Shown: piece after piece, positions 1 to 64,000 of the stretch
Position numbering within the stretch: the first letter of the stretch is position 1
Layout: each line of letters starts with the position of its first letter
Sequence record: LC788705.1
Reading direction: 5' to 3' (one strand)
Origin: Escherichia coli phage NG_A1
Length of the DNA stretch: 64,000 nt
The notes under the pieces: model-generated
Told to the model about the DNA's origin: nothing
The model's input: the letters and a program-made list of their open reading frames with translations, nothing else
Databases searched by the model: none
Translations under genes and position numbers: made by a program

Positions 1-200
1 ATGAGAATGATTCTCATTTAAAAAGCGGAATGAGAATGATAATAATTCGCATTTAAGAATGGAAGTGAGAATTATTCAGGAAGTGAAACGATTCTCATTT
101 AAAAAGCAGAATGATTCTCATTTAGAAAGTGGAACGCAAATAATAGTGATTCGTATTTAAGAACGGAAGTGAGAAACACTATTATTTAAGTTATCCACAG
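1..200. repeat. Cluster of near-palindromic GAGAAT(G/C)ATTCTC units plus a ~55-bp imperfect tandem direct repeat (approx 26-85 and 140-200)
   Basis: Palindrome copies read at 3-15 and 108-120, half-sites at 32-40 and 89-97; two ~55-bp units align at ~80% identity. Confidence 0.7.
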
Positions 201-300
201 ACTTATTAACAGCACGATTTGACTTGACAGAATCCTAGCCATTTTGGGGTGTTATTAACAGACTTATCCACAGCTTATCCTACTGTATAAATATACAGTA
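181..300. repeat. Inverted-repeat arm A (~120 bp) carrying DnaA boxes
   Basis: Reverse complement of 4321-4440 aligns over ~120 bp with scattered mismatches; TTATCCACA at 191-199 and 264-272. Confidence 0.8.
191..272 (+). promoter_or_regulatory. Two consensus DnaA boxes (TTATCCACA) at 191-199 and 264-272
   Basis: Exact 9-mer matches to the E. coli DnaA box consensus TTATNCACA. Confidence 0.6.
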
Positions 301-483
301 TTCCTACGCAGTGAATAATTCTAATATAGCGTTAAAACGTCCTAGATCGCATTCTAACGCGTTTAATTTTGGTGGGGATACTAAAACACGGGCAAAATTG
401 GAGGAGGCTTGAAAATTAGTTAGCTCGCTAACGATCACACAAGGCGACACGTAACACCCTAATCATTAGCAGGCTAACCATCG

Positions 484-530
484 CGGGCGCGGTCAAATGA
501 GAATCATTCTCATTTGAGAATTGGGGGCAC
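484..530 (+). repeat. ~40-bp element CGGGCGCGGTCAAATGAGAATCATTCTCATTTGAG, copy 1
   Basis: Similar element recurs in direct orientation at 10506-10544; contains the GAGAATCATTCTC palindrome. Confidence 0.6.
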
Positions 531-666
531 TTCCCGATAGTTGCGCCCCGTGATTATTATAGTAGCGGGCAACCGTTACGCTTTGCCCACTCCCGCCACT
601 CATCTTGATGCCTAGACTTGCGACGGCGTACTAAAAACCGCTTGTACCAGTGATTAAACCATCGTT

Positions 667-870
667 TCATAAACCCTCCTCCGGTAGTCGATGCGTGATC
701 TTCTCCTCCTCCCCGTAGGAATCCACCAAATACTGATAATAACCATCGTGATCATAAATCACTTTATCATATTCGCCCCGCTCGACCGCTTGCCGATTCT
801 CCGGCGTATCTGGCACGTAAAAAACATCAACCATTGTACTGATTTTGGTTACAATAATTTTATTGCTCAT
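667..870 (-). CDS. Hypothetical pre-early protein (67 aa), last gene of the minus-strand operon
   Basis: ORF with GGAG Shine-Dalgarno (TAACGGAGCGTTATT-ATG). Confidence 0.55.
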   Translation of the reverse strand: MSNKIIVTKISTMVDVFYVPDTPENRQAVERGEYDKVIYDHDGYYQYLVDSYGEEEKITHRLPEEGL

Positions 871-885
871 AATAACGCTCCGTTA

Positions 886-993
886 TTAAAAATTACCATA
901 TATTCCCGGCCAAATTTTACTAGTAACATAAGTTACTATTCCTGCCGTAATTATGCTATAAACTACTAATAAGGTAAACATTAAACCAGACAT
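886..993 (-). CDS. Small hydrophobic peptide (35 aa, MSGLMFTLLVVYSIITAGIVTYVTSKIWPGIYGNF)
   Basis: Hand-translated; AGGAG RBS upstream; predicted single TM helix; below the ORF-track size cutoff. Confidence 0.4.
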   Translation of the reverse strand: MSGLMFTLLVVYSIITAGIVTYVTSKIWPGIYGNF

Positions 994-1001
994 AATAACT
1001 C

Positions 1002-1097
1002 CTAGTAAATATATTTTTGCCAATGGTGGCGAACGTTGTCGCCACCAGCGGAATCATTAGCTGCCTTAACATTACCAACGAAAATATATAATTTCAT
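1002..1097 (-). CDS. Small peptide (31 aa) containing an internal 8-bp-stem hairpin
   Basis: Hand-translated; GGGAG RBS upstream; short, speculative. Confidence 0.3.
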   Translation of the reverse strand: MKLYIFVGNVKAANDSAGGDNVRHHWQKYIY

Positions 1098-1115
1098 AAT
1101 AACTCCCGTTATTAA

Positions 1116-1274
1116 TTATTTGCGTAAATATACGCTTGCTAGTAGTCCGGCTAGAAAGCCCGCTGATACACCAAATGAAGCCACACCGGGAACACTAGCA
1201 CCATGAGCGTATAAAGCCCAGCAAATTACATAAGGCAACAACGGAAACATGCCAGCTATTAAAAACTTTTTCAT
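1116..1274 (-). CDS. Small hydrophobic membrane peptide (52 aa)
   Basis: Hand-translated; ATGA start/stop overlap with upstream gene; AAGGTGG RBS; two hydrophobic stretches. Confidence 0.45.
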   Translation of the reverse strand: MKKFLIAGMFPLLPYVICWALYAHGASVPGVASFGVSAGFLAGLLASVYLRK

Positions 1275-1615
1275 TGCGCCACCTTTCGAAATGCTGTTTC
1301 AATACTATCAGCCGTGGATTGAATATATGCGCCTTTCATTATCAGGCGCTCGGTGCATACCTTGCGGAAAATATTAATAAAATCCTCTTCATTTTCTGCA
1401 ATCAATGCTTCCCCCATGACCTGAATATCACAAGATGCAAAGGTCAAAAATTGAAACGCTAGTTCACGGGCAACGACCGCATTAATTTTATAATGCGCCT
1501 TGCCCTCATAAATATTAACCACGCCTTTATAAACTGGTGAAAGCTGATTTAAATAGCTTGCTAATAATGCCGGACGGCAATTAGCAACAAAACGATTGCC
1601 CTCATAAATTACCAT
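1271..1615 (-). CDS. Hypothetical pre-early protein (114 aa from ATG; track ORF begins at upstream TTG)
   Basis: ORF track 1271..1630; ATG at 1615 overlaps the stop of the upstream small ORF (ATGGTAA). Confidence 0.55.
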   Translation of the reverse strand: MVIYEGNRFVANCRPALLASYLNQLSPVYKGVVNIYEGKAHYKINAVVARELAFQFLTFASCDIQVMGEALIAENEEDFINIFRKVCTERLIMKGAYIQSTADSIETAFRKVAQ

Positions 1616-1734
1616 TGCGACATCCCCCAAATAGTTGCACCGATAAAGATTAGCTGGCTAACGATGATTAACATAAAACCAATTGAAGGCAGGACGCCCC
1701 AATATTGTAACGCCCTTTTAATTTGCTGAATCAT
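1609..1734 (-). CDS. Small hydrophobic peptide (41 aa)
   Basis: Hand-translated; ATGA overlap with stop of 1731..1943 and ATGGTAA overlap with next start. Confidence 0.4.
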   Translation of the reverse strand: MIQQIKRALQYWGVLPSIGFMLIIVSQLIFIGATIWGMSQW

Positions 1735-1943
1735 AATACCCCACGAAATGCAGCGTAAAAGGTGGCAAAATGTTTAACCGTTTCAGCGATCACGTTGCCG
1801 CGCTTGTCAAATTTCTTTTCAGTAACACGAAAGGCATTCTTATTACGTGCTACGTATTCGATTTTACAATCTTCACGCTCAAACGTGTTTACATCCACCA
1901 GCTTAAAGCCTTTCGAACGTGCAAGAGAAACGTTACGAATCAT
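1731..1943 (-). CDS. Hypothetical pre-early protein (70 aa)
   Basis: ORF track; translationally coupled to both neighbours. Confidence 0.5.
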   Translation of the reverse strand: MIRNVSLARSKGFKLVDVNTFEREDCKIEYVARNKNAFRVTEKKFDKRGNVIAETVKHFATFYAAFRGVL

Positions 1944-1945
1944 TT

Positions 1946-2095
1946 TTATTCTCCTTTACCAGTCATGCAGCCTAGCAGATAAGAAAATGCGGCAATTACC
2001 GCGCCAATAGTAACCGCGTGAACACCGAAAGCTATTGCAAACAAAGATAAAATAGCGCCCAAGATACCAGCTAAAATAGCTCGAAAAATAACCAT
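1946..2095 (-). CDS. Small two-helix hydrophobic membrane peptide (49 aa)
   Basis: Hand-translated MVIFRAILAGILGAILSLFAIAFGVHAVTIGAVIAAFSYLLGCMTGKGE; GGGGAG RBS. Confidence 0.45.
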   Translation of the reverse strand: MVIFRAILAGILGAILSLFAIAFGVHAVTIGAVIAAFSYLLGCMTGKGE

Positions 2096-2144
2096 TTGTA
2101 ATACTCCCCTAGTTAGTGGGGCGAAAGTAACGCCCCGTTATTAA

Positions 2145-2375
2145 TTACATTAAAACAATTTTTGCCGCTTGTTTTTTGGTACAGTGTTCCGCTTTCAGCG
2201 TGTCCAGCAAAAAGCCAGCCGTTTGCTGATCGATTTTATCGGCGTTGTATAGTTCTTGAATGGTGTTATAAGTTTTAGCAATGCCGAACTCCTGTACCAT
2301 TTCATGAATGATGACGCGATTAGATACCCAGCCTTGCGCGGTAAACAGATGACTAGCAGAAGAATACGCAACCAT
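2145..2375 (-). CDS. Hypothetical pre-early protein (77 aa from the RBS-supported ATG)
   Basis: ORF track 2145..2408; GGAGG RBS precedes internal ATG at 2375. Confidence 0.5.
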   Translation of the reverse strand: MVAYSSASHLFTAQGWVSNRVIIHEMVQEFGIAKTYNTIQELYNADKIDQQTAGFLLDTLKAEHCTKKQAAKIVLM

Positions 2376-2480
2376 TTTAAGCCTCCAAATTTTTGGGAAA
2401 ATTTTCAACCGTCCTTAAACGGTGTAAAGGCATTATAACAAAAAGGCCACCATAAAAGGCGACCTTTACAAAACTTTACA

Positions 2481-2975
2481 TTAGACTACTTGTAGGGATT
2501 CAATATTGAAACATCGTTTCAATTCGTCATGCAAAACAGCGTATTCCTCCCATCGGGTACTATCAGGAATATAAACAAGCTGTTTTAATCGGTTTGCATA
2601 TATTACCGCTTTGTTATCGACTATCTCGACGCCGCCATATTTAATAATTAATTTCATGACGGAATTAATAGGATCGCCGCCGTTTACATATGTGCCGGAT
2701 TTACTTAACTGATAATGATAAAGGCTTGCGTATACGTTTTCATTTTCATACCATTCGCCAGTATCCTCGTCTTCATAGCCATCGCTACCAAAACGAGAAG
2801 CATTATCAATAGCCATTTCATGAGCGAAAGCGTCCAGATCCGTACCAGCAGGAACAAAGTATTCCTCGGTATTCCCTTCTCCGCAATAGCCAGTATGGCA
2901 ATCGACTAAAATGATCATATCATGTTTAGCCGTGCTCACTTCCCCTAGCGAGAAGCCGTATTTTTCCTCAGCCAT
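2481..2975 (-). CDS. Hypothetical pre-early protein (164 aa), acidic, Cys/His motif CHTGYCGEG
   Basis: ORF track; no domain recognised. Confidence 0.55.
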   Translation of the reverse strand: MAEEKYGFSLGEVSTAKHDMIILVDCHTGYCGEGNTEEYFVPAGTDLDAFAHEMAIDNASRFGSDGYEDEDTGEWYENENVYASLYHYQLSKSGTYVNGGDPINSVMKLIIKYGGVEIVDNKAVIYANRLKQLVYIPDSTRWEEYAVLHDELKRCFNIESLQVV

Positions 2976-3040
2976 TAGTTAGCCTCCTATTAATTAACAA
3001 GGGAATAGTAAAGCGGGGTAACAATCCCCGCTTAATATTA

Positions 3041-4058
3041 TTACTCGCTTTCGGTGTTAGTGGTAAAAGTAGAAATATCGATACCTTTTACCATTTCATC
3101 AATCATTTCAGCGATGTTAAAACTTTGCACCATTTCCAGCATTGCCGCTTCCATAGCCGCCCCTGCTACCGCTTTCGCCTTTTGGTTATTTGGGGCGTAT
3201 TGGTCAACCGCTACACTCAGCAGGTTAGCAATCACTACTCGACCAATAGGCGTATCGATATAACCTTTGATCATGAATGGTGCTTTTTTAGCCGCTACTT
3301 TCGTAATTTGAGTTAATGCAATTTTACCCGCCTCCAGTTTTGCAGCATTTACAACAGCGGATTTATTGGCGGCAACAATGTTAGCAATCTTGGTCATGGT
3401 GTTTTTTCCTTTGTTTTCAGTAGTTTGAGTGTTAACGCTTTGAGTGTTAGAATTTACAGCATGGTTTTCTACGCTGTCAATAATCTGATCTTCATCTTTC
3501 CAGAAAGAAAAACCAGCGCTTTCTATATCCCCATCATAAATATATGGGTATAGCTCCCGTGGTAACAAAAAATTACCGTCGTCATCAAAAGCCATTATAC
3601 CAGTATATTGAGATCCGTCGTTATCCGGCTTATGCCATCCAGCTGGTAAATACTTCCAGATAACATCTAAAAATCCCTCAATACTAGAAAGTCCGTTTAT
3701 CAGATCAAGCCCAATAAGCTCAAAACCATTTATATTAAATGATTGACGGCCTGAATTGCTATGATACGCAACAATATTATTACCCTGCGCAATAATAAAA
3801 TCGGTATCCGGCCCCGCTCCCCTGCCTGTAAAGATATGGCAATCCCGATTATATATATAAAACTAGCGTTGCCCCTTGCTTATATAATGGTAGAAAACTA
3901 TCCATATCATAGGCGTCATAATCATCAAAAAAGTTTTGATGAATAGTTTCAGCCTTGTTAATAAAATGTTTAATGCTGGTTGACTTGCTACCGTCCAGCA
4001 GGTTGCGCAATGCACCTTTTAAAACGGTGGCATTATCAGGTTTATACAGCCTCATTTG
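3041..4058 (-). CDS. Hypothetical pre-early protein, apparently interrupted by a +1 frameshift near 3849-3865 (fused product ~340 aa)
   Basis: Track ORFs 3849..4199 and 3041..3595 are joined by an 89-codon stop-free, start-less stretch (3596-3862) in the frame of the downstream ORF; strong GAGGGAGG RBS before ATG at 4058. Confidence 0.4.
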
Positions 4059-4320
4059 TTCGGCCTCCCTCGTTAATCGGTGAGTGAATGATATAGATAT
4101 TTGTTCACTAGGGGCAAGAAAAAAGAAAATGTTTTTTATTCCTTGCCTAGCGCCTAGTTTTATGCTAACCGCGCAGCGGTACAGTAAAGAGCAAAACACG
4201 GTGAAGCCACCAGGGCGACTGGTGAAGGCTTTACTTTAATATTACCCCACCGCATTTAGCTCGTTAGAAAGCGTTTTAGGCCGCTTAAAATTAATTGCAG
4301 TCGTTAACACTACCTTTCTA

Positions 4321-4440
4321 CCCTGTATATTTATACAGTAGGATAACATGTGGATAAGTCTGTGGATAAGTCCTTATATCGCCGCCTATCGTGTCAAGTT
4401 AATTTACAAAATGTATAAGGCTGTGGATAACTTAAATGAT
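4321..4440. repeat. Inverted-repeat arm B (~120 bp) carrying DnaA boxes
   Basis: Reverse complement matches 181-300; TGTGGATAA at 4349-4357, 4361-4369 and 4422-4430. Confidence 0.8.
4349..4430 (-). promoter_or_regulatory. Three consensus DnaA boxes on the complementary strand (4349-4357, 4361-4369, 4422-4430)
   Basis: Exact reverse-complement matches to TTATCCACA. Confidence 0.6.
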
Positions 4441-4620
4441 AGTGGTTCTCACTAACTAATTTATGCAGTTATTGTATAACAAAATATAGTTAGTTGGCTA
4501 ATAGGATTTTAAAGTGATTATGAGTCTGCTAATTAAACCTGAAAAACTCATTAGGTAGTCTGCTAATGATTTTGATATAATATAATAGAGATTAAATTAA
4601 TAACATAAGGAAACAATTAG

Positions 4621-5139
4621 ATGCCTAAATATAAAGATATAGATTATGACCTTTTTAATAGTTACTTTTATTATGATGAAACAGCGTTATCATTTTTACG
4701 TTGGCGGGAGGATCACGCCGTCGCAGGTGGTTTAAATGGTAATTATTGGCAAGTTGAACTATTAGACATGGGACAATTCAAAGTACATAGAATTATCTTT
4801 TGTATAATGAATGGCGGTATAGATAGCGAGCTAATGATTGATCATATTGATCGTAACACACGTAACAATAACATCTGGAATCTTCGCGCGGTTGATAGTT
4901 CGCAGAATAATTATAATCGTACTCCTAGTGAGTATGAAAACTGTAAGCGTGCTAATGGTATCCCTAGAAACATTTACGTTAATAAAGTTCGCCCCCGTGA
5001 TAGTTTCGGGCGTGATTATTTAACTGCTCAAATTAAGAATCCTATTACTAACAAGCGTGTTAGTAAGTCTGGTTATGATTTACAAGAGTTATTATTATGG
5101 CTTGAAGCTAAAAAAGCTGAATTTGGAATTGTCAATTAA
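4621..5139 (+). CDS. HNH homing endonuclease (HNH_3-type)
   Basis: Motif IDHIDRNTRNNNIWNLR; AT-rich flanks; extended -10 TGATATAAT upstream. Confidence 0.7.
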   Translation: MPKYKDIDYDLFNSYFYYDETALSFLRWREDHAVAGGLNGNYWQVELLDMGQFKVHRIIFCIMNGGIDSELMIDHIDRNTRNNNIWNLRAVDSSQNNYNRTPSEYENCKRANGIPRNIYVNKVRPRDSFGRDYLTAQIKNPITNKRVSKSGYDLQELLLWLEAKKAEFGIVN

Positions 5140-5637
5140 TTAATTTTATAAAATAACTCGTTTAGTCTTGATTTTTAAAAGTCAATATCTTTTACAACTA
5201 TTTTTCAATTTTGCTTTTGTTAAATATTTGTTAAATCGAAAATAAGCCGCCTAAAACGCCCTAGAACGCGATGAAGTTTTTAGCCATGCCATTGCATTGC
5301 CTGCCCTCGTTTATCGCTGCCACGAGCTTTTTAGATTTTGTCAAGTAGGGCAAAGCAAATATAAATGAAAAATTACTTGCCTATCTGCTTTATTTTGTGG
5401 TATTCGCGCGCCCGTTTCTTTTAATTTTAGGCCGTCGCCGCACGGTGTCCGGTGAGTTTTACCTTTACGTTTCTTTACAAAAATAAGGTTGCGCCGTTTT
5501 TAGTATTTGCTATTATTTATCTCGTAGGACGGCAACGGACTACAACGGCGGGAAGTTTACCGCCGCGCTCTTTAAAAATTGGGTACATCTTAAAGCCTAT
5601 CGGCGGTAAACTTATTACATTATAAGGAATCGACGAT

Positions 5638-5841
5638 ATGAAACAAACGCTTTTGATCACTGGCAAGCCTATTAAGGCACTAGATAGCAAAACAAAAAAC
5701 TTGTTGACAGTAGCACAAAGATCAGTAAAATATAGATTCACGCAGTACAAGAAAGGTCGCCAGCAAGGTCTGGAAATGATCTGGCGAAATATTATGATTG
5801 ACCTAAAAGAAAATCATAAAAAATTGCAAAAAATTGTTTGA
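5638..5841 (+). CDS. Small basic protein (67 aa) flanked by a 24-bp inverted repeat
   Basis: ORF track; Lys/Arg-rich; inverted repeat at 5581-5604 and 5859-5882. Confidence 0.4.
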   Translation: MKQTLLITGKPIKALDSKTKNLLTVAQRSVKYRFTQYKKGRQQGLEMIWRNIMIDLKENHKKLQKIV

Positions 5842-6071
5842 CAACCTAGCCGATAGGTTTTAAGATGTACCCAGTTCGATAAGAGCGATAACTTGATAAA
5901 ATTTGACGGTCGGTGCTTACCATAATGCATCCCGCCCCCTAACGGGATATAGCGGCCTACGTGGAGTTCTTTAAAATTGATTATATTGGCGAGCGGATTG
6001 TTACTTATTACCTGCTGTTACTTTCTAGCAGGTAATGCGGAACAATCCCCAAATAACTAGGAGTTTATATT

Positions 6072-6323
6072 ATGCAAAACGTTATTACCGCGCCGAAAGT
6101 TGGTCAATCCGTCTTCATTCCTTTCGTTACTAAAACGGATGAATTAACCGGAAAGGCCGAACGTATTAAAGGTGCGGCGCTTATGCCGTTCGATACAATC
6201 GACGCGGTATACGCTGAAAATGAACGTAGTAACAACGGCAAGCCCGTTTTTAGCGTTCGCGTTAAATCCGGCGATGTTGTAAAGGTTGTTCAACGCAACG
6301 AAAAATGGGAAGCTGTATTGTAA
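6072..6323 (+). CDS. Hypothetical pre-early protein (83 aa)
   Basis: ORF with AGGAG RBS; followed by a stem-loop at 6337-6362. Confidence 0.55.
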   Translation: MQNVITAPKVGQSVFIPFVTKTDELTGKAERIKGAALMPFDTIDAVYAENERSNNGKPVFSVRVKSGDVVKVVQRNEKWEAVL

Positions 6324-6419
6324 ATTAGTGTTAACTTTATATCCCCTTATTTCAGGGGGATATAACGATTAACATTAAGTTAATCTAATCCCTTAAATTA
6401 AACTAATAGGAGTTACATC

Positions 6420-6827
6420 ATGACTAACGCTAAAACCGCAAAATTCGCATGGAATGAAGAAAACACTCAGAAAGCTGTTTCCATGTATCAACAGTTAATT
6501 AATGAAAACGGTTTAGATTTCGCAAATAGCGACGGCCTGAAAGAGATTGCAAAAGCAGTAGGCGCGGCCTCCCCCGTATCCGTTCGCTCAAAATTGACCA
6601 GTGCAAAAGCCTATCAAAAAAGCGATAAGCCGCGTAAAGTTGGCGGCGGTAGCTCTGTGCGTAAAGCTCACTATGTGCGCGTTATCGCTAAACATGCTAT
6701 TGATTCCGGCATTATCAAAGACGCCGATGATTTGGCAAGCCTTGAAAGTGCAAAACTTGAAACGCTGGACGCAGTAGCGCAATTGTTAGGCGTTGCCGAT
6801 GAAGTAAAACAGGCCGCAGGCGAATAA
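6420..6827 (+). CDS. A2: Putative pre-early DNA-binding protein, A2-like (135 aa)
   Basis: Size and position immediately upstream of the A1-like gene; basic C-terminal half; AGGAG RBS; name assigned from memory of T5. Confidence 0.45.
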   Translation: MTNAKTAKFAWNEENTQKAVSMYQQLINENGLDFANSDGLKEIAKAVGAASPVSVRSKLTSAKAYQKSDKPRKVGGGSSVRKAHYVRVIAKHAIDSGIIKDADDLASLESAKLETLDAVAQLLGVADEVKQAAGE

Positions 6828-6917
6828 TAGTTATATCTTGCCCCCTTTTAGTGAGGGGGCAATAATATAACTGTTTAGCGATAGTTATTTTCTTCCCTTA
6901 AATCAGGAGTTTTAAAA

Positions 6918-7115
6918 ATGGTTTTCTCCCCTACTGAATCTTTAATTCTAGGCTTATTTATTATGGCGGCCTCCCTATTATTCGCTTATTTTCAAAATGA
7001 TTTAGATTCGTATTATTTTAAACGTAAATCTAAATTAGCAAAACGTTTAGGTCTGCTTTGTTTTATCGCTGCCGTTGCTTGTGGTGTTAGTTCTAGCCTA
7101 GTGCCTTTAAATTAA
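6918..7115 (+). CDS. Small membrane protein (65 aa, two predicted TM helices)
   Basis: ORF with CAGGAG RBS; hydrophobic stretches LILGLFIMAASLLFAYF and LLCFIAAVACGVSSSLV. Confidence 0.5.
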   Translation: MVFSPTESLILGLFIMAASLLFAYFQNDLDSYYFKRKSKLAKRLGLLCFIAAVACGVSSSLVPLN

Positions 7116-7205
7116 TATTGCAAATTATAACGCCTATTGTTCGAGGCGTTATATTTGGCAATATTGCCGTTACTAACCTAATCCCTTTAATGGAGTTTTA
7201 TTACT

Positions 7206-8876
7206 ATGATTATTTCCGCAGAAAAACAAACCGTTATCCTGAAAATGGCCGCTGACTTTAACTTCTACGGTAAACGCCTGCGCGCCACTAAATTGGAAGT
7301 TTGTGACGATATTTCGAAAGCGGTATACGATACTACTAAACACTCCACCGCCATTTGTGATTGGTTGGAAGCAAATAAACCAGCGAAACCAAAAGCGGCA
7401 AAAGTAGCAAAAGCCATTAAAAACGATGAGCGCCCAGAAGCGGCGGGAATTGTTTCTAGTACGGTTGAGCAATGGGAAGTAAAACAGGGTAAACGCTTTA
7501 TTATTACGTCGATTCAAAATAATACTTTCCCGCATAAAAACTTTTTAGCCTCACTGGAGCAATTTGCTAAATATATCGGTGCTGATTTGCTTGTTTCTAA
7601 GTATATTTATAATAAAAACGGTTTTCAAAATGGGGAAGGTGCGGATGGAATCAAATATGATTCCGCGTTCGATAAATATATTTGCAGCAAAAACGTGTTT
7701 TTAAATAACCGCCGCTTTGCTTTCATGGCTGAAATTAATGTTTTGCCAACCGCAGATTATCCGCTTTCTGGATTCGCCGAGACTGCAACGGCTTTAAATA
7801 TTGAGGGGCTGGCAATTGGTCACGCTAAAATTACCGCTGAAAGCGTGCCAGCTTTAAAAGGTGAAGTAGTGCGCCGTATGTACTCAACCGGAACGGCAAC
7901 GCTCAAAAACTACATTCAGCAGAAAGCAGGACAAAAAGCGGAAGCACTGCATAACTTCGGTGCGCTTATTGTTGAGTTCGACGACGACGGGGAATTTTTT
8001 GTTCGCCAGCTTGAAACAATGGACGAAAGCGGGGTGTTTTATGATCTGAACGTTTGCGCTACTCCTGCCGGATGCTATGAAACAACGGGGCATGTTTTAG
8101 GCTTGCAATATGGCGATATCCACGCCGAGAAATTAGATGAGGAGTGCGCCGCCGCATCTTGGGGGCATGGTGATACTTATGGGCTTGTGGATATTCTTAA
8201 ACCAAAATATCAGTTTGTACATGACGTGCATGATTTTACATCGCGCAACCATCACAACCGCGCATCGGGTGTATTCCTAGCGAAACAGTATGCAGCCGGA
8301 CGTGATAAAGTTCTGGATGATCTTATCGATACGGGGCGCGTACTGGAATCAATGGAGCGCGATTTTAGTCAAACAATCATTGTTGAATCGAATCACGATT
8401 TGGCGCTATCCCGTTGGCTTGATGATCGTAATGCTAACATCAAAGACGATCCAGCAAACGCCGAGTTATATCACCGCCTGAATGCTGCAATTTACGCGGC
8501 AATCGGTGAACACGACGAAACGTTTAACGTGCTAGATTATGCGTTGCGCAAGGTTGCAGGTTGTGAATTTAACGCCATTTTCCTAACGACTGACCAATCT
8601 TTCAAGATTGCAGGTATTGAATGCGGCGTACACGGTCACAATGGCATTAACGGGAGCCGTGGCAATCCGAAACAGTTTAAGAAATTGGGCAAATTAAACA
8701 CGGGGCACACCCATACCGCCAGCATTTACGGCGGCGTTTATACCGCTGGCGTGTCTGGTAGTCTGGACATGGGTTACAACGTTGGCGCGTCAAGCTGGAC
8801 GCAAACGCATGTTATTACCTATGCAAACGGTCAGCGCACTTTGATCGACTTTAAAAACGGTAAATTCTTTGCGTAA
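7206..8876 (+). CDS. A1: Pre-early protein A1, metallophosphoesterase-like (556 aa)
   Basis: Phosphoesterase-like motifs GDIH, GHGDTYG, ESNHD, GVHGHNG; 556 aa matches T5 A1 size as I recall. Confidence 0.75.
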   Translation: MIISAEKQTVILKMAADFNFYGKRLRATKLEVCDDISKAVYDTTKHSTAICDWLEANKPAKPKAAKVAKAIKNDERPEAAGIVSSTVEQWEVKQGKRFIITSIQNNTFPHKNFLASLEQFAKYIGADLLVSKYIYNKNGFQNGEGADGIKYDSAFDKYICSKNVFLNNRRFAFMAEINVLPTADYPLSGFAETATALNIEGLAIGHAKITAESVPALKGEVVRRMYSTGTATLKNYIQQKAGQKAEALHNFGALIVEFDDDGEFFVRQLETMDESGVFYDLNVCATPAGCYETTGHVLGLQYGDIHAEKLDEECAAASWGHGDTYGLVDILKPKYQFVHDVHDFTSRNHHNRASGVFLAKQYAAGRDKVLDDLIDTGRVLESMERDFSQTIIVESNHDLALSRWLDDRNANIKDDPANAELYHRLNAAIYAAIGEHDETFNVLDYALRKVAGCEFNAIFLTTDQSFKIAGIECGVHGHNGINGSRGNPKQFKKLGKLNTGHTHTASIYGGVYTAGVSGSLDMGYNVGASSWTQTHVITYANGQRTLIDFKNGKFFA

Positions 8877-8931
8877 ATAAATTATTTCCCCTAGCGGCTT
8901 GAAATATAGCCGCTATTACAGGAGTCAAAAA

Positions 8932-9189
8932 ATGAAAGTTACATTACCCAAAACATTGGACGAAAAAGTATTCATTTCACCGGATGAAATGGAATCTGAT
9001 AAAGTTTACAGCTTCGGGCCTATCCTAGCCGCCAAAACTAATACGGATGGTATTATTTCCGTCGATTCCCGTGATAACGATATTGTCCCTTTTGATGATG
9101 ATGGCGCTTTTTATGAGTGGCTAAGCGATAATAATTTACCCGTAAACGGTGAATTAACGCCGTACCAGATGCAGATTATTATCAAATAA
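8932..9189 (+). CDS. Hypothetical pre-early protein (85 aa from the RBS-supported ATG)
   Basis: ORF track 8899..9189; AGGAG RBS precedes ATG at 8932. Confidence 0.5.
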   Translation: MKVTLPKTLDEKVFISPDEMESDKVYSFGPILAAKTNTDGIISVDSRDNDIVPFDDDGAFYEWLSDNNLPVNGELTPYQMQIIIK

Positions 9190-9227
9190 ATTAAATCCAT
9201 TATTAAACTAATTGGGGTTTTATAAAT

Positions 9228-9626
9228 ATGAAAAAGCAAAATATTCCATTCGATCGCGCTCAATCTTCTATTGTTCTGGTTTATTCTAATGGCGAACGTT
9301 ACCACGTCGAGGCGGGGCACGTTATTGATGAATTACTAGACTTTAATGACGCTTTGCAGGTTACTACCTTTGCCTATACGCAAGCCCGCGCAAGTAGCTA
9401 CATTAAGGCCGTAGGCGTTTATGTTGACACGGTGAAGCAAGAAACGATTATCATCGACGCAGTAAAATCCGGTCTAGCCTTTGCAGTTGTCGCGCCTTGC
9501 CCCGCTTGCCTCGATGATCAATTGATCAGCGCAAAGGTATATACCTGCGCGGGTATCCGTTCCCATGTATCAGGTGAGGATGTTAGTTTTATCGCTGATG
9601 CGTTGGCTTTTGGTCTGGCGTTCTAA
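9228..9626 (+). CDS. Hypothetical pre-early protein (132 aa)
   Basis: ORF track; followed by a stem-loop at 9640-9668. Confidence 0.5.
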   Translation: MKKQNIPFDRAQSSIVLVYSNGERYHVEAGHVIDELLDFNDALQVTTFAYTQARASSYIKAVGVYVDTVKQETIIIDAVKSGLAFAVVAPCPACLDDQLISAKVYTCAGIRSHVSGEDVSFIADALAFGLAF

Positions 9627-9705
9627 TAGTTAATTTATTATTACCCGCTATTTATAAGCGGGTAATGCTGAATAAACTAAATCCCTTAAATGGAGAACGT
9701 AACAA

Positions 9706-10440
9706 ATGAATAAAGCTATTATTAATTCTTTCCGTAATTTCCCGCATATTTCCCGCGTCATGATTTGGGATTTAGACGGCACTATCATTAATTCTTTCCA
9801 TCGCGTAGCGCCTTGCTTTGATAGCGAGGGCAATTTAGATTTAAATAAGTATAAAAATGAAGCCTGCAAACATCATTTAATAATGCAAGATTCCTTATTG
9901 CCATTGGTTGAATATATGCGCCAGTGCATGAATGACGCAAATACTTTAAACATTATTTGCACCGCTCGACTGATGAGCAAGTCGGACTATTATTATTTGC
10001 GTAAACAAGGGTTGCGCGGTCGTGGCGATAGCAATATCCGCGTGTTTTCTCGCGATACACTGCATAAATATTTTAAAGCTGATAAAGTTAGCGAGATATA
10101 CCACAGCAAAGACGCAGTATATAAATCTTATTACTTTGAATTATTTAAACAATTATATCCGAACGCTGATTTTACAATGATTGATGATCATAAAGGCGTG
10201 CTATCAGCGGCGGCATCATACGGATTTAAAACGCTGGATGCGCAAGCCGTTAATGATATTCTATCAATAGGTGTAACATTAATAGGTGAAACCTTTATTG
10301 ATGAATCGCTCGACGATGATAATGATTATCAATTCCTAGCTGACCGTTTAAAATTATGCTGGGAAGGTATGACCGAGGAAGAACGCGCAGAATATAGTTG
10401 CAGCCCGCAACAATATATTGAGAAATTAAAAGTTGCCTAA
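9706..10440 (+). CDS. dmp: HAD-superfamily phosphatase, T5 dmp-like 5'-deoxyribonucleotidase (244 aa)
   Basis: HAD motif I IWDLDGTII near the N-terminus; TGGAG RBS; position matches the T5 pre-early set. Confidence 0.65.
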   Translation: MNKAIINSFRNFPHISRVMIWDLDGTIINSFHRVAPCFDSEGNLDLNKYKNEACKHHLIMQDSLLPLVEYMRQCMNDANTLNIICTARLMSKSDYYYLRKQGLRGRGDSNIRVFSRDTLHKYFKADKVSEIYHSKDAVYKSYYFELFKQLYPNADFTMIDDHKGVLSAAASYGFKTLDAQAVNDILSIGVTLIGETFIDESLDDDNDYQFLADRLKLCWEGMTEEERAEYSCSPQQYIEKLKVA

Positions 10441-10505
10441 CAATTAAAGTTGAAATAGTCACGGTGTGTAATGATAACATGCCGTGACTATTAGCTTGCT
10501 AAGTA

Positions 10506-10544
10506 CCGGGCGGTAATGAGACTCATTCTCATCTGGAGGGCCAC
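10506..10544 (+). repeat. ~40-bp element CCGGGCGGTAATGAGACTCATTCTCATCTGGAG, copy 2
   Basis: Direct repeat of the element at 484-530, ~10.0 kb downstream, just after the dmp-like gene. Confidence 0.6.
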
Positions 10545-10591
10545 TGGACACACCTCCATGTGTAATCTTATGAAATTTGGCAAAAAGTCAA

Positions 10592-10837
10592 TTAGCGCAT
10601 AGAAGGGTCATCAAAACGATGTTCAGGTTTAAACTCACGAAATCTCTTCCGCGACGCCCGAGATCCATCCGACCATTCTCGCTCAAACTCCGCACGTTTC
10701 TCGTCAAACTTCCGCTCCCTTTCCGCAATCTCCCGCGTCACTCCCGCAATATATTTACGATGCTTGTTGATTGCCGCAGTTGTCCCGAAAACCCCCGCGA
10801 GTATCCCGATAATAAAAGCAATTACAATACTAAACAT
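10592..10837 (-). CDS. Small membrane-anchored protein (81 aa) with charged C-terminal domain
   Basis: N-terminal TM helix FSIVIAFIIGILAGVFGTTAAI followed by an Arg/Glu-rich tail. Confidence 0.5.
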   Translation of the reverse strand: MFSIVIAFIIGILAGVFGTTAAINKHRKYIAGVTREIAERERKFDEKRAEFEREWSDGSRASRKRFREFKPEHRFDDPSMR

Positions 10838-11024
10838 CTAATTCCCTCTCAATTTGCAGAATACGGGTACTATCACAACGTTGCAGTAGTGCTAGCTTTT
10901 CTAGAGTAACTTGTTGTTGTTTTACCTGAGCTTCTAGAGTTTTTAGGCGAACGTACACGGTGTAAGAAATAATGAAAACTGCCCAGACTAGTATTACTGT
11001 TAGTGTAGCTACTACCTCCATCAT
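10830..11024 (-). CDS. Small membrane-anchored coiled-coil protein (64 aa)
   Basis: N-terminal TM helix, then heptad-like LKTLEAQVKQQQVTLEKLALL. Confidence 0.5.
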   Translation of the reverse strand: MMEVVATLTVILVWAVFIISYTVYVRLKTLEAQVKQQQVTLEKLALLQRCDSTRILQIERELDV

Positions 11025-11128
11025 TTACATTTCTCCGATAGTAAGGTTTCGATTCTAGCTAAGTGATTATCTAAGATACATTGCCCCATAATCACAATCC
11101 CTAGTAATGCAATAATTACCCATTCCAT
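11021..11128 (-). CDS. Small membrane peptide (35 aa)
   Basis: Hand-translated MEWVIIALLGIVIMGQCILDNHLARIETLLSEKCK; TAATG and ATGA overlaps with neighbours. Confidence 0.35.
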   Translation of the reverse strand: MEWVIIALLGIVIMGQCILDNHLARIETLLSEKCK

Positions 11129-11256
11129 TAAATCCATCCCGCCATAGCTGCTAACCAAAAACCTACGAAAATAAAGAATAGGATAGTTCCGAATCCAAAG
11201 CTATTAATCCAGCTATCGTACACTTCTCCACGTCTGCTCTTTCTTTTGTTTGACAT
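11128..11256 (-). CDS. Small membrane peptide (42 aa)
   Basis: Hand-translated MSNKRKSRRGEVYDSWINSFGFGTILFFIFVGFWLAAMAGWI; AGGAG RBS. Confidence 0.4.
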   Translation of the reverse strand: MSNKRKSRRGEVYDSWINSFGFGTILFFIFVGFWLAAMAGWI

Positions 11257-11434
11257 ATCTTTCGTGCTCCTATAAATATGGTATTTTAAAATATTTTATA
11301 ATTTGTGTAATAACCAACCATGCTTGTGACTTCCTAGAAGGACTTCTACTTTTCTTACATAGTGGTTTCTGCCAATATACCATCCAAAAAATAAAAAATT
11401 TAGTTTACTTGGATGTCTTTTTGCTTTATACTAA

Positions 11435-11701
11435 TTACAGGTAGTTAGATTGCTCTAGTTTAAATTTACAATCACCGTATTTAAGATCAAACTGACTGAG
11501 ATCCCACCACCCAAACTTAGTACGGAGCTGTACTACTGGGAAGCGATCTCCCTTAATACGAACTTTTTGAATCTTGAGGCCGTAATGTTCTTCTCCCGCA
11601 CCGCCAAAAGATTTTACAAATCCAGTACAAAATGGTTTGGGAGCAGGTGCACAACCAGATAACATAACTGCGGCAACTAGTGCAATCACAAACTTTTTCA
11701 T
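11435..11701 (-). CDS. llp: Lipoprotein Llp-like, candidate receptor-blocking superinfection-exclusion protein (88 aa)
   Basis: Signal peptide with lipobox LSGC; divergent from and adjacent to the receptor-binding protein gene; own TTGCTT-N17-TATAAT promoter. Confidence 0.7.
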   Translation of the reverse strand: MKKFVIALVAAVMLSGCAPAPKPFCTGFVKSFGGAGEEHYGLKIQKVRIKGDRFPVVQLRTKFGWWDLSQFDLKYGDCKFKLEQSNYL

Positions 11702-11732
11702 ATTTATCTCTCCATTTCTAATTTATGAATCT

Positions 11733-11761
11733 ATTATAGCAAAATAGAGGGATGAAAGCAA
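11733..11761 (-). promoter_or_regulatory. Sigma70-type early promoter for llp (TTGCTT-N17-TATAAT)
   Basis: -35 at 11756-11761 and -10 at 11733-11738 on the minus strand, 17-bp spacer. Confidence 0.65.
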
Positions 11762-11786
11762 ATACATTTTTATAATAGGAGATTAT

Positions 11787-13544
11787 ATGGGTTTTTTCGC
11801 TGGAAAATATAGCGATGGTAAGACCGTACTATCCTTAAATACTGAATCTGGTGGTGACATTAATCGTCACTATAGTCCAAATAATAATAGTATTTTTCAT
11901 AGTGATATGCCATTTGTTCTAGTTGATGGTACTTATGAGGTAGGATTAGGTGATGCCGGGAATGGGTTTTTCGTATGTCAGATGCCTCCTGATATAGTAA
12001 ATATTAAATCTAATGATCCTGGTAGAGTTATACTAACTGCTATTGAAATTAACGGCACTCACAGAGCTTTTCTTAATGGTACTCAGAGTAAAGTTGGTCA
12101 AACTATAGTTGCCACTCAAGCAGATCCCTTTAGATCTTTTGCTAGTGTTTCTCAAACCAGTGGATTTGCCTTTGGTAATAGTCTAGCATCCGGCACTTAT
12201 AATTATAATCCCTCTCTAGGGCACGAAGAATCTATCTCTAGGAGTGGTACAGGGGGTACTACGTTACATAGTACCTACCATGGGATAGTTAGGCCCGGTG
12301 CGGGAGCTCCTGTAGGTATTACTGTTGCAGAAGCTTTTGCACAATTAGGTTTTCCTATTAATAGTAGCACAGTACCTATAGATGGCAATAACCCGTACTA
12401 TTGGGATCCTGGATGGATATCACCTCTAGGAGCAGCGCATAGAGGGCATGATTGGTTTTATGTCTGCAATTCTAATATACGTGGATATGGTGGGGTTAGG
12501 CAAGGGCTCCCAGGTAATGTAAATACTATGTACCACGACGGTGGGAACAGATTTGTTTGTAGGGGATCTACTACTAATCTGGCCAACCAGTCTGGCAATC
12601 CTACGGTAATACAGGACTGGTATAATATAACTCCTACTAAGGTTATTTGGTATGTTCTTAATTTAAGGTACTCTAATAGTGGAATGAGTATTTCAGGCAA
12701 CCCCTTTACTGGTTCTGATATTCTTATATCTCCTTCTAATTTCATAATTAAAGGGGTAAGTCTCCCTAATACCGGGTATAAATTTATAAATCAGAATGCT
12801 TTTGGTAACCTAGGTTACCGTCCTGATATGGAGTATATAGGAAATAACGCAGCGTATACCGGGGTTTTTGGGGATACCACGGCAAGGTGTGAACTTGTAG
12901 GGTCTAGTAATGGAGGAGTATGGTCTCCTGTAGACTATGGTGGAGCTAAATCCCAAATTAGCATTTACAAATTCGGAGCTGGTAAGCAATGGTATGTAAA
13001 CTCTAGGGATAATACTATCGGTAATGAACACGGGGTTGTTTGGGGACCATCAGCAGTTCCATTACGACTTTTTGGTGGAAATGTAGGTAGTTCTTATATG
13101 GGAGATGATATTACTCCCAGCTACCCAGGAACGGGTGATAGATACGTTGGTTTATCAACTATTGGGCTAGGTATACCGGGTGGCAATGCTACAGTAATTC
13201 TTACCACTGAAGTTATATCAGGTAACCTTAACTGTGCAGGTGTTCCTGCTAATACATGGAATAACGGTGTGTTTCAAGTGCAAGGAAGAAGAGCATATAG
13301 CTATAGCGGCGGGGATGCAATATTCCACCAGATTTTAACGCTACCTGTGGGCTATCTAGTACCTTTTCATACTACATCTGCTTTTAGATATACACCTAAC
13401 AATGCTCTAAGTAGAAACAGTTTTATATACACTGTTAAAAATTTAGGAAATGGAAATGTAGAGTTAGGAGTAGTTATGCACGTGAGTTTGGGTAGTGCAG
13501 TTTTCCTACCTAGATTAAGAGTAACAGTTCAACGCCTTACCTAA
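11787..13544 (+). CDS. Receptor-binding tail protein, pb5/Oad-like (585 aa)
   Basis: N-terminus [41 protein letters not shown] resembles the T5 pb5 N-terminus as I recall it; divergent pairing with llp; Gly/Asn/Ser-rich. Confidence 0.6.
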
Positions 13545-13554
13545 AGGAGGAAAT

Positions 13555-14037
13555 ATGGCAAATGATGTATTAGTACCAGATCTTATGTCCCCTGAAGGGA
13601 TGGATGTGATTGAAGCTTATTTACAGTGTGGCAGCGATGCGCCTGCCGCAGCACGTAGTCTTGGAATGTCTGAAATTGCTTTCCGAGATATTATGAATCG
13701 TAGTGAAGTTAAGAACTACTTAAATGATATTTTTATGGAGAGTGGATTCCGTAATAGGGATCGTTTGTTTGGTGTTCTAGATGAAGTTATTAAACGTAAA
13801 CTAGAGGAGCTAGAAGAAACCGGCATGGGTTCTGACCAAGATATTATGGATATTCTATGGAAAGCTCACAAAATGAAGATGGAAGAAATGAAAATGATGG
13901 TGGAGTTAGAGAAAGCTAAAGCCGCCGCTCGAGCTCCTGCTAATCAGACCAATATTCAGAATAACATTATTGCTGGAGCTGGGGACCAAAACTACATGGA
14001 CTTAATTACTTCCCTAGCTACTGGAGGTAAGAAGTAA
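13555..14037 (+). CDS. Terminase small subunit (160 aa)
   Basis: N-terminal HTH-like segment [17 protein letters not shown]; directly upstream of the large terminase with abutting stop/start. Confidence 0.55.
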
Positions 14038-15353
14038 TGGAAGTGTCAAGACCCTATGTTAACACAGTAGATGTTATTGATTTCGGTATAGATAAACGTT
14101 TCTTTCGTCTACCTGTTTCTGGAATACTGGCGCAAGAAGGTATTACACCTAATGGTCCTCAAATAGCAATTATCAATGCGCTAGAAGATCCTAGACATCG
14201 TTTTGTAACGGCATGTGTATCGCGCCGTGTAGGTAAATCCTTCATCGCATACACACTTGGGTTCCTAAAATTGCTGGAACCTAATGTGAAAGTGTTAGTA
14301 GTTGCTCCTAACTACTCACTGGCCAACATCGGATGGTCTCAGATTCGTGGCCTTATTAAAAAGTACGGCCTACAGACCGAACGTGAGAACGCTAAAGATA
14401 AAGAGATTGAGTTAGCTAATGGTTCTCTATTTAAACTAGCTTCCGCGGCTCAGGCTGACTCCGCAGTTGGACGTTCATATGATTTTATCATCTTTGATGA
14501 GGCGGCAATTTCCGATGTGGGTGGTGATGCCTTCAGGGTTCAGCTGCGTCCTACCCTAGATAAACCTAATTCTAAGGCTCTATTTATTTCCACCCCTCGT
14601 GGAGGTAACTGGTTTAAAGAGTTTTACGCCTACGGATTTGATGATACGTTGCCTAACTGGGTATCTATTCATGGTACATATCGTGATAACCCACGTGCCG
14701 ACTTGAATGATATTGAGGAAGCACGTCGTACAGTTAGTAAAAACTACTTCCGCCAAGAATACGAGGCTGACTTCTCTGTATTCGAAGGACAGATATTTGA
14801 TACCTTTAATGCTATCGATCATGTTAAAGATCTCAAAGGTATGCGTCACTTCTTTAAAGATGATGAAGCATTCGAAACGTTGCTTGGTATTGACGTTGGT
14901 TATCGTGACCCTACAGCAGTTCTTACTATTAAATATCACTACGATACGGATACTTACTATGTGTTAGAAGAGTACCAGCAGGCGGAAAAAACTACAGCCC
15001 AGCATGCTGCTTATATTCAGCATTGTATAGATCGTTATAAAGTTGATCGTATTTTTGTTGACTCTGCCGCCGCTCAGTTCCGCCAGGACTTAGCTTATGA
15101 GCATGAAATTGCATCGGCTCCAGCTAAAAAATCTGTCCTAGATGGCCTAGCATGTCTGCAGGCATTATTCCAACAGGGTAAAATTATTGTAGATGCCTCA
15201 TGTTCCTCCTTAATTCATGCATTGCAGAACTATAAGTGGGACTTCCAAGAAGGTGAAGAGAAATTATCACGTGAAAAACCACGTCATGATGCTAACTCTC
15301 ACCTTTGTGATGCGCTCCGCTATGGAATTTACTCTATTTCCCGTGGTAAATAA
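14037..15353 (+). CDS. Terminase large subunit (438 aa)
   Basis: Walker A-like SRRVGKS, Walker B FIIFDEAA, C-terminal nuclease-type acidic motifs; GGAGG RBS. Confidence 0.85.
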   Translation: MEVSRPYVNTVDVIDFGIDKRFFRLPVSGILAQEGITPNGPQIAIINALEDPRHRFVTACVSRRVGKSFIAYTLGFLKLLEPNVKVLVVAPNYSLANIGWSQIRGLIKKYGLQTERENAKDKEIELANGSLFKLASAAQADSAVGRSYDFIIFDEAAISDVGGDAFRVQLRPTLDKPNSKALFISTPRGGNWFKEFYAYGFDDTLPNWVSIHGTYRDNPRADLNDIEEARRTVSKNYFRQEYEADFSVFEGQIFDTFNAIDHVKDLKGMRHFFKDDEAFETLLGIDVGYRDPTAVLTIKYHYDTDTYYVLEEYQQAEKTTAQHAAYIQHCIDRYKVDRIFVDSAAAQFRQDLAYEHEIASAPAKKSVLDGLACLQALFQQGKIIVDASCSSLIHALQNYKWDFQEGEEKLSREKPRHDANSHLCDALRYGIYSISRGK

Positions 15354-15362
15354 ATAAGTATA

Positions 15363-15410
15363 GGATGGGATACTACTCAGTTGGTATCCCATTCCTGTAT
15401 TTTAAAATCC
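15363..15410 (+). terminator. Intrinsic terminator after the terminase gene
   Basis: Hairpin GGATGGGATAC...GTATCCCATTCC followed by a T-rich tract. Confidence 0.5.
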
Positions 15411-15524
15411 CCTTTACAAATTCGATACGATTATGTATACTATATTCATTGATCGGGAGAACTTCTCCCATAATAGAACGTAAACAAGAAAAATTAATGC
15501 TCTACATGGGGTGTAGGAGATTCT

Positions 15525-16199
15525 ATGGGTCGACAAAAGCTAACAATAAAAGATATAAATATTAGATTAGCTGATCGTGGAATCCAAATTGTCGGTGAGT
15601 ATGTAAACCAACGTACAAAAACAGTATTTAAATGCCAGAGAGCACATGTTTGGGAAGCAACACCACATTCTATACTCCATATGGGGAGAGGTTGTCCACA
15701 CTGCTCCAATAATACAATATCGTTAGATGAAGTTAATAACAGAATATCTAATATAGGGTATACTCTGTTAAGCAGCTATACTAATGCTAAAACAAAACTA
15801 CATCTACGCTGCAATAAGGGGCATGACTGTTTAATTACCTTAGATGGATTGACTCAAGGTAAGAGATGTCCTTATTGTTCTCTTAAGTGGGAGAATGGCG
15901 GATTCCTCTATATCATGTCCTCCTCTAGTGGTACTAAAGTAGGCATAAGCTTATACCCTGAGAAACGGCTGAATGAAGTTAAAAGAGAATCTGGATTTTC
16001 TGACCTATACTTGTTCACCATGTATCATCTGCCAGATAGAGAGACTGCTTTAGATTTAGAAAAGGAAGTTCACAGAGAATATTATAATAAAAACTGTGGG
16101 TTTTCTAATTTTACAGGAAGCACGGAATTTTTTAATGTTGCTCCTGAGGATATAGTAATCTTTCTAAGTAGCTTTGGATTGGAGGATTATGGCCACTAA
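15525..16199 (+). CDS. T5orf172/GIY-YIG-like domain protein with N-terminal zinc-ribbon repeats, putative homing endonuclease (224 aa)
   Basis: Repeated CPHCS/CPYCS motifs; C-terminal GFLYIMSSSSGTKVGIS resembles the T5orf172 core. Confidence 0.55.
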   Translation: MGRQKLTIKDINIRLADRGIQIVGEYVNQRTKTVFKCQRAHVWEATPHSILHMGRGCPHCSNNTISLDEVNNRISNIGYTLLSSYTNAKTKLHLRCNKGHDCLITLDGLTQGKRCPYCSLKWENGGFLYIMSSSSGTKVGISLYPEKRLNEVKRESGFSDLYLFTMYHLPDRETALDLEKEVHREYYNKNCGFSNFTGSTEFFNVAPEDIVIFLSSFGLEDYGH

Positions 16200-16626
16200 T
16201 ACTAAGTACAAACGTGATGCCATTTCCATAATGAGGGATGGTATAAAATCTAGGTATAGTAAGGATGGTTACTGTGCTATATGTGGTAGTAGTGAAGACC
16301 TAGAACTTCACCATTATCATACTATATCTCAGCTAATAAAAAAATTTGCTAAAGAACTCCAGCTGGATTTCACTGATGAGAATATCGTCCTTTCAAATAG
16401 GGAAGCATTCTACAAGAAATATGAGCATGAGTTAGTTAGGGACGTGGTAACATTGTGCCAGCACCATCACCAATTATTACATAAGGTTTACACAAAAGAA
16501 CCTCCTTTATTTTCTGCTAATAAGCAAAAAGCGTGGGTTCAAAAGCAGAAAGACAAATTACAGAATCCTCAAGAAAAGACACAAGTCAAGACTGAAACAA
16601 AATCAGGATTCGCAAGGTTCTTATAA
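16174..16626 (+). CDS. HNH endonuclease (150 aa; real start may be the internal ATG at 16189)
   Basis: Motifs CAICGSSEDLELHHYH and CQHHHQLLH; stop overlaps the portal start. Confidence 0.7.
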   Translation: MDWRIMATNTKYKRDAISIMRDGIKSRYSKDGYCAICGSSEDLELHHYHTISQLIKKFAKELQLDFTDENIVLSNREAFYKKYEHELVRDVVTLCQHHHQLLHKVYTKEPPLFSANKQKAWVQKQKDKLQNPQEKTQVKTETKSGFARFL

Positions 16627-17843
16627 TGGGTTTAAAAAGCTGGATTACTGAAAAGTTAAATCCGGGTCAACGTATTATAAGAGACATGGAACCAGTTAGT
16701 CATCGCACTAACCGTAAGCCTTTTACCACTGGACAAGCCTACAGTAAAATTGAGATTCTCAATAGAACTGCTAATATGGTTATAGATAGTGCGGCGGAGT
16801 GTTCTTATACTGTCGGAGATAAATATAATATTGTTACGTACGCTAATGGCGTCAAAACAAAGACTCTAGACACTCTCTTAAATGTACGACCTAATCCATT
16901 CATGGATATAAGCACATTCCGTAGACTTGTAGTCACTGACCTACTTTTTGAAGGTTGTGCATACATCTATTGGGATGGCACATCGCTTTACCATGTCCCG
17001 GCTGCTCTTATGCAGGTCGAGGCAGATGCCAATAAGTTTATCAAAAAGTTTATATTTAATAATCAGATAGACTATCGCGTAGATGAGATTATCTTTATAA
17101 AGGATAACAGTTACGTGTGTGGCACAAATTCTCAAATTTCTGGACAATCTCGTGTTGCTACTGTTATTGATTCTCTTGAAAAGCGTTCTAAGATGCTTAA
17201 CTTTAAAGAGAAATTCCTCGATAACGGAACCGTGATTGGTCTTATTCTTGAGACGGATGAAATCCTGAACAAGAAATTGCGTGAGCGTAAACAAGAAGAA
17301 TTACAACTCGATTATAATCCTAGTACGGGTCAGTCTTCTGTCCTGATTCTAGATGGTGGTATGAAAGCTAAACCGTACTCCCAAATATCCTCTTTTAAAG
17401 ATCTAGACTTTAAGGAAGACATCGAAGGATTTAATAAATCTATTTGTCTAGCCTTTGGAGTTCCGCAAGTACTGCTTGATGGTGGTAATAATGCGAATAT
17501 TCGACCAAACATCGAACTGTTCTATTACATGACTATCATCCCTATGCTGAACAAGCTGACTAGTTCTCTTACTTTCTTTTTTGGTTATAAGATTACTCCT
17601 AATACTAAGGAAGTAGCTGCATTAACACCAGATAAAGAATCTGAGGCTAAACATTTAACCTCATTGGTTAATAATGGTATTATAACTGGTAACGAAGCTC
17701 GTTTAGAGCTGAACCTTGAGCCTTTAGATGATGAGCAGATGAATAAGATTCGTATTCCTGCTAACGTCGCTGGTTCTGCAACAGGCGTATCCGGTCAAGA
17801 AGGTGGTAGACCTCAAGGTTCCACCGAGGGAGATAAAGAATGA
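16626..17843 (+). CDS. Portal protein, pb7-like (405 aa)
   Basis: Size and position between terminase and protease/capsid genes. Confidence 0.7.
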   Translation: MGLKSWITEKLNPGQRIIRDMEPVSHRTNRKPFTTGQAYSKIEILNRTANMVIDSAAECSYTVGDKYNIVTYANGVKTKTLDTLLNVRPNPFMDISTFRRLVVTDLLFEGCAYIYWDGTSLYHVPAALMQVEADANKFIKKFIFNNQIDYRVDEIIFIKDNSYVCGTNSQISGQSRVATVIDSLEKRSKMLNFKEKFLDNGTVIGLILETDEILNKKLRERKQEELQLDYNPSTGQSSVLILDGGMKAKPYSQISSFKDLDFKEDIEGFNKSICLAFGVPQVLLDGGNNANIRPNIELFYYMTIIPMLNKLTSSLTFFFGYKITPNTKEVAALTPDKESEAKHLTSLVNNGIITGNEARLELNLEPLDDEQMNKIRIPANVAGSATGVSGQEGGRPQGSTEGDKE

Positions 17844-18328
17844 TTGATTATAGTGGTCTAAAGACCATTTTTGGTGAAAAACTACCAGAATCTCATATCT
17901 TCTTTGCTACGGTTGCTGCGCATAAATATGTTCCTAGCTATGCTTTTCTGCGTAGAGAACTAGGACTTTCATCTGCGCATACTAACCGCAAAGTATGGAA
18001 GAAATTTGCAGAGGCTTACGGTAAGGCTGGTCCAGTAGACGTTGTCCCTGGAGCTCCTACATTGCAAGTAACTCCAGGTGAAAATTCAGTAACTTATACA
18101 ATTACTGATGGTACTAATACTGGCTCACCAATCACCCAGTATAAAGTATACTATACTGATGGGGTTACTCCGAAAACCCACAATTCTGGGTCTTCTAAAA
18201 CAGGTACTATTTCTACCCTAGAAGCAAAAGAGTATACTTTCCAGGCAGTAGCTGTTAATGGGGCGGGAGAATCTCCTAAATCTACAGCAGTAAAAGCTAC
18301 CCCAACTGCACCTGGTGTTGGAGGCTAA
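17840..18328 (+). CDS. Capsid decoration protein with Ig/FN3-like C-terminal domain, pb10-like (162 aa)
   Basis: C-terminal beta-rich segment VTPGENSVTYTITDG...YTFQAVAVNGAGES. Confidence 0.55.
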   Translation: MIDYSGLKTIFGEKLPESHIFFATVAAHKYVPSYAFLRRELGLSSAHTNRKVWKKFAEAYGKAGPVDVVPGAPTLQVTPGENSVTYTITDGTNTGSPITQYKVYYTDGVTPKTHNSGSSKTGTISTLEAKEYTFQAVAVNGAGESPKSTAVKATPTAPGVGG

Positions 18329-18331
18329 TAA

Positions 18332-18964
18332 ATGACACAAGCTGCTATTGACTATAACAAGTTAAAATCAGCACCCGTTCATTTAGATGCTTATATTAAA
18401 TCTATTGATAGCGAATCCAAAGAGGGTGTTGTAAAAATCCGTGGATTCGCTAATACAATTAGCAAAGATCGCGCTGGTGATGTAATCCCTGCTTCTGCAT
18501 GGAAAACATCTAATGCACTTACTAACTACATGAAAAACCCGATTATTCTTTTCGGACACGATCATCGTCGCCCAATCGGTAAGTGTATTGATCTTAACCC
18601 TACTGAAATGGGTCTCGAAATTGAATGTGAGATCTATGAAAGTTCCGATCCGGCTATCTTTTCACTAATTAAAAACGGTGTACTGAAAACTTTTAGTATC
18701 GGATTCCGCTGCCTAGATGCAGAGTGGGATGAAGCTACTGATATATTTATTATTAAAGATTTAGAACTATACGAAGTCTCGGTAGTTTCTGTACCTTGTA
18801 ATCAGGACTCAACATTCAATCTCGCTAAGAGCATGAATGGTCATGATTATACTGAATGGCGTAAATCTTTTACTGCAATAAGTTCTAAAGCTGTCCCAGC
18901 TCAAGAACGTAATCTTTCTGAACTAGAAAAACTTGCGATAGCTTTAGGCTACGTTAAAGAATAA
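18332..18964 (+). CDS. Prohead protease, HK97 family, pb11-like (210 aa)
   Basis: Motifs LFGHD and FSIGF; located immediately upstream of the major capsid gene. Confidence 0.7.
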   Translation: MTQAAIDYNKLKSAPVHLDAYIKSIDSESKEGVVKIRGFANTISKDRAGDVIPASAWKTSNALTNYMKNPIILFGHDHRRPIGKCIDLNPTEMGLEIECEIYESSDPAIFSLIKNGVLKTFSIGFRCLDAEWDEATDIFIIKDLELYEVSVVSVPCNQDSTFNLAKSMNGHDYTEWRKSFTAISSKAVPAQERNLSELEKLAIALGYVKE

Positions 18965-18981
18965 CGGAGAATTATTTAAAA

Positions 18982-20358
18982 ATGACTATTGATATTAATA
19001 AGCTGAAAGAAGAACTTGGTCTGGGTGATCTGGCTAAATCTCTGGAAGGTCTGACCGCTGCTCAGAAAGCTCAGGAAGCTGAACGTATGCGTAAAGAGCA
19101 GGAAGAAAAAGAACTGGCTCGTATGAATGACCTGGTTTCTAAAGCTGTTGGTGAAGACCGTAAGCGTCTGGAAGAGGCTCTGGATCTGGTTAAGTCTCTG
19201 GATGAGAAATCTAAGAAGAGCGCAGAACTGTTTGCACAAACTGTAGAAAAACAACAGGAAACTATTGTTGGTCTTCAGGACGAAATTAAATCTCTGCTAA
19301 CAGCTCGTGAAGGTCGTTCCTTTGTTGGTGATAGTGTTGCTAAAGCACTGTACGGTACTCAGGAAAACTTTGAAGACGAAGTAGAAAAACTGGTTCTGTT
19401 GTCTTACGTAATGGAGAAAGGTGTATTCGAAACCGAACACGGTCAAAAACACCTGAAAGCAGTGAATCAGTCTTCTTCTGTAGAAGTTTCTAGTGAAAGC
19501 TATGAAACTATTTTCTCTCAGCGTATTATCCGTGACCTGCAGAAAGAGCTGGTAGTTGGCGCACTGTTCGAAGAACTGCCGATGTCCAGTAAGATTCTTA
19601 CTATGCTGGTTGAACCGGATGCTGGTAAAGCTACTTGGGTTGCTGCTTCTACTTATGGTACCGGTACAACTACTGGTGAGGAAGTTAAAGGCGCTCTTAA
19701 AGAGATCCACTTCAGTACTTACAAACTGGCTGCTAAGTCCTTCATTACTGATGAAACTGAAGAAGATGCAATCTTCTCCCTGCTGCCACTACTGCGTAAA
19801 CGTCTGATTGAAGCACACGCTGTTTCTATCGAAGAAGCCTTCATGACTGGTGATGGTCCCGGTAAGCCGAAAGGTCTGCTGACTCTTGCTAGTGAAGATA
19901 GTGCTAAAGTTATTACTGAAGCTAAAGCTGATGGTTCCGTACTGGTAACTGCTAAAACTATCTCTAAACTGCGTCGTAAACTGGGCCGTCATGGTCTGAA
20001 ACTGAGCAAACTGGTACTGATAGTATCTATGGATGCTTACTACGATCTGCTGGAAGACGAAGAATGGCAGGATGTTGCACAGGTTGGTAACGATGCTGTT
20101 AAACTGCAAGGTCAGGTTGGTCGTATCTATGGTCTTCCGGTTGTAGTTTCTGAATACTTCCCAGCTAAAGCAGCAGATAAAGAGTTCGCAGTTATTGTTT
20201 ATAAAGATAACTTCGTAATGCCACGCCAGCGTGCTGTTACTGTTGAACGTGAGCGCCAAGCTGGTAAACAGCGTGACGCATACTACGTTACTCAGCGTGT
20301 TAACCTGCAACGTTACTTTGCAAATGGCGTTGTATCTGGTGCTTACGCTGCATCTTAA
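18982..20358 (+). CDS. Major capsid protein precursor, pb8-like (458 aa)
   Basis: Size and position; coiled-coil-rich N-terminal scaffold-like delta domain; strongly E. coli-optimised codon usage; followed by a strong terminator. Confidence 0.85.
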   Translation: MTIDINKLKEELGLGDLAKSLEGLTAAQKAQEAERMRKEQEEKELARMNDLVSKAVGEDRKRLEEALDLVKSLDEKSKKSAELFAQTVEKQQETIVGLQDEIKSLLTAREGRSFVGDSVAKALYGTQENFEDEVEKLVLLSYVMEKGVFETEHGQKHLKAVNQSSSVEVSSESYETIFSQRIIRDLQKELVVGALFEELPMSSKILTMLVEPDAGKATWVAASTYGTGTTTGEEVKGALKEIHFSTYKLAAKSFITDETEEDAIFSLLPLLRKRLIEAHAVSIEEAFMTGDGPGKPKGLLTLASEDSAKVITEAKADGSVLVTAKTISKLRRKLGRHGLKLSKLVLIVSMDAYYDLLEDEEWQDVAQVGNDAVKLQGQVGRIYGLPVVVSEYFPAKAADKEFAVIVYKDNFVMPRQRAVTVERERQAGKQRDAYYVTQRVNLQRYFANGVVSGAYAAS

Positions 20359-20377
20359 TACAGGCTTTTCAGCCGAT

Positions 20378-20406
20378 AAGGAGAGCTTCGGCTCTCCTTT
20401 TTTATT
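20378..20406 (+). terminator. Intrinsic terminator after the major capsid gene
   Basis: Hairpin AAGGAGAGC-TTCG-GCTCTCCTT followed by TTTTTTATT. Confidence 0.8.
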
Positions 20407-20417
20407 GGGAAAAATAA

Positions 20418-20930
20418 ATGCAAATAATCACAGCTGAAGACTATAGATTATATGGCGGGTTAAAACGACCTGAATTAGAATCTGGAGTAGAGATGATGAT
20501 TACTGCTGCCAATGCGCTGATTACTAGCCTTTTAGGTATGGATGATGCTGATGCGGTAGACCAGTTAATCAATACAAAACCTACTCGTAAAAAATACTTC
20601 TTAAGTTCCCCCTCGGCTACTTCAGTAACCAAAATGACTATTAATGATAAGGAGATAGATCCCGAACAGTATAAGTTATACTCTGATGGGGTTATACTTC
20701 TTAAATTTAGTCCTCCAGAAGGTTATATGGATGTAGAGTACACACAAGGTGGATTTAACCCAATTCCTGAAGATCTCAAACTTGCAGCATGTATGCTAGT
20801 AGATCATTGGCATAAACAGGATTACCGTCAAGCTAAAACAATTGGCGGAGAAACAGTTACTTTTAATAATACTAAGTCTGGTATTCCAGAGCATATTCGT
20901 ACTATTATTGAAGTTTACAGGAGAGTATAA
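20418..20930 (+). CDS. Putative head completion/connector protein (170 aa)
   Basis: Position between capsid and tail genes. Confidence 0.4.
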   Translation: MQIITAEDYRLYGGLKRPELESGVEMMITAANALITSLLGMDDADAVDQLINTKPTRKKYFLSSPSATSVTKMTINDKEIDPEQYKLYSDGVILLKFSPPEGYMDVEYTQGGFNPIPEDLKLAACMLVDHWHKQDYRQAKTIGGETVTFNNTKSGIPEHIRTIIEVYRRV

Positions 20931-21697
20931 TGTCTCTTTCTGATTTAGCTACACAAATTATTAAGGAGCAGCTAGATAATGTTGGGCGTTCCGAGAACAA
21001 TAAGAATACTGTTGTATATTCTGTTGAAACAGGACTGAAAGATCCTACTAGAGATGGTACTGTTGCTCAGGTATCTTTTAAATTCTCAAAACCTGTATCC
21101 CAAGATCTCCTTAATGTTAGGACCGCTTCTATTCTAAAAGCAGTTTCTTCTAGCTTAGATCTAACAGGAGATTTAGGTGCTCTAGAGAATTTAATACAAG
21201 CAACCGCTGGTAAAAAATCTGCTGTAGGTAAAAAACGTTCTACTGGTAGAGTTCAAGTAAACTTTGGGGATCCTAGAGACGTAGAAGATGGATATTCTGG
21301 TGCAGTAACAGGTGCTTCTGGTCGTTTTGTATCAAATAGTAATATGAAGGTTATTCTGGAGTTGGTTGCTAAAGAATACTTAATAAAGGATATGAAAAAA
21401 GCAGGAGCTCCACTTAAATTTAGAACAGGTCGTTTTGCAAACTCTCTAAAAGTTAAAGATGTTATGCTTAGAGATGCTGGAACTAGCAAAGGTGCTCCGG
21501 AATTAAACGTTACATATAATTATATGGTACGTCCATATTCAGTATTTAATCCTGCAGTATCTACATATCGAAGATTGTCACTACGACCCTACCCAGGTGC
21601 TAGAAACCCTCAAAGACTAATTGGAGAGGCGATAGCTAAAGCTGCAAGAGACTTAATTCACTCCAGATACAAAATTAAGGTTAATCAAGGAACCTAA
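20930..21697 (+). CDS. Putative neck/tail completion protein (255 aa)
   Basis: Position; abutting start/stop with the upstream gene. Confidence 0.4.
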   Translation: MSLSDLATQIIKEQLDNVGRSENNKNTVVYSVETGLKDPTRDGTVAQVSFKFSKPVSQDLLNVRTASILKAVSSSLDLTGDLGALENLIQATAGKKSAVGKKRSTGRVQVNFGDPRDVEDGYSGAVTGASGRFVSNSNMKVILELVAKEYLIKDMKKAGAPLKFRTGRFANSLKVKDVMLRDAGTSKGAPELNVTYNYMVRPYSVFNPAVSTYRRLSLRPYPGARNPQRLIGEAIAKAARDLIHSRYKIKVNQGT

Positions 21698-21700
21698 TAA

Positions 21701-22186
21701 ATGGATCACAGAACAAGTATAGCACAAGCTCTGGTTGATCGAATAGCCAAACAAATGGATGGCTCTCAACCAGATGAATATTTTAATAACTTGTATGGAA
21801 ACGTCTCACGTCAAACTTATAAGTTTGAGGAGATACGAGAGTTTCCTTATGTTGCAGTTCATATCGGAACTGAAACTGGGCAGTATCTTCCCTCAGGTCA
21901 ACAGTGGATGTTTTTAGAACTTCCTATCCTGGTGTATGATAAAGAGAAAACAGACATTCAAGAGCAACTTGAAAAACTCGTAGCGGATATAAAAACCGTT
22001 ATTGACACAGGTGGAAATTTAGAATATACTGTTAGTAAACCTAATGGATCGACCTTCCCATGTGAGGCGACTGATATGAGCATTACATCAGTTAGTACAG
22101 ATGAGGGTCTACTGGCCCCATATGGTTTAGCAGAAATAAATGTAACAGTGAGGTATCAGCCTCCACGTAGGTCACTTCGCAGATAA
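21701..22186 (+). CDS. Putative tail terminator/completion protein (161 aa)
   Basis: Position immediately upstream of the tail tube gene. Confidence 0.4.
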   Translation: MDHRTSIAQALVDRIAKQMDGSQPDEYFNNLYGNVSRQTYKFEEIREFPYVAVHIGTETGQYLPSGQQWMFLELPILVYDKEKTDIQEQLEKLVADIKTVIDTGGNLEYTVSKPNGSTFPCEATDMSITSVSTDEGLLAPYGLAEINVTVRYQPPRRSLRR

Positions 22187-22212
22187 GTTACAGATTAGGA
22201 GAAAATAATTAA

Positions 22213-23616
22213 ATGTCTTTACAACTATTACGTAATACTCGAATCTTCGTGTCTACGGTTAAGACTGGTCATAATAAGACCAACACGCAAGAGATTCTAG
22301 TTCAGGATGATATTTCTTGGGGTCAGGACAGTAACTCAACAGATATTACTGTTAATGAAGCTGGTCCGCGTCCAACTCGTGGTTCTAAACGTTTTAATGA
22401 CTCTTTAAACGCGGCTGAGTGGAGTTTCTCTACTTATATCCTGCCATATAAAGATAAAACTACTAACAAACAGATTGTCCCTGACTATATGTTATGGCAT
22501 GCTCTTTCTAGCGGTAAAGCTCTTAACTTAGAAGGTGATACAGGAGCACATAATAACGAAACCAATTTTATGGTTAACTTTAAAGATAACGCGTACCACG
22601 AACTGGCAATGCTGCATATCTACATCCTGACTGACAAAGCATGGAGTTACATCGACTCTTGCCAGATCAACCAGGCAGAAGTTAACGTTGATATTGAGGA
22701 TATTGGTCGTGTAACTTGGTCAGGTAATGGTAATCAGCTCATCCCGTTAGATAGCCAACCATTTGACCCAGATGCATTAGGTATTGATGATGAAACCTAT
22801 ATGACTATTCAGAGTTCTTACATTAAGAACAAACTGACTATCCTGAAAATTAAGGATATGGATTCTGGTAAGGCATATGACATTCCTATTACTGGTGGTA
22901 CGTTCACCATTAATAACAACATCACGTACCTAACCCCGAATATTATGTCACGTGTAAATATTCCAATCGGCTCATTTACGGGTGCGTTTGAGTTAACGGG
23001 TTCTTTGACAGCTTACCTTAATGATAAGTCTCTTGGTTCTATGGAACTGTACAAAGATCTGATTAAAACCCTTAAGGTAGTTAACCGTTTTGAAATCGCA
23101 CTTATTTTGGGTGGAGAATATGATGAGCGACCAGCAGCTGTGTTAGTTGCTAAACAGGCGCACGTTAATATTCCTACTATTGAGACTGATGATGTACTTG
23201 GTACTTCAGTAGAGTTTAAGGCTATTCCTACAGATTTGGATACTGGTGACGAAGGATACTTAGGCTTCTCTAACAAGTATACCAAAACTACAATAGCGAA
23301 TCTAATTGCTACCGGAGATGGTGCTAAAACTCCACCAAAACTAGTCGAATCAATCACAGTTAAATCTGCTGCTGATGCTACTTCTGTAACAAATAGTAAT
23401 ACTTTACAGATGTCTGTTGAGGTAACACCTCCAGAAGCTACTAATAAGGCTGTGACTTGGTCTATTTCTAGTGGTAACGCAGCTACAATTGATGCAGAAT
23501 CTGGGTTATTAACAGCTGATGCCTCTAAAACTGGTGCAGTTACTGTGAAGGCTGTAGCTAAAGATGGTTCTGGTGTAGAAGGTACTAAAACTATCACAGT
23601 TAGTGCTGGTGGTTAA
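22213..23616 (+). CDS. Major tail tube protein with C-terminal Ig-like (BIG2-type) domain, pb6-like (467 aa)
   Basis: C-terminal Ig-like segment TNSNTLQMSVEVTPPEATNKAVTWSISSGNAATIDAESGLLTA; AGGAG RBS. Confidence 0.8.
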   Translation: MSLQLLRNTRIFVSTVKTGHNKTNTQEILVQDDISWGQDSNSTDITVNEAGPRPTRGSKRFNDSLNAAEWSFSTYILPYKDKTTNKQIVPDYMLWHALSSGKALNLEGDTGAHNNETNFMVNFKDNAYHELAMLHIYILTDKAWSYIDSCQINQAEVNVDIEDIGRVTWSGNGNQLIPLDSQPFDPDALGIDDETYMTIQSSYIKNKLTILKIKDMDSGKAYDIPITGGTFTINNNITYLTPNIMSRVNIPIGSFTGAFELTGSLTAYLNDKSLGSMELYKDLIKTLKVVNRFEIALILGGEYDERPAAVLVAKQAHVNIPTIETDDVLGTSVEFKAIPTDLDTGDEGYLGFSNKYTKTTIANLIATGDGAKTPPKLVESITVKSAADATSVTNSNTLQMSVEVTPPEATNKAVTWSISSGNAATIDAESGLLTADASKTGAVTVKAVAKDGSGVEGTKTITVSAGG

Positions 23617-23620
23617 ATAA

Positions 23621-24523
23621 ATGTACTACTCTCTAATGCGAGAGTCAAAAGTTATAGTTGAGTATGATGGTAGGGCATTTCATTTTGATGCCCTATCAAA
23701 CTATGATATACAGACTTCCTACGAGGAATTCAAGACTCTTCGTAGGACTGTTCATCGTAGAACTAACTATGCAGACTCTATTATAAATGCTCAAACCCCC
23801 TCTTCTATCTCTCTAGCAATAAATTTCAGTAATACTCTTACAGAGGCTAACTTCTTTGAATGGTTAGGTTTTGATAGAAAAGGTAATACTTTCTTACTCC
23901 CACTATATAGTAGTAATATTGAACCTATTATGTTCAATATCTATATAGTAAATAAAGATAATAACTGTGTATATTTTGAAAACTGTTATGTATCTACGGT
24001 AGATTTTTCTTTAGATAAGAACATACCAATTCTTAATGTTGGTATTGAGTCTGGGAAATTCTCAGAAGTATCTACCTATAGAGAAGCAGCTTCTATTATA
24101 CAGGGTGAAGTAATGTCTTACAGCCCAGTAATAGCTTCTACTAATGGCAGCATCTTACCCGGTCTTATTTCTGCCTCTTTATCTTTCCAACAGCAGTGCT
24201 CCTGGAGAGAGGATAAGAGTGTTTTTGATATAAATAAAATTTATAATAATAAAAGAGCTTATGTAAATGAAATGAATGCTTCGGCAACCATTTCTCTATA
24301 TTACTTAAAACGTTTTGCAGGAGATATGGTTTACAATATCGAACCGGAGACAGATGTACCTTTAAATATAAGAAATAATAATATTTCTATAGATTTTCCT
24401 TCAGCACGTATTACAAAACGCCTAGATTTCTCAGATGTGTATAGAGTTGAGTGGGATATTATACCTACTGCTTCTTCAGACCCAGTGAGAATAGATTTCT
24501 TTGGAGAAATTAAAAATGATTAA
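23621..24523 (+). CDS. Hypothetical structural-module protein (300 aa)
   Basis: ORF track; position between tail tube and tape measure genes. Confidence 0.4.
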   Translation: MYYSLMRESKVIVEYDGRAFHFDALSNYDIQTSYEEFKTLRRTVHRRTNYADSIINAQTPSSISLAINFSNTLTEANFFEWLGFDRKGNTFLLPLYSSNIEPIMFNIYIVNKDNNCVYFENCYVSTVDFSLDKNIPILNVGIESGKFSEVSTYREAASIIQGEVMSYSPVIASTNGSILPGLISASLSFQQQCSWREDKSVFDINKIYNNKRAYVNEMNASATISLYYLKRFAGDMVYNIEPETDVPLNIRNNNISIDFPSARITKRLDFSDVYRVEWDIIPTASSDPVRIDFFGEIKND

Positions 24524-24920
24524 TTTAAAAGATATTACTCTTGATACTCGTACTATTACTCTTTCCTACCCAGGTATGCCGAACTTTAAATTAGAACTTA
24601 ACTATATGTCTCGTGCTACCTCTAAACGTGTTATTTCTTCTGCTAAACGCGATGAATGGGTTAATGGTACTTTGATTCAGGTACAGGATGATGATAAGTT
24701 CATTGAAGCCTTCGTTGACGCAGCTATTAAAGGTTGGACCGGTTTGACTGTAGGTGACGTTGAAAAACTGATGCTGATTGAAACAGATGCTGATCCTGCT
24801 ACTGAAGTTCCTTTTAGCCGCGATAATGCTGTAATGCTCATGCAGAACTCTGCTGCGTTTGATTCTTGGATCAACCAGACAGTGTTCCACTTAGACACTT
24901 TTCGTAGCCCAAAAGCGTAA
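24501..24920 (+). CDS. Putative tail assembly chaperone (139 aa)
   Basis: Position upstream of the tape measure gene; acidic. Confidence 0.4.
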   Translation: MEKLKMINLKDITLDTRTITLSYPGMPNFKLELNYMSRATSKRVISSAKRDEWVNGTLIQVQDDDKFIEAFVDAAIKGWTGLTVGDVEKLMLIETDADPATEVPFSRDNAVMLMQNSAAFDSWINQTVFHLDTFRSPKA

Positions 24921-24981
24921 AGAACTCCTAGATGCTGTTGCTGATTTTGCAGATAAGTGTATTAAAAGCTCAGCATCTAAA

Positions 24982-25350
24982 ATGACTAAACAACAATATT
25001 TAATACTTTGTGAATCAATGGGTATAGAGCCTGATCCTAAGGCCATGCCTGTTGAACTTGAAGACTTTCCACCTATTGTAGCTACTAGTATGAATATTTA
25101 TAACAGTCTAATTGACTGCTTCATACCAGGTGACTTTCCTATCTTTATAGGTAAAGATAAGGCTGCTCTAGGTGTTTTATTTGATATTTATGGGATTACT
25201 GATCCTATAGAGAAAGAATTTGTTCTACACATTATCAATATATTTGATGCTAAAGCTGTAGATGCTGCACGTAAACGTGCTGAGAAGCATAAACCGCAAA
25301 ACGGAAGGATTCCTAACGTTAAGCCACATGCTAGATCTCGTGCACGGTAA
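24982..25350 (+). CDS. Putative tail assembly chaperone (122 aa)
   Basis: Position immediately upstream of the tape measure gene; basic C-terminus. Confidence 0.4.
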   Translation: MTKQQYLILCESMGIEPDPKAMPVELEDFPPIVATSMNIYNSLIDCFIPGDFPIFIGKDKAALGVLFDIYGITDPIEKEFVLHIINIFDAKAVDAARKRAEKHKPQNGRIPNVKPHARSRAR

Positions 25351-25384
25351 AAGTTTCCTCCAATGGGCGTTCCACGATGAGGCT

Positions 25385-25418
25385 TGGCTCTGGGTGATTT
25401 GCCCAGAGCCTTTTTTAT
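25385..25418 (+). terminator. Intrinsic terminator/attenuator before the tape measure gene
   Basis: Hairpin GGCTCTGGG-TGATTT-GCCCAGAGCC followed by TTTTTTATT. Confidence 0.7.
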
Positions 25419-25433
25419 TGGGAAAAATAAAAC

Positions 25434-28400
25434 ATGACTGATAAGCTAATACGAGAATTACTAATAGACGTTAAACAGAAGGGGGCAACTCGTACTGCAA
25501 AGTCTATTGAAAACGTATCTGATGCGTTGGAAAATGCTGCTGCTGCTTCCGAACTGACAAATGAGCAGTTAGGTAAAATGCCCAGAACTCTTTATTCCAT
25601 TGAGAGGGCAGCAGATAGAGCAGCGAAAAGTCTTACTAAAATGCAAGCTAGTAGGGGTATGGCTGGTATCACTAAATCCATTGATGGTATTGGTGATAAG
25701 CTAGACTACCTGGCTATCCAGCTTATTGAAGTAACAGATAAACTAGAAATTGGATTCGATGGAGTTTCTAGATCTGTTAAAACAATGGGTAATGATGTTG
25801 CAGCTGCAACAGAAAAAGTCCAGGATAGATTATATGATACTAATAGAGCATTAGGTGGCACAGCTAGGGGTTTTAATGATACTGCTGGTGCCGCTGGTAG
25901 AGCTTCTAGAGCTATTGGTAATACTTCTGGTTCAGCACGTGGTGCAACTCGTGATTTTGCGGCAATGGCTAAGATCGGTGGTAGTCTACCTATTATGTAC
26001 GCAGCTCTTGCTTCCAACATCTTCGTTTTGCAATCAGCATTTGAACAACTTAAACTAGGTGATCAGCTAAATCGTCTAGAAAAATTTGGTGTTATAGTAG
26101 GTACTCAGACAGGTACTCCTGTTCAGTCCCTTGCTAGATCACTACAAGAGGCAGCTGGCTATGCAATCTCTTTTGAAGAAGCTATGAGGCAAGCATCCTC
26201 AGCGTCCGCTTATGGATTTGACGCCGAACAACTTAATAAATTTGGTTTAGTAGCTCGTCGTGCTGCTGCTGTTCTTGGCGTTGATATGACTGATGCACTT
26301 AACCGTGTAATTAAGGGTGTATCTAAACAAGAAATCGAACTTCTGGATGAACTTGGTGTTACTATTCGTCTTAATGATGCTTATGCTGATTACGTTAAGC
26401 AGTTAAATGCTGCAAACACAGGTATAACATATAATATTAACAGCCTTACTACTTTCCAGAAACAGCAGGCGTATGCTAATGCTGTTATAGCAGAGTCTAC
26501 TAAACGTTTTGGCTACTTAGATGAAGTTTTACGTGCTACTCCGTGGGAGCAATTTGCCGCTAATGCTGATGCCGCACTGAGAAAGATTCAGCAGGCTGCT
26601 GCTAAATACTTAGGGCCCGTAATTGATGCTATCAACACAGTATTTTATACTTCTCAGGCTTCTGTATCTGCTGAAGCAGCTAGAGCTCAAGAAAAAACTA
26701 ATAGACAGATAGATCCTACCAACGTTGGTGCTGTTGCTTTAAGTTTAGCCGCTTCTGAAGAAGGGTATAATAAAGCTCTAGATATGTATAAGGAATCTCT
26801 TGATAAGCGTAATAAGCTAAAATCTGAGTTCGATAAACGAATGGAACAAGCAGATTTCTATACAAAATTAGCTATACGTCAAGTTGGTGAAGGTATTCCT
26901 GTTGGTCTTGCAGCAGCAGGTGCTTCGGAGGCCAATAAGCAATTTGTAGCAGAAACTGCAGCTATGGGTCTACAAGTAACTAGACTTGGTAAGGAAGTAG
27001 AGGATTCTACAGAGAATCTCAATGCTTGGAAATCAGCGTATCAAGCTGCTGGGGCCGCTGCTGCAAAGGCTAGTCCAGAGTTTCAGAAGCAAATTAATCT
27101 ACAGAGAGATACTACTGATCCTGATGCTGTATACGATTTTAACTCTACTGTATTAAAAGGACTAACTGAGCAGCAGAAAGCGTACAATCAGACTAAGAAA
27201 ACGGCTAGTGACTTAGCTAATGACATACAGAACGTTGCTCAGAATACAGATACTGCTGCTAAAACTAGTGCTACTTTAGCAGATGCTATAAAAAACATAG
27301 AATCTCTATCTCTAGGTACTGGTAAGAGTGCTGATGAATATGTTAAAAACCTTAATCTGGGTTATAACACCCTGTCTGAAATGAAAACTGCATCTCAGGC
27401 TCTATCTGAGTATGTTAAACTAACTGGTAATGAAACTAAAAATCAGTTAGCAGTTCAACAGAAGATAGCTGATGTATACAATCAAACTAAGGATAAGGAA
27501 AAGGCTCAGGAAGCTGGTAGACGTTTAGAGTTGCAACAGTTAGAAGAGCAAGAAGCTGCTTTACGCCGTGTTCTTCAAACAAACCAGGGGAATAAAGCTG
27601 TTGAGAAAGAAATTGAAAAAATTCAGCTGGAGAAACTTAAACTTACCAATCAGGGTATGGAGGCCCAGAAGAAGGTTAAGGATTATACAGATAAAATCCT
27701 GGGTGTAGATCGTGAGATAGCTCTCTTAAATAACCGTACTATGACAGATACTCAGTATCGTCTAGCACAGTTAAATCTTGAATTGACCATTGAAAAAGAG
27801 AAGTACGAATGGTATACAAAACAAGCTGATAAACAGAAGGAGGCGGAACAGTCTAGACGTGCTCAAGCCCAAATTGAACGTGAAATCTGGAAATTCCGCC
27901 AAGATCAGATTGCTTCAATGGCTGCTGGTAGAGAGGAAGAACAGCAAAGACAATTTACTACTAAACCATTAATGGGAAATGCGGAGCGCTTACAGGAACA
28001 GCTAAAATTATATGAAGACTTAAAGCAGAAAACATTAGGTAATGCTGCGGCACAAGCGGAGTATAATAAAAAGATAGCTGAAACTAGGGCACAACTAGCA
28101 GGTTTAAGGGCACAGAGAAATGCGGAGATGCAAGCTTCTGTTGGATCTTCTGTAGGTGCTGTATATACTCCTACAACTGGACTATCTGGAGAAGATAAAG
28201 ATTTTGCTGATATGCAAAATAGAATGGCTTCTTATGACCAGGCAATCTCTAAATTATCTGAGCTAAACTCTGAAGCAACCGCTGTGGCTCAAAGTATGGG
28301 TAATCTAACTAATGCCATGATCCAGTTCTCCCAGGGGTCTTTAGATACTACTTCCCTGATTGCTTCTGGTATGCAAACCGTATCTTCTATGATACAGTAT

Positions 28401-29114
28401 AGTACCAACCAGCAGGTTAGTGCAATTGATCAGGCTATTGCAGCAGAGCAGAAACGTGATGGTAAATCAGAAGCATCTAAAGCTAAGTTGAAGAAGTTGG
28501 AAGCTGAAAAGCTGAAGATTCAACAAGACGCAGCTAAGAAGCAGATTATCATCCAAACTGCAGTAGCTGTAATGCAGGCAGCCACCGCTGTTCCATATCC
28601 GTTCTCTATTCCACTAATGGTTGCGGCAGGTTTAGCGGGTGCATTGGCATTAGCACAAGCATCTTCTGCATCTGGTATGTCAAGTATTGCTGATTCTGGA
28701 GCGGATACAACTAGTTACCTAACCTTAGGAGAGCGTCAGAAGAATATAGATGTGTCTATGTCTGCTAATGCTGGTGAATTATCTTATATCCGTGGTGATA
28801 AAGGCATAGGCGGTGCTAACTCTTTCGTTCCTCGTGCTGAGGGTGGTAATATGTACCCTGGGGTTAGCTATCAAATGGGTGAGCATGGTACAGAAGTAGT
28901 TACCCCTATGGTTCCTATGAAAGCTACGCCTAATGATGAGCTAAAAACCTCATCTAACTCAACTTCAGGAAGACCTATCATCTTGAATATTAGTGCTATG
29001 GATGCTGCAAGTTTTAGAGAGTTTGCTTCTAGTAATAGTGGTGCTCTAAGAGACGCAGTAGAATTAGCTCTGAATGAGAACGGTGCTAGTCTGAAAACAT
29101 TAGGAAATTCTTAA
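25434..29114 (+). CDS. Tail tape measure protein, pb2-like (1226 aa)
   Basis: Very long Ala/Gln/Lys-rich coiled-coil protein with hydrophobic segment near the C-terminus; size close to T5 pb2 as I recall. Confidence 0.85.
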   Translation: MTDKLIRELLIDVKQKGATRTAKSIENVSDALENAAAASELTNEQLGKMPRTLYSIERAADRAAKSLTKMQASRGMAGITKSIDGIGDKLDYLAIQLIEVTDKLEIGFDGVSRSVKTMGNDVAAATEKVQDRLYDTNRALGGTARGFNDTAGAAGRASRAIGNTSGSARGATRDFAAMAKIGGSLPIMYAALASNIFVLQSAFEQLKLGDQLNRLEKFGVIVGTQTGTPVQSLARSLQEAAGYAISFEEAMRQASSASAYGFDAEQLNKFGLVARRAAAVLGVDMTDALNRVIKGVSKQEIELLDELGVTIRLNDAYADYVKQLNAANTGITYNINSLTTFQKQQAYANAVIAESTKRFGYLDEVLRATPWEQFAANADAALRKIQQAAAKYLGPVIDAINTVFYTSQASVSAEAARAQEKTNRQIDPTNVGAVALSLAASEEGYNKALDMYKESLDKRNKLKSEFDKRMEQADFYTKLAIRQVGEGIPVGLAAAGASEANKQFVAETAAMGLQVTRLGKEVEDSTENLNAWKSAYQAAGAAAAKASPEFQKQINLQRDTTDPDAVYDFNSTVLKGLTEQQKAYNQTKKTASDLANDIQNVAQNTDTAAKTSATLADAIKNIESLSLGTGKSADEYVKNLNLGYNTLSEMKTASQALSEYVKLTGNETKNQLAVQQKIADVYNQTKDKEKAQEAGRRLELQQLEEQEAALRRVLQTNQGNKAVEKEIEKIQLEKLKLTNQGMEAQKKVKDYTDKILGVDREIALLNNRTMTDTQYRLAQLNLELTIEKEKYEWYTKQADKQKEAEQSRRAQAQIEREIWKFRQDQIASMAAGREEEQQRQFTTKPLMGNAERLQEQLKLYEDLKQKTLGNAAAQAEYNKKIAETRAQLAGLRAQRNAEMQASVGSSVGAVYTPTTGLSGEDKDFADMQNRMASYDQAISKLSELNSEATAVAQSMGNLTNAMIQFSQGSLDTTSLIASGMQTVSSMIQYSTNQQVSAIDQAIAAEQKRDGKSEASKAKLKKLEAEKLKIQQDAAKKQIIIQTAVAVMQAATAVPYPFSIPLMVAAGLAGALALAQASSASGMSSIADSGADTTSYLTLGERQKNIDVSMSANAGELSYIRGDKGIGGANSFVPRAEGGNMYPGVSYQMGEHGTEVVTPMVPMKATPNDELKTSSNSTSGRPIILNISAMDAASFREFASSNSGALRDAVELALNENGASLKTLGNS

Positions 29115-29121
29115 AACTGGA

Positions 29122-29148
29122 GGAGGACTTTGAGTCCTCCTTTTCTTT
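29122..29148 (+). terminator. Intrinsic terminator after the tape measure gene
   Basis: Hairpin GGAGGAC-TTTGA-GTCCTCC followed by TTTTCTTT. Confidence 0.65.
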
Positions 29149-29223
29149 ATGGAAAAATAAAAATTTCTTGATAAAATTTTCTAATACTATTATAATATTG
29201 TTATTAAAGAGGAGAAATTAACT

Positions 29224-29838
29224 ATGAGATTACCAGACCCATACACGAATCCAGAACTTTCAGGCTTAGGATTCGAAAGTGTTAACCTGATTGATAATGA
29301 CCCAGTAATTCGTGATGAGTTACCAAATGGTAAAGTTAACGAAGTTAAGGTATCTGCTCAATACTGGGGTATAAATATTTCTTATCCAGAATTATTTCCA
29401 GATGAATATAGTGTTCTAGATGCTTTTATTCTAGAATACAAAAGGACTGGTGGTTATATAGATGTTATATTACCCCAATACGAAGCTTTTAGAGTTAGAG
29501 GTAATACTAGTCTAGTAAATATACCTGCTGGACAGAAGGGTTCTAATATAACTATGGATACAAAAGGACTTCTTACAGGTACTCCAAAACCGGGGGATCT
29601 ATTTAAGCTGTCTAACCACCCAAAAGTATATAAAATAACATCATTTAACAAATCAGGTAATACATGGTCTATAAACTTATACCCTGATTTATTTATAACT
29701 ACTACTGGAGCGGAGAAGCCAGTATTTAATGGAATACTATTTAGAACAAAACTCATGAATGGTGATGCTTTTGGATCTACACTAAATAATAACGGAACAT
29801 ATTCCAACATCTCATTAAATTTACGGGAAAGTCTATGA
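29224..29838 (+). CDS. Distal tail protein (Dit), pb9-like (204 aa)
   Basis: Size and position directly after the tape measure gene; AAGAGGAG RBS. Confidence 0.65.
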   Translation: MRLPDPYTNPELSGLGFESVNLIDNDPVIRDELPNGKVNEVKVSAQYWGINISYPELFPDEYSVLDAFILEYKRTGGYIDVILPQYEAFRVRGNTSLVNIPAGQKGSNITMDTKGLLTGTPKPGDLFKLSNHPKVYKITSFNKSGNTWSINLYPDLFITTTGAEKPVFNGILFRTKLMNGDAFGSTLNNNGTYSNISLNLRESL

Positions 29839-32684
29839 AAAAAATATTAGATAGTGCTAGAAACTACTTAAAAAATAATAGCAGAATAAAAACTGCTAGT
29901 CTAATTTCTCTAGAATTACCCGGCTCTACTGGTACTAGTACTGCTTTTATTTACTTAACTGACTATTTTAGAGATGTACTATATAATGGTATTTTGTACC
30001 AGGCAGGTAAAGTTAAGTCTATTAGCTCACACAAACAAAATAGAGATTTATCTATTGGTAGTCTATCTTTTACTATTACTGGTACAGCACAAGATGAAGT
30101 ACTAAAACTAGTACAAAATGGTGTATCCTTCTTAGATAGAACAGTATCAATTCATCAAGCAATTATTACTGAGGATGGTTCTATTCTACCAGTAGACCCA
30201 GATACAAATGGTCCTTTACTGTATTTTAGGGGGAGAATTACTGGAGGAGGTATTAAAGATAACATTAGTACCTCTGGAGTAGGAACCTCTACAATTACCT
30301 GGAATTGTTCTAACCAATTCTATGACTTTGATAGAGTTAATGGTAGATATACTGATGACGCTTCCCATAGGGGGCTTGAAGTTGTAGCAGGACAATTAGT
30401 TCCATCTAACGGAGCTAAAAGACCTGAGTACCAAGAAGACTATGGGTTCTTTCATGCTAATAAAAGTATATCTATACTAGCAAAGTACCAAGTACAGGAA
30501 GAAAGGTATAAGCTAAAATCAAAGAAAAAACTATTTGGCTTATCTAGAAGCTATAGCCTTAAAAAGTACTATGAAACTGTTACTAAGGAAGTAGATATAG
30601 ATTTTAACCTTGCTGCTAAATATATACCAGTAGTTTATGGTGTGCAGAAAATACCGGGAATACCTATTTTTGCGGATACAGAACTACACAATCCTAATAT
30701 AGTTTATGTAGTATATGCCTTTGCTGAAGGGGAGATAGACGGTTTTCTTGATTTTTCCTTTGGCGATAACCCTATGATTTGTATGAATGATAATGATAGT
30801 TCTTCCAGAACCTGCTTTGGTGTTAAAAAAGTGGCTGGGGACACCATGCAAAGAATAGCGTCAGGAACACCTTCTAGTAGTCCTTCCGTGCATGGGCAGG
30901 AGTATAAGTATAATGATGGGAATGGTGACATAAGAATTTGGACGTATCATGGAAAACCTGACCAAACGGCTTCTGAAGTACTAGTAGATATAGCTAAAGA
31001 ACGTGGGTTCTACCTTCAGAATATGAATGGCAATGGACCGGAGTACTGGGATGCTAGGTATAAACTACTAGATACTGCATACGCAGTGGTGCGCTTCACT
31101 ATTAATGAAAATAGAACTGAGATTCCTGAAGTTAGTGCTGAAATTCAAGGTAAAAAAGTAAAAGTCTATCATTCTGATGGTAGAGTAACTGCTAATAGTA
31201 CTAGTTTAAATGGTATTTGGCAAACACTTGATTACTTAACCTCTGATAGATATGGCGCTAATATTACCATTGATCAGTTCCCCCTTCAGCAATTAATACA
31301 GGAAGCAGCTATTTTAGATATTATAGATGAATCCTACCAAGTATCTTGGCAGCCATATTGGAGATACGTTGGGTGGACTGATCCACTAGCAGAAAATAGA
31401 CAAATAGTACAAATGAATACTATTCTGGATACATCTGAATCAGTATTTAAAAATGTGCAAGGTTTGTTAGAGTCCTATGGTGGGGCTATTAACAATTTAT
31501 CTGGCCAGTATAGGGTTACTGTAGAAAAATACTCTAATACTCCATTAGAGATTAATTTTCTAGATACTTACGGTGATTTGGAGCTATCTGATACTACTGG
31601 TAGAAATAAATTCAACTCAGTTCAAGCATCTATTGTGGATCCTGCCCTTAGTTGGAAAACTAATGCCATTACATTCTATAACTCCAAGTATAAGGAACAG
31701 GACAAGAACCTAGATAAAAAACTACAACTATCTTTTGCTAATATTACTAATTATTATACTGCAAGAAGTTTTGCGGATAGGGAACTTAAGAAATCCAGAT
31801 ACTCAAGAACACTTTCTTTCTCATTGCCATATCAATTCATTGGTATTGAGCCTAATGATGCTATTGCATTCACGTATGATCGTTATGGATGGAACAAAAA
31901 GTATTTCCTAGTTGATGAGGTTGAAAATTCTAGGGAAGGAAAGATAAATGTTACTCTACAGGAGTATGGAGAAGATGTATTCATCAACTCTGAGCAGGTT
32001 GATAATAGCGGTAATGATATTCCTGATATTAGTAATAATGTCCTTCCTCCTAGAGACTTTAAGTATACCCCTACTCCTGGCGGTTTAGTAGGCTCTATAG
32101 GTAAAAATGGTGAGTTATCCTGGCTTCCGAGTCTAACCAATAATGTAGTTTATTACTCTATTGTACATTCAGGCCATGCCGAACCTTACATAGTACAACA
32201 GTTAGAGACCAACCCTAACGAACGTATGATCCAAGAAATAATTGGAGAACCAGCAGGTCTGGCTATATTTGAGATAAGGGCAGTAGATATTAATGGTAGA
32301 AGAAGTTCCCCGGTGACTCTGTCTATAGAACTTAACTCTGCTAAAAACCTTAGTGTAGTATCCAATTTTAGGGTAATTAATACTGCTTCCGGAGATGTAA
32401 CTGAGTTTGTTGGCCCAGATGTGAAACTAGCCTGGGATAGAATACCTGAAGAAGATATAATAGAGAGTATATTTTATACCCTTGAAATACACGATTCACA
32501 AAATAGGATGTTAAGAAGTGTACGTATTGAAAATCAGTACACTTATGACTATTTATTAACGTATAATAAGGCAGACTTCGCTCTCCAGAACAGCGGTGCT
32601 CTAGGTATAAATAGAAAATTATATTTTCGTATTAGGGCTGAAGGGGATGATGGAGAACAGTCTGTGGAGTGGGCATCCATTTAA
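29835..32684 (+). CDS. Baseplate hub/tail tip protein, pb3-like (949 aa)
   Basis: Size and position; overlapping start/stop with neighbours. Confidence 0.7.
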   Translation: MKKILDSARNYLKNNSRIKTASLISLELPGSTGTSTAFIYLTDYFRDVLYNGILYQAGKVKSISSHKQNRDLSIGSLSFTITGTAQDEVLKLVQNGVSFLDRTVSIHQAIITEDGSILPVDPDTNGPLLYFRGRITGGGIKDNISTSGVGTSTITWNCSNQFYDFDRVNGRYTDDASHRGLEVVAGQLVPSNGAKRPEYQEDYGFFHANKSISILAKYQVQEERYKLKSKKKLFGLSRSYSLKKYYETVTKEVDIDFNLAAKYIPVVYGVQKIPGIPIFADTELHNPNIVYVVYAFAEGEIDGFLDFSFGDNPMICMNDNDSSSRTCFGVKKVAGDTMQRIASGTPSSSPSVHGQEYKYNDGNGDIRIWTYHGKPDQTASEVLVDIAKERGFYLQNMNGNGPEYWDARYKLLDTAYAVVRFTINENRTEIPEVSAEIQGKKVKVYHSDGRVTANSTSLNGIWQTLDYLTSDRYGANITIDQFPLQQLIQEAAILDIIDESYQVSWQPYWRYVGWTDPLAENRQIVQMNTILDTSESVFKNVQGLLESYGGAINNLSGQYRVTVEKYSNTPLEINFLDTYGDLELSDTTGRNKFNSVQASIVDPALSWKTNAITFYNSKYKEQDKNLDKKLQLSFANITNYYTARSFADRELKKSRYSRTLSFSLPYQFIGIEPNDAIAFTYDRYGWNKKYFLVDEVENSREGKINVTLQEYGEDVFINSEQVDNSGNDIPDISNNVLPPRDFKYTPTPGGLVGSIGKNGELSWLPSLTNNVVYYSIVHSGHAEPYIVQQLETNPNERMIQEIIGEPAGLAIFEIRAVDINGRRSSPVTLSIELNSAKNLSVVSNFRVINTASGDVTEFVGPDVKLAWDRIPEEDIIESIFYTLEIHDSQNRMLRSVRIENQYTYDYLLTYNKADFALQNSGALGINRKLYFRIRAEGDDGEQSVEWASI

Positions 32685-34741
32685 TGATTTCAAATAATGC
32701 ACCAGCCAAAATGGTCTTAAATAGTATAATGACTGGATATACTTTGGCTTATGTCCAGCACTCCATCTATACTGATTATGATGTTATTGGTAGATCTTTT
32801 TGGTTAAAAATAGGAGAAAGTATAGATAGACGTGATTACACCGGTATAGATACTTTCTTCGTAATGATTAATAATCTAACCCCCTCTACCTCCTATGAGA
32901 TTCAGGGGGCTTTCTATGACTCAATTATTGACTCAGAGCTTTTAAATGCAAAAATTGGTATCAACCTCTCTAATGAAACTAACTTTAGAACAAAGGAAAA
33001 GCCAATAATTGTTGCAGCAAGATCTGAATCAGAACCCGTCGACGTAGGTGTTGGTGCTCCAATAGTTGTTGTAGATACTACTGGTGAAGCTAGTTACTGC
33101 ACTATTGAATTAAAAAGTACTGCATCAGAAGATAGTGAATGGGTTAAGTATTATATAGGTGCGCTGGGACCTACTATCAAATTTGGTGGTGTTCCTGTTG
33201 GTGACTATAAGATCAGAATATCTGGTCAAGTTACGATGCCAGATGGTGTTACAGTTGACTCATCTGGTTATTATGAATATCCTAGCGTTTTCACTGTAGC
33301 TTATAATTTCGTACCCCCTACTGCACCTACTAACATTGCCTTTAAAGCTGCACGAATTGCAGATGGTAAGGAACGATATGATGTTAGAATAGAATGGGAC
33401 TGGGAACGTGGTGCTGGTGCTAATGTCCGTGAATTTCTGGTTACTTATATAAACTCTGAAGAATATGCCAAGACTGGCTGGGCTAAAGCTCAAAAGATAA
33501 ACGTTGGAGCTGCTAGAGCTGCAACGATTATATCATTCCCATGGAAAGTTGAGCATACTTTTAAGGTATCATCAATTGCCTGGGGACCAAATAAGCAAGA
33601 TATAACAGAATCAGCTCCTGCAACATTTATATTGAATGAAGATACTCCTCTAGACAACAGTTTTGTCAATGAGACGGGTATTGATGTTAATTATGCCTTT
33701 ATTAAGGGCAGCATGAAAGATGGAGAAATCTGGAGACAGACATTCTTAATCGACGCAGCTACTGGTGCTATTAACATTGGTCTGCTAGATGAAGAAGGAA
33801 AAGCACCTATTTCTTTTGACCCTATAAACCGTGTTGTTAACGTTGATGGTAAAGTAATTACTAGAGATATTAATGCTGCGAACTTTATCATGACTAACTT
33901 ATCAGGTAAGGATAATCCAGCAATTTACACTCAAGGTAAATCTTGGGGGGATAATAATTCAGGTATTTGGATGGGTATGGATAATACCTCTGCCAAAGCT
34001 AAACTAGACATTGGTAATGCTACACAATGGATACGTTATGATGGTACTACTTTGCGTATCTCTAGTGGTGTAGTAATTGGAACACCAAATGGTGACGTAG
34101 ATATTGAAACTGGTTTACAAGGTAAACAGACAGTATTTGTTTATAAGTTAGCAACATCTCTACCTGCTAAACCACTAGAACAAGATTATCCGCCTCCTGG
34201 TTGGTCAAAAACTCCACCTAACCGTACAGATATGACACAGAATATCTATGCCACTACAGGTACGCTTGATCCCGTTACTAACAAACTTCTTGAAGGTACT
34301 AGCTGGTCTGATGTAGTTCAGTGGAGTGGTACTGAGGGTACTATAGGACATGATGGACAACGTGGTCCTGGAATGTACTCCTTAGGTATTCCTGGTCTTG
34401 GGGGCTGGGATGATGGGCAGGCTAATGCCTTCTTCCAGAATAACTTTGGTAGTCCTCCTGTTAGATATGATGTATTAACCGAATTTAATAGTAATGCTCC
34501 ACAATCAGCATTTACAAGGCAATGGAATGGGTCTGGTTGGGTTAGCCCTGCAATGGTTCTCCACGGAAACATGATTGTTAATGGGACGGTGACGGCAGAT
34601 AAAATTGTAGCAGGAAATGCTTTCTTATCTCAGATCGGTGTTAACATCATTTATGATAGAAATGCTGCGTTATCCGGGAATCCTGAGGCATACTACAAGA
34701 TGAAGATAGACCTAAATAGTGGGTATATCCATATAAGGTAA
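32669..34741 (+). CDS. Central straight fibre protein, pb4-like (690 aa)
   Basis: Size and position; beta-rich repeats. Confidence 0.65.
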   Translation: MGIHLMISNNAPAKMVLNSIMTGYTLAYVQHSIYTDYDVIGRSFWLKIGESIDRRDYTGIDTFFVMINNLTPSTSYEIQGAFYDSIIDSELLNAKIGINLSNETNFRTKEKPIIVAARSESEPVDVGVGAPIVVVDTTGEASYCTIELKSTASEDSEWVKYYIGALGPTIKFGGVPVGDYKIRISGQVTMPDGVTVDSSGYYEYPSVFTVAYNFVPPTAPTNIAFKAARIADGKERYDVRIEWDWERGAGANVREFLVTYINSEEYAKTGWAKAQKINVGAARAATIISFPWKVEHTFKVSSIAWGPNKQDITESAPATFILNEDTPLDNSFVNETGIDVNYAFIKGSMKDGEIWRQTFLIDAATGAINIGLLDEEGKAPISFDPINRVVNVDGKVITRDINAANFIMTNLSGKDNPAIYTQGKSWGDNNSGIWMGMDNTSAKAKLDIGNATQWIRYDGTTLRISSGVVIGTPNGDVDIETGLQGKQTVFVYKLATSLPAKPLEQDYPPPGWSKTPPNRTDMTQNIYATTGTLDPVTNKLLEGTSWSDVVQWSGTEGTIGHDGQRGPGMYSLGIPGLGGWDDGQANAFFQNNFGSPPVRYDVLTEFNSNAPQSAFTRQWNGSGWVSPAMVLHGNMIVNGTVTADKIVAGNAFLSQIGVNIIYDRNAALSGNPEAYYKMKIDLNSGYIHIR

Positions 34742-34747
34742 TAAATA

Positions 34748-35083
34748 ATGAGTACTGAAAATAGAGTTATAGACTTAGTGATAGATGAGAAAGTACCTTA
34801 TGGTCTAATGATGCAATTCTTAGATGTTGATGATAGTACTTATCCACCTACAAATACCCCTGTTAACTTAACGGGGTATTCTCTAAGGGGTACTATAAAG
34901 GCCGGGCTTGATGAGAATGCGGAAACTTTGGCATCTTTTACTACTAAAATTATTGATGCTGCTCAAGGTGCCATAGCTATAAGTTTACCTGTAGAGGCGG
35001 TAGATAATATTGGTGAAAAAGCTACCAAAGAGAGAGAGATAAGTATAACCCTCGCCAACGTTTTGCAGGATACTATGATATAA
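34748..35083 (+). CDS. Hypothetical tail-associated protein (111 aa)
   Basis: ORF between the pb4-like and tail-fibre genes. Confidence 0.4.
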
Positions 35084-35171
35084 TTATGACACGAGATGTC
35101 ATAGGATCAGCTATTAGCTCTTTTCGTATAATGGAGGGTAAAGTATTTATCAGTGATGGGGTAACTAGATA

Positions 35172-37226
35172 ATGGCAATAACTACTAAGATTATTGTACA
35201 ACAAATATTAAATATTGATGATACTAAAGCTACTGCTAGTAAATTTCCTAGATACACAGTAACTCTTGGAAATTCTATTAGCTCTATTACTGCTAATGAG
35301 TTAGTATCCTCTATAGAGGCCGCTGCTAAATCTGCTGCGGCTGCAAAAGATTCTGAAATAGCTGCTAAAACCTCAGAACTTAATGCTAAGAATTCGGAGC
35401 AGGAAGCTGCTATTTCTGCCGGGGCTTCAGAAGCTTCTGCTACTCAGTCTGCTACATCTGCTACTCAATCTGCTGCATCAGCTGATAAATCTGCAGAATC
35501 AGCCGCAGCAGCTAAAGTATCCGAGACTAATGCGAAGGCTAGTGAAACTAATGCTGCAGGATCTGCAACTTCTGCCAACCAATCTGTAACTACTATTCAA
35601 GGGCTTAAATCAGATGTTGAACAATTAAAATCTGATACCCAGGCCATTAAAAATAGTGCTGTAACAGAGACAGCAGCTTTAAAAGCAGATGTTGAGCAAT
35701 TAAAAACAGATACACAAGGTATTAAGGATAGCACGGTATCTGAGACAACAACTTTAAAAAACCAAGCTGCAACTTCTGCAACTAGTGCTGCTAATTCTGC
35801 TACTGAAGCAGGAAAACAAGCTACTAGTGCTGCCAATAGTGCTAATACTGCTAAAACTGAAGCCGACCGTTCAAAAACTGAGGCTGATAGATCAGAAGCT
35901 GCTGCTAATTCTACCCCCGACATTCAACCTCTTCCAGATGTATGGATACCGTTTAATGATTCTCTAGATATGATCACCGGCTTTGCACCAGGCTATAAAA
36001 AAATAACAGTTGGTGATGAGGAAATAACACTGCCTAGCGACAAGATTGTTAGCTTTACTCGTGCATCAACTGCGACCTATATCAATAAGTCCGGTATATT
36101 GACCATTGCTGAAGTTGACGAACCGCGATTTGAACGTGAAGGTTTGCTGATTGAAGGACAAAGAACTAACCTGCTAATCAATTCAACTGATCCGACTAAA
36201 TGGAACAAGTCATCAAATATGATCTTAGATAGATCAGGTGTAGATGATTTCGGATTCCAGTACGCAAAATTTACATTAAAACCAGAAATGGTAGGGCAAA
36301 CTTCAGCGATTAACATAGTAACCGTTTCCGGCAGCAGAGGTTTTGATGTAACAGGAAATGAAAAGTATGTAACCATATCATGCAGGGCGCAAAGTGGGAC
36401 TCCAAATTTAAGATGCCGATTACGATTTGAAAACTACGATGGATCTGCTTATACATTTTTGGGTGATGCTTACGTAAATCTGACAGATTTATCAATTGAA
36501 AAAACTGGCGGCGCTGCAAATCGTATTACTGCAAGGGCTGTTAAAGATGAAGCAAGCAAATGGATTTTCTTTGAGGCAACAATTAAAGCACTTGATACAG
36601 AAAATATGATCGGTGCAATGGTGCATTATGCACCAGCAAAAGGGGGAGGTACTGGTGTAGATGATTATATTTATATTGCGACCCCTCAAGTTGAAGGTGG
36701 GGCATGTGCTTCATCCTTTATTATTACAGAAGCAACTCCAGTGACAAGGGCTAGTGATATGGTTACAATGCCAATCAAAAACAACCTTTACAATTTGCCG
36801 TTTACAGTACTTGTGGAAGCTAATAAAAACTGGAGTATAACGCCAAATGCTGCGCCTCGTGTTTTCGATACTAGAGGTCATCAATCTGGTGCGGCAATTA
36901 TTCTTGCTTTCGGATCTGCCGAAGGCGATAATGATGGATTCCCTTATTGCGATATAGGTAAATCAAACAGAAGGGTTTACGAGAATGCAAAACTAAAAAA
37001 GATGATTATGGGAATGAGAGTAAAGAGTGATTACAATAATTGCTGTGTAAGTAATGCCAGAATATCAAGCGAAACAAAAACGGAATGGAGATACATACAA
37101 TCAACGGCTACTATAAGGATTGGAGGACAAACAAATACTGGAGAACGACATTTATTTGGCCATATCCGAAACTTTAGAATCTGGCATAAGGAACTAACTG
37201 ATAGACAAATGAAGGAGTATGTATGA
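35172..37226 (+). CDS. L-shaped (side) tail fibre protein, LtfA-like (684 aa)
   Basis: Ala/Ser/Thr-rich N-terminal coiled-coil with repeated KSDVEQLKSDTQAIK units; C-terminal globular domain; no C-terminal chaperone domain. Confidence 0.65.
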   Translation: MAITTKIIVQQILNIDDTKATASKFPRYTVTLGNSISSITANELVSSIEAAAKSAAAAKDSEIAAKTSELNAKNSEQEAAISAGASEASATQSATSATQSAASADKSAESAAAAKVSETNAKASETNAAGSATSANQSVTTIQGLKSDVEQLKSDTQAIKNSAVTETAALKADVEQLKTDTQGIKDSTVSETTTLKNQAATSATSAANSATEAGKQATSAANSANTAKTEADRSKTEADRSEAAANSTPDIQPLPDVWIPFNDSLDMITGFAPGYKKITVGDEEITLPSDKIVSFTRASTATYINKSGILTIAEVDEPRFEREGLLIEGQRTNLLINSTDPTKWNKSSNMILDRSGVDDFGFQYAKFTLKPEMVGQTSAINIVTVSGSRGFDVTGNEKYVTISCRAQSGTPNLRCRLRFENYDGSAYTFLGDAYVNLTDLSIEKTGGAANRITARAVKDEASKWIFFEATIKALDTENMIGAMVHYAPAKGGGTGVDDYIYIATPQVEGGACASSFIITEATPVTRASDMVTMPIKNNLYNLPFTVLVEANKNWSITPNAAPRVFDTRGHQSGAAIILAFGSAEGDNDGFPYCDIGKSNRRVYENAKLKKMIMGMRVKSDYNNCCVSNARISSETKTEWRYIQSTATIRIGGQTNTGERHLFGHIRNFRIWHKELTDRQMKEYV

Positions 37227-37501
37227 GAGATATAATCCTAAAGTTCACAGATAAATCAACATATAAAGATTTTCTCATTCAAATAGGGTGGGATACTAAT
37301 GAAACTTTGCAAAACCAAATAATGCTTGATGAAATTGGCTATACTTATACTGAAATCTCTCCGCTAGGCGATGAGGAGCCTAGATGCATCCGTAATGAAG
37401 GGTATTATGTTAATGTAAGGATTCTTGATGAATCCTTTACTTACGAATACTTCGAGCCTTTTATAGTTCAGCTAGAACAGCCTCTTAGAGTATGGGCATA
37501 A
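37223..37501 (+). CDS. Hypothetical tail-fibre-associated protein (92 aa)
   Basis: ORF overlapping the stop of the upstream fibre gene. Confidence 0.4.
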   Translation: MRDIILKFTDKSTYKDFLIQIGWDTNETLQNQIMLDEIGYTYTEISPLGDEEPRCIRNEGYYVNVRILDESFTYEYFEPFIVQLEQPLRVWA

Positions 37502-37510
37502 GGTTTTATA

Positions 37511-39240
37511 ATGGTAACTAAAACAGTAATTCCTACGGATATTACAAAACTTAAAAATGAGTCACTTAACAAGAATAATAACTTAAGTGACTTAGCAGAC
37601 CGTGCAGCAGCATGGCTAAATGTGCGTCCTATTGGGTCCACCCCTCTTGCGGGGGACCCTGTTGGGGACTACGATGCTGCAACCAAACGTTGGGTAGAGA
37701 ATAAGATTAACACTGGTACAGTCGGCCCCACTATGAATGGTGTTATGAACTACGGCGTTGGTGATTTCCACCTTCGAGATAGTCGTGCATATATTCAACC
37801 ATACGAAGTCGTTTCTGACGGACAGCTTCTTAATAGGGCTGACTGGCCTGAACTTTGGGCGTATGCACAAATGGTTGGGGCTATAGATGATTCAGTTTGG
37901 TTAGGAGATAAATTCCAGCGCGGTAAGTACTCATCAGGTAATGGAACAACAACCTTTCGTGTTCCAGATAAGAATGGGGTGCAGGAGGGATCAATACGCG
38001 CTCTTTATGGCCGTGGAGATGGTGGGAATAGTGGTGCAAATGGGCAACTGTTCGAATCCGCTGCGCCTAATATTACAGGTTTTTCACCACATATGCCTCT
38101 CAAACCTATGCCCAGGCATTAGGACATACAGGTGGTTGCTTTAGTGCAAACAATAATGCGTTTCCTGACGGAAGAGGTGACGGAATCGCTCCAGGGTCTA
38201 CAGCTCTTGCTGGACGTTATAATACCTGCGACTTCAATGCCTCAATATCAAGTCCGATTTACGGGGCATCAACAGATGAGATTCTTACACGAAACTTTGT
38301 CGGCGTCTGGGTAATCCGTGCTTCTGGTGGGTTCGTGGCAGCAAATACATCATGGAGTGTTATTAACGCTGATAAAACAACCCCCGATTCAGGTGTTGTT
38401 GTTTCTGGTGGTAGTGTTAAATCTGAATATAAATCTCCCAGTGCAAGTGTAACAGCGGAACTAAAATCAAGTAAAGTAATTAATGGTGCATGGGGTGTTA
38501 GCTTAACTATAACAGATGATAGAGGGATCCCTGTAAGCATTAAGTATGACAGTAATGGTCAGTTTTCAACATCTCATAGGCCATCTGGAGTCGGTACTGG
38601 GAGTTCCTATACTCATTGCGCTTATCGCGCGCCAGACTGGTGGAATAACACAGCATATAGTGCCTTCGTACCAATTCTTGGAGGTGGTAGCGGTAATTCA
38701 CTAAAGAACTATAGATCTTTTGCTTGTTTTGGACAAATATCTTATCCTGATTCTAGTAATAGTTATCCTAGAGCTGCAATTGCTCAAGTAAGGGATTGGG
38801 CACTACCAGATGGTGAACAAGGTAACGGCAAGAGTATTACCGTGTTTACGTTTATTGATAATTCATTTGACCTTCAATATGGGTACAACGATGGTTCGCT
38901 AAACTATATTTTTTCAAAATCTCCAATTTGTGATGAAAGATTAAAGAAAAATATTGAATCCATTGATACTAATATTGCAATAAGTAATATTAAGCAGATG
39001 TCATATAAATCATACATCTATAAAAATGACGAGAATGAACAGGTGCGCCGTGGTTTTATAGCTCAGGATTTACAGAAAATAGATCCCCAATATGTACGGG
39101 AATATGGAGATCCTGGAAGAGAGAAAACGTTGGCCATTGATGAAAACGTTATGTTGCTTGATTCAGTTGCTGCGGTTAAGTGGCTTATTAATAAAGTTGA
39201 GGAGTTGCAAGAAGAAATAAATGTATTGAAAGCTAAGTAA
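37511..39240 (+). CDS. Second tail fibre protein with tail-collar-like domain and C-terminal intramolecular chaperone (S74-type) domain; reading frame interrupted by an apparent -1 frameshift at ~38070-38122
   Basis: Track ORFs 37511..38122 (frame 2) and 38335..39240 (frame 1); frame 1 is stop-free and start-less from 38071 and reads GASTDEILTRNFVGVWVIRASGG; C-terminal DERLKKNIESID...RRGFIAQDLQKIDPQYV chaperone-like. Confidence 0.5.
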
Positions 39241-39283
39241 AAGAAAACCCCAGAGGGATATCCCTCTGGGGTTTATTATTATT
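39241..39283. terminator. Bidirectional intrinsic terminator between convergent late and early modules
   Basis: 10-bp GC-rich stem CCCCAGAGGG-ATAT-CCCTCTGGGG flanked by an A-tract upstream and T-tract downstream. Confidence 0.85.
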
Positions 39284-39301
39284 ATTTATTTGATACGTAG
39301 A

Positions 39302-39748
39302 TTATTTACTTCCTGAGCTTCCAAAGCCGCCTTCTCCACGATTAGTCTCCCCTAGTTCGTCAACGATTTCAAAATTATGGGTTGAATAGTGGGGTAGTAC
39401 CACTAGCTGACAAAGTCTTTCAAAATTTTCCAAAGTTTGAATTTCAGAACCATAGTTGAACAGGTTCATCTTAATAGTTCCACGATAGTCTGAGTCGATC
39501 ACTCCTGCAGTATTTGCAATCATCAGATGGCGTTTACCTAAAGAGCTGCGTGGAACTACCAAACCGAACCAACCTCGCGGAATTTCCACCGCGACACCGG
39601 TGTCAATCATTAAGGATTTGCCTGGTGCAATAGCGCGTAAGTCTGCGGCAGGGTTAGTACCAAAGAATGCTCGCAGATCCATACCTGCGGCATCTTCGGA
39701 ACCAATCTTAGGCATACAATCTGGATGAGTTAATTTAATTTTAATCAT
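39302..39748 (-). CDS. dut: dUTPase (148 aa)
   Basis: Motifs AGMDLRA, PRSSLGKRH, GVIDSDYRG. Confidence 0.85.
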   Translation of the reverse strand: MIKIKLTHPDCMPKIGSEDAAGMDLRAFFGTNPAADLRAIAPGKSLMIDTGVAVEIPRGWFGLVVPRSSLGKRHLMIANTAGVIDSDYRGTIKMNLFNYGSEIQTLENFERLCQLVVLPHYSTHNFEIVDELGETNRGEGGFGSSGSK

Positions 39749-40620
39749 TGTTCTGCAATCTCCAAAATATCTTTTGTAAACTTATCTAATACATCTTGAC
39801 CTACAGCAGCAATAGCATCCACACAGTAGGTAGGTAAATCAACCAGAATTAGGTTTCGATAAAGCAATTCTTCCGAAGCATTTAAATTCTGTATATATTT
39901 CTGTTTTCCAGGCAGTGGAAGCTGCTCAATAATATCCAGAACGTTACCAAATTCACGAATAATGTTATACCCGCGTTTTGCCCCAATACCTTCAACACCA
40001 CGGATATTATCCCCTAAATCACCCATAATTGCTTTTAGAGAGATAAACTGCTCTACATCATCAACATTATGATGCTCATACATATCACGAAGATGGTATT
40101 CACGACGTGTTGTGAAAGAGAAACGAGAAACTTTATCTGTTAATAAAGTATCCCAGTCACCGTCTGTAGAGATTAACCAAACATGATCATATAGATGCCC
40201 GATCAGCTTAACAATATAAGCCGCCATATCATCTGCTTCTACACCACGAATAGTGAAAGTTGGGAATGTAGTTTCACACAATTCGAAAGCATCTTTCAAA
40301 TACTCGAAGAACTGCTCATCTAGTGCTTTCTCCTCTTCCGTACGCTGCGAGTATTTCTCATCTCGATTCCCCTTATACTCAGGGAGATGCTCTAAGCGGA
40401 ATGCAGACTTCCCTTTATCCCCTAAAACTATTGTAGTTCTAGCAGAATAAGATTTTGCTAGAGACTGAATAGTGGAAACATAACTTGAGGCAAATGGTTT
40501 TTTACTGTTGTTATGTTTGAAGCGAAAGCCTAAGTTAGTTCCATCGACAATCATTAGATTACGACGGGAAGCCATTTCAGCTTCCTCTTCTTCAATAAAT
40601 TTTCCCCAGGATTTACTCAT
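39745..40620 (-). CDS. Flap endonuclease / 5'-3' exonuclease, T5 D15-like (291 aa)
   Basis: N-terminal MIVDGTNLGFRF and acidic metal-binding motifs typical of FEN-family nucleases; 291 aa as for T5 exonuclease. Confidence 0.85.
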   Translation of the reverse strand: MSKSWGKFIEEEEAEMASRRNLMIVDGTNLGFRFKHNNSKKPFASSYVSTIQSLAKSYSARTTIVLGDKGKSAFRLEHLPEYKGNRDEKYSQRTEEEKALDEQFFEYLKDAFELCETTFPTFTIRGVEADDMAAYIVKLIGHLYDHVWLISTDGDWDTLLTDKVSRFSFTTRREYHLRDMYEHHNVDDVEQFISLKAIMGDLGDNIRGVEGIGAKRGYNIIREFGNVLDIIEQLPLPGKQKYIQNLNASEELLYRNLILVDLPTYCVDAIAAVGQDVLDKFTKDILEIAEQ

Positions 40621-41102
40621 TATTTAATTAAGTCCTCAACAGATGCATGATGTAGCCACGGCTCAAATAAACCAATTACGATTTCCATGTCTTTCTTATT
40701 TAACACCATATGGGTACGACTCATTAAGTTGTCAACCATCTGGTCTGAGCTATCCAAAGCTATTAACCACTGTCCTCTGTCTTTCTTGAATATTAATGCA
40801 GGTTTGGAGTTCATCTGCTCACCTTCACGTGAGCACTGCTGCCACCACTTCTCTAGAGTGGATTCACCAACATTAAATAAATTACTTGATAATGCGTCAT
40901 CTTTATACCACTTAACTTCGAAGCAGTATTTACTAATGTGTCCACTTTGTGGTGGAAGGTAGATGTCACCCTTCAATCCGTGGCTCTGGCCAAAAGCACC
41001 AGAACCAGGAACACGTTCCCACTCAAGACCCGTACGTTCACGTAAAATATCTCTTACCTGATATTCACCACGTTTACCTTTCTCTCTACTATCTACAGCC
41101 AT
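40620..41102 (-). CDS. Putative PD-(D/E)XK nuclease, Hjc/Holliday-junction-resolvase-like (160 aa)
   Basis: GKRGEYQVRDILR N-terminal helix followed by GDIYL...FEVKWYK (D...E.K pattern). Confidence 0.4.
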   Translation of the reverse strand: MAVDSREKGKRGEYQVRDILRERTGLEWERVPGSGAFGQSHGLKGDIYLPPQSGHISKYCFEVKWYKDDALSSNLFNVGESTLEKWWQQCSREGEQMNSKPALIFKKDRGQWLIALDSSDQMVDNLMSRTHMVLNKKDMEIVIGLFEPWLHHASVEDLIK

Positions 41103-41105
41103 GTT

Positions 41106-42944
41106 TTATTCTAAGTAGGAAAATCCTTCTGCATCTTTTTTGACAGTAATCTTATGAGCTAATGGATGCGTATGCCCATGAGAAACAATGATAGAATTTA
41201 GACTTTCTTCCTCATTTAATAGCTCAACGAGAGTATCAAGTCCTTTCGTATCAATAAAGCTAATTACTTCATCAAGGAATAGAAGATTAATATTAACTTT
41301 ACTAATAGATGTTAACAGCATCCGAATAGCTAACAGGGTTGCTAGATTAATTCGACTTTGCTGACCAGTAGAGCAGTTTTCCATACTGGTACGGTTTCCA
41401 TCATTGAAGATTACTACTTGTAATTTAGTTTCATCTAGTTCAAATCCAAGTGCGAATTTACCGCCAGTCATAATAGAAAGATATTTATTAATTAGCTCTT
41501 CAAATACTTTCACACTATGCTCTAGTTTATATCCAACCAGATTTTTCAATGCAGCAATTAGAATATCGAGATCAGCAACAGCTTCTGATACTCCATCCAG
41601 TTTGGAAGTAATCTCAGACATTTCTGCCTCAGCTTTCTCAATCTGTTCTAGTTTCGCCTTATATTTTGCATTGGCTAACTCAATATTTGCATTATGTTCT
41701 TTAGCAATTGCAACCTTAGAACGTCCATCAGCTATTTCCTGTTCTAATTGTCGGATTTGCACCTGTAGGATTTGCACATTGAGTTCTTCAAAAGAAGCAT
41801 CACTCATTGAATTTTTGAACTCGTCTCTAGCTACCACTGCCTTATCCAAAGCATCCTTTGCTCTAGTATACGCAACGTACTCAAGTTGTTCCTTCTTCAA
41901 CTGTTCTAGCTTAGCTTCAAGAGATTGCTTCTCTTTGAACAGAGGATCATATTCTACTCTAGCCATATCCATTGCTTTTTGAGCAGTAGTTGTATCCAGG
42001 TGAGTACCACAAGTAGGGCATTCAGTATTTGAAGCCTCTTGCTTGAACTTCTGATAACGTTTCTTAACTTCGCTCGCACGTGAGGTCACAATCGTTAGGT
42101 CACGCGTAACACTCGAGATCTCTTCATTTTGGTCGGTGGGCGCGGGCAAATTTTTGAAAGGTTCGAAAGATTGTTCGGCAACTTGTACAGCTTTGTCCAA
42201 ATTACGCAACTTAGTAATATTAGCCTCTTGAGACTTGGCTAATGCCGCCTTAATTTTCGATTCAGTAAGTTCTTGTGCTAATGGCTCTTCATCAAACTCC
42301 GGTACTTCTACAGGTTCCTGCAAAGTTCCTAGATTATTTTTCCCATTAAGGATTTTCGTAATTACAGCCATCTGGCCCTGCAAATTATTTAAGGTATTTG
42401 CTATTTCTTTACGGTCGGCCTTAATAGTTTCCGACATTTCTTTGTATTGCTCTTGATTGAACAAGTTAACAAGAAACGCTTTACGTGTTGCATCCGTTGC
42501 TTTTAGAAAGTCTAGGTTGGAACCCACTGATTGATAAATCAGTTTGGTGAATGTTTGAAAGTCACCACCCATAATCTCTTCAATCATCTTGTATGTTTGG
42601 GTTGCAGTATGCCCGCTAATATCTTCCCCATTCTTAATCAACGTTACTTTAGCAGTTGACTTGACAACTTTATGCAGCTCATACTCATCATCATCTTTTG
42701 AAAAGTAAGCGTGCATATCGTATTCTTTCTTGGGGGCATTCCAAGAGAATAATGCATCTTTCTTAATACCACGTGAGTTCTTGTTATAAAACAATTCCTC
42801 GATAACCGTAGCGATGGTGGATTTCCCTAGCCCATTGCCACCAATTAGTTGAGTAACGGGATTCTTATCGAAATGAATTACGATGTCCTTACCGTAAGAC
42901 ATAACGTTACTAAATTTTAGTGTCTTAATTGTAATCTTTGACAT
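41106..42944 (-). CDS. SbcC/Rad50-like ATPase (613 aa from ATG; track ORF extends to a GTG at 43025)
   Basis: N-terminal Walker A GGNGLGKST, long coiled-coil, C-terminal LFLDEVISFID Walker B. Confidence 0.8.
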   Translation of the reverse strand: MSKITIKTLKFSNVMSYGKDIVIHFDKNPVTQLIGGNGLGKSTIATVIEELFYNKNSRGIKKDALFSWNAPKKEYDMHAYFSKDDDEYELHKVVKSTAKVTLIKNGEDISGHTATQTYKMIEEIMGGDFQTFTKLIYQSVGSNLDFLKATDATRKAFLVNLFNQEQYKEMSETIKADRKEIANTLNNLQGQMAVITKILNGKNNLGTLQEPVEVPEFDEEPLAQELTESKIKAALAKSQEANITKLRNLDKAVQVAEQSFEPFKNLPAPTDQNEEISSVTRDLTIVTSRASEVKKRYQKFKQEASNTECPTCGTHLDTTTAQKAMDMARVEYDPLFKEKQSLEAKLEQLKKEQLEYVAYTRAKDALDKAVVARDEFKNSMSDASFEELNVQILQVQIRQLEQEIADGRSKVAIAKEHNANIELANAKYKAKLEQIEKAEAEMSEITSKLDGVSEAVADLDILIAALKNLVGYKLEHSVKVFEELINKYLSIMTGGKFALGFELDETKLQVVIFNDGNRTSMENCSTGQQSRINLATLLAIRMLLTSISKVNINLLFLDEVISFIDTKGLDTLVELLNEEESLNSIIVSHGHTHPLAHKITVKKDAEGFSYLE

Positions 42945-43902
42945 ATTTCGCAGCTCTAGCCAAGATTCTATCAATGTCGCCTTGAGATAGCTTCTCGACT
43001 TCACGGAAGTAAAGTTCAAGTTCACCTAACATATCAAGATCAACAAGATTTAACTTAGCGTCTTTAGTAACTCGATGGTTAATCTTCTTATCTAATAAAT
43101 CAGAGTCTTTGATAGACTTTAATTGAACAACGTCACCAGTAACTTCGTAGACTACACGATCATAATCACTAGGTTCCATCTCTTCACCAGCTCCGATTGT
43201 TTTACGAATCAGTTGTGGTAAATCACCTAGTTCAATCCATTCTACTTTTAATGTGTCGGTATCAATGATAAAGCAACCATTTGTACCTTTTGTGCGTTCT
43301 CTATGGAACGATGTAGTTAATGGAGATCCTGGGTAGAGAAGTCTAGTAGATCCGATAGTCTGGCTATTAGTATAAGAATGTAAATCGCCAGCAATTACAG
43401 TATCATAACAGTTGTACTTAGTTAGATCAATTTCTGGTTTTACATGTGGAGGGATTTCACCACGAACATGCGTGAAACATAGTTTTGATTCAGCAGGTTT
43501 CCACTTGGGTTTATGAATCTCATCATATGGGACAATATCAAATTCAGGGGAACGATATGGTTTGGTAATTACTTCCCATTTCCCACTAGTTACTTTATTA
43601 ATAACCCCCGCATAATGATATAGACATGAAATGGTTTTAGTTAACATTTCATGATTTCCAGTAAAGATTTTACCTGGATGGTCAAGTCTTGACATGAACT
43701 GTTCAAGCAGTTCTATTTCTTCTGACGACGGGTCGGCAACATCAAGTATATCACCACCAGCAATATGAAGATCACAGTTATGATTATGGAATATATCATT
43801 TAACCGTTCTCCTAGCATCAGGAAGCGACGCTTCTGCCATTCCTTTGGAACTTTATCTTGTCCTAGTTTGATATGATGATCAGCACTAAATAATATTCTC
43901 AT
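42925..43902 (-). CDS. SbcD/Mre11-like nuclease (325 aa)
   Basis: Calcineurin-like phosphoesterase motifs ADHH, GGDILD, GNHE. Confidence 0.8.
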   Translation of the reverse strand: MRILFSADHHIKLGQDKVPKEWQKRRFLMLGERLNDIFHNHNCDLHIAGGDILDVADPSSEEIELLEQFMSRLDHPGKIFTGNHEMLTKTISCLYHYAGVINKVTSGKWEVITKPYRSPEFDIVPYDEIHKPKWKPAESKLCFTHVRGEIPPHVKPEIDLTKYNCYDTVIAGDLHSYTNSQTIGSTRLLYPGSPLTTSFHRERTKGTNGCFIIDTDTLKVEWIELGDLPQLIRKTIGAGEEMEPSDYDRVVYEVTGDVVQLKSIKDSDLLDKKINHRVTKDAKLNLVDLDMLGELELYFREVEKLSQGDIDRILARAAKYVKDYN

Positions 43903-43938
43903 ATGTTAAAAAGAAAGGGGCCGAAGCCCCTCTATTTA

Positions 43939-44712
43939 TTAGTCGTCCAGATCACTTGCAGCTTCTTGGTCAATACCTTTCTGGGAGCCAGCATTGCTGT
44001 TACCAGATTTGGCATCATCATCTTTATTCTCACGACCTTCCATGAAGGCTTGAATTGCTTCTTTCTGCTCTTCATAGGTAGGAACCGGATAGGTTTGTTC
44101 CAGAGAAGGGACTTTCTCAAACTTAATGATGTCGCCATCTTCATCACACATAGCTTCACCAATCAGATCTACATCTGCAGCATATTGCTTAGATTCTGCA
44201 CTGTTAGGATCTTGCAGCTTAATCTGGAACTGCATAGCAGCAATCTGCTGTACATCATACTCAGTATCGAAACCTTTGCCTTTTTTCTCGATAGAAATAT
44301 CAATATCAAACGGAGTTGCCAGATTCAGCTGCTTCATGATAGACTGGATGCCTTTCAGAATAGTAGCTTTGACTTCCATTACTTTCAGTTTGTTATCAGA
44401 ACGGTCGATAACAAAAGCGATATAGTTTTTCTTCGGTTTCAGCGGAACGCGATTGCCATCTTTATCCAGCTCTTTCTCAAAGAAGCCCATCTCATGAACC
44501 GGATCAGCTTTACCACGAACAAAGCTCTCTTTGTCGCGGTTAAAACGGAGACATTCGAAAGGAGCTACGCTACCTTCTTTATTAGTCAGCCAATAGACAT
44601 AACGTGGAAGAACACCAGAAACGATACGAACACGAGTGATACCGTTGTTGAACTTCAGGAATTCGATTTTATCGTTAGAACCGCCAGTAGTTTCGCCCCA
44701 AGACTTAGCCAT
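43939..44712 (-). CDS. Putative ssDNA-binding/recombination protein with acidic C-terminal tail (257 aa)
   Basis: Highly expressed-type codon usage; C-terminal acidic tail ending DQEAASDLDD; function inferred. Confidence 0.4.
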   Translation of the reverse strand: MAKSWGETTGGSNDKIEFLKFNNGITRVRIVSGVLPRYVYWLTNKEGSVAPFECLRFNRDKESFVRGKADPVHEMGFFEKELDKDGNRVPLKPKKNYIAFVIDRSDNKLKVMEVKATILKGIQSIMKQLNLATPFDIDISIEKKGKGFDTEYDVQQIAAMQFQIKLQDPNSAESKQYAADVDLIGEAMCDEDGDIIKFEKVPSLEQTYPVPTYEEQKEAIQAFMEGRENKDDDAKSGNSNAGSQKGIDQEAASDLDD

Positions 44713-44989
44713 ATTTTATTTCCTCTTTAAAGATTAATTTCGATTTGTTAATTGCGATTAGTGGGTTAGTGTCGATTACTAAACGTGGTATCCATACTGG
44801 AACATATTGTATGTCCAAACTAGGATCGTTTGTAAACTTGTATTCGGCATAATTTCGTAGACTTAAAATTCCTAGATATTCTGCCAGTTGTCTATTAGAC
44901 AATTTATTTGGATTATCAATTATTGTTGATTCATTCAAAATGAATGAGGAACCGACCAATAATTGGTGAGCATCAGGCTCTGTAAGCAT
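44705..44989 (-). CDS. Hypothetical early protein (94 aa)
   Basis: ORF downstream of tandem early promoters. Confidence 0.45.
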   Translation of the reverse strand: MLTEPDAHQLLVGSSFILNESTIIDNPNKLSNRQLAEYLGILSLRNYAEYKFTNDPSLDIQYVPVWIPRLVIDTNPLIAINKSKLIFKEEIKYG

Positions 44990-45093
44990 TCTTTTGAATA
45001 GCTTAATAATTAGGTCGGAATTTCCTCTAGCTAGTAAGTATAGCTTTTCATAATCGAAGAATTTAATTTTTGTTTTCTCCTCGAATTTATGTA

Positions 45094-45123
45094 TATATTA
45101 TACTAGATTTCGAGAGAATTTAG
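45094..45123 (-). promoter_or_regulatory. Early sigma70-type promoter (TTGCTA-N18-TATAAT)
   Basis: -35 at 45118-45123, -10 at 45094-45099 on the minus strand. Confidence 0.6.
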
Positions 45124-45194
45124 CAACTAAAATTTTTATTTTTCTGCTTCGGACTTTCTTATCAATCCGAAACTTTCTCTCTCAAATTTATGTA

Positions 45195-45223
45195 TATATT
45201 ATACATCATTTATGAGCTGTTGC
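45195..45223 (-). promoter_or_regulatory. Early sigma70-type promoter (TTGGCA-N17-TATAAT), tandem with the promoter at 45094
   Basis: -35 at 45218-45223, -10 at 45195-45200 on the minus strand. Confidence 0.55.
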
Positions 45224-46562
45224 CAAATGCAATTTTAGCTAATTGAACTGCTTTCTCCGGAGTCATAGTAATAGTTTTCCACCCGTTGTTACGATACACT
45301 GCCATACGTCCAGAAGCCTGTCTTAGTCCAGTGCCACCTTTCATAATTAGATCTACAACAATAGGGTCGAGTTTGCCCTCGACAATACGTTGAACACGGC
45401 CTGCAAGCTGTTCAATGAGAGATTCATTATTAATGAGGCTTCCCATTATTAAACAAGACAGCTCATTAAGGGAAATGCCTTCAGAGAAGATACTTTGAGC
45501 TGCTGCAAGTACACAAGGCCCACCTTTTGCTATATCTTCCTGAATTTTTAATCGATCATCAAGTGGGGTTGCGCCAATAATCTCATAGATTATGACTCCT
45601 CGCTGAGATAATGCTTCTAGTACTGTTTGGATTAACTCTGTTCTATCACTTACAATGAGTACTTTATGTCCCATATTCACATATAAATGTGCTAGGTTTA
45701 TAATAGTCTCTCGATATTCGGGATGGTTATACACATCATTAGCACGTAATGCCCACGGTACGTTTTGGTTTCCTGATAGCTCAACAGGCACGGAGTACCT
45801 ATGGATTGTAGGTGCAACAGTATTATTAACCGGTGGGCTAAATATCTTATATCCAAAGAAATCTTTGAACATAACTTGTAAACCATCTTTTCGTTTTAGC
45901 GTACCGGATAGTCCAATTTTATAGCGAGCACATGATATTTCTAGGAAGTTAGTGAAAGTTGTAGCCACACAATGGTGAACTTCATCAACTATAACAGTAC
46001 CGAATACTTTAGAAAGATTATTCGCATGTTTATTCACTGTTTGAATATTACTGACCACAATTGGTGGATCAATATTGTATTTTCCAGAACCTATGATACC
46101 TGGTTCAAACCCAAACCATTTACGAACTTCTGCCGCCCACATTTCACGAATAGATGTGTTGGTACAAATTACCAAAGTTTTCTGGCCAAATTTATACGCA
46201 AGTGCCAGGGCTAGGATAGTTTTGCCAAATCCAGGCTTACCATTAATAATACAGGTATCATCGCACTCTTCATATATTGGGAGCTGGTCTTCTTCACGCA
46301 GCTTGAACTTAGGTCTTGGTATATCTACTGGAGCTAATGTGCGTTTATCGACTAATTCGTATTTTACTCCTTTAGCATCTAGTAAATCCAGACGCGTGAT
46401 AGGAATCCACTTAATCTCTTTGGCAACAACACCACTATTCTTATACATAATAGGGTATTTACTAGTCATTGTCTCAATGTGATAAGTGGTTTGTTTACTA
46501 CAATAATCCCAAAGTTCATCATCGGGCTTGAAATAGGCTTTATTAGATATAACAACCTTCAT
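45210..46562 (-). CDS. SF2 DEAD/DEAH-box DNA helicase, T5 D10-like (450 aa)
   Basis: Walker A GKPGFGKT, DEVH box VIVDEVHH, motif III SGT. Confidence 0.8.
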   Translation of the reverse strand: MKVVISNKAYFKPDDELWDYCSKQTTYHIETMTSKYPIMYKNSGVVAKEIKWIPITRLDLLDAKGVKYELVDKRTLAPVDIPRPKFKLREEDQLPIYEECDDTCIINGKPGFGKTILALALAYKFGQKTLVICTNTSIREMWAAEVRKWFGFEPGIIGSGKYNIDPPIVVSNIQTVNKHANNLSKVFGTVIVDEVHHCVATTFTNFLEISCARYKIGLSGTLKRKDGLQVMFKDFFGYKIFSPPVNNTVAPTIHRYSVPVELSGNQNVPWALRANDVYNHPEYRETIINLAHLYVNMGHKVLIVSDRTELIQTVLEALSQRGVIIYEIIGATPLDDRLKIQEDIAKGGPCVLAAAQSIFSEGISLNELSCLIMGSLINNESLIEQLAGRVQRIVEGKLDPIVVDLIMKGGTGLRQASGRMAVYRNNGWKTITMTPEKAVQLAKIAFGNSS

Positions 46563-47056
46563 AATTTTATTCTAAGTCTAGGAATTTCAGGCTCCTCTTG
46601 ATGGACTTGGTAAATAACAGGGCTATTATTTACCAGAATATAGCTTATATAAGCTGGAACATAGGATAATACAAATGGATATGGAACTTTAGCTACATAG
46701 CATTGGTATTTTCCGTTGTAAATTCTAGCTGAATGCAAAACTTTAGAGGTGACAACATCATAAAACGTAGTTTTCTTCCAGTTAATAAGATTTCCATCAG
46801 AATCTATAAATTGGCTACGCTTTGACCCAACTAATTGAGACAACATGGATATTCTGCCCCTAATAGGATAGAGCTTATATGGTAATTCTTTCCGTTTCTC
46901 AAATAGAATAAGCCTACGTTGAGAAAAAGTGCCAGGCAACTTCCTGTTATCTAGTACATATTTATTATATCTTGTTGTAATTACGGAATAATCACCTTCT
47001 TGCTCAATTGATACAAAAGCCCGTAAAGCATATACGGGCAATTTGAAATCAAGCAC
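46559..47056 (-). CDS. Hypothetical early protein (165 aa)
   Basis: ORF with overlapping stop/start between helicase and polymerase genes. Confidence 0.45.
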   Translation of the reverse strand: MLDFKLPVYALRAFVSIEQEGDYSVITTRYNKYVLDNRKLPGTFSQRRLILFEKRKELPYKLYPIRGRISMLSQLVGSKRSQFIDSDGNLINWKKTTFYDVVTSKVLHSARIYNGKYQCYVAKVPYPFVLSYVPAYISYILVNNSPVIYQVHQEEPEIPRLRIKL

Positions 47057-49616
47057 CGAGAATCCTTCTCACGTTATCCAAATCTTTACATACAGCAATA
47101 AACTTATCATCCTTGTATTTGCTATGATCTGGATGCTCTTTATCCATTGCAGCTAGTTTCTTATACTCGAATTCTGCATCAAGTAATACACCCTTGACAT
47201 AACGAGTATATTCATCATCATCAATACAAGCGATTGATGGGTGCTGTTTCTTCATCTTACCACAAGAGTAGTCGCGAGAACCTCCAGCTTCAGAATCTGA
47301 ATCAATACCAATCGGACAGCCAGGAATACTAATACCGCGGTCTTTCTGAATATTACGAATCAGGATTTCATTGTATTGGTCGATCAAATCCTCACGAACA
47401 ATAGCAACTACGGAGTCGTGAACCAGCATAACAATCTTCATCTCTTGTTCTAGGCCAAGAGAAATGATCTCATTATCTGCATCTACAGCACCTAAAAGGA
47501 GACTATCAGAAGAAGCAGACTGAATGATTGCGTTAAATCCAGAACGGATTTCTTCACCTTGAACACCACGGTCTTCGGAGTGGATATTATGCAGACGACG
47601 TTTACGACCAAAGTGACTATAGATAAATCCATGATTCTTGATCTGATCATGGCACTTATCAATCCAACGCTTAAGCTGCGGGAACTGACCGAAGTAAGTT
47701 TCTATATACTCTTTAGCATCTGCAACCGTACACTCTACAAACGGTTCGCCTGTCTTAGCAGCCTGTTCCAGAAGAGCTTCGTTAACAGAATGAGCTACTT
47801 TAGCTGGGCCAGAACCATACAGAATACCAAAGGTGATTGCTTTAGCTGCTTGACGCAGAGCTGGGAATAACTTTTTAACATCACGAGGCTCGCATTGGAG
47901 CTTAAATACCATGTGTGCGATGTTAGAGTGGAAGTCGGGGTATTTATCTGGTTCATTTCTCATGTTGATAAATACTTGTTGCATATTTCTATCACCAGAT
48001 AGAACAGCAGCATAATAAACTTCCGCAGTTGTTAAGTCCCATGCAATTACACGATACCCGGGAGGAGCTACTACACAACCCTTGATAATAGATTCATCAC
48101 GAGGTAACTGTTGCAGGTTCAGTTTACCAGAAGAACTCAGACGACCAGAAGTAGTCATATGTTCATGGAAACCAGTACGAATGCAACCATCTGCATCAAT
48201 ACTCAGAAGAATCTTCTCAACATAAGTAGAGATCAGCTTAGTCAGCTTACGAATCTCTAGTAGAGTCTTAGCAATTGGATGCTGCGTAGACAATTCGTTC
48301 AGAGCTTCTGCATCTGTAGAGTCTGCTCCAGTATCCGTCAATTTACCTGTTGGAGTTAAGCCAACATAATCAAATAGAAGAACACGGAGTTGTTTAACAG
48401 AGTTTGGGTTAAACGCTTCGTTCTGATCTTTCTCTAGCTGAACGACTTCTGGATAAGTATACAGTTTTTCACGAGCTTTATTCAGATTATGGGTTAACTG
48501 GTACTGAGCTTCTTTTAAACGATCAATAGAAATAGGTACACCACGATCCTCAACACGCTGGAGAAATACACAACCAGGCATTAGGACATCATAATACAGA
48601 CTACAAAGTTTTTCATTCTTCTCAATTTTTGGTAAGAAGAAGTTGTGCAAACGTATGGTAGCATCGGTATCTTTCGCAGCGTAAGGCCACATAATATCAA
48701 ACGGAATTAAATCATAGGTGAAATCTTCTTTCTTGATTTTATGTGCTTTGCAGTAATCCTCTTTGAACTTATCTAGTTCGAAGTCATAGTCACCCATATC
48801 GGTATACTTCATTGCTAGAGATTTCAAGCCATGAGTACCACGACGTTCATCTAGAACATAATGCTGCAACATAGTATCATGGAGCCTGCGTTCTTTATGC
48901 GCTTTATCAAAAGTAAGTCCCAGATGGTACTTATAAAAGTGCATATCAAACTTCAGGTTGTGAAAAACAATAGTGTGGTTTTCACTATCCAGAATTTTCT
49001 GGAGATAATATACTGCAACCTCTGTGAGACAATCAGAATCGATATATACACCCTGATACTCTTGGTGAGACATAGAAACACCAAGCAGATAACCATCTCG
49101 ACAGTATAGTGCTGAGGTTTCGGAGTCGAATGCGACAGGTCCGATAACCATATTATACACCATCTTGATATATTCTTCCGCCTCGTCAGGGTCAGTAATA
49201 GGACGGTAATCACCAGCTTTTGCAACCTTCTCACGACCATTGATAATATCGTGGATATTTTCTACTGTTGCATCGAAAACTGGTTTCATTTCAGGTTTAA
49301 AGTGTAACTGGGCTGGGCTGATACTCGCAATCCAGTTAGCATATCCATTATACTCTACACGTTTACCAGTATAGTCACCAATGCCTTTCTTACCTGCGAA
49401 ATACAGGAAAGGTTCAGCACCTACTAGTATAACAAAATCGTAATCATTCGGATCAAATGGGTTTTCTGGTGTTCCAATAGTAATGTGCTTTTTAAGCAAA
49501 CGACCAGATAACTTCTCATTACACATATGGAATACATCAACTTCCTCGCCGTATAGCTGGAAATGTTTATCGTAACGAGTGTTGTTTAGGGCTTTATCAA
49601 CTACTGCGATTTTCAA
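47049..49616 (-). CDS. DNA polymerase, family A with 3'-5' exonuclease domain (855 aa)
   Basis: Exo motif VAFDSETSAL; polymerase motif B KAITFGILYGSG; motif C LVHDSVV. Confidence 0.85.
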   Translation of the reverse strand: MKIAVVDKALNNTRYDKHFQLYGEEVDVFHMCNEKLSGRLLKKHITIGTPENPFDPNDYDFVILVGAEPFLYFAGKKGIGDYTGKRVEYNGYANWIASISPAQLHFKPEMKPVFDATVENIHDIINGREKVAKAGDYRPITDPDEAEEYIKMVYNMVIGPVAFDSETSALYCRDGYLLGVSMSHQEYQGVYIDSDCLTEVAVYYLQKILDSENHTIVFHNLKFDMHFYKYHLGLTFDKAHKERRLHDTMLQHYVLDERRGTHGLKSLAMKYTDMGDYDFELDKFKEDYCKAHKIKKEDFTYDLIPFDIMWPYAAKDTDATIRLHNFFLPKIEKNEKLCSLYYDVLMPGCVFLQRVEDRGVPISIDRLKEAQYQLTHNLNKAREKLYTYPEVVQLEKDQNEAFNPNSVKQLRVLLFDYVGLTPTGKLTDTGADSTDAEALNELSTQHPIAKTLLEIRKLTKLISTYVEKILLSIDADGCIRTGFHEHMTTSGRLSSSGKLNLQQLPRDESIIKGCVVAPPGYRVIAWDLTTAEVYYAAVLSGDRNMQQVFINMRNEPDKYPDFHSNIAHMVFKLQCEPRDVKKLFPALRQAAKAITFGILYGSGPAKVAHSVNEALLEQAAKTGEPFVECTVADAKEYIETYFGQFPQLKRWIDKCHDQIKNHGFIYSHFGRKRRLHNIHSEDRGVQGEEIRSGFNAIIQSASSDSLLLGAVDADNEIISLGLEQEMKIVMLVHDSVVAIVREDLIDQYNEILIRNIQKDRGISIPGCPIGIDSDSEAGGSRDYSCGKMKKQHPSIACIDDDEYTRYVKGVLLDAEFEYKKLAAMDKEHPDHSKYKDDKFIAVCKDLDNVRRILGA

Positions 49617-49678
49617 ATTTAATCTCCTCTTGGTAAGTAAGTATAACTTCAGTGTTTCTTCTCTAACTTACCAATATA

Positions 49679-50569
49679 TTATACCAAATCTTTAAGCGAT
49701 TCAGCAACTAAAATTTCAATACGTTTTGCTAACATATCAATTTCTTCTTTATTTAAGTCACCGGGGTCTTTACCTTCGGGTAGAAGAAAGTTAGCAACTA
49801 CAGGTGTTAAACGCGTTTTTGTACGAATTAACTTGGCCAATGCTTGTGCAGCCTTATTACCAGAAGCATCATTATCTAGTAAGATAACAACAACTTTTAC
49901 ACCAGCAATAATATAAGGGCTGAACTTATCTGCAATATTATCCGAGGTAAACTGATGTGTACCAAAGCAACAAGAAGCATAGTCTATACCATTATCCTCT
50001 AGGTTCAGCATATCAAAGATACCTTCAACTAGAATAAGAACTGGAGTATTATATCGTACAGGGAAAATCGGTGGTGAAACTTGTTTTGGTTTTACTAAGT
50101 ATTTAGGAGGGGCAGAACTGTTTATAGAACGACCCAAAAATAGGATATTGCGTCCAACAGCATCTGTGATTGGGAATACAATTCTGCCTTCCCAGTCTGC
50201 TTGGTGTTGGAAAGCAAAATATTTCTTCAAGGTCTTAGAACTTATACCTCGGAAATCACCTTCGAAAAGGTAAGCAGATTCAGGAATTGCAAGATTTGTA
50301 GATCCATTCCTAATCTCTGAAATCTTTTTACGTACCTGCGATAGTCTTGGAGACTGTCGGTACTGAGTCTCATTAAAATAATGGTAAATGCTCGGTATAC
50401 CTTTACCGAAGCCACAACTCAAGCAGTGCATAATACCTGTTTCAGGATCAATACGCAAACTTGGATGTTTATCGTCATGATCTGGATTTAAGCAACAGAT
50501 TAAAATATCTCCACCAGTATCTTTATACTCAATTCCCTTAAGATCAAGTAATTCTGTTATTCGACTCAT
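49679..50569 (-). CDS. DnaG-type DNA primase (296 aa)
   Basis: Zinc-binding CCLNPDHDDKHPS...HCLSCG; TOPRIM motifs EGIFD and LDNDASG. Confidence 0.75.
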   Translation of the reverse strand: MSRITELLDLKGIEYKDTGGDILICCLNPDHDDKHPSLRIDPETGIMHCLSCGFGKGIPSIYHYFNETQYRQSPRLSQVRKKISEIRNGSTNLAIPESAYLFEGDFRGISSKTLKKYFAFQHQADWEGRIVFPITDAVGRNILFLGRSINSSAPPKYLVKPKQVSPPIFPVRYNTPVLILVEGIFDMLNLEDNGIDYASCCFGTHQFTSDNIADKFSPYIIAGVKVVVILLDNDASGNKAAQALAKLIRTKTRLTPVVANFLLPEGKDPGDLNKEEIDMLAKRIEILVAESLKDLV

Positions 50570-51087
50570 GAATTTAACTCCTCCAGTGAAGGATACTTAG
50601 TTGGATCAAAAATCTCTTGAACAGCATTTTCTCCATGTAATTGTAGACGTAGTTCATTGGCTTTAGTGACTGCAAGCTTTAGATCTGCATAATTAAAGAG
50701 CCCACCGTGAACTTTTTCTCCCATAGAATTTACTACTCTTACATGCCATTTGTGATCCCGCTTAAACCAGAAAACTCCCAAGTACCCAGATTTACTTCTA
50801 GCTGTTTTATTTCTGCTATTTTCTTGCCGGGTGGATGGCCTAATATTAATCCATCTATTATCCCAAGTAATTCGATTAATATGGTCTACTTCCCCTGGCA
50901 TATATCCTTCCATATATAGGAAGGCTAGTTGGTGTGCAAAGTATAATTTTCTATCTACCTTTATCCGTATGTATCCACTATCTAGAGTACCCGCAATACT
51001 ACCAGCTTTCTGATTGCCTCTAGATACTTTTCTAGTAAACTCCCCAGTCTCTGGGGAGTAGTCAAATAGTTCTGTTATTCTACTCAT
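50566..51087 (-). CDS. HNH homing endonuclease with AP2-like DNA-binding domain (173 aa)
   Basis: HNH_3 motif VDHINRITWDNRWINIR; AP2-like KSGYLGVFWFKRDHKWHVRV; ATGA overlaps at both ends. Confidence 0.75.
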   Translation of the reverse strand: MSRITELFDYSPETGEFTRKVSRGNQKAGSIAGTLDSGYIRIKVDRKLYFAHQLAFLYMEGYMPGEVDHINRITWDNRWINIRPSTRQENSRNKTARSKSGYLGVFWFKRDHKWHVRVVNSMGEKVHGGLFNYADLKLAVTKANELRLQLHGENAVQEIFDPTKYPSLEELNS

Positions 51088-52556
51088 ATATCGCTGGCCT
51101 GTTCACCTGTTGAATTTTCAGCTTTGTCTTTCTTAGCACGTTTAGATTGAGCCGGCTTATCCTTCTCAATAGGGATAACGAACTCAGCTTCCATTTGAGA
51201 TATATCTTCCATTGCTAGATTGGTAGTGTTATCCATCCGCAGGGTTTCCCAGTTCATTTTAGGCATAAACTTCACGCTATCAGAAGAACGAGTCTTAACG
51301 AAGTCAAACATAATAGCACCTTGACCATTATCAGCTTTTGCAGCATTAAGATTAGCAGCCATGTCTGCGGAATCAAGAATCCCCTTTGACATACGTGTTC
51401 TACCATCTTGATCGATCTGGTAAGGAGCTACGCCAGCCACGTTATGTTTCTGGCAGATGGATTTGAAAGACGAGCTAACAACCATCTGTTCTTTCCAGTC
51501 ATACATATCAATGGTTTTAGAATCTGGAAGTCGGGTTTGGTTAATATAGTCCAGTAAAGCTACTGTAACTTTATCACCATATCTAGCAACTAATTTATTT
51601 AATTCTACGTCAACTGTTGTAATGGACAGTTCAGGGTCATAAACGATAATCATAGGAGTATGTAGTTCATACCCTTCTATTAGCTTACTCTCCATATCGT
51701 AGAAATCACTCATCTTAGCCATTGTATACTGTTTAACGAAGTTATCGAAAAGCTCTTCACCACCGTTGAACATTCTAGCTCTAGTTCTGGCTAATCTCAA
51801 TAGAGCTGCACCTTCTAGAGTATTATTACGCATTGCTAGTGCTGATACCCCGGCTAACATGGCTAGATTACGTCTAAATACTTCATGTTCTTTCATCTCA
51901 ATTGAGAAGTATGGAGCAATATCTCCATTCAAATATTGCTGAACCTGTATGTTTGAACAGATAATGGATTTACCAGTACCACGCCAACCACCAAGCAGTA
52001 ACGTTTCTGTGCGAGCTAAACCAATTTGAGCGTCGAACTCATTACAAATACCAAGAGCGATTAAGTTCAGTTTGGTATCTTCTTCTCTCTGGAAAATACG
52101 CATGTTATCTGCGTTGAATACTTTTCCAGTATTCGTTACTTTCTCTTCTAATTTTAAGTGAAGGGAGGCAACTCGGTTGAGAATTTCTCCCTGATCCAGC
52201 ATTGTTAAATCTTGAAGCACGTCTGTTTCTAGAAGCTTCAGGAATAAATCCTGTGTATATTCAGCCTCTAGGACTTCAAGTGCCTGTTCCATGCTCACTT
52301 CTGGAATTTGAGTGTTAGCTAAGACGACTAGAGCTTGAGAAAGGCGGGCGTTCCTATTAGCTTCAAGCATAAGTGCGTCAATGGACGGCATTGTGTTATA
52401 TTTTTTATAATAATTCTGGACGGCTTGGTAAATTGAGGAGAAAGCGTCATTAAAATGATCTTTATGCAGTTTTGAGAATGTTTCCAATGCTATTTGCTTC
52501 TGTTCGGAAGCTAGAAGCATCTTCAACACTACAGCTTGCACGTTAAACAAGGTCAT
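51084..52556 (-). CDS. DnaB-like replicative helicase (490 aa from the RBS-supported ATG)
   Basis: Walker A GGWRGTGKS; AAAGGAGA RBS before ATG at 52556; track ORF starts at an upstream alternative codon. Confidence 0.7.
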   Translation of the reverse strand: MTLFNVQAVVLKMLLASEQKQIALETFSKLHKDHFNDAFSSIYQAVQNYYKKYNTMPSIDALMLEANRNARLSQALVVLANTQIPEVSMEQALEVLEAEYTQDLFLKLLETDVLQDLTMLDQGEILNRVASLHLKLEEKVTNTGKVFNADNMRIFQREEDTKLNLIALGICNEFDAQIGLARTETLLLGGWRGTGKSIICSNIQVQQYLNGDIAPYFSIEMKEHEVFRRNLAMLAGVSALAMRNNTLEGAALLRLARTRARMFNGGEELFDNFVKQYTMAKMSDFYDMESKLIEGYELHTPMIIVYDPELSITTVDVELNKLVARYGDKVTVALLDYINQTRLPDSKTIDMYDWKEQMVVSSSFKSICQKHNVAGVAPYQIDQDGRTRMSKGILDSADMAANLNAAKADNGQGAIMFDFVKTRSSDSVKFMPKMNWETLRMDNTTNLAMEDISQMEAEFVIPIEKDKPAQSKRAKKDKAENSTGEQASDI

Positions 52557-52586
52557 TCTCCTTTGCACGCTTTCGTGCCTTCTAAA

Positions 52587-52620
52587 TGCAAAAAGGGGAA
52601 GGAGCATAGCCCCCTCCCCT
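52587..52620 (-). terminator. Intrinsic terminator on the minus strand
   Basis: 11-bp G/C-rich stem with two G-U pairs followed by UUUUU on the minus strand. Confidence 0.6.
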
Positions 52621-52638
52621 TAGGTTTAATTTACCAGA

Positions 52639-53406
52639 TTATTCAGCAGCCGCAGCTTTTGCATCCAGTTTAGCACGCTTAGCGGCACCATCATAGTCCT
52701 TAGCAACCAGACCACGACGAGACAGCATAGATTTAACACCGCGCTCAGACTTACCAGTTTTCTCAGCGATCTCAGCAACAGTCATGTTAACCAGATCCAG
52801 ACCTTCTAACAGATCTTCACGAGTTTTAGCACTTGAGGTTTCCTGTACCGGCATAGCAGCGATACGACCTTCACGAAGCAGGCTCAGAGCTTTACCGCGG
52901 ATCTGCTTAATATTACGACCGAAGTGAGCAGCGATAGCTTCAATAGTAGCACCAGCAACAACCTGATTAACAAAATCAGTTTCTTCATCTGGAGTGAAGG
53001 AACGAACAGCAGCAGCTTTTTCGGTTGGCTTAACAGAAGCGGTCATTTCCAGACTCAGAATCTTACCCTGTACCTGCTTAGCACCGAACTGACCACCAGC
53101 CACAGCAGCAGCGATTTCAGCATAGGTATACTGACCAGCATGAGCGTTCAGGAAATCAACCAGTTCAGCTTCCTGCTCAGGAGTCCACGGGGATTTCTGT
53201 ACTTCGTTAGCTTTCTGTACTTCAAAACCTTCTTTACGCAGTTTAGAGCCAACAGAGCGAGCGGTAACATCTTTGCCAGTTTCAGCGGCCAGTTCAGCAG
53301 CGATAGCAGCTACTTGTTCTTGAGAGATTACAGCAACACCCAGAGCAGTGGCTTTTGCTTTCAGAGACTCGGTTACACCTTCTACGTTCCAGTTCAGTTT
53401 AGACAT
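52639..53406 (-). CDS. DNA-binding protein with three tandem HTH-like repeats, T5 D5-like (255 aa)
   Basis: Three repeats of the type T(I/V)AEIA...G...VK..LS; E. coli-optimised codon usage. Confidence 0.5.
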   Translation of the reverse strand: MSKLNWNVEGVTESLKAKATALGVAVISQEQVAAIAAELAAETGKDVTARSVGSKLRKEGFEVQKANEVQKSPWTPEQEAELVDFLNAHAGQYTYAEIAAAVAGGQFGAKQVQGKILSLEMTASVKPTEKAAAVRSFTPDEETDFVNQVVAGATIEAIAAHFGRNIKQIRGKALSLLREGRIAAMPVQETSSAKTREDLLEGLDLVNMTVAEIAEKTGKSERGVKSMLSRRGLVAKDYDGAAKRAKLDAKAAAAE

Positions 53407-54172
53407 TATTATTTTTCTCCAATAGTTCTTTAATCGACAGGATTTCTATCCCATTCGTTTCGGCTTTCTTATAAGATGAGGAAGAACGTTTTGATTCATC
53501 CTCACAGATTAGGTATTTGACGTCTTTGGTAACGGATTTCTTAACCGTGTATCCTAGACCTTCTAAGTAGTTTGTTGCATCCGTTCGATTTGCAAAATCT
53601 TGCAAAGATCCGGTAATACATACCGCGATTCCATTTGGCTGGGCAACTAAATCATCAGTAACGACGGTTTTAGCTTTAGCACCAGTTGAGAATTTCCACG
53701 GTAATTCGATAACATCCTTGCCTTGTGGGGAATTTAGCCAGGCTTTATAATTTTCTCCAGCCTTGCCGTCAGCCTTCACATCATGGAAGCTAGTGCAATT
53801 TTGGGATAATTTCTTTGCTGCAACCTCTCCAATTAGAGGGATTCCTAAAGAACCGAGAACTGAACCAAAGTCAATGTCTCCGCGAACTTTAGTATTTAAT
53901 TCGCTAATTAACTTAGCGGCAACCTTGCTACCCACGGCTCTAACCAAATCTTCTTCGGTTAGGTAAAAGAGTTCTGAAATCTTCGTCAGCTCCAGCTTCT
54001 CAATAGTTTTCGGGCCAAAGCCCTTTAACTTCATTTTTGAACAGAAGTTCTCAATTAACTTACTTGATTGCGCTGGACAGTTGGACTTATTCCGACAGAA
54101 TAATTGTCCGTTGACAAGATCTAGCTTAGAACCACAAGAGGGACATTGTGTTGGAATTTCGATTTTCATCAA
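53399..54172 (-). CDS. NAD-dependent DNA ligase, C-terminal fragment (zinc finger, HhH, BRCT) (257 aa)
   Basis: Zinc finger CPSCGSKLDLVNGQLFCRNKSNCPAQ; HhH GFGPKTIEKL; BRCT-like C-terminus. Confidence 0.75.
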   Translation of the reverse strand: MMKIEIPTQCPSCGSKLDLVNGQLFCRNKSNCPAQSSKLIENFCSKMKLKGFGPKTIEKLELTKISELFYLTEEDLVRAVGSKVAAKLISELNTKVRGDIDFGSVLGSLGIPLIGEVAAKKLSQNCTSFHDVKADGKAGENYKAWLNSPQGKDVIELPWKFSTGAKAKTVVTDDLVAQPNGIAVCITGSLQDFANRTDATNYLEGLGYTVKKSVTKDVKYLICEDESKRSSSSYKKAETNGIEILSIKELLEKNNNV

Positions 54173-54199
54173 ATTTCTTCCTTATCAATTTATATAAAT

Positions 54200-54228
54200 A
54201 TTATAGCAAGTATTTAAGCATTTAGCAA
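54200..54228 (-). promoter_or_regulatory. Early sigma70-type promoter (TTGCTA-N17-TATAAT) inside the gap between the ligase fragments
   Basis: -35 at 54223-54228, -10 at 54200-54205 on the minus strand. Confidence 0.6.
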
Positions 54229-54371
54229 CTACAATTTTAACTAACTTTGCTTACCCTCGCCATAACTTTCTATCCCTCAACTGAATGATAATAGTATATA
54301 CCTAAGCGGCGAAAATGTCAATAACCACTTTATAATTCCGATATGGTAGATGGGTAGCAAAGGGTTATGTA

Positions 54372-55343
54372 TTAATCGTATACTCGCTCTACTATGCACG
54401 GGATTACACCACCAGCACGAATCACTCGAATTTGGCAACCGATCTCTAGATCAAGAGAGTTAATATAATCAACGTTATTAAGAGTCGCTTTAACAATTGT
54501 AGCATCATCAATAATTACCGGTTCGAAATAACCAACTGGAGTTACTTTACCAGAAGCCCCTACCTGCCATTCAACTTTAGTAAGAGTTGTAATCTCACCT
54601 TCTTCATCCTCTTTAATAGCGAATGCTCCACGAGGGAATTTATTAGTCCAGCCTTCTCGGAAGAACTTGTTGTTGTCGTTAATACGAACAACTTTACCGT
54701 CCGTCGGAATCCATTTAAAGAAGGAACGCACATTAACAACTGTTAAGAAGTTCTCATTCTCTAGCCAAAGCATATCTTTTAAATACGCTTCTGTAATACC
54801 TACAGATTCAGCAGAACACTGGATACCATATGCAACGAAGATTAAACCACCTTCCCCGATACGTTGTACAAAATCATCACTATCTTTGAGGTTAATAGCA
54901 CCAGAGGCAAAGTTACGTTTATTTTCTACTTCTTTTGTAATTAGAACTTCACCAGTGATTTGAGTAGGTACTTTTTGGGAAATCTTTTTAGGGATGTTCA
55001 GCAATCTTACGTTGCTTGTGACATCATTCCCTAGAATACCATTACCACGAGTTAGTGCTTGAACAAATTCGCCATTAATATATAACAGAGAAATCGCACA
55101 ACCATCTAACTTATCAGTTTCTACTTGACCTAACGGGTTAAATGGGGGTTTATCTCCACGATTATAATAAACTTTCTGTAAAGAATACATACGATACAGA
55201 TGTGGAATATCACCCTTAGGTCCGATCTCTTCTTCTAACGGGAAGCGTTTTACCAGGCAATCATACTCCTCATCTGAGATTAAAGACATACCTTGATAAT
55301 ATGCTTCTTGGCAACGTTTAATAAAGTCTTTTACATTGGTCAT
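54372..55343 (-). CDS. NAD-dependent DNA ligase, N-terminal fragment (adenylation and OB domains) (323 aa)
   Basis: Adenylation motif I TDKLDGCAISLLY (KxDG). Confidence 0.75.
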   Translation of the reverse strand: MTNVKDFIKRCQEAYYQGMSLISDEEYDCLVKRFPLEEEIGPKGDIPHLYRMYSLQKVYYNRGDKPPFNPLGQVETDKLDGCAISLLYINGEFVQALTRGNGILGNDVTSNVRLLNIPKKISQKVPTQITGEVLITKEVENKRNFASGAINLKDSDDFVQRIGEGGLIFVAYGIQCSAESVGITEAYLKDMLWLENENFLTVVNVRSFFKWIPTDGKVVRINDNNKFFREGWTNKFPRGAFAIKEDEEGEITTLTKVEWQVGASGKVTPVGYFEPVIIDDATIVKATLNNVDYINSLDLEIGCQIRVIRAGGVIPCIVERVYD

Positions 55344-55616
55344 TTATTCTGCCTCATAGTATGTGGGTTGTCTAGTGGATCCGTGCCATGTATAATTTTT
55401 GCAAAGATGCAAATATGTAGTTTTTACTAGCCTATCTGACAACGGAGAGTATATTTCAGCTACTAATACTTCTTTTTCGTAATGAAGTGAAATCAGCTTA
55501 TACCCACTTCTAGTTTTAGTATACTTTTCTCCATTAATCTTCTCCTCCCACATAAGTATAAGAGGCTGTCCGATGTACGGGAAAGGTTTAAGTGTACTTA
55601 TACTTATCTTTTTCAC
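55344..55616 (-). CDS. Hypothetical early protein (90 aa)
   Basis: ORF downstream of the promoter at 55647-55675. Confidence 0.45.
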   Translation of the reverse strand: MKKISISTLKPFPYIGQPLILMWEEKINGEKYTKTRSGYKLISLHYEKEVLVAEIYSPLSDRLVKTTYLHLCKNYTWHGSTRQPTYYEAE

Positions 55617-55646
55617 TTTGCAACCCTCTCATTAATTTATATAAAT

Positions 55647-55675
55647 ATTATATAACAAAACTGAGTTGAAAGCAA
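55647..55675 (-). promoter_or_regulatory. Early sigma70-type promoter (TTGCTT-N17-TATAAT)
   Basis: -35 at 55670-55675, -10 at 55647-55652 on the minus strand. Confidence 0.6.
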
Positions 55676-55702
55676 GTACATTTATAAAGAAAAAGCCAAG
55701 AA

Positions 55703-56011
55703 CTAGGCATTCTTGGCTTTGAGTTCTTCAGCTCGTTTCTGTACTTCATGTAAAACCTCAGATTCGCTAAGAATCTGTGTAAACGCATAGAAAAGCTGTG
55801 ATGTTGTTTCTAGGGTGTAAGGAAAAGAGAAGCCAGATTTCGTTGGAAACCATTCATCATTAATATCAAGAAGCCAGTAACGAATACCCATGTATAGATT
55901 CCCACGAAATTCAGATACTGTTAATCTTACTTGTTCCCCCTCCTTCTCCCAAAGTATGATGGACTGGTCATCAACGTGTCCTTCATAGTTTTGATTTACC
56001 TGTTCGCTCAT
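55703..56011 (-). CDS. PC4-like ssDNA-binding protein (102 aa)
   Basis: LTVSEFRGNLYMGIRYW...FPTKSGFSF resembles the PC4/p15 fold signature; a PC4 homologue has been reported in T5. Confidence 0.55.
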   Translation of the reverse strand: MSEQVNQNYEGHVDDQSIILWEKEGEQVRLTVSEFRGNLYMGIRYWLLDINDEWFPTKSGFSFPYTLETTSQLFYAFTQILSESEVLHEVQKRAEELKAKNA

Positions 56012-56061
56012 TTACATATCCCAAATACACAAAAAGCCCCATATAGGGGCTAATTGGTTTC

Positions 56062-56358
56062 TTATCGGCCTACTGGAGAAGCACGATCTAACTCTGATTG
56101 GAGGCTAGTCACACGACGGACTTTCTCGACAGGAATAAAACGGAAGCTATCATTAGTACGAGAGAAGACAAGGATCTCATCATCTTTCGCTTTACGAATA
56201 CGTTCACGTTTAATACGCTCAGCCAGATATTTATCTTGGGCTGGATCAAATTCCATCGTACCCTGAAGGTACGTGGTTCCTTTCTGACGAAGTTTCTCGT
56301 AATGAAGATAAAACTCACCAAATTTTTCACATTGTGCGATAATTTCAGCTTTGGTCAT
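56062..56358 (-). CDS. Hypothetical early protein (98 aa)
   Basis: ORF track. Confidence 0.45.
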   Translation of the reverse strand: MTKAEIIAQCEKFGEFYLHYEKLRQKGTTYLQGTMEFDPAQDKYLAERIKRERIRKAKDDEILVFSRTNDSFRFIPVEKVRRVTSLQSELDRASPVGR

Positions 56359-56394
56359 AACTGTGTTCCTTTTGTTGGTGGATTTATCTAAAAA

Positions 56395-56805
56395 TTACTT
56401 AGTGATAGCTCGGATTGCTTCTGCCAGATGAGCAGCCGCTTTACCGGTCAGTTTGTCGATAATTGCATCATCCAGAAAATCTGGTGCTAGGCCAGCATCA
56501 GAGAATGCTGAACGAAGATCGGCATGAGCTTGGGCTTTGGAAGTGCGAGAACCACCAGAAGCTTTTTCTCCAGTAGATGCACTAGATTTAGAAGCAGAGC
56601 CAGCAGCTTTCTTGATATATACACCTGCTTTGGTCAACTTCATACGAAAACCGTTCGGAGTTACACCATTTTCCTGAGCAATTTCGCTAACAATTTCCAT
56701 GCTAACACCCGGACGTTCATCCTCTGGGAATTGCTCCATACGAGCAACGTATTCGGAAGACATTTTTTCGAACAGTTCATCAGTCCACTGAGTTGGAGTA
56801 GTCAT
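56395..56805 (-). CDS. HTH-repeat DNA-binding protein, paralogue of the D5-like protein (136 aa)
   Basis: Segment VSMEIVSEIAQENGVTPNGFRMKLTKAG matches the repeat unit of 52639..53406. Confidence 0.45.
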   Translation of the reverse strand: MTTPTQWTDELFEKMSSEYVARMEQFPEDERPGVSMEIVSEIAQENGVTPNGFRMKLTKAGVYIKKAAGSASKSSASTGEKASGGSRTSKAQAHADLRSAFSDAGLAPDFLDDAIIDKLTGKAAAHLAEAIRAITK

Positions 56806-56862
56806 ATTTTATATTTCCTTAATTAAGAATTAAACAGAATAGTTCTTTCAAACTATGAGAAT

Positions 56863-56891
56863 ATTATATCAAGAATTATAGGATTAAGCAA
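56863..56891 (-). promoter_or_regulatory. Early sigma70-type promoter (TTGCTT-N17-TATAAT)
   Basis: -35 at 56886-56891, -10 at 56863-56868 on the minus strand. Confidence 0.6.
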
Positions 56892-56908
56892 CTGAAATTT
56901 TTCTGTAG

Positions 56909-57184
56909 TTACTCCACCAGGCCAACAGCAAGCATATCATCAATGCTGGCAATCTCCCAATCGTCAGCAATAGCTTCGCATACTGTTAACGTAACAACCT
57001 CACTATAGGGATAATTACCAGCTACCCAGGTATGTTGGGTAACTACATCTGAGTCAGCGTCTAAAGTTAGTAACACTAAGCCATTATTGTCATTATCCCA
57101 GCTTCTACGATATAGAGTTTTTACTTCCCCATCTTTAAGCAAATCTGTTAGCTTACTCACGGCGTTTTCCTTTTTCTTTATCAA
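56909..57184 (-). CDS. Hypothetical early protein (91 aa)
   Basis: ORF track. Confidence 0.45.
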   Translation of the reverse strand: MIKKKENAVSKLTDLLKDGEVKTLYRRSWDNDNNGLVLLTLDADSDVVTQHTWVAGNYPYSEVVTLTVCEAIADDWEIASIDDMLAVGLVE

Positions 57185-57857
57185 GTTTCAGGGCAGCCTT
57201 AGCAGCTTCGTTAATCAACGTAATAATTTCTTCACGAGTCCACTTATATCCTAGAGATTTTACGTCTACCCCTAACTTTTCCAGATGTTTAACAGAAGCC
57301 AGCTCGTAATTCATATAATGAACGTTCTGTTGTTTGCCTTCTGATAGAAGCCATACACGGTAACAACCAACAGGGTTATCCATTGCTTTTTTGATTTCAC
57401 CGATACACTGGTATCCAGGAACCCAAACAAGCTCACCAACTGCAAATTCTTCTGCTACAGCATCATCAGGAATAATTGGAGGATTCAATGGATCTACAAT
57501 ATCATTCAAACGAAGCAGAGCACCATATCGTTCCAGAACAGATTTAACCATTGCTACAGAGCGGTAATTACGATCGGCAATCTCTTCGAAAGAATCACCA
57601 GATAAATACTGCTCAATAACGTTAGCTAACTCAATGCCTTCAATGAGTGTGCCACGTTTCTTTTTCTTCATTTCGGCAACTTGAATCTGGCGGTCTTGCC
57701 ATTCTTCAATCATCCTTTCCATAGTTGTGTTGGATGATACGCCAAGCATTTCACATGCTGCTTTCTTAGTACCACCGTTCTCTAGATGCTCTATAACTTT
57801 TTTAAAGACTTCATCAGGGATTTCATGGATATGTTTCTTTCTGCGAGAACCAGCCAT
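57153..57857 (-). CDS. Putative HTH DNA-binding/regulatory protein, first gene downstream of the PN25-type promoter (234 aa)
   Basis: N-terminal HTH-like KKAACEMLGVSSNTTMERMIEEW; GAGGAG RBS. Confidence 0.5.
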   Translation of the reverse strand: MAGSRRKKHIHEIPDEVFKKVIEHLENGGTKKAACEMLGVSSNTTMERMIEEWQDRQIQVAEMKKKKRGTLIEGIELANVIEQYLSGDSFEEIADRNYRSVAMVKSVLERYGALLRLNDIVDPLNPPIIPDDAVAEEFAVGELVWVPGYQCIGEIKKAMDNPVGCYRVWLLSEGKQQNVHYMNYELASVKHLEKLGVDVKSLGYKWTREEIITLINEAAKAALKLDKEKGKRRE

Positions 57858-57888
57858 ATTTAAACTCCTCTCTCAAATTTATGAATCT

Positions 57889-57917
57889 ATTATACAGAAA
57901 AATTTTCCTGAAAGCAA
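57889..57917 (-). promoter_or_regulatory. T5 PN25-type early promoter
   Basis: Minus strand reads AAATTTATTTGCTTTCAGGAAAATTTTTCTGTATAATAGATTCATAAATTTGAGAGAGGAGTT, matching the classical T5 PN25 sequence as I recall it. Confidence 0.85.
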
Positions 57918-57925
57918 ATAAATTT

Positions 57926-58384
57926 TTAATTTGGATAGAGTTCGGACTTAAAATTAGCCCTAACTTTTTTAGCCTCTTCTATAGTATTGCACTGCTGGTA
58001 CTTACGAATAGACCCTTTCTGCATTAGCACACAGTATTTATCGCCCCTCATGTAGATATTAGGCTCGCCCAACTTATTGTCTTTACGTACATTAATATTG
58101 TGCATTTGCTTAGATCTATTGGAGTCTTCTAAATTCTCTATAAAGTTGCAATCTTTAATCCTGTTTTTGTGGTCTATCTCTTCTGGTATATACCCCTTAT
58201 GATATAAGAATACCAGCTGATGCTCTCCCCAGTGCCTACGCTTAAACCCTATTCTTATATACCCTTTATGTTTACCCCCGGCAAACTTACCTACTAGACT
58301 CTTCTGTCTTGTTTTCTTCCATTTAAGATGGCCTGTTTCAGGATCATACTCAAAAGCCTCCCTAACCTCTTCCTGTGTTATCAT
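57926..58384 (-). CDS. HNH homing endonuclease with AP2-like domain (152 aa)
   Basis: HNH_3 motif IDHKNRIKDCNFIENL; paralogue of the HNH at 50566..51087. Confidence 0.7.
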   Translation of the reverse strand: MITQEEVREAFEYDPETGHLKWKKTRQKSLVGKFAGGKHKGYIRIGFKRRHWGEHQLVFLYHKGYIPEEIDHKNRIKDCNFIENLEDSNRSKQMHNINVRKDNKLGEPNIYMRGDKYCVLMQKGSIRKYQQCNTIEEAKKVRANFKSELYPN

Positions 58385-58613
58385 TTTCTTTAATCAATTC
58401 TCCCAATTCTCTATAGATTTGATCTAACTCAAAAGATATACGTAATGATATACTTTGCTTTCTCTGCTTTAGCAACCATGCGCCTATACCATTTATGGAT
58501 GCTAGTCTAGCAGGAACCACCCTACATAGCTTTTCCGAAGTATCATAAACAGGAACTTTACGTTCTTTTACTGGAAACTTCCTTGTTTCCCATTTTTTAT
58601 TCTTCACTGTCAT
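58362..58613 (-). CDS. Hypothetical small basic protein (83 aa from ATG)
   Basis: Track ORF 58362..58622 starts at GTG; basic; overlaps neighbours; weak support. Confidence 0.3.
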   Translation of the reverse strand: MTVKNKKWETRKFPVKERKVPVYDTSEKLCRVVPARLASINGIGAWLLKQRKQSISLRISFELDQIYRELGELIKENDNTGRG

Positions 58614-61386
58614 TTCTAGCACCTAGCTCTGACATTGCTTCATCGTGCATATGTTTTTCCTCGTCAGTCATGAACTTATAAGGAATCGGCATACATTCGA
58701 TTTTACAATAGGTTCTGTACCAGTCTACTATATTTTCAGTGTTCATATCCTTACCAATACCCATCATACCAAGATACATTCTTGCATATTTTGGATTAGC
58801 ACTCTGACCTGTTTTAAGGAAGAAGTCCTTCTTCTTACCTTTCAGAGCTTCTATGAATGGTTTAATGGTCACATTTGAACACTTCTTAATATCTTCCCAG
58901 AACATCTCGTGCATCTTATGAAAGAATGCAGCTCGATCATTTGGTTTATCTTTGATATATTGTTCAACATGCTCAACTGTTACATCTTTAATAGACTCAA
59001 GATGATAATAGCGAACAAGAAGTAGTTTAGCTTCATACGCATCTGCATGACGTGGGGCACAGTAATCCGGAGTTGAATGTAGGATAGCTTTGATTCGCTC
59101 TTCTGTATATTCTTTGCCTGCACCTTCGATAGTTCCCCAGCTTTCACTGAAAATATCAATAGTTGCACCCTGATCAAGCAAGTAATAACGTAAGGTACTA
59201 GTATAGTTCCTAGATTCCAGCTCCCTACGACGTGCGTATAATTGCTGTGCTAACTCCAGCCAACCCTCATCAATATTATATTGTTCAGAACCTGCGGAGA
59301 ATCCACTCGTAGATTTATCAATAAAGTAATAAATGTTCTGAGCACCACGGTCGCGCCTGATTGCTTGGAAACGCATGTTTGGCGCTTGGTTGCTGGTTCT
59401 AGTAATAACGAATACGTTATCAAAATAGTTGAAGTCAACGCCACTTGTTACGGATGGACTACATAATAAGCAATCAATTTGTTGGTCAATTAGCTCATTA
59501 GTTGTGTAATCCAGAATACGTCGAATATCTACATCGGATGTAGAATTTGAGTGGATTTCCTTAACTAACGCACCCGTATTACGACGCAATGCCATGCCCT
59601 TCTCATTCAGTTCATCCGGTCCACAGTCAGATACTAGGATAGATTTCTCACCCATCTCTAGAGAAGTCTGAAGTGCAACCCAAATACTGGATTCATCAGG
59701 GAACTCATAAGCATGAGCTTTTGACAGCATTTTACGGTGATGATTATAAAATGCAACTGGTTTATCAAACTCAATCAAAGAACCATATGCTTCAATTGTT
59801 TCTGCACTAATATCCCCATCAGATAATATAATGATTTTTGCAGTTGCAAGAATATCCCGAAGAACCTGAATACATTCACGACGTTGTTTAACAACCGGGG
59901 CGAATAATAGGTCGTTCATTACTGCATCACATTCATCGATAAAGATTGCATCAATTTGACCAATAAAACTCTTGAACTTATGCAAAGAGTGAATAGTTGT
60001 GGACATACGGTCAATAGCACCACGCTTAAAATTAAGCATATCTACAGACTTATCGTATTGTCCTGCACTAAATTTCTTAGCATTTGAAGATACCAGTGCT
60101 CTAGTATTGGTAATTGCTAAAAAATTACCTTTAATAACTCCTGAATCTAACCAACGCACAACCGCCGTGGTTTTACCTGTGCCTAAACTCGCTTTTACAA
60201 AAGTCATATAACCTTCTGGTGGCACAGTATTTAGTTTCAAGAAATTATCAGTTTCTAGAGAATTAGTTTCTAGCTTTTTAAGTGGAATACCTTTTAAAAT
60301 ATCGGGTATATCGCGTTTAGAATTATTAACAAACGCTTTCAGAGCCTGCTTACGACCGTTATTAAAATAATCTTGAATATTACGACTGTTATCTTTAGTT
60401 GCGATATATTCTGATAAGGCTGGACGGATTTCTTTTTCTAGCCATGCAAAATCAACACCATCCTCTAATGCTCTATGGTATAGTTTGGGGATAATACGCA
60501 AGTACACCCCATCCTCAGCTTCTTCTAGTTCGCTGATAGTTTCCTCTACTTTATCAGAGGCAGCTTTTTTACCTTTAATTTGATCGAGTAAAGAGTAAAA
60601 CTCCTCCTTAAACTCACCTCTAGTTGTTTCATAGTCAACCAGATTATTTGGTAAATTTACTTTAGAACCTTTAACAAATACCAGACGTGAAGCACCCTCC
60701 GCTTTAAACGGATCTACTATACCATCGGTAAATAACGGATCTGCAAAATAATGGAGCTGTACGGAAGAGTAATAAGCTAAGTCGGCAATATCAAAGCCGT
60801 ACTTTTGTCTACTACTTTCATTGATAGATGTAAATAAGAATTTGATTTGACCCTGAGTTACTTTAACATTAGATTCTAGTATTAAGTGCATTCGGATACC
60901 TGGTTTTAGCCCAGCCGAAGACGATGCATGAGCGATAAACCCTGCATCAAGAGGAAACATATCCTCACTAATACTATTTAACATCCTAATAATATGTCGA
61001 GCCATGCCAACAAGATCAAACTTGTTACAACCACCTGTATCTACAATACCATCCACGTCCATTGCAATTATATGACTTGGGTTAGATACATTAAAGTTGC
61101 CCTTCTTACGTCGCACATTATTTTTAGGTGCAAGACATCGACCTCGTACCGCAACGATATGAGGGTCAGACGTTAAACGTCTCATAAGAGGAAGCATTTC
61201 TACTAGGGTTTGAGGATCAACTTCATCAATTACATCAAACTTGAAGGGCATTGAGGCTGGTTTACCTTCAGGATGCTTTGAGGAAAATCTTTTAGCAAAA
61301 AGATAGTCTTCTGCTTTAACTTCTCGCCAATTGCCTGTGGCTAAATCGCGATGAAATCCTGCATGACCTTGTAGGATTGAGAACAT
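58597..61386 (-). CDS. Putative SF2 replication helicase/ATPase (929 aa from the RBS-supported ATG)
   Basis: Walker A SLGTGKTT, Walker B IFIDECD, motif VI-like QAIRRDRGA; AGGAG RBS before ATG at 61386. Confidence 0.55.
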   Translation of the reverse strand: MFSILQGHAGFHRDLATGNWREVKAEDYLFAKRFSSKHPEGKPASMPFKFDVIDEVDPQTLVEMLPLMRRLTSDPHIVAVRGRCLAPKNNVRRKKGNFNVSNPSHIIAMDVDGIVDTGGCNKFDLVGMARHIIRMLNSISEDMFPLDAGFIAHASSSAGLKPGIRMHLILESNVKVTQGQIKFLFTSINESSRQKYGFDIADLAYYSSVQLHYFADPLFTDGIVDPFKAEGASRLVFVKGSKVNLPNNLVDYETTRGEFKEEFYSLLDQIKGKKAASDKVEETISELEEAEDGVYLRIIPKLYHRALEDGVDFAWLEKEIRPALSEYIATKDNSRNIQDYFNNGRKQALKAFVNNSKRDIPDILKGIPLKKLETNSLETDNFLKLNTVPPEGYMTFVKASLGTGKTTAVVRWLDSGVIKGNFLAITNTRALVSSNAKKFSAGQYDKSVDMLNFKRGAIDRMSTTIHSLHKFKSFIGQIDAIFIDECDAVMNDLLFAPVVKQRRECIQVLRDILATAKIIILSDGDISAETIEAYGSLIEFDKPVAFYNHHRKMLSKAHAYEFPDESSIWVALQTSLEMGEKSILVSDCGPDELNEKGMALRRNTGALVKEIHSNSTSDVDIRRILDYTTNELIDQQIDCLLCSPSVTSGVDFNYFDNVFVITRTSNQAPNMRFQAIRRDRGAQNIYYFIDKSTSGFSAGSEQYNIDEGWLELAQQLYARRRELESRNYTSTLRYYLLDQGATIDIFSESWGTIEGAGKEYTEERIKAILHSTPDYCAPRHADAYEAKLLLVRYYHLESIKDVTVEHVEQYIKDKPNDRAAFFHKMHEMFWEDIKKCSNVTIKPFIEALKGKKKDFFLKTGQSANPKYARMYLGMMGIGKDMNTENIVDWYRTYCKIECMPIPYKFMTDEEKHMHDEAMSELGARNDSEE

Positions 61387-61885
61387 AACAATACTCCTGT
61401 GTTGGAAATAAAATAAGTTTTCTTTAGGACTATTCAGAAAGAATAGAACAACTGTTACTGTCAATTTCTCAACAAATTAATCGCAAATACTGAAGTGGGG
61501 TGGCAACTTCCACTTTCACGCTGCGCTGCTGCTTTGCTATATCGCACAAATCCTTGAGGATGGCCGCTAAGCCAGATTTGCTCACCTAATGCTTCATATA
61601 CTAGCTCATACTAGATGCAATATAACTTACAGAATCACGTCTCGGAGTTTTTCACTCCTCCCATCTCACTTCACAACCACCTCATACTAGGTTGCTTCGA
61701 GGCCTTACCAGGGTTCCTATGGGACGCAGATCGCTAAGTATTCTATTAACTATTTGTTTAAAAACTAACACGTAACAGTTAAAACAACCCTTAATGGGGC
61801 AGCCTAACTGTTCCGTATCGCGGATTGTAAACAAGAAAAATTAGCAAAATCAATTTTTACTAATGTCTCTCAATTCAATATAAAT

Positions 61886-61914
61886 ATTATATCAAGATTT
61901 TGGGCATCCTGCAA
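61886..61914 (-). promoter_or_regulatory. Early sigma70-type promoter (TTGCAG-N17-TATAAT)
   Basis: -35 at 61909-61914, -10 at 61886-61891 on the minus strand; ~500 nt upstream of the next start. Confidence 0.5.
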
Positions 61915-62005
61915 GTAAAATTTTCCGGATGGTGCTATCATTGGTCTTGAGTACGGATAAAACCGAGCCAAAATGACTCGGTAATCAGAGTTCAGCTAAT
62001 AAAAA

Positions 62006-62398
62006 TCATTCATCATTTAAGCCTGGAACATAAATCCCAACACGGTTTAATTGTTCTTTAGCTTCTTTGAGAATATCTGGAGTGTACTCCCAAATATCAT
62101 CTTCCACCTGTAAAAGATGGGGCGAACAACCATCATCCGACACACGACATATGGCCAAACCACGTGGGTGGAACAAAGAGAAATTTAGGGCAACAATTAA
62201 ACCCATAGCAGACAACTCATTCCAATCCAACTCCCATTCCCCCGCGTAGCCGGATAGGAAAACACCAACACAGGGATCATCTATTTGCTGCTCCGGAAAA
62301 GTGAAGGAGGCTTGTCTTACCCCCAACCAACGTTGCAGCAGCTTCTCCCCACGTTTCACCAAACTAGGATCAATCTGACGCCAATATACTTGTTCCAT
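62006..62398 (-). CDS. Hypothetical protein, tandem paralogue A (130 aa)
   Basis: Shares DDPCVGVFL...MGLIVALNFSLFHP...YVPGLN blocks with the adjacent 142-aa ORF. Confidence 0.5.
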   Translation of the reverse strand: MEQVYWRQIDPSLVKRGEKLLQRWLGVRQASFTFPEQQIDDPCVGVFLSGYAGEWELDWNELSAMGLIVALNFSLFHPRGLAICRVSDDGCSPHLLQVEDDIWEYTPDILKEAKEQLNRVGIYVPGLNDE

Positions 62399-62407
62399 TC
62401 TGCCTCC

Positions 62408-62836
62408 TTAAGCAGTTAAACCTGGGATCATATACCCGAAACGTCGAAGTTTCTGAATCCCCTCATTTACTTCTTCCGGTGAGTAAGACCAACCATAACG
62501 TTCATTAACCTGAAAACCAGGAGATTCACTAGTTTTATAGTTAACAACAAGGCGATGCTTAGCAGGCATAAACAGCTTATAATTTAACGCAAAAACTAAG
62601 CCCATTTCGTCTAACTCTTTCCAGCCCACAATCTCTTCAAGACCCTCCTCTACCTGCACAATTAAACCAATACAGGGAGCCTCATCAATATCATCTTTAA
62701 AAGCAAAGGAGATTTCGTTATTCTCACACCATATTTTCAAAGAGTTAATAGCCTCATTATACAGGCTAGCTGGGAGAGTACGCCAAAAGTTAGCCAAAAT
62801 TGGGTTAGCTTTTTTAGAGAATACATTATTGAACAT
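62408..62836 (-). CDS. Hypothetical protein, tandem paralogue B (142 aa)
   Basis: Alignable with 62006..62398 across the core. Confidence 0.5.
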   Translation of the reverse strand: MFNNVFSKKANPILANFWRTLPASLYNEAINSLKIWCENNEISFAFKDDIDEAPCIGLIVQVEEGLEEIVGWKELDEMGLVFALNYKLFMPAKHRLVVNYKTSESPGFQVNERYGWSYSPEEVNEGIQKLRRFGYMIPGLTA

Positions 62837-62838
62837 AT

Positions 62839-63345
62839 TTACACCTTAAATTGTTGCAAGGATTTACACATTTCAAGATCTGGGCTAAATTCTAGCATAT
62901 AGCTAACAGCTTTTAAATCTTGAAGATTTATCCCAGTCCTACCATTGACTATAACCGTTGGATACTGGTACATCATAGCACCAGCGTCATCCAGAACACA
63001 CCAATGTTTGAGCTTATGCTTTTCAACGAAGCGAAGAACAGAATTACCCCTAGATAATCCACCCCCAGTAAAATCCGTTGTACCAAGAAAACGATCGATA
63101 AGACCTAATCCGGTCATAATCTGAACGTTCTCCATCTCATTCCTGACAGAGAACCATGAGGATACTCCAACAATCATTATCGGAGAAGGACGAATAAAGT
63201 CCTGAAAAGCCTTGAGAAGCGGTTTGAAAACCCAATCACTTCCAAAGAAAATCTTTTCGTCATCAGGTGCATGATGGTGGGAGATGCTCGAATTGAGCAC
63301 CCCATCAATATCTAGAAAAATAATTGGAGTATTACTTATTTCCAT
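62839..63345 (-). CDS. HAD-like phosphatase (168 aa)
   Basis: N-terminal motif IIFLDIDGVLNS (DxDGV). Confidence 0.55.
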   Translation of the reverse strand: MEISNTPIIFLDIDGVLNSSISHHHAPDDEKIFFGSDWVFKPLLKAFQDFIRPSPIMIVGVSSWFSVRNEMENVQIMTGLGLIDRFLGTTDFTGGGLSRGNSVLRFVEKHKLKHWCVLDDAGAMMYQYPTVIVNGRTGINLQDLKAVSYMLEFSPDLEMCKSLQQFKV

Positions 63346-63541
63346 TTTTGTTCCTTTCTAAGAACCTATCATACTCAACCGTATCAACATATATAACACC
63401 ATAGTCATCGGATTTATAGTCCATCTCCCACAGCTCACAGCGATAGCACCAACTACCATCCGCCCATACAAATATATCATCGGGGTGTGTATACACAGAT
63501 TTAACTATGGACATACCTGTTTCCCTTGCTTCTCGACACAT
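63332..63541 (-). CDS. Hypothetical small protein (69 aa)
   Basis: ORF track; overlaps both neighbours. Confidence 0.35.
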   Translation of the reverse strand: MCREARETGMSIVKSVYTHPDDIFVWADGSWCYRCELWEMDYKSDDYGVIYVDTVEYDRFLERNKNGNK

Positions 63542-63845
63542 AAGGTCTACCCTCTAAATGAGCTTCTACACGAGCAATAAAATCAGGATCACTAAAAGCA
63601 TCTACCGCACCTTTACTCCAGTAAGGGACACCACGTTCTTCCAGCTGGTACATCTCACTACGAGTCATACCTTGATAGCCCGGTTCCGCCGCGAGGGCAC
63701 TATCATAGTAGTTAACTACCATAAATTTCGCAGCAGTCCTATTAAGAACAGGAAATAATTCCCAGTAGAAGTTAATTACTTGGTTAGAGCAACCAACCAC
63801 AATGATCATATCTTGACTGGTAATACCATCAAAAACATTATACAT
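63501..63845 (-). CDS. Hypothetical early protein (114 aa)
   Basis: ORF track. Confidence 0.4.
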   Translation of the reverse strand: MYNVFDGITSQDMIIVVGCSNQVINFYWELFPVLNRTAAKFMVVNYYDSALAAEPGYQGMTRSEMYQLEERGVPYWSKGAVDAFSDPDFIARVEAHLEGRPYVSRSKGNRYVHS

Positions 63846-64000
63846 TTCTGCGTATGCAGGAGCATGCTCTCCAAAGAAGATTACATTAGGTTTAACCCAT
63901 TTATAATCATCTGGATCAATAGAATTGTATCCTACATCAATAATCCGTTTATTGCTACTATTGTAGCTATCAGCTACAACAACCTCTTTTAAATATCCGT

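What the first reader, a model, noticed from the sequence alone, without database searches (positions are those of the whole stretch)
5553..5882. Nested inverted repeats enclosing a 67-aa basic ORF in a long non-coding, structure-rich stretch
A 24-bp inverted repeat (5581-5604 and 5859-5882, 23/24 matching) flanks ORF 5638..5841, and a second 13-bp inverted repeat (AAGTTTACCGCCG/CGGCGGTAAACTT, ~5553-5613) is nested around the first arm. A TTTTAGGC(C/G)GC motif recurs at 4271-4284, 5246-5260 and 5425-5434. The ~500-bp and ~230-bp non-coding flanks are unusual in an otherwise tightly packed genome and could hold an ncRNA, an operator array or part of the injection-stop/replication signals.
Basis: seen in the sequence. 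Interest (0 to 1): 0.45.

Follow-up and report, generated by a model that had tools for sequence, protein, structure and literature searches.

The report
Phage T5 hdi cassette, rRNA-like bracket
The inverted repeat is the already annotated "inverted repeat A/A'" of phage T5 around the known cell-division-inhibitor gene hdi. The new point is that a ribosomal-RNA-type boxA antitermination signal sits directly before it, so the gene seems to be bracketed the way bacteria bracket their rRNAs.

Summary
A 24-nt inverted repeat lies at 5581-5604 and 5849-5872, with 1 mismatch and 0 such pairs expected by chance. It extends to 39 nt (5566-5604 / 5849-5887).

Much of this is already known. The window is a T5-like Tequintavirus read in reverse orientation. 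The repeat is "inverted repeat A/A'" of the T5 GenBank record, in Davison's "Repeat Region 1". The 67-aa ORF is hdi (T5.008), an FtsZ-targeting host division inhibitor. The strong pre-early promoters P_H22 and P_D/E20/T5P1 lie inside hdi and on the right arm. No function has been assigned to the repeat.

My analysis adds three things:
- The arms co-vary across five lineages of Demerecviridae, while the cassette between them changes content and length (217-436 nt).
- Departures from Watson-Crick pairing are mostly G.U on the sense strand: 101 G.U cells against 8 A.C cells.
- GCTCTTTAAAAAT (5567-5579), directly 5' of the left arm, is identical to the E. coli rrn spacer boxA. It is always in the sense orientation. 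Most other lineages have a second copy just after the right arm.

Best reading: an rrn-like module, made of boxA plus a leader-trailer RNA helix that is probably an RNase III site. This mechanism is inferred, not shown.

The parts
5546..5565 (+). Small GC hairpin (CGGCGG / CCGCCG, 8-nt loop) directly 5' of boxA. It occupies the position that boxB has in rrn leaders.
   Evidence: It appears in the minimum-free-energy fold and in the RNAalifold consensus. The stem is nearly invariant, so there is no covariation either way. Calling it boxB-like rests on position only.
5567..5579 (+). boxA-like element GCTCTTTAAAAAT, the putative NusB/NusE loading site on the sense RNA.
   Evidence: It is identical to the boxA 13-mer in the E. 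coli 16S-23S spacer (L106 position 4713, 119 nt upstream of 23S). It is the only match in the 64-kb window on either strand, allowing up to 1 mismatch to GCTCTTTAAMAA. In 28 distinct relatives there are 32 exact sense copies and 0 antisense copies, against 0.017 expected. It abuts the left arm in every lineage examined.
5577..5604 (+). Left arm (T5 'inverted repeat A''): the 5' strand of the proposed leader-trailer helix. The core is 5581-5604.
   Evidence: It maps onto AY587007 4950-4974. It is 95-100% conserved, whereas synonymous sites of hdi differ by 0.36 per site.
5566..5572 (+). Outer 7-bp stem, 5' half (CGCTCTT). It overlaps boxA and pairs with AAGAGCG at 5881-5887.
   Evidence: helix 1, 98.6% of cells paired. 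It is found only in the T5-type lineage. Other lineages carry a second boxA on the right side instead.
5553..5613 (+). It is a possible alternative hairpin with boxA and the left arm in its loop.
   Evidence: It is perfect in the window. It has no compensatory changes: 28 A.C cells against 4 G.U cells, and 3 pairs are broken in L009 and L013. It is absent from Klebsiella, Serratia and TrudiGerster phages. Neither the MFE fold nor RNAalifold chooses it. Support is weak.
5638..5841 (+). hdi (T5.008): host division inhibitor, 67 aa.
   Evidence: 88% identical to T5 YP_006836. Matches Pfam DUF7416 at 6e-37 and phrog_4718 at 3e-40. pN/pS is 0.14 over 35 alleles. Its function is taken from PMC10714956.
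5704..5731 (+). Promoter P_H22 (TTGACA-16-TAAAAT), inside hdi.
   Evidence: Promoter scan, 11 of 12 consensus positions. It maps inside the NC_005859 'promoter P-H 22' feature, 4799..4873. An in-vivo pre-early transcript from it is reported in PMC7472727.
5838..5866 (+). Promoter T5P1, probably the same as P_D/E20 (TTGACA-17-TAAGAT). The -35 hexamer overlaps the hdi stop codon. The spacer and the -10 hexamer lie in the right arm.
   Evidence: Promoter scan, 10 of 12. It maps onto AY587007 T5P1, 4663..4737. The 2026 preprint says P_D/E20 partly overlaps hdi. The same -35/17 nt/-10 layout sits on the right arm of every lineage. NC_005859 draws P-D/E 20 as a broad feature just downstream of the arm, so the equation with P_D/E20 is probable, not certain.
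5849..5876 (+). Right arm (T5 'inverted repeat A'): the 3' strand of the proposed helix. The core is 5849-5872.
   Evidence: It maps onto AY587007 4682-4706.
5881..5887 (+). Outer stem, 3' half (AAGAGCG), complementary to the 5' half of boxA.
5338..5365 (+). Candidate upstream promoter (TTGTCA-16-TATAAA) that could supply transcripts carrying boxA, both arms and hdi.
   Evidence: Read directly from the sequence. It lies in a conserved block, 0.88-0.95 identity. The homologous TTGTCA-16-GAAAAT was picked up in phage Stitch. It is not experimentally known. The annotated promoter upstream of hegG (NC_005859 5938..6012) is the alternative source.
4255..5275 (.). T5 inverted repeat B'/B (4255-4287 / 5243-5275). 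It encloses the DnaA-box pairs and the HNH endonuclease gene hegG (4621-5139). This is context, not part of the hdi module.
   Evidence: (I2, D3).

Best explanation
Already known parts. The window is a T5-like phage, and this stretch is its pre-early 'Repeat Region 1'. The ORF is hdi, the FtsZ-directed host division inhibitor. P_H22 fires from inside hdi. The T5P1/P_D/E20 promoter core lies on the right arm.

Proposed mechanism (inferred). The repeat acts in RNA, on the sense (+) strand, as a small copy of the rRNA-operon layout.
1. Transcripts that start upstream of 5546, from the promoter ahead of hegG and/or a conserved candidate at 5338-5365, first make a small hairpin.
2. They then make an rrn-type boxA (5567-5579), and straight after it the 5' strand of a long helix (5577-5604).
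3. NusB/NusE and the other Nus factors load on boxA. This makes RNA polymerase resistant to Rho across the long untranslated stretches. It also keeps the 5' strand tethered at the RNA exit channel.
4. When the 3' strand (5849-5876) emerges, 8 nt after the hdi stop codon, the two strands close a helix of about 28 bp, plus 7 more bp in T5-type phages. This loops out the hdi cassette.
5. A duplex of that length is a natural RNase III substrate. Cleavage would release a discrete hdi mRNA. It would also leave a downstream RNA whose 5' end nearly matches the start of the P_D/E20 transcript.

In most lineages a fresh boxA follows the 3' strand directly, as in rrn operons, where a second boxA follows the 16S helix. 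The T5-type lineage, including this window, has lost that second copy and carries a sequence complementary to half of boxA instead.
For: Identity:
- Best DNA matches are Tequintavirus genomes at 93%.
- The coordinates map one-to-one onto T5 inverted repeat A/A', T5P1 and P-H 22.
- Hdi is 88% identical to the T5 protein. The relevant literature was read.

Constraint on the arms:
- The arms are 95-100% conserved, whereas hdi synonymous sites differ by 0.36 per site.

Pairing and covariation:
- Over 43 distinct sequences, 99.0% of 1481 cells form standard pairs, against 28-42% when the partners are slid.
- Five pairs changed on both sides (4 of 500 shuffles reach this).
- Sixteen cells changed on both sides (0 of 500 shuffles).
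- RNAalifold finds the same helix on its own.
- Across lineages each arm differs from the window's at 7-17 of about 30 positions, yet 26-29 of 28-31 positions still pair within each phage.
- In Pectobacterium phage My1, two tandem cassettes each have their own arm pair, unrelated in sequence to the other.
- The loop varies in length (217-436 nt) and in gene content: hdi alone, a second small gene plus hdi, or that gene alone.

Strand:
- Non-Watson-Crick cells are 101 G.U on the + strand against 8 A.C, which gives 99.0% pairing on + and 92.7% on -.
- Unpaired non-coding sites show no matching mutation bias: 123 against 148.
- The + strand RNA folds into the helix with z = -9.3.

boxA:
- The motif is identical to the E. 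coli rrn spacer boxA.
- Copies are sense-only: 32 to 0 in 146 kb, with 0.017 expected.
- A copy abuts the left arm in all lineages, and a second copy lies 10-25 nt after the right arm in Epseptimavirus, TrudiGerster, Klebsiella and Serratia phages. My1 has the layout boxA-helix-boxA-helix-boxA.
- A boxA-like motif also sits in the sense leader of the A2-A1 operon of three distant phages that lack the hdi cassette. It is exact in Vibrio phage Ceto and differs at one position in Vibrio phage JSF10 and Aeromonas phage AhSzw-1.

The rrn precedent, read in PMC10250234:
- boxA anchors the 5' strand of a 25-40 bp leader-trailer helix, with boxC, in the middle of that strand, 18-19 nt downstream of boxA.
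- RNase III cleaves that helix.
Against: - No experiment or transcript map was available. Binding of Nus factors, formation of the helix in vivo and RNase III cleavage are all inferred.
- The promoter that makes the RNA carrying both arms is not identified.
- The abundant P_H22 and P_D/E20 transcripts lack the left arm. In T5-type phages they also lack any good boxA.
- The strand asymmetry is strong when counted by cells but weak when counted by sites: about 9-10 G.U sites against 6 A.C sites. The sequences are also related, so cells are not independent.
- Distant lineages carry some A.C mismatches: TrudiGerster 2, Gostya9 2, My1 2.
- The right arm is also a promoter core, which by itself explains part of its conservation.
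- Hdi is dispensable in the laboratory, so the selective value of elaborate processing is unclear.
- No Rfam family matches the region, though none would be expected for boxA.
Confidence: 0.5

Rival explanations
1. The two arms are a pair of DNA operators for a phage or host protein, for example the A2 dimer or the A1-RNA polymerase complex that shuts off pre-early promoters. One operator covers the -10 hexamer of P_D/E20. The other lies about 270 bp upstream. Bridging them would loop out P_H22 and repress both promoters, in the manner of gal, lac or deo operator loops.
For: - The right arm overlaps the spacer and -10 hexamer of a strong promoter in every lineage.
- Pre-early transcription is known to be shut off in an A1-dependent way, and A2 is a DNA-binding dimer.
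- Two inverted half-sites would suit a symmetric dimer.
- Arms that co-evolve with a diverging protein would also look like covariation.
Against: - Departures from complementarity are strongly biased to G.U on one strand (101 against 8 cells). A duplex-DNA site does not predict this.
- My1 has two adjacent cassettes whose arm pairs are unrelated in sequence. That would need two different proteins.
- Arm-to-arm distance varies from 217 to 436 nt with no helical phasing.
- The orientation-specific boxA next to each arm has no role in this model.
Confidence: 0.15
2. Only boxA is functional, as anti-Rho protection of the long untranslated pre-early leaders. The inverted repeat would be a by-product. 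The left arm would be an inverted partial copy of the P_D/E20 promoter core, kept alike by recombination, or conserved as a flank that lets phages swap the hdi cassette.
For: - boxA alone is conserved in Vibrio and Aeromonas relatives that have no repeat.
- The cassette content between the arms does differ among phages, as expected if conserved flanks promote exchange.
- The right arm is a promoter.
Against: - Arms of 24-30 nt are short for gene conversion.
- Exchange between genomes needs conserved flanks but not an inverted arrangement.
- The left arm has no usable -35 hexamer on the minus strand (read), so it is not a divergent promoter.
- Complementarity has been kept through 7-17 changes per arm across lineages, with a wobble bias. 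That argues for selection on pairing itself.
Confidence: 0.15
3. The repeat marks a mobile or switchable DNA element. It would be either a miniature transposon with terminal inverted repeats carrying hdi, or an invertible promoter segment like fimS or hin.
For: - Inverted repeats flank a small gene that carries an internal promoter.
- A homing endonuclease gene sits next door.
Against: - The arm sequence occurs only at this locus: 2 copies in the 64-kb window and 2 per terminal repeat in relatives.
- There is no target-site duplication at the arm ends.
- The interior has the same orientation in all 43 distinct relatives plus the distant lineages.
- No recombinase or transposase gene is in the neighbourhood.
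Confidence: 0.03
4. A DNA-level secondary structure, either a cruciform or a + strand hairpin in single-stranded DNA, that takes part in two-step injection, nicking or replication.
For: - The region lies in the first-step-transfer DNA, near arrays of DnaA boxes and other repeats for which such roles have been proposed.
- G.T wobble on the + strand would also fit + strand single-stranded DNA.
Against: - A loop of 217-436 nt makes cruciform extrusion very unfavourable (established knowledge).
- T5 injects duplex DNA.
- Davison excludes Repeat Region 1 as the stop signal on positional grounds.
- The adjacent boxA is an RNA signal.
Confidence: 0.05

Closest known systems
Phage T5 'inverted repeat A/A'' in Repeat Region 1 of the left terminal repeat (GenBank AY587007; Davison, bioRxiv 10.1101/866236)
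   Same: It is the same element. The arms map to AY587007 4682-4706 and 4950-4974. The spacing is the same (243-244 nt). It has the same neighbours: T5.007, A2 and A1 downstream, and the HNH gene and inverted repeat B upstream.
   Different: There is no structural difference; the window is a close relative (86% identical over the 932-nt region from hegG to T5.007, arms 96-97%). The literature lists it as a conserved repeat without a function. It does not mention boxA, the strand bias or the link to hdi.
E. coli rrn operons: boxB-boxA-boxC leader, leader-trailer helices cleaved by RNase III, second boxA in the 16S-23S spacer
   Same: - Identical boxA sequence.
- boxA lies directly upstream of the 5' strand of a 25-40 bp long-range helix.
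- The helix shows Watson-Crick/wobble covariation.
- A new boxA follows the 3' strand in most phage lineages.
- A small hairpin precedes boxA.
   Different: - The loop holds a 200-440 nt protein-coding cassette, not a 1.5-2.9 kb structural RNA.
- There is no similarity to boxC.
- The 3' strand doubles as a sigma-70 promoter core.
- The window's lineage lacks the second boxA.
- Nus binding and RNase III cleavage are untested here.
Lambda nut sites (boxA + boxB) and N-dependent antitermination
   Same: A phage uses a boxA RNA signal near the start of early transcripts to recruit host Nus factors (for the lambda system).
   Different: - The T5-type boxA has the rrn sequence (GCUCUUUAA). The shorter lambda form (CGCUCUUA) is quoted from my own knowledge.
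- No N-like protein or boxB loop is evident.
- T5 is virulent, and no antiterminator is known for it.
boxA elements upstream of CRISPR arrays (Stringer et al., eLife 2020, PMC7665894)
   Same: A stand-alone rrn-type boxA protects a long untranslated transcript from Rho. The T5 pre-early leaders of about 500 and 230 nt would have the same need.
   Different: No long-range helix is attached to the CRISPR boxA. That function was shown by experiment, and this one was not.
RNase III processing of phage early mRNAs (T7 R sites) and lambda sib retroregulation (from my own knowledge)
   Same: A double-stranded RNA element at a gene boundary sets mRNA ends and stability. In sib, a site 3' of the gene acts only on read-through transcripts.
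   Different: Those are local hairpins. Here the duplex would join the 5' UTR and 3' UTR across the whole cistron.

Membership tests
T5 inverted repeat A/A' (Repeat Region 1) | Homologous position and sequence in the T5 left terminal repeat, between T5.007 and the HNH gene | tested here: met
   BLAST of 5140-6071 against T5 gives 86% identity over 944 nt, and the T5 arms at L003 4679-4706 are found as an inverted hit. The annotated features at 4682-4706 and 4950-4974 map onto the window arms.
Hdi / T5.008 (Pfam DUF7416, phrog_4718) | Sequence membership and a coding signature | tested here: met
   Pfam 6.2e-37 against a cut-off of 27 bits; phrog_4718 at 2.7e-40. 88% identical to T5.008. pN/pS is 0.14.
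Hdi / T5.008 | Inhibits FtsZ ring formation | not testable with these tools
   Shown for the T5 protein in PMC10714956. Inferred here from 88% identity.
rrn-type boxA (NusB/NusE site) | Match to the E. coli boxA sequence GCUCUUUAA(C/A)AA | tested here: met
   5567-5579 is identical to the E. coli spacer boxA 13-mer. GCTCTTTAA is invariant in all phage copies.
rrn-type boxA (NusB/NusE site) | Lies on the transcribed (sense) strand, downstream of a promoter, in an untranslated leader | tested here: inconclusive
   Orientation: 32 sense copies and 0 antisense in 28 loci, and sense in every other lineage, including a divergent operon in phage Slocum. The promoter that feeds it is only predicted.
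rrn-type boxA (NusB/NusE site) | Binds NusB-NusE and confers resistance to Rho termination | not testable with these tools
   Needs EMSA, ChIP, and reporter assays with bicyclomycin.
Leader-trailer helix / RNase III processing stem | Long-range complementary segments (at least about 20 bp) flanking a functional RNA, kept by covariation | tested here: met
   28 + 7 bp; 99.0% of cells paired; 5 pairs changed on both sides (4 of 500 shuffles); slid controls 28-42%. Complementarity is retained across lineages despite 7-17 changes per arm.
Leader-trailer helix / RNase III processing stem | The 5' strand sits just downstream of boxA | tested here: met
   boxA ends at 5578-5579 and the helix strand starts at 5577-5581. 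The same adjacency holds in all lineages. For the rrn geometry.
Leader-trailer helix / RNase III processing stem | Cleaved by RNase III in vivo | not testable with these tools
   No transcript-end data were available. The library search for bacteriophage T5 plus RNase III gave nothing relevant.
T5 injection stop signal (iss) | Lies at the right end of the terminal repeat (Repeat Region 3), with inverted repeat D'-spacer-C' and paired DnaA boxes | tested here: not met
   The element maps to Repeat Region 1. The DnaA-box pairs of the window are elsewhere, at 4351-4369 and 4412-4430 (D3).
Transposon / MITE terminal inverted repeats | Dispersed copies, target-site duplication, presence/absence polymorphism with clean ends | tested here: not met
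   The arms are unique to this locus. There is no flanking direct repeat. The arms are present in all relatives even when the interior is replaced.
Invertible promoter switch | Both orientations found among genomes; a site-specific recombinase nearby | tested here: not met
   One orientation in all relatives. No recombinase gene in the region.

The most novel reading that the evidence does not exclude
T5-like phages have copied the design of the host's ribosomal RNA operons for their pre-early transcription units. An rrn-type boxA recruits the Nus/rrn antitermination machinery, and a boxA-anchored leader-trailer helix is cut by RNase III to excise small host-takeover gene cassettes such as hdi. 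Where there is a downstream boxA, the polymerase complex is re-armed after each helix. This would be the first case of the rrn transcription-and-chaperone mechanism serving a protein-coding phage cassette. It would give a function to one of the unexplained 'repeat regions' of T5.
Probability: 0.4. Interest if true: 0.8.

Novelty: new variant of a known kind. Interest (0 to 1): 0.6.

Why it matters
The repeat regions of the T5 first-step-transfer DNA have been catalogued since the 1980s without an assigned function. How T5 drives and then shuts off its very strong pre-early transcription is also still open.

Seeing an rrn-type boxA fused to a co-varying long-range helix turns one of these regions into a concrete hypothesis that can be tested. 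The tests are phage growth and transcript ends in nusB, nusE and rnc hosts, point mutants of boxA, and compensatory mutants of the arms.

If the hypothesis holds:
- A virulent phage would be shown to borrow the host's rRNA antitermination and chaperone machinery for mRNA.
- It would explain why a boxA-like motif sits in the sense leader of the pre-early operon in every Demerecviridae lineage examined, from enterobacterial to Vibrio and Aeromonas phages (the distant copies differ at one position in two of three cases).
- It would explain how expression of the toxic Hdi protein is kept separate from the essential A2-A1 operon.

If it fails, the finding falls back to an already annotated repeat around an already characterised gene.

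Tried and rejected
- Rfam scan of 3500-7000 at E <= 1 gave only two chance-level eukaryotic hits.
- The metagenome scan and the two IMG/VR scans added few new variants: 18 metagenome stretches and 37 IMG/VR stretches, mostly the same genomes. The strand test therefore rests on 43 distinct sequences.
- The nested 13-bp repeat was examined as a conserved hairpin and set aside. It has no compensation, it is broken in two relatives, it is absent in distant lineages, and it is not chosen by either fold.
- I looked for a leftward promoter using the left arm's inverted -10 hexamer. There is no acceptable -35 hexamer (read).
- I looked for a promoter between the left arm and the hdi start codon. There is none, so hdi mRNA must start upstream of the arm.
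- A possible second boxA in the window (5966-5978, GTTCTTTAAAATT, 2 mismatches) was rejected as unsupported. Matches at that stringency are at the chance level (10 found, 7.6 expected), and the site is polymorphic in relatives.
- GC skew of the leader as a sign of a Rho-loading site showed only a weak C excess at 5140-5340.
- The first codon-position count for hdi was spoiled by non-homologous interiors in the alignment. It was redone on 35 clean alleles.
- Literature searches for T5 with RNase III, boxA or NusB found nothing linking them. Davison's 2015 review could not be fetched.
- The mobile-element and invertible-switch readings were rejected (see rival explanations).
Full report
**1. Observation**

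The repeat is real.
- The repeat finder reports arms 5566-5604 and 5849-5887: 39 nt, 85% complementary, 244 nt apart.
- The 24-nt core occurs exactly twice in the 64-kb window, at 5849-5872 (+) and 5581-5604 (-, one mismatch). None is expected by chance.
The 23/24 figure is correct.
- The nested perfect 13-mer repeat (5553-5565 / 5601-5613), the 67-aa ORF 5638..5841 and the TTTTAGGCSG motif (3 copies against 0.2 expected) are all confirmed.

**2. What is already known about this place**

The window is a T5-like phage.
- Best hits are Tequintavirus genomes at 93% and 92%.
- It reads in the opposite orientation to the T5 reference. Downstream on the + strand lie homologues of T5.007, A2, A1 and dmp.

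Mapping onto the T5 records gives these equivalences:
- The right arm is 'inverted repeat A' (AY587007 4682-4706).
- The left arm is 'inverted repeat A'' (4950-4974).
- TTGACA-17-TAAGAT at 5838-5866 is 'putative pre-early promoter T5P1'.
- TTGACA-16-TAAAAT at 5704-5731 lies inside 'promoter P-H 22'.
- The second long repeat, 4255-4287 / 5243-5275, is inverted repeat B'/B around the HNH endonuclease gene hegG.

The literature says the following:
- Davison's comparison of 25 T5-like phages calls this stretch 'Repeat Region 1'. It notes that the region is conserved in almost all of them. It excludes the region as the injection stop signal because of its position, and it assigns no function.
- The ORF is hdi (T5.008). 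It is 88% identical to the T5 protein, matches Pfam DUF7416 and phrog_4718, and has pN/pS of 0.14 over 35 alleles.
- Hdi destabilises FtsZ rings and gives T5 a competitive advantage (PMC10714956). It is dispensable in the laboratory.
- P_H22 gives a pre-early transcript in vivo (PMC7472727).
- A 2026 preprint states that P_H22 lies wholly within hdi and that P_D/E20 partly overlaps it.
- NC_005859 draws P-D/E 20 as a broad feature just downstream of the arm. Equating T5P1 with P_D/E20 is therefore probable, not certain.

So the ORF, the promoters and the existence of the repeat are known. The function of the repeat is not.

**3. Comparative anatomy**

I collected the locus from IMG/VR, GenBank and metagenomes. 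This gave 43 distinct arm pairs of the T5/Epseptimavirus type, plus more distant phages.

Conservation:
- The arms are 95-100% conserved.
- Synonymous sites of hdi differ by 0.36 per site.
- The block 5460-5640 is the most conserved part of the whole 930-nt intergenic region, more so than hdi itself.

The interior is a variable cassette:
- hdi alone in T5-type phages.
- An extra small gene inserted exactly at the hdi start codon in fp01 and chee24.
- That gene family plus hdi in TrudiGerster, UTK0009, and the Klebsiella and Serratia phages.
- That gene alone in Gostya9 and DT57-like phages.

An inverted repeat brackets the cassette in every case, with loops of 217 to 436 nt.

Pectobacterium phage My1 has two such cassettes in tandem.
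- One holds the Hdi homologue My1_013 (phrog_4718, 1e-18).
- Each cassette has its own arm pair, unrelated in sequence to the other.

Every right arm starts 2-17 nt after the stop codon of the last cassette gene. Every right arm also carries the spacer and -10 hexamer of a TTGACA-17-TAnnAT promoter.

**4. Pairing, covariation and strand**

On the alignment of 43 sequences, the 35-pair long-range structure gives these figures:
- 99.0% of cells form standard pairs, against 28-42% when the 3' partners are slid by 1-3 columns.
- Five pairs changed on both sides; 4 of 500 shuffles reach this.
- Sixteen cells changed on both sides; 0 of 500 shuffles reach this.

Examples of pair changes are U-A to A-U in all Epseptimavirus sequences, and C-G to U.G to U-A at 5586/5867.

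RNAalifold recovers the same helix on its own.

Across lineages, each arm differs from the window's at 7-17 of about 30 aligned positions. Within each phage, 26-29 of 28-31 positions still pair.

The strand test:
- Of the cells that are not Watson-Crick, 101 are G.U on the + strand and 8 are A.C. A.C cells would be G.U on the - strand.
- That gives 99.0% pairing on + and 92.7% on -.
- All five polymorphisms found in many sequences are of the G.U type.
- The A.C cells are singletons or belong to the hdi-less Gostya9/DT57 group.
- Unpaired non-coding sites show no matching mutation bias (123 against 148 sites).

Caveats on the strand test:
- Counted by sites, the contrast is only about 9-10 against 6.
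- The sequences are related, so cells are not independent.
- Distant lineages carry a few A.C mismatches.

The + strand is the sense strand of hdi and of the pre-early operon. As RNA, 5540-5900 folds into this helix at -112 kcal/mol, with z = -9.3.

**5. The boxA lead**

When the arm contexts of all lineages are set side by side, the same 12-mer, GCTCTTTAA(A/C)AA, appears directly 5' of every left arm.

It is the boxA of the rrn operons:
- My recalled rrn leader sequence matched all 5,426 complete E. coli genomes, at a median of 7 places per genome.
- In one rrn operon, GCTCTTTAACAAT lies 143 nt upstream of 16S.
- In the same operon, GCTCTTTAAAAAT lies 119 nt upstream of 23S.
- Window 5567-5579 is identical to the second of these.

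Distribution in the phages:
- It is the only match in the window on either strand, allowing up to 1 mismatch.
- It is the only match in the 11 kb of T5 sequence examined, which covers the 10.1-kb left terminal repeat.
- In 28 distinct relatives (146 kb) there are 32 exact copies on the sense strand and none on the antisense strand, with 0.017 expected.
- Epseptimavirus, TrudiGerster, Klebsiella and Serratia phages have a second sense copy 10-25 nt after the right arm.
- My1 has the layout boxA-helix-boxA-helix-boxA.
- Serratia phage Slocum has a third copy in the sense leader of the divergent operon.
- Vibrio phages Ceto and JSF10 and Aeromonas phage AhSzw-1 lack hdi and the repeat. They still carry a boxA-like motif in the sense leader of the A2-A1 operon: exact in Ceto, one position different in the other two.
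- T5-type phages, including the window, have lost the copy after the right arm. At 5881-5887 they have AAGAGCG, which pairs with the 5' half of boxA.

I found no paper in the searchable library that links boxA or NusB with T5-like phages. Closed-access older literature could not be checked.

**6. Mechanism proposed**

In rrn operons (PMC10250234):
- boxA nucleates the Nus-factor antitermination complex.
- The 5' strand of a 25-40 bp leader-trailer helix lies just downstream of boxA. boxC, in the middle of that strand, is 18-19 nt from boxA.
- According to a published hypothesis, that strand is held at the RNA exit channel until the trailer emerges.
- RNase III then cleaves the helix.
- A second set of boxB, boxA and boxC elements lies upstream of the 23S gene.

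The phage locus has the same order of parts:
- a small hairpin;
- boxA;
- the 5' strand;
- the looped-out cassette;
- the 3' strand;
- in most lineages, a new boxA.

I therefore propose that sense transcripts starting upstream of 5546 load Nus factors at boxA. This would protect them from Rho across the untranslated stretches of about 500 and 230 nt, and it would promote closure of the helix around hdi. RNase III would then excise the hdi mRNA. The downstream product would begin almost where the P_D/E20 transcript begins.

What is shown:
- the anatomy;
- the conservation;
- the covariation;
- the strand bias;
- the sequence identity to boxA and its orientation.

What is inferred:
- the upstream transcript;
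- Nus-factor binding;
- helix formation in vivo;
- RNase III cleavage;
- the benefit to the phage.

**7. Rivals**

- A looped pair of DNA operators for pre-early shut-off is the strongest alternative, because the right arm covers a promoter's -10 hexamer. It does not predict the wobble bias, the unrelated arm pairs within My1, or the boxA adjacency.
- 'boxA functional, repeat incidental' cannot be excluded.
- The mobile-element and invertible-switch readings fail their defining tests. The arms are unique to the locus, there is no target duplication, the orientation is always the same, and no recombinase is nearby.
- A DNA cruciform is unlikely with loops this long.

**8. Verdict**

- The finding as written describes an element that is already annotated, around a gene that is already characterised.
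- It is not the injection stop signal.
- The unexplained part, which is why the repeat is so conserved, now has a specific and testable explanation: a variant of the rrn boxA/leader-trailer system. I hold this explanation at about 0.5.

Noticed in passing
window 4351-4369 and 4412-4430: Paired DnaA boxes (TGTGGATAA gtc TGTGGATAA, and a second pair 61 nt away) between inverted repeat B' and hegG. They correspond to the 'IRC-spacer-IRD' DnaA-box arrays that Davison links to the injection stop (D3, 12).
   Followed up: partly
window 4621-5139: HNH homing endonuclease gene (the hegG homologue; Pfam HNH_3, phrog_99). It splits what is one repeat region in most T5-like phages. Many relatives lack it, for example Stitch.
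   Followed up: partly
window 5995-6016 / 6027-6048: A 22-nt hairpin in the 5' leader of the T5.007 homologue, just before its ribosome-binding site. Relatives show compensatory changes: ACCTGCT/AGCAGGT against ATCTGCT/AGCAGAT, and a different stem in Epseptimavirus. A hairpin is present at the same place in TrudiGerster, Gostya9 and Slocum (I3, 32, 93).
   Followed up: partly
window 5460-5545: An ultra-conserved non-coding block (0.94-0.99 identity) upstream of the boxA hairpin, for example TTTCTTTACAAAAATAAGGTTGCGCC. It is conserved even in the Serratia phage, where it shows up as spurious ORFs in different frames. No convincing promoter could be read in it, and its function is unknown.
   Followed up: partly
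relatives: L078 1310-1501, L079 ~1601-1771, L083 1028-1201, L084 1009-1176, L023/L026 insertion at the hdi start: A second small gene family (55-63 aa, motif ITVEQAExVIxF; the Klebsiella form is phrog_25172) shares the bracketed cassette with hdi, or replaces it in Gostya9 and DT57-like phages. In fp01 and chee24 its stop codon overlaps the hdi start (TAATG). Its function is unknown.
   Followed up: partly
window 5365-5625: The small ORFs annotated here in some relatives (T5.009, phrog_17446) are not intact in the window. One reading frame stops at about 5420. A GTG ORF at 5452-5625 matches only the C-terminal half of the family. This suggests the stretch is non-coding RNA leader rather than protein-coding.
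   Followed up: partly
L109 3829, L107 3838, L108 4149; L081 2945; L085 1449: The copy of boxA in the operon leader is conserved as a longer 19-mer, GCTCTTTAACAATTTGGAA, from Vibrio phage Ceto to Salmonella and Serratia phages. That is beyond the 8-12 nt that NusB/NusE is reported to need. An additional factor may read the TTTGGAA extension.
   Followed up: no
window 5930-5947: A conserved small GC stem-loop (CCCGCCCCCTAACGGG) in a stretch of about 75 nt that T5-type phages have between the right arm and the T5.007 leader, and that Epseptimavirus lacks.
   Followed up: no
T5 records AY587007 and NC_005859: The annotations disagree on the position of promoter P_D/E20. NC_005859 4338..4664 maps to window 5892-6218, where no consensus promoter is seen. 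Wang's T5P1 and a 2026 preprint place a promoter on the hdi 3' end and the right arm.
   Followed up: partly

Follow-up and report, generated by a model that had tools for sequence, protein, structure and literature searches.

Conserved stem-loops at the gene junctions of a T5-like pre-early operon, probably terminator-derived and acting as 3′-end stability barriers or weak attenuators

In the early region of phage T7, RNase III sites (R0.3-R1.3) are found between the early genes, and their cleavage leaves a protective 3′ hairpin. The pre-early operon analysed here, carried on a 64-kb stretch of DNA (the window) from a T5-like phage (Demerecviridae), resembles that region in that nearly all spacers of the operon which the host polymerase transcribes first contain a long, interrupted hairpin. 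However, stem length varies here (8-13 bp at some junctions and in many relatives), there is no sequence or Rfam similarity, and cleavage is putative. A second point of comparison is the intrinsic terminator of E. coli and its phages, which shares the GC-rich, short-loop hairpin just after the stop codon and is found in its true form at the same junctions in related phages; the hairpins described here, however, lack a U-tract, have stems of up to 26 pairs and lie inside an operon, ahead of promoterless essential genes. The T4 PeSL junctions and T4 intercistronic hairpins likewise consist of stem-loops that border small early genes, in a stretch whose gene content varies and where a conserved junction sequence could mediate shuffling, but in the present operon no early promoter follows the stem-loops and the shared motif adjoins the ribosome-binding site rather than a promoter. 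Finally, stabilizer stem-loops are described in polycistronic mRNAs, such as the malE-malF REP, the Rhodobacter puf operon and the Clostridium cip-cel operon, and it was proposed that such intercistronic elements set segmental stability and product stoichiometry (PMC4423207, PMC10311766). The likeness to these systems lies in stable stem-loops without U-tract at the 3′ ends of cistrons within one transcript; processing and differential decay are candidates here. REP is a repeated sequence family, whereas the operon hairpins are not, since the direct-repeat search did not place them in a many-copy REP/BIME-like family.

The pre-early operon and its hairpins

The operon occupies positions 6072-10440 of the + strand, in the order T5.007-A2-T5.005-A1-ORF-T5.002-dmp. 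Its promoter-like sites and genes are as follows:

5704..5731, + strand: strong sigma-70 promoter-like site, TTGACA-16-TAAAAT, 11/12; position matches T5 pre-early promoter P-H22 (T5 annotation)
5838..5866, + strand: strong sigma-70 promoter-like site, TTGACA-17-TAAGAT, 10/12; position matches T5 promoter P-D/E20 (T5 annotation)
6072..6323, + strand: gene, T5.007 homolog, 83 aa
6420..6827, + strand: gene A2, DNA-binding protein, 135 aa
6918..7115, + strand: gene, T5.005 homolog, membrane protein, 65 aa
7206..8876, + strand: gene A1, 556 aa
8932..9189, + strand: 85-aa ORF, variable cassette, missing in many relatives
9228..9626, + strand: gene, T5.002 homolog, 132 aa
9706..10440, + strand: gene dmp, 5′-deoxynucleotidase, 244 aa, the operon's final gene

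The operon transcript likely starts at the 5838..5866 site. A promoter scan of the operon spacers found nothing above 9/12, strong sites being present only at 5704 and 5838, and the downstream genes A1 and dmp are, by the same scan, without a strong promoter of their own. According to the T5 annotation, infection requires both A1 and A2. The layout of the operon, with spacers of 79-136 nt that each contain a strong tail-less hairpin, sets it apart from the remainder of the window, where genes abut and strong hairpins are found at operon ends, with U-tracts. The hairpins, together with the one spacer that lacks them, are:

5995..6048, + strand: 5′-UTR hairpin before the first gene; 12-bp core 6006-6037 plus 7-bp lower stem; conserved with covariation
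6325-6378, + strand: J1, after the T5.007 homolog; uninterrupted 12-bp core 6337-6365; 26 pairs, -24.7 kcal/mol
6826-6875, + strand: J2, after A2; core 6838-6862; 21 pairs, -27.8 kcal/mol; overlaps the TAA TAG stops
7113-7166, + strand: J3, after the T5.005 homolog; core 7126-7153; -23.5 kcal/mol; starts at the stop codon
8892-8915, + strand: J4, after A1; 8 bp, 8-nt loop UGAAAUAU; -15 kcal/mol with flanks
9190..9227, + strand: 38-nt spacer after the 85-aa ORF, the operon's only hairpin-free spacer
9627-9679, + strand: J6, after the T5.002 homolog; core 9639-9667; 21 pairs, -22.8 kcal/mol
10447-10497, + strand: J7, after dmp; core 10456-10490, 14 bp, extendable to 10456-10492

The 26-pair fold of J1 spans 6321-6382, which includes three extra outer pairs, and the lower stem (span 6325-6378) ends 1 nt past the T5.007-homolog stop codon; the stems at J1, J2, J3 and J6 extend into stop codons. 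Small bulges interrupt the 21-26 pairs of J1, J2, J3, J6 and J7, which amount to about two helical turns. The listed hairpins reach -22 to -28 kcal/mol, except for J4, the weakest, with its 8 bp and about -10 to -15 kcal/mol, a value to be read against coding-sequence control windows, 27% of which reach -12 kcal/mol. Compared with dinucleotide shuffles, the z-scores of the hairpins range from -3.3 to -5.0. When every 60-nt fold of the 64-kb window is ranked by energy, the 5′-UTR hairpin, J1, J2, J3, J6 and J7 lie beyond the 0.5% quantile at the most stable end. The 5′-UTR hairpin is similar to the others and conserved, at a place where termination makes little sense.

The sequence-only reading had assigned a stem-loop to every gene of the operon. 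All five hairpins that it listed are real, but the spacer 9190-9227 holds none (z = +0.3 against dinucleotide shuffles), and J3, which follows the 65-aa gene 6918-7115, had been omitted. The stems near 6337-6362, 6832-6874 and 9640-9668 are present and much longer than described, and the one at ~8888-8915 is the 8-bp J4. The 10-bp stem placed at 10462-10498 corresponds to J7, whose position was missed by ~6 nt and whose length was underestimated.

The element type, i.e., intercistronic stem-loops of phage early operons, is familiar, and several of these hairpins had already been flagged in T5 records; therefore, the gain is incremental. The T5 record AY587007 contains a "palindrome A" between dmp and ORF002, which is the J6 junction, a "palindrome B" between A2 and T5.005, which is the J2 junction, and a "putative rho-independent terminator" downstream of dmp, 69-105 nt from the genome end, which is the J7 junction. 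The T5 hairpins after A2 and after dmp differ in sequence from those of the window, which means replacement rather than homology. J1, J3, J4 and the 5′-UTR hairpin carry no annotation in the T5 record, while the record of phage BB1 annotates the J1 equivalent as a terminator.

Conservation of pairing and strand of action

Across ~40 relatives, pairing is retained at 95-99% with compensatory changes, in counts of cells that are not independent events because the relatives are closely related. In J1, 97.5% of cells are paired and five pairs changed on both sides, and one pair occurs as CG, AU, GC and UA; most lower-stem pairs are invariant, so that covariation gives no test of them. In J6, pairing holds in 95.5% of cells and one AU<->GC swap divides 8:8, and J7 is 99.4% paired, with three double-change pairs. 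As a control, sliding the 3′ partners of these three hairpins lowers pairing to 20-54%.

Additionally, close relatives were found to carry unrelated hairpins at the same junction, with two types after A2, at least five after A1, three to four after T5.002 and two after dmp, and such whole-hairpin replacement at the same spot extends to the Klebsiella, Pectobacterium, Vibrio and Aeromonas phages of the family. Thus, stem sequence varies while pairing is kept. The type-B hairpin after A2, present in T5 and many relatives, has 9 bp, and several replacement hairpins after A1 have 8-13 bp. Hairpin types are exchanged in a mosaic manner between near-identical phages, and in the A1-T5.002 interval relatives differ in gene content but retain the flanking hairpin and motif.

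The wobble pairs favour the sense strand, which indicates that the structure acts as RNA. On the + strand, 167 G.U cells were counted vs 8 A.C over 160 consensus pairs, and on the - strand 33 G.U vs 20 A.C over 139 pairs, although the consensus-structure method itself prefers G.U over A.C and the reverse-strand control removes this bias only partly. Consensus fold energy was better on the + strand in 9/10 groups, the minimum free energy was lower on the + strand at 5/6 junctions, and J7 carries tandem U.G/G.U pairs on the sense strand only. The pattern is real and conserved, and the compensatory changes together with the strong sense-strand G.U bias show that the operon hairpins are under selection as RNA structures.

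Stability, attenuation and processing

The hairpin cores of the operon, with 8-14 bp, GC-rich composition and loops of 5-8 nt, are those of an intrinsic terminator, but the U-tract is missing. The best-case U-tail scores over all sub-stems were 1.3-2.8, vs 3.8-4.8 for five canonical terminators in the window, and no operon hairpin passed the terminator scan, which bears out the earlier observation that most of them have no clear U-tract. J3 has the best tail (UUAUAUUU), a borderline case in which U makes up 6 of the 8 nt that follow a truncated core (5-bp sub-stem). Full terminators were considered and ruled out by the low tail scores and by the essential downstream genes, since without a strong internal promoter before these genes the hairpins cannot terminate fully. 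However, in the Pectobacterium phages My1 and DU_PP_V the equivalent hairpins have real U-tracts and are canonical terminators, as in the example AAGCCGCTA...TAGCGGCTTTATTTCTTTTT from a homologous position, so that real termination may still matter here. In the adjacent leftward pre-early operon, too, one of a group of similar hairpins is a canonical terminator (2442-2467). The earlier proposal of processing, stability or attenuator elements rather than full terminators is favoured by the non-canonical tails, the intra-operon position and the RNA-level selection, and is tempered by the tail of J3 and the true terminators of My1 and DU_PP_V. Judged from sequence, the hairpins would fit any of the three roles. 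Literature searches turned up neither mapped transcript ends nor stability measurements for T5-like phages.

The structure, conservation, covariation, sense-strand specificity and missing U-tracts of these elements point to selected RNA stem-loops in the pre-early mRNA that are mostly read through and that may protect 3′ ends or slightly attenuate transcription, the best explanation overall, which is held with moderate confidence. They are probably terminator-derived intercistronic stem-loops acting as 3′-end stability barriers or weak attenuators. As in stabilizer stem-loops, they are stable, lack a U-tract, lie at the 3′ end of a cistron in a polycistronic transcript and are selected as RNA. 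In this mechanism, host RNA polymerase would start at promoters of the P-H22 / P-D/E20 type, located at about 5.7-5.9 kb, and make a polycistronic pre-early messenger that continues through T5.007, A2, T5.005, A1, the variable ORF, T5.002 and dmp. Selection maintains the folding of hairpins placed directly 3′ of the stop codons, often overlapping them, and these elements, which resemble terminators stripped of most of the U-tract, would largely be read through. Their main job would most likely be that of a barrier to 3′-to-5′ exonucleases, defining stable mRNA segments once the polymerase has read through or has run off the nearby DNA end, or once endonucleases have cut within the A/U-rich spacers, while slight termination or pausing at each hairpin could help to set the relative output of the cistrons.

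Alternatively, the hairpins could be leaky intrinsic terminators, i.e., attenuators, each halting a fraction of the polymerases, so that transcript levels would drop step by step between T5.007 and dmp; given the overlap of stems and stop codons, a close-following ribosome would block the hairpin and couple read-through to translation. The GC-rich cores with 5-8-nt loops directly after stop codons, the tail of J3, the textbook terminators at homologous positions in My1 and DU_PP_V, the terminator 2442-2467 in the neighbouring operon and the terminator labels given by other annotators to the T5 J7 equivalent and the BB1 J1 equivalent all agree with this possibility. However, the genome's own terminators have much higher U-tail scores, termination would need neither the length nor the stability of these stems, a conserved hairpin of the same style is found in the 5′ UTR, and five to six sequential terminators before dmp would require a very low efficiency apiece. 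This alternative is considered possible but unlikely.

RNase III processing in the style of the T7 early region, in which long interrupted stems would be cut to give monocistronic messages with a protective 3′ hairpin, seems highly doubtful. The two-turn, bulged stems of J1, J2, J3, J6 and J7 would suit the enzyme, and one hairpin per intercistronic spacer of a host-polymerase early operon is, by analogy, a T7-like layout. On the other hand, the J4 stem stops at 8 bp, conservation extends to the presence of a hairpin but not to its length (9 bp in type B after A2, 8-13 bp in several replacements after A1), the lower-stem pairs are mostly invariant and so untouched by covariation, and no Rfam family was matched at E <= 1 in positions 4000-12000 on either strand.

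The junction motif and pre-early expression

The direct-repeat search found no common hairpin sequence, only a motif close to the ribosome-binding site and one related arm pair. The latter consists of the paralogous arms of the 5′-UTR hairpin and J6 (family D20), and the former belongs to a 21-nt repeat, AAYCTAATCCCTTWAATGGAG (family D1), common to the junctions. The motif copies, and the palindrome that had been pointed out upstream of A1, are:

6389..6398, + strand: motif TCCCTTAAAT, upstream of the A2 Shine-Dalgarno sequence
6894..6903, + strand: motif TCCCTTAAAT, upstream of the T5.005-homolog Shine-Dalgarno sequence
7157..7168, no strand assigned: perfect palindrome GGCAATATTGCC, most of the 3′ arm of the J3 lower stem
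7182..7191, + strand: motif TCCCTTTAAT, upstream of the A1 Shine-Dalgarno sequence
9682..9691, + strand: motif TCCCTTAAAT, upstream of the dmp Shine-Dalgarno sequence

The palindrome exists, one base away from where it had been placed, as part of a J3 arm. The window holds 28 perfect 12-nt palindromes vs 19.7 +/- 4.3 in shuffles, so that GGCAATATTGCC is statistically unremarkable by itself, and its position reads GGCAATATTTGCC in about half of the relatives.

It is conceivable, though quite improbable, that the unit "hairpin - AAUCCCUUAAAU - Shine-Dalgarno", found before nearly every operon gene across Demerecviridae, is a dedicated post-transcriptional control module of the pre-early genes. 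If so, it might be the target of a phage factor (A1-dependent shut-off of pre-early expression) or of a host RNase, a target that would time the burst of pre-early protein synthesis, and it might also serve as a junction for gene-cassette exchange. A role at the DNA level, as protein-binding or cruciform sites or, with the junction motif, as cassette-shuffling recombination modules like T4 PeSL, is extremely doubtful: the D1 repeat, the D20 arms, the variable A1-T5.002 gene content between persistent hairpin and motif, and the mosaic swaps of hairpin types would agree with it, but conserved pairing without conserved stem sequence argues against sequence-specific protein binding, the G.U-over-A.C bias indicates sense RNA, the stem-loops lack the promoter that follows PeSLs, and recombination, as a by-product, would leave the maintained pairing unexplained.

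In T5-like phages, host killing and uptake of the remaining genome are the work of genes in the pre-early operon. For the read-through RNA stem-loops favoured here, annotators should not assign the terminator label by default. Being selected at gene junctions family-wide, these hairpins offer concrete mutable targets for testing mRNA stability, attenuation and processing in the brief, balanced pre-early expression programme.

Layout of the pre-early operon and its hairpins

By comparison with T5 records, the plus strand between 6072 and 10440 is assigned to the pre-early operon. About 480 T5-like phage records match the 5400-11400 region, the best being Salmonella phage Kenya-K37 (93% nucleotide identity), and the A1 protein shares 99.5% identity with that of Salmonella phage VSe12. 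Only 5704-5731 and 5838-5866, the positions of T5 P-H22 and P-D/E20, hold strong promoter-like sites. Since the spacers inside the operon contain no promoter-like site scoring above 9/12, the pre-early genes would be read as one transcript. Monocistronic units like the T4 promoter-early stem-loop (PeSL), in which a promoter follows each hairpin, were rejected for want of strong sites at those positions. In the T5 record, 123 bp separate the dmp stop codon from the physical left genome end.

Genes and hairpins of the pre-early operon (all + strand)
5995-6048, 5'-UTR hairpin (seventh hairpin)
6072-6323, T5.007 homolog
6325-6378, J1, hairpin 3' of the T5.007 homolog
6420-6827, A2
6826-6875, J2, hairpin 3' of A2
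6918-7115, T5.005 homolog
7113-7166, J3, hairpin 3' of the T5.005 homolog (sixth hairpin)
7206-8876, A1
8892-8915, J4, hairpin 3' of A1 (8 bp)
8932-9189, 85-aa ORF
9228-9626, T5.002 homolog
9627-9679, J6, hairpin 3' of the T5.002 homolog
9706-10440, dmp
10447-10497, J7, hairpin 3' of dmp

The sequence-only reading had placed a stem-loop after every plus-strand pre-early gene and listed five of them, all of which are present within 0-6 nt of where it located them. Its generalization holds at the other junctions, including J3, and fails at the 38-nt spacer 9190-9227, where a hairpin is absent. The stems had also been drawn too small, as J1, J2, J6 and J7 comprise 21-26 pairs with A/U-rich lower stems, and their fold energies with these lower stems included range from -22 to -28 kcal/mol. 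Shuffle z-scores of the hairpins were -3.3 to -5.0, and six lie in the lowest 0.5% of 60-nt folds across the whole window. An Rfam scan of 4000-12000 at E <= 1 returned zero matches, and a repeated palindrome of the REP (repeated extragenic palindrome) kind was rejected, given that no sequence is common to the hairpins. The perfect 12-nt palindrome that had been flagged upstream of A1, GGCAATATTGCC (7157-7168), forms the 3' arm of the J3 lower stem and carries an extra T in about half of the relatives. As the window holds 28 such palindromes against about 20 expected, it was discarded as an independent element, being part of J3 and not beyond chance.

Two repeats were additionally observed around these features. 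The arms and 3' flanks of the 5'-UTR hairpin are paralogous to those of J6 (TTATTACCYGCT ... GGTAATGC.GAA; direct-repeat family D20), and the junction unit has therefore been duplicated. Upstream, a 39-nt inverted repeat (5566-5604 / 5849-5887, 85% complementary) flanks both strong promoters along with a small ORF (5638-5841), and is the probable counterpart of the T5 'inverted repeat A/A''. The -10 and start regions of a promoter fall within each arm, an arrangement suggestive of divergent twin promoters.

The junction motif and end-proximal repeats

Ranking first among the direct-repeat families of the region, TCCCTTWAAT (extended form AAYCTAATCCCTTWAAT) has four exact matches in 64 kb, all on the plus strand of the pre-early operon, where they precede the GGAG of A2, T5.005, A1 and dmp by 1-16 nt.

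Copies of TCCCTTWAAT
6389-6398, 6894-6903, 7182-7191 and 9682-9691, + strand, exact
near 6043, 8886 and 9194, degenerate

The motif is kept in Pectobacterium phages My1 and DU_PP_V (ATCCCTTAATTGGAG) and may serve pre-early genes specifically as a translation or decay signal; a literature search for it retrieved nothing relevant. A separate sequence, GGGCGGTAATGAGACTCATTCTCAT, lies at 10508-10532, about 70 nt 3' of the dmp stop, and is almost identical in the Demerecviridae of Pectobacterium, Vibrio and Aeromonas. In T5, the corresponding region falls within about 120 nt of the physical left genome end but has a different sequence. Related imperfect palindromes, ATGAGAnTnATTCTCAT, occur at 1-17 and 497-513, and GGGCGGTAATGAGACTCATTCTCAT is a candidate signal for the genome end or for terminase.

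Conservation and strand of the hairpins

The hairpins were compared across 57 loci around A1 homologs and five annotated records. In about 38 close relatives, a hairpin directly 3' of the stop codon is kept at every junction, and the 5'-UTR hairpin is conserved in the same manner. A threshold of -12 kcal/mol used in one hairpin comparison is too permissive, as 27% of the coding controls also reach it, and only the medians of that comparison are interpretable. Paired cells amounted to 97.5% in the J1 alignment (both partners changed in five pairs, and all four Watson-Crick types present in one pair), 95.5% in J6 (with an AU/GC swap) and 99.4% in J7 (three double changes), against 20-54% in slid controls. 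More telling than these pairing counts is the replacement of whole hairpins by unrelated ones at the corresponding position, with two types downstream of A2, at least five downstream of A1, three or four downstream of T5.002 and two downstream of dmp. Moreover, a hairpin follows each gene of the A2-A1-dmp operon in Klebsiella phage vB_Kpn13-P1, DU_PP_V, My1, Vibrio phage JSF10 and Aeromonas phage AhSzw-1. The distant A1 homologs (loci L044-L060, 37-49% identity) belong to other phage types with no comparable operon and were uninformative.

Between A1 and the T5.002 homolog (8877-9227; loci L004-L043), gene content was observed to differ among near-identical phages: some lack a gene there, and others have the 85-aa ORF, an ORF like T5.003 or a larger insert (about 600 nt). 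This region resembles a cassette-exchange hot spot, because its gene content varies while the post-A1 hairpin and junction motif persist in all.

One-sided changes are nearly always G.U on the sense strand, equivalent to A.C mismatches on the opposite one. Pooled over ten alignment groups, the plus strand gave 1888 Watson-Crick, 167 G.U and 8 A.C cells in 160 consensus pairs, and the minus strand 33 G.U and 20 A.C cells in 139. Consensus energies were better on the plus strand in nine of the ten groups, and single-sequence energies were lower on it at five of six junctions. These findings point to a structure that belongs to the sense transcript and not to DNA, and a role as DNA-level or recombination modules is accordingly very improbable.

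Termination, processing or protection

U-tail scores, computed across all sub-stems of each hairpin, were 1.3-2.8 for J1-J7 and 1.2 for the 5'-UTR hairpin, against 3.8-4.8 for the canonical terminators of the window (2442-2467 on the minus strand; near 20.4, 25.4, 29.1 and 39.3 kb), which bears out the earlier remark that most lack a clear U-tract. Tiling of the whole window showed spacers of 79-136 nt in the pre-early operon, every one holding a strong hairpin that lacks a U-tail, and a contrasting pattern elsewhere, with abutting genes and with strong U-tract hairpins at operon ends.

Several hairpins outside this operon were also recorded. In the leftward pre-early operon (minus strand), one follows each spaced gene (2442-2467, 3011-3033, about 2110-2140); one is a canonical terminator (AAAGGTCGCC...GGTGGCCTTTTTGTT) and the other two have no U-tracts, one of these being followed by TTCCCTTGTTAAT...AGGAG, similar to TCCCTTWAAT. 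Operon ends outside the pre-early region carry canonical U-tract terminators (39226-39285; near 20378, 25390, 29120, 15363-15394 and 56031), of which that at 39.2 kb separates convergent genes and has good scores in either orientation. Among strong hairpins in late-region spacers, only that at 24921-24980 (-19 kcal/mol) resembles the pre-early ones in having no U-tract.

The reading that we favour, at about even confidence, is that the hairpins are terminator-derived intercistronic RNA stem-loops, which would mainly protect 3' ends and delimit stable segments of the mRNA, while attenuating weakly if at all. Efficient termination is excluded because none of the genes further down the operon has a strong promoter to itself, and both A1 and A2 are annotated in T5 as required for second-step transfer. 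Termination should not be dismissed altogether, since the equivalent junctions in My1 and DU_PP_V carry textbook terminators and the J3 tail is borderline. Attenuation as the main function is a weaker, doubtful alternative. Cleavage by RNase III, as in T7 early mRNA, is improbable as a general explanation given the stem length, several replacement hairpins having only 8-13 bp.

Literature searches on T5 pre-early terminators, hairpins and transcript ends yielded no 3'-end mapping, and the CRISPRi-ART and daunorubicin/Bas33 papers contain no transcript-end data. Terminators in the BF23 paper are ARNold predictions only, and the Davison 2020 preprint deals with iss repeats, not pre-early junctions. 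Among annotations, T5 record AY587007 labels the J6 and J2 junction hairpins palindromes A and B, respectively, and the hairpin after dmp a putative terminator; the BB1 record labels the J1 equivalent a terminator, and RefSeq T5 marks zero hairpins in the pre-early operon. Intercistronic stem-loops of this type are already familiar from T7, T4 and bacterial operons; what is new here is their systematic layout, covariation, sense-strand bias and family-wide conservation.

Follow-up and report, generated by a model that had tools for sequence, protein, structure and literature searches.

Four small genes of the kind considered here are known from bacteriophage T5, where the llp/oad/dmp sequence from the Heller laboratory (GenBank X75922, 1994) carries orf1 to orf4 annotated downstream of llp. 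The T5 reference genome (NC_005859) lists them as T5.159 to T5.162, of 129, 108, 195 and 246 nt, each with the remark that it contains a single transmembrane (TM) domain. A literature search found no paper naming T5.159-162 in its main text, and the HIDEN-SEQ preprint, to judge from its section headings, has libraries only for T4, Bas37 and Bas54. Several better described systems share individual traits with these genes. T4 Imm and Sp, HK97 gp15 and P22 SieA are small phage inner-membrane proteins, which infected or lysogenic cells make and which are dispensable in the laboratory, and their likeness to the proteins studied here is one of functional analogy only. Two-component spanins such as lambda Rz/Rz1 combine a protein made of a TM helix and a coiled coil with an adjacent gene for an outer-membrane lipoprotein. 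Finally, bitopic proteins of the LapA, YhcB (ZapG) and FtsL types have a single TM helix that runs on into a charged or coiled helix in the cytoplasm or the periplasm.

The window, which is the whole stretch of 64,000 nucleotides of Escherichia coli phage NG_A1 that was analysed, contains the corresponding region of a T5-like phage (Tequintavirus), which runs in the opposite direction to the T5 reference; searched by megablast, 10400-11800 matched 384 phage records, with a top identity of 95%. The pre-early genes A1, A2 and dmp of the terminal repeat lie on the plus strand and are followed by four small minus-strand ORFs and llp, and past llp by the plus-strand gene of the receptor-binding protein pb5 (585 aa). 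A preliminary description of this DNA had reported four overlapping minus-strand ORFs of 42, 35, 64 and 81 aa, and we found their coordinates exactly as it gave them (Table 1). ORF1 and ORF2 are joined by TAATG, with a 1-nt overlap, ORF2 and ORF3 by ATGA (4 nt), and ORF3 and ORF4 by ATGTTTAG, with an 8-nt overlap. Shine-Dalgarno-like sequences precede ORF1 (AGGAG), ORF3 (GGAG) and ORF4 (GAGAGGGA). The same description had put the cluster at the junction between the pre-early block and the late module, and the ORF4 stop codon does adjoin the right terminal repeat, at about 42-136 nt from the boundary that the annotations of T5, chee24 and Kenya-K38 give for it. Transferred to the window, this boundary falls at about 10456 from chee24, at about 10530 from Kenya-K38 and at about 10550 from T5, where it lies 42 nt past the T5.162 stop.

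Table 1. Features of the llp-ORF1-4 region, in coordinates of the window
Feature	Coordinates	Strand	Assignment and details
llp early promoter	11721..11761	-	-35 TTGCTT (11761-11756), 17-nt spacer, -10 TATAAT (11738-11733), then AGATTCATAAAT
llp	11435..11701	-	88 aa; signal peptide and LSGC lipobox; 178 nt upstream of ORF1
llp-ORF1 spacer	11257..11434	-	178 nt; weak hairpin and decayed ORF remnant
ORF1	11128..11256	-	42 aa; assigned as orthologue of T5.159/orf1; PHROG 8596, E 3.2e-32
ORF2	11021..11128	-	35 aa from conserved ATG; assigned as orthologue of T5.160/orf2; PHROG 6369, E 8.5e-24
ORF3	10830..11024	-	64 aa; assigned as orthologue of T5.161/orf3; PHROG 5851, E 4.9e-32
ORF4	10592..10837	-	81 aa; assigned as orthologue of T5.162/orf4; PHROG 6447, E 1.6e-47
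Right terminal repeat, inner boundary	within 10456..10550		transferred from annotated relatives
Inverted repeat, 11 bp	10455..10491		ATAGTCACGGC...ACCGTGACTAT; between convergent ORF4 and dmp

By sequence comparison, ORF1-4 are the orthologues of T5 orf1-orf4 and hence already known genes. The two sets agree in lengths, order, overlaps and place between llp and the right terminal repeat, and the proteins are 83-98% identical; they differ in the neighbouring llp, which is of the FhuA type in T5 and of the BF23/DT57C type here, and otherwise in minor sequence differences. The arrangement of llp, four overlapping ORFs and right terminal repeat/dmp was found in T5, chee24, Kenya-K38 and OSYSP, with equal gene lengths. 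The PHROG matches of the four proteins cover the whole profiles, and these four PHROGs have no specific function assigned. Pfam, NCBIfam, PADLOC and PDB sequence searches with ORF1-4 returned nothing above threshold. Homologues of ORF1-3 are variously entered in GenBank as 'tail assembly protein', 'tail fiber protein' or 'receptor blocking protein'; none of the profile searches supports these labels, which look like propagated annotation errors. The dmp gene, too, is sometimes labelled 'polynucleotide kinase' or 'tail assembly protein' in GenBank. We also considered hydrophobic peptides of type I toxin-antitoxin systems and rejected them, as an Rfam search of 10300-11900 at E <= 1 gave no match and there was no protein family match either.

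Evolutionary comparison shows that the four ORFs are real genes. The four ORFs, with the junctions described above, were found again in about 25 distinct sequenced relatives, and in the annotated frames dN/dS, computed pairwise by the Nei-Gojobori method, was 0.09 for ORF1, 0.11 for ORF2, 0.30 for ORF3 and 0.24 for ORF4 (aa 1-66), against 0.36-1.5 in the two other frames, the variable sites being mostly third codon positions. Purifying selection thus acts in the annotated frames only. Their very short lengths, and the truncation or internal deletion of ORF4 in some relatives, could be taken to mean that the ORFs are spurious or decaying and make no protein product; with selection specific to the annotated frame, ribosome-binding sites and start/stop overlaps conserved, and the cluster kept in about 445 genomes, this idea is hardly credible. 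For ORF1 and ORF2, a dN/dS near 0.1 argues for some conserved partner.

Each of the four proteins has a single strongly hydrophobic segment of 19 aa, with KD values of 2.1-2.45. The preliminary description had assigned an N-terminal TM helix to all of them, which holds for ORF2-4 and needs correction for ORF1, where a basic head, MSNKRKSRRGEVYDS, with a charge of +5/-2, precedes a C-terminal TM helix at about residues 21-42. In ORF2 the N-terminal TM helix is followed by a short amphipathic tail, and the motif GQCxLDNHLAR is invariant. The N-terminal TM helix of ORF3 runs on into a heptad-repeat helix of about 39 aa, whose hydrophobic 3-4 pattern can be read from the sequence (L27, L30, V34, L41, L44, I55, I58, L62), and which ends in an invariant ERELDV; its AlphaFold model is one helix over residues 2-63 (pLDDT 86.5). 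ORF4 has an N-terminal TM helix continuous with a long helix rich in Arg, Glu and Lys, and its last 14 or so residues are variable; the model is one helix over residues 2-69, followed by a disordered tail (pLDDT 70).

The charges flanking these helices allow a prediction of topology by the positive-inside rule. The basic head of ORF1 predicts an N-in orientation, so that this protein would be tail-anchored, with a cytoplasmic head and a C-terminal TM helix. ORF2-4 begin with ME, MME and MFS, that is, with uncharged or acidic N-termini lacking positive charge, and have basic C-flanks, which predicts N-out/C-in; they would expose amphipathic or charged helices of 16, 39 and 58 aa on the cytoplasmic face. 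The soluble parts of all four proteins are accordingly predicted to be cytoplasmic, with essentially nothing in the periplasm. Predicted cytoplasmic tails speak against direct cooperation with Llp or the receptor and against a spanin role, and the predicted topology favours a site of action inside the inner membrane or on its cytoplasmic side. Furthermore, translational coupling suggests a fixed stoichiometry, perhaps of a hetero-oligomer, and a small complex, of the kind put forward for the envelope in the preliminary description, is plausible for the inner membrane.

This simple design attracts weak matches to unrelated families. ORF4 as a LapA domain (PF06305) was rejected: the LapA_dom match (E 1.6e-4) scores 22.0 bits against a Pfam gathering threshold of 28 bits, and it was not reciprocated when 1.84 billion proteins were searched exhaustively with the ORF4 profile. 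ORF4 as a division protein of the FtsL/FtsB type was rejected as well (E 0.031; 13.9 bits for NF049847 against an NCBIfam cut-off of 50). The weak LapA_dom, FtsL, GspM and holin_2 matches reflect only the generic combination of a TM helix and a coiled coil. Homology between ORF2 and ORF3 was not established either (hhalign probability 9%).

The strong promoter upstream of llp, which we take to resemble the T5 early promoter PN25, has counterparts annotated at the equivalent position in T5, and it probably drives ORF1-4 in addition to llp. The spacer between llp and ORF1 folds with a z-score of -0.39, which is not significant, and contains a weak AU-rich hairpin at 11415-11381; this hairpin was rejected as an intrinsic terminator after llp, having no U-run and no significant fold. 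A putative internal promoter before ORF1 (ATTACA-17-TAAAAT) was also rejected, the -10 element being neither conserved in an alignment of 21 distinct spacers nor present in one of the loci (L009), where it is deleted. Past ORF4 the situation is different. The 171 nt around the inverted repeat at 10455-10491 fold with a z-score of -2.89, none of 200 shuffled sequences being as stable, and the repeat corresponds to a 'repeat_region' annotated in X75922. It coincides with the edge of the terminal repeat, as bounded in the relatives, or lies just within it, and is probably a bidirectional terminator; the other copy of the terminal repeat should also carry it. With no conserved promoter or canonical terminator between llp and ORF1 and with a hairpin past ORF4, read-through is the most economical model. 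We infer that ORF1-4 are likely to be co-transcribed with llp, early, from the llp promoter, on a transcript that would end at the hairpin by the terminal repeat edge; the weak hairpin after llp could attenuate the read-through.

The spacer also holds a trace of another gene. Positions 11270-11383, read on the minus strand, are a decayed remnant of an acidic ORF of about 104 aa (MQDEEKSFQEP...RAIARIYQIPHL...), which is intact and overlaps the ORF1 start in Epseptimavirus-like relatives (436-750 of the extracted region of L038, 134-460 of L022 and 134-445 of L039). T5 keeps the remnant only.

A tblastn search of phage records detected ORF1 in 447, ORF4 in 443 and ORF3 in 308 of them. Since dmp, at an identity of at least 80%, is present in 441 records, ORF1 and ORF4 are near-universal in the T5-like clade of Escherichia, Salmonella, Shigella, Citrobacter and Yersinia. 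ORF3 went undetected in about 30% of some 445 records and is absent from 7 of 29 loci. ORF1-4 were not detected in family members from Klebsiella, Vibrio, Proteus and Aeromonas that still carry dmp. Database homologues of the cluster come exclusively from T5-like phage contigs: an exhaustive HMMER search of 1.84 billion representative proteins with a profile of the ORF4 family found only the T5-like family, and the cluster had no match, prophages included, in 5,426 complete E. coli genomes and 72,556 plasmids. Short records labelled as Listeria phages, such as 'Listeria phage LM 4-14-1' (OR849067, 2.6 kb), or as Campylobacter phages carry llp and the cluster at about 99% identity to Salmonella and E. 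coli T5-like phages, and are probably contaminated or mislabelled.

Within the clade the gene content varies. Where ORF3 is missing, the translational coupling is restored between ORF2 and ORF4, and in one locus (L039) it is ORF2 that is missing. Two loci (L026 and L032) have a 155-nt insertion between ORF1 and ORF2 which encodes a 51-aa tandem paralogue of ORF2 (MEWVIIGIFVLL...RIETLLEERK; hhalign 95.6%), and is a gene duplication inside the micro-protein cluster. Among relatives, ORF4 keeps residues 1-67 and takes several alternative C-termini, and truncated forms and in-frame internal deletions occur. In a CRISPRi-ART screen of T5, T5.159-162 were all scored 'Not Fit', and so were the late-region neighbours T5.151, T5.152 and T5.154 (PMC11879866, source data); the latter scores indicate a limited sensitivity of the screen, which makes it weak evidence for dispensability. 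The best reading of the natural losses of ORF3 or ORF2, of the ORF4 truncations and in-frame deletions and, with less weight, of the 'Not Fit' scores is that the cluster is dispensable.

Insertions have a hot spot at the right end of the genome. The 3' end of ORF4 has repeatedly received genes for HNH-type homing endonucleases (157-184 aa), which replace its last 14 or so codons (L010, L012, L013, L015, L024, L029, L032 and L042), and two further loci have such inserts between llp and ORF1 (L008 and L022); the window itself has no insert. Directly past ORF4, two other loci have an extra ORF for a soluble protein of 67-71 aa (MKEFGQFKLTQEDLEKMGITQ...; 1149-1352 of the extracted region of L005 and 1015-1230 of L006), coupled to an alternative ORF4 C-terminus, ...RMSESGDKPVDRRSS, and this ORF is not present in the window.

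Outside the clade, the Klebsiella Sugarlandvirus KpGranit encodes two proteins, of 74 and 153 aa, between the gene of the receptor-binding protein (RBP) and the right terminal repeat (3372-4060 of the extracted region L045). They resemble ORF1-4 in genomic position and in having an N-terminal TM helix (with the start MEVVIGALVLL) followed by a coiled coil, and differ in number (two genes instead of four) and in their setting, since Sugarlandviruses have no llp-like lipoprotein gene beside the RBP gene. The 153-aa protein has a Ser-rich tail. Homology of the 74-aa protein to ORF3 and of the 153-aa protein to ORF4 was not established (hhalign probabilities of 17% and 1%). No positional analogues were found in the Vibrio, Aeromonas and Proteus relatives.

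The preliminary description had suggested that the cluster extends the superinfection exclusion function of llp, and this part of it is not supported. The llp gene of the window matches PHROG 1119 (E 1.7e-26) and Pfam LPAM_1, is 98% identical to llp of DT571/2, whose group has been assigned to BtuB (PMC10644984), and can be classified as a receptor-blocking lipoprotein of the BF23/DT57C (BtuB) type. ORF1-4 have no lipobox and no match to PHROG 1119 or LPAM_1, so that llp is the only gene here with Llp/Cor characteristics. Identity across the cluster is 80-100% in T5 and in other phages with an llp that tblastn does not match and a pb5 of about 30% identity. In the spacer alignment, T5-type and BF23-type phages become homologous again only some 45-60 nt before ORF1 begins; the llp/pb5 cassette has therefore been swapped as a unit without ORF1-4, in agreement with the modularity described in PMC10644984. 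Moreover, the llp family of the window occurs in 401 records, fewer than the cluster, and ORF3 is absent from four loci (L006, L013, L017 and L030) although their llp is 99-100% identical. These results show that the cluster and the llp/pb5 receptor cassette can be separated genetically, and that the cluster is independent of the type of llp. Adjacency to llp on the same strand, and probably on the same early transcript, is what a contribution of ORF1-4 to Llp-mediated receptor blocking has in its favour. Besides the conservation next to unrelated cassettes and the loss of ORF3 beside an unchanged llp, however, Llp expressed alone reproduces the exclusion phenotypes (literature summarised in PMC9586334), the predicted topology holds ORF1-4 away from the outer membrane, which their presumed cytoplasmic parts could not reach, and the Klebsiella phages have two proteins of the same design at this position without any llp. 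Such a contribution is very improbable.

Taken together, the explanation that we favour, with a low confidence of roughly 0.3, is that ORF1-4, as orthologues of T5 orf1-orf4, are inner-membrane micro-proteins that make up an early accessory module, one that can be separated from Llp and may have a protective role. It is a translationally coupled operon of single-pass proteins, dispensable within the Escherichia/Salmonella T5-like clade and most likely transcribed early, as read-through from the llp promoter. That these proteins protect the infected cell at the inner membrane independently of the receptor, for example by making it harder for superinfecting T5-like phages to form a channel or bring in their DNA, is a tentative suggestion; such protection would complement that of Llp, which blocks a single outer-membrane receptor. 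It is drawn by guilt by association only, from the probable early transcript shared with llp and from the membrane location, and it competes with roles in host takeover, anti-defence and lysis timing that fit the same facts. More doubtful is the specific form in which ORF1-4 make up a hetero-oligomeric inner-membrane complex that acts as a second, receptor-independent layer of exclusion, or reseals or guards the membrane after the entry of the phage's own DNA. The Imm/Sp, gp15 and SieA families are absent among the PHROG and Pfam matches of ORF1-4 at E <= 1.

Among the competing roles, that of host takeover or anti-defence, where each TM micro-protein would bind a host inner-membrane protein, at its TM segments or on its cytoplasmic face, inhibit it and have no part in exclusion, is possible, on grounds as tentative as those for protection. 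The targets could lie in division, transport or FtsH-type proteolysis, or could be a membrane-embedded abortive-infection effector. The architecture and predicted cytoplasmic orientation are consistent with such a role; the very conserved TM helix of ORF1 and the GQCxLDNHLAR motif of ORF2 suggest a specific conserved partner; and accessory character, presence/absence variation and a tandem paralogue of ORF2 in some phages are in keeping with it, as are the 'Not Fit' scores in a laboratory K-12 host, which are expected for conditionally useful genes. However, the PADLOC, Pfam and NCBIfam searches gave no similarity above threshold, the anti-defence island of T5/BF23 is located elsewhere in the genome, and there is no known host partner. 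A role in lysis, as antiholins or regulators of lysis timing, or as a miniature spanin-like set working with the lipoprotein Llp, is unlikely. A TM helix with a coiled coil is the design of i-spanins, antiholins and holins, an outer-membrane lipoprotein gene lies directly upstream, and the 74-aa Klebsiella analogue has a weak holin_2 match (E 0.068, with 13.4 bits where the cut-off is 50). Yet an i-spanin has an N-in TM helix and a long periplasmic coiled coil, whereas the charge pattern of ORF2-4 predicts C-in tails, which at 16-58 aa would also be far too short to bridge the periplasm. No ORF of the cluster has the lipobox of an o-spanin; the adjacent lipoprotein is the receptor blocker Llp, of known and different function and structure, and there is no lysis cassette, with no endolysin or holin gene nearby and no holin family match of ORF1-4 in Pfam, NCBIfam or PHROG. 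The T5 holin and endolysin genes are presumably elsewhere, in the early region. In addition, the cluster persists beside non-homologous Llp proteins, the Klebsiella positional analogues do without llp, the Sw2 and Stitch records, which include ribosome-binding-site features, label the genes only as hypothetical or membrane proteins, and the T5 knock-downs were scored 'Not Fit'.

The cluster is thus a re-discovery of T5 genes annotated since 1994, to which our analysis adds no function. T5 is a model phage, yet after 30 years these four strongly conserved micro-proteins still count as hypothetical. Should they serve to guard the inner membrane, or act on a conserved host membrane protein, phage-host biology would gain a new small-protein mechanism; second-layer exclusion by ORF1-4, if true, would define a new family of exclusion proteins. 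In that case it might also be relevant to therapeutic cocktails of T5-like phages, where phages using different receptors may exclude one another.

Follow-up and report, generated by a model that had tools for sequence, protein, structure and literature searches.

A BF23-type host-recognition and receptor-blocking module, probably specific for BtuB, in the T5-like Escherichia coli phage NG_A1

The closest described counterpart of the locus analyzed here is the hrs-llp pair of phage BF23 (GenBank DQ097178; Mondigler et al., 2006, cited in PMC4728585 and PMC10644984). In this phage, the gene of the receptor-binding protein (RBP, called Hrs) and the gene of the lipoprotein Llp diverge from each other, flanked by the terminase genes on one side and the terminal repeat on the other. 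BF23 belongs to the phages with BtuB as their receptor, and its Llp blocks BtuB (PMC4728585). In T5, the corresponding genes are oad, which encodes pb5, and llp. The receptor in this case is FhuA, and the system is represented by structures of FhuA-pb5 (8A8C/8B14) and FhuA-Llp (8A60); a further PDB entry for T5-type Llp is 7QJF. T5 Llp carries Cys1 and a disulphide between Cys11 and Cys58, and its AlphaFold model has been reported to be inaccurate (bioRxiv 10.1101/2022.06.28.497910). A further relative is Cor of T1-like and lambdoid phages (NF047972), likewise a small lipoprotein encoded next to the RBP locus; classic Cor blocks FhuA. In the older literature, BF23 Llp was regarded as having no homology to T5 Llp. 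Among the Markadamsvirinae as a whole, RBPs form three clusters, from which the receptor (BtuB, FepA or FhuA) can be predicted (Maffei et al.; PMC8594841).

Here, we analyzed a stretch of 64,000 nucleotides from Escherichia coli phage NG_A1 (LC788705.1), hereafter the window. Both genes of interest are annotated merely as "hypothetical protein" in the GenBank record of this phage. Comparison of their sequences with those of characterized relatives indicates that they belong together as a module for host recognition and lytic conversion in a T5-like phage (Tequintavirus); the module would be of the BF23 type and specific for BtuB. We assign this reading a probability of roughly 0.9.

The list of open reading frames and the raw sequence agree that llp and the RBP gene diverge from a common control region of exactly 85 bp (11702–11786). 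The initial annotation had proposed this divergent arrangement, together with an llp promoter in the shared spacer and a lipobox LSGC in the small protein, and all three are borne out by the data given below and by the coordinates of the two genes. Directly 3' of the RBP gene follow the genes for the small (13555–14037, plus strand) and large (14037–15353, plus strand) terminase subunits, which places the RBP gene at its canonical position. The same order, in which the RBP gene adjoins terS/terL on one side and diverges from the gene of a small lipoprotein on the other, is found in BF23, T5, SPC35, DT571/2 and phiR2-01. Beyond llp, the flank contains four small membrane-protein ORFs and then dmp (deoxynucleotide monophosphatase), a marker of the terminal repeat in T5-like phages. 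The first 25 kb of the window share 90–94% identity with many Tequintavirus genomes, and over this length the overall identity does not exceed about 94% for any genome in the phage collection that was compared. The 2.1-kb module itself occurs at a coverage of at least 80% in 116 phage records, among which chee24 and its siblings rank highest (97.1% identity). A closely similar module (95.5% DNA identity) is present in SIA3lw.

The control region is strongly conserved, with 96.5–100% DNA identity to BF23 (96.5%), SPC35, chee24, SPLA5b, IrisVonRoten and DT571/2. In BF23, its length is likewise 85 bp. On the minus strand, it contains a predicted sigma-70 promoter for llp (11733–11761). The −35 hexamer TTGCTT (11761–11756) is separated by 17 nt from the −10 hexamer (11738–11733), which together with a TG at 11741–11740 forms the extended −10 element TGcTATAAT. 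About 19 nt after the −10 hexamer and 6 nt before the ATG lies the conserved Shine-Dalgarno sequence GGAGAG (11708–11713, minus strand). The BF23 entry (DQ097178) marks identical hexamers as −35 and −10 of llp. Moreover, when eight phages are aligned, TTGCTT and TGnTATAnT do not vary, even in the Epseptimavirus phiR2-01 with its otherwise diverged spacer. A generic promoter scan did not list the llp promoter, because the −35 hexamer matches the consensus at only three of six positions, and the sites that it did find were no more numerous than in shuffled sequence. Our assignment is therefore based on the BF23 annotation and on conservation. The extended −10 element plausibly compensates for the weak −35 hexamer. 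Given the literature on T5 and BF23 and the conservation of the promoter, llp would be expressed early.

On the opposite strand, a TATAAT at 11771–11776 was considered as a promoter of the RBP gene and rejected, because the implied start site would fall within or past the Shine-Dalgarno sequence of this gene (AGGAG, 11777–11781, plus strand, 5 nt before the ATG). A plus-strand TATTAT at 11732–11737 overlaps the −10 hexamer of llp and is a possible candidate for a back-to-back late promoter. At the other end of llp, the scan for intrinsic terminators returned none 3' of the gene, and the predicted RNA fold of 11300–11445 (minus strand) is not more stable than those of shuffled sequences (z = −0.51).

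The llp gene (11435–11701, minus strand) encodes the 88-aa precursor of a putative receptor-blocking (superinfection-exclusion) outer-membrane lipoprotein. The ORF begins MKKFVIALVAAVMLSGC and starts with a signal peptide (residues 1–16), followed by the lipidation site at Cys17 (codon 11653–11651), the last residue of the lipobox L-S-G-C; the region up to and including this residue spans 11651–11701 on the minus strand. The Pfam model LPAM_1 matches residues 1–18 with 23.9 bits (cutoff 20). The mature protein would have 72 aa with three cysteines, namely Cys1, which is predicted to be lipidated, Cys9 and Cys62. The corresponding precursor residues Cys17, Cys25 and Cys78 are invariant in 12 homologs. 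Residue +2 is an alanine and thus not an aspartate. According to the +2 rule of Lol sorting, an alanine at this position directs a lipoprotein to the outer membrane, and the same destination is hence expected for Llp.

Over its whole length, Llp matches PHROG 1119 (E = 1.7e-26) and is almost identical to lipoproteins of BtuB-dependent phages. It shares 87 of 88 residues with BF23 Llp (98.9%) and 97.7% with Llp of DT571/2, and the exact sequence is found in SPC35, among others. Residues A11 and I44 mark it as the SPC35/BF23 variant, in contrast to the variants found in chee24 or SPLA5b. The DT571/2 protein is in turn identical to Llp of DT57C, and cloned DT57C Llp excluded the T5-like isolates of the same group (the DT57C series; PMC4728585).

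The relationship to T5 Llp (77 aa) is more distant. BLASTP aligns the two proteins with 30% identity over 67 aa (E = 2e-4), largely in the signal peptide, and hhalign aligns 28 N-terminal columns only. A phmmer search of Llp against the PDB gave chance matches only and did not find 8a60. A Foldseek search of the Llp model against the PDB returned nothing at E ≤ 0.001, and T5 Llp was absent from its hits. Llp has a best fold hit in common with T5 Llp and T1-like Cor; its structural resemblance to T5 Llp is weak. Nevertheless, Llp of the window, T5 Llp and the T1-like "Cor" of phage grams each match PHROG 1119 from end to end, and the layout of three cysteines is common to them. Pairwise, Cor of the Hanrivervirus phage grams is 35% identical to Llp (E = 1.7e-12). 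Considering the weak BLASTP and hhalign alignments and the negative Foldseek search next to the common PHROG, it is likely, by analogy, that Llp works like T5 Llp, and a shared fold is suggested.

With respect to Cor, Llp scores below the curated cutoff of the NCBIfam equivalog model NF047972 (16.1 vs. 31 bits), and the match is confined to residues 1–34, i.e., the signal peptide region. Records in RefSeq and from pharokka label the gene "Cor superinfection exclusion protein", which is to be read as the name of a broad family and not as a statement of function. One might go further and consider all small lipoproteins that block TonB-dependent transporters as one ancient family, which closes its receptors allosterically and independently of the epitope, such that the RBP body can be swapped freely without re-tuning Llp. 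We regard this generalization as tentative and somewhat less probable than its negation. If it were true, the module would form a handy set, provided by nature, for testing the "jamming" model with BtuB.

The idea that Llp acts independently of the RBP epitope draws on the mosaic structure of the module. In a sliding comparison of DNA identity, llp, the spacer and terS are 92–100% identical to BF23, SPC35 and DT571/2, whereas the body of the RBP gene falls to 68–72% for the same phages and reaches 94–97% for chee24, SPLA5b and IrisVonRoten. For SPC35, identity is 99%, 90% and 89% through 11760–12059 and only 58% in the segment that follows. This drop points to a recombination breakpoint in the 5' part of the RBP gene, near position 12060, and on this sequence evidence the RBP gene body appears as a swapped cassette between conserved flanks. 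As llp is conserved while the RBP body differs, one Llp evidently serves several RBP alleles. The same Llp protein occurs beside at least three of them (585, 586 and 595 aa), which are 44–60% identical in the presumed BtuB-contact region. One Llp with different RBP alleles, in DT57C as compared with BF23, has already been described (Golomidova et al.; PMC4728585).

Taken together with what is known from T5 and BF23, the following course of events may be envisaged. The 585-aa RBP would sit at the tip of the central tail fiber and bind the vitamin B12 transporter BtuB irreversibly, which would lead to DNA ejection. By analogy with T5 and BF23, llp would be transcribed early from its own sigma-70 promoter with the extended −10 element. 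The product, once exported, would receive its lipid at Cys17 and reach the inner leaflet of the outer membrane, where it would inactivate BtuB as a phage receptor. Superinfection would thereby be blocked, and the loss of progeny to cell debris would be avoided. As the FhuA-Llp crystal structure suggests by analogy, Llp would most likely bind the periplasmic face and the plug of BtuB and close the extracellular loops allosterically by folding them inwards.

Such a jamming of BtuB from the periplasm is deduced from the T5 system, and Llp might instead block BtuB by another route: After flipping to the cell surface, it could occlude the RBP site directly, or it could lower BtuB levels. In favor of such routes, surface exposure has been proposed for other superinfection-exclusion lipoproteins, and T5 Llp was once assigned to the outside of the cell in an in vitro study. 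In addition, our literature searches turned up no BtuB-Llp structure, and the structural match between Llp and T5 Llp is a weak one. We nevertheless consider these routes unlikely. The PHROG family, the cysteine layout and the best fold match are common to Llp and T5 Llp, which is periplasmic. Moreover, one Llp serves RBP alleles that are 67–74% identical overall and 44–60% identical in the presumed contact region. This observation is easier to reconcile with an allosteric, epitope-independent block that closes the receptor in general than with competition for a single epitope.

The partner of Llp is encoded at 11787–13544 on the plus strand. This protein of 585 aa is a homolog of pb5/Oad/Hrs and represents a BtuB-clade allele. 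Its full length is covered by a match to PHROG 4815, "receptor binding tail protein" (E = 1.6e-272, residues 1–585 on profile positions 1–650), while no family was found for it in Pfam or NCBIfam. The solved pb5 chains 8b14_B and 8a8c_B match at E = 7e-51 (phmmer) in two stretches, residues 1–117 and 273–532. The exact sequence has been deposited under BEU75639.1 (Escherichia coli phage NG_A1, "hypothetical protein"), and tblastn finds an RBP of at least 90% identity in 104 records.

The segment between the two pb5-like stretches, residues ~118–272 (12138–12602, plus strand), has no detectable similarity to pb5 and is the most divergent part among BtuB-type RBPs. Compared with BF23, the central region is 44–60% identical (44–57% at residues 91–270). 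In pb5, the loop tips Gln115 and Phe170 touch the FhuA plug (bioRxiv 10.1101/2022.06.28.497910). The missing pb5 counterpart, the high variability among BtuB-type RBPs and the pb5 loops that enter FhuA together suggest that residues ~118–272 are likely the region that contacts BtuB.

Several lines of evidence bear on the receptor. The initial annotation had noted that the RBP is about 55 residues shorter than T5 pb5, had connected size with receptor type and had suspected a receptor other than FhuA. The difference in length is confirmed (585 vs. 640 aa). Size does set the BtuB type apart (585–595 aa, BF23 Hrs having 595 aa), but it does not separate the FhuA type (640 aa) from the FepA type, of which the S124 RBP has ~637 aa in a near-complete sequence whose gene wraps the record origin. 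Hence, the argument from length is roughly valid and only a heuristic. Comparison with pb5 and its relatives is more telling. A high identity to T5 pb5 over the full length, which would speak for FhuA, was not found; BLASTP gives 29.7%. This value, the affiliation of the RBP with the BtuB clade and the near identity of Llp with BF23 Llp uphold the suspicion that FhuA is not the receptor.

The affiliation itself is clear from a comparison with related RBPs, mostly of known receptor, in which the BtuB-specific clade comprises BF23, SPC35, DT57C, EPS7, phiR2-01, SPLA5b and the BASEL phages Bas26–34. Identity is 55–98% to the RBPs of BtuB-dependent phages and 28–31% to those of T5, S131, S124 and Gostya9, so that the protein clearly falls into the BtuB cluster by sequence. 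The closest of the named relatives is chee24 (98.5%). It is followed by SPLA5b (97.3%, 16 differing positions), which forms no plaques on btuB-deleted S. Typhimurium and for which btuB is a susceptibility gene in a TraDIS screen (PMC10949491). For IrisVonRoten (96.6%, 20 differing positions), the supplementary table of the BASEL collection gives BtuB as the terminal receptor. At lower identity follow DT571/2 (73.7%), SPC35 (71.1%), TrudiRoth (68.6%), BF23 Hrs (66.8%) and phiR2-01 (55.5%). All of these depend on BtuB: DT57C and DT571/2 select btuB mutants, and such mutants are resistant (PMC4728585); the btuB dependence of TrudiRoth has been complemented (PMC8594841); and BF23, SPC35, EPS7 and phiR2-01 are known BtuB phages (PMC8624392; PMC10644984). 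As in BtuB-specific phages, the RBP gene adjoins a BF23-type llp. Gene identities, lipobox, promoter and BtuB-clade membership can thus be read from the sequence, and BtuB dependence and Llp-mediated exclusion have been established by others on near-identical proteins.

Within the BtuB clade, the substitutions of this particular allele might shift or widen the specificity, either toward particular BtuB variants or toward a second transporter. Among BtuB-clade RBPs, the central region varies strongly (44–60% to BF23), and the sensitivity to phiR2-01 follows variants of the BtuB loop EL-7. Furthermore, S. Typhimurium is infected by SPLA5b but reportedly not by SIA3lw, whose module has 95.5% DNA identity to the present one (PMC12752171). 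However, only few and mostly conservative substitutions (I/V, I/T, N/A) separate the RBP from those of chee24, SPLA5b and IrisVonRoten, and differences in host range among T5-like phages are usually ascribed to the lateral tail fibers and the O-antigen and not to the RBP (PMC4728585). We therefore consider an altered specificity quite improbable.

The remaining receptors can be dismissed with near certainty. A T5-like module, in which the RBP binds and Llp blocks FhuA, would agree with the true homology to pb5 and the common gene order, but it is hardly compatible with the low identity to pb5, the lack of similarity at residues 118–272, where the FhuA-contacting loops of pb5 lie, and an Llp that resembles T5 Llp mostly in the signal peptide and is 99% identical to the BtuB-blocking protein of BF23. 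A FepA-specific module like that of H8 or S124 was raised by the initial annotation and such modules exist among T5-like phages (PMC8594841), but the RBP is just 27.8% identical to that of the FepA-type phage S124, whose "receptor blocking protein" is unrelated to Llp (7% identity, PHROG 16810, no lipobox), making this reading equally remote.

A BtuB-specific module of the BF23 type thus accounts best for the locus, and such a module is already known. In BF23, it differs mainly in the RBP, which is another allele of 595 instead of 585 aa. The 585-aa allele is shared with chee24, SPLA5b, IrisVonRoten (Bas32), AKFV33, phiLLS and ~100 other Tequintavirus phages at 94–98.5% protein identity. Compared with modules of the chee24/SPLA5b/IrisVonRoten type, the 2.1 kb are 94–97% identical in DNA and the RBP differs by 9–20 scattered substitutions only. 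The module hence adds no biology to what was described by Mondigler (2006), Golomidova (2016), Maffei (2021) and van den Berg (2022). Mildly new are the evidence that groups Cor in one family with the Llp proteins of T5 and of the BF23 type, and the position of the RBP cassette's breakpoint within the gene.

The value of the analysis lies in the annotation of the two genes and in the prediction of the receptor, as the label "Cor" in many records wrongly hints at FhuA. The use of BtuB would guide the composition of phage cocktails that avoid resistance through a shared receptor. Cross-exclusion would likewise be expected with BtuB-dependent phages, among them BF23 and SPC35, and with E colicins.

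The gene for the receptor-binding tail-tip protein (RBP, 585 aa, BtuB clade; 11787..13544, plus strand) shares only 68-72% sliding DNA identity with the BtuB-dependent phages BF23, SPC35 and DT571/2 over its body (window 11760-13560), while its flanks share 92-100% with the same phages. By its behaviour in these alignments, the RBP gene body resembles a swapped cassette. Against SPC35, identity drops from about 90% to 58% near 12060 in the same sliding comparison, which suggests a recombination breakpoint within the RBP gene near this position.

The divergent llp gene (11435..11701, minus strand) encodes the BF23-type receptor-blocking lipoprotein Llp. A Cor-like lipoprotein encoded by grams, a T1-like phage, matches PHROG 1119 over its full length, as do T5 Llp and BF23-type Llp, and all three have a common layout of Cys1, Cys9-11 and Cys57-62 in mature-protein numbering. 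The grams protein is 35% identical to the window Llp (E 1.7e-12) and thereby nearer to it than T5 Llp. The lipoproteins compared are encoded at window 11435-11701 and at loci L013 (3930-4163) and L011 (4001-4228). In the spacer between the two genes, a plus-strand TATTAT overlaps the llp -10 hexamer (TATAAT, minus strand) at window 11730-11740. Judged by sequence, these could be candidate back-to-back overlapping -10 elements, the plus-strand one serving the RBP gene.

Database labels of both genes vary. The identical RBP of phage NG_A1 (BEU75639.1) is annotated 'hypothetical protein', and one of the accessions with an Llp identical to that of the window is BEU75638.1. The annotation of phage 8sent1748 wrongly names the RBP 'superinfection exclusion protein'; in phiLLS the labels on this gene pair are 'super-infection exclusion protein' and 'receptor-blocking protein', and an RBP label is absent.

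Between llp and the terminal repeat, four small minus-strand ORFs (window 10592-11256) encode single-pass membrane proteins and are counterparts of T5.159-162 and BF23 Orf1-4. In SPC35 the segment corresponding to window 10860-11059 is missing (0-22% sliding DNA identity). The 5'-deoxynucleotidase gene dmp lies at 9706..10440, and dmp is also found within the repeats of BF23 and T5. Window 1-10560, which includes dmp, has the appearance of the genome's terminal-repeat side, and the host-recognition module therefore lies just inside the repeat boundary.
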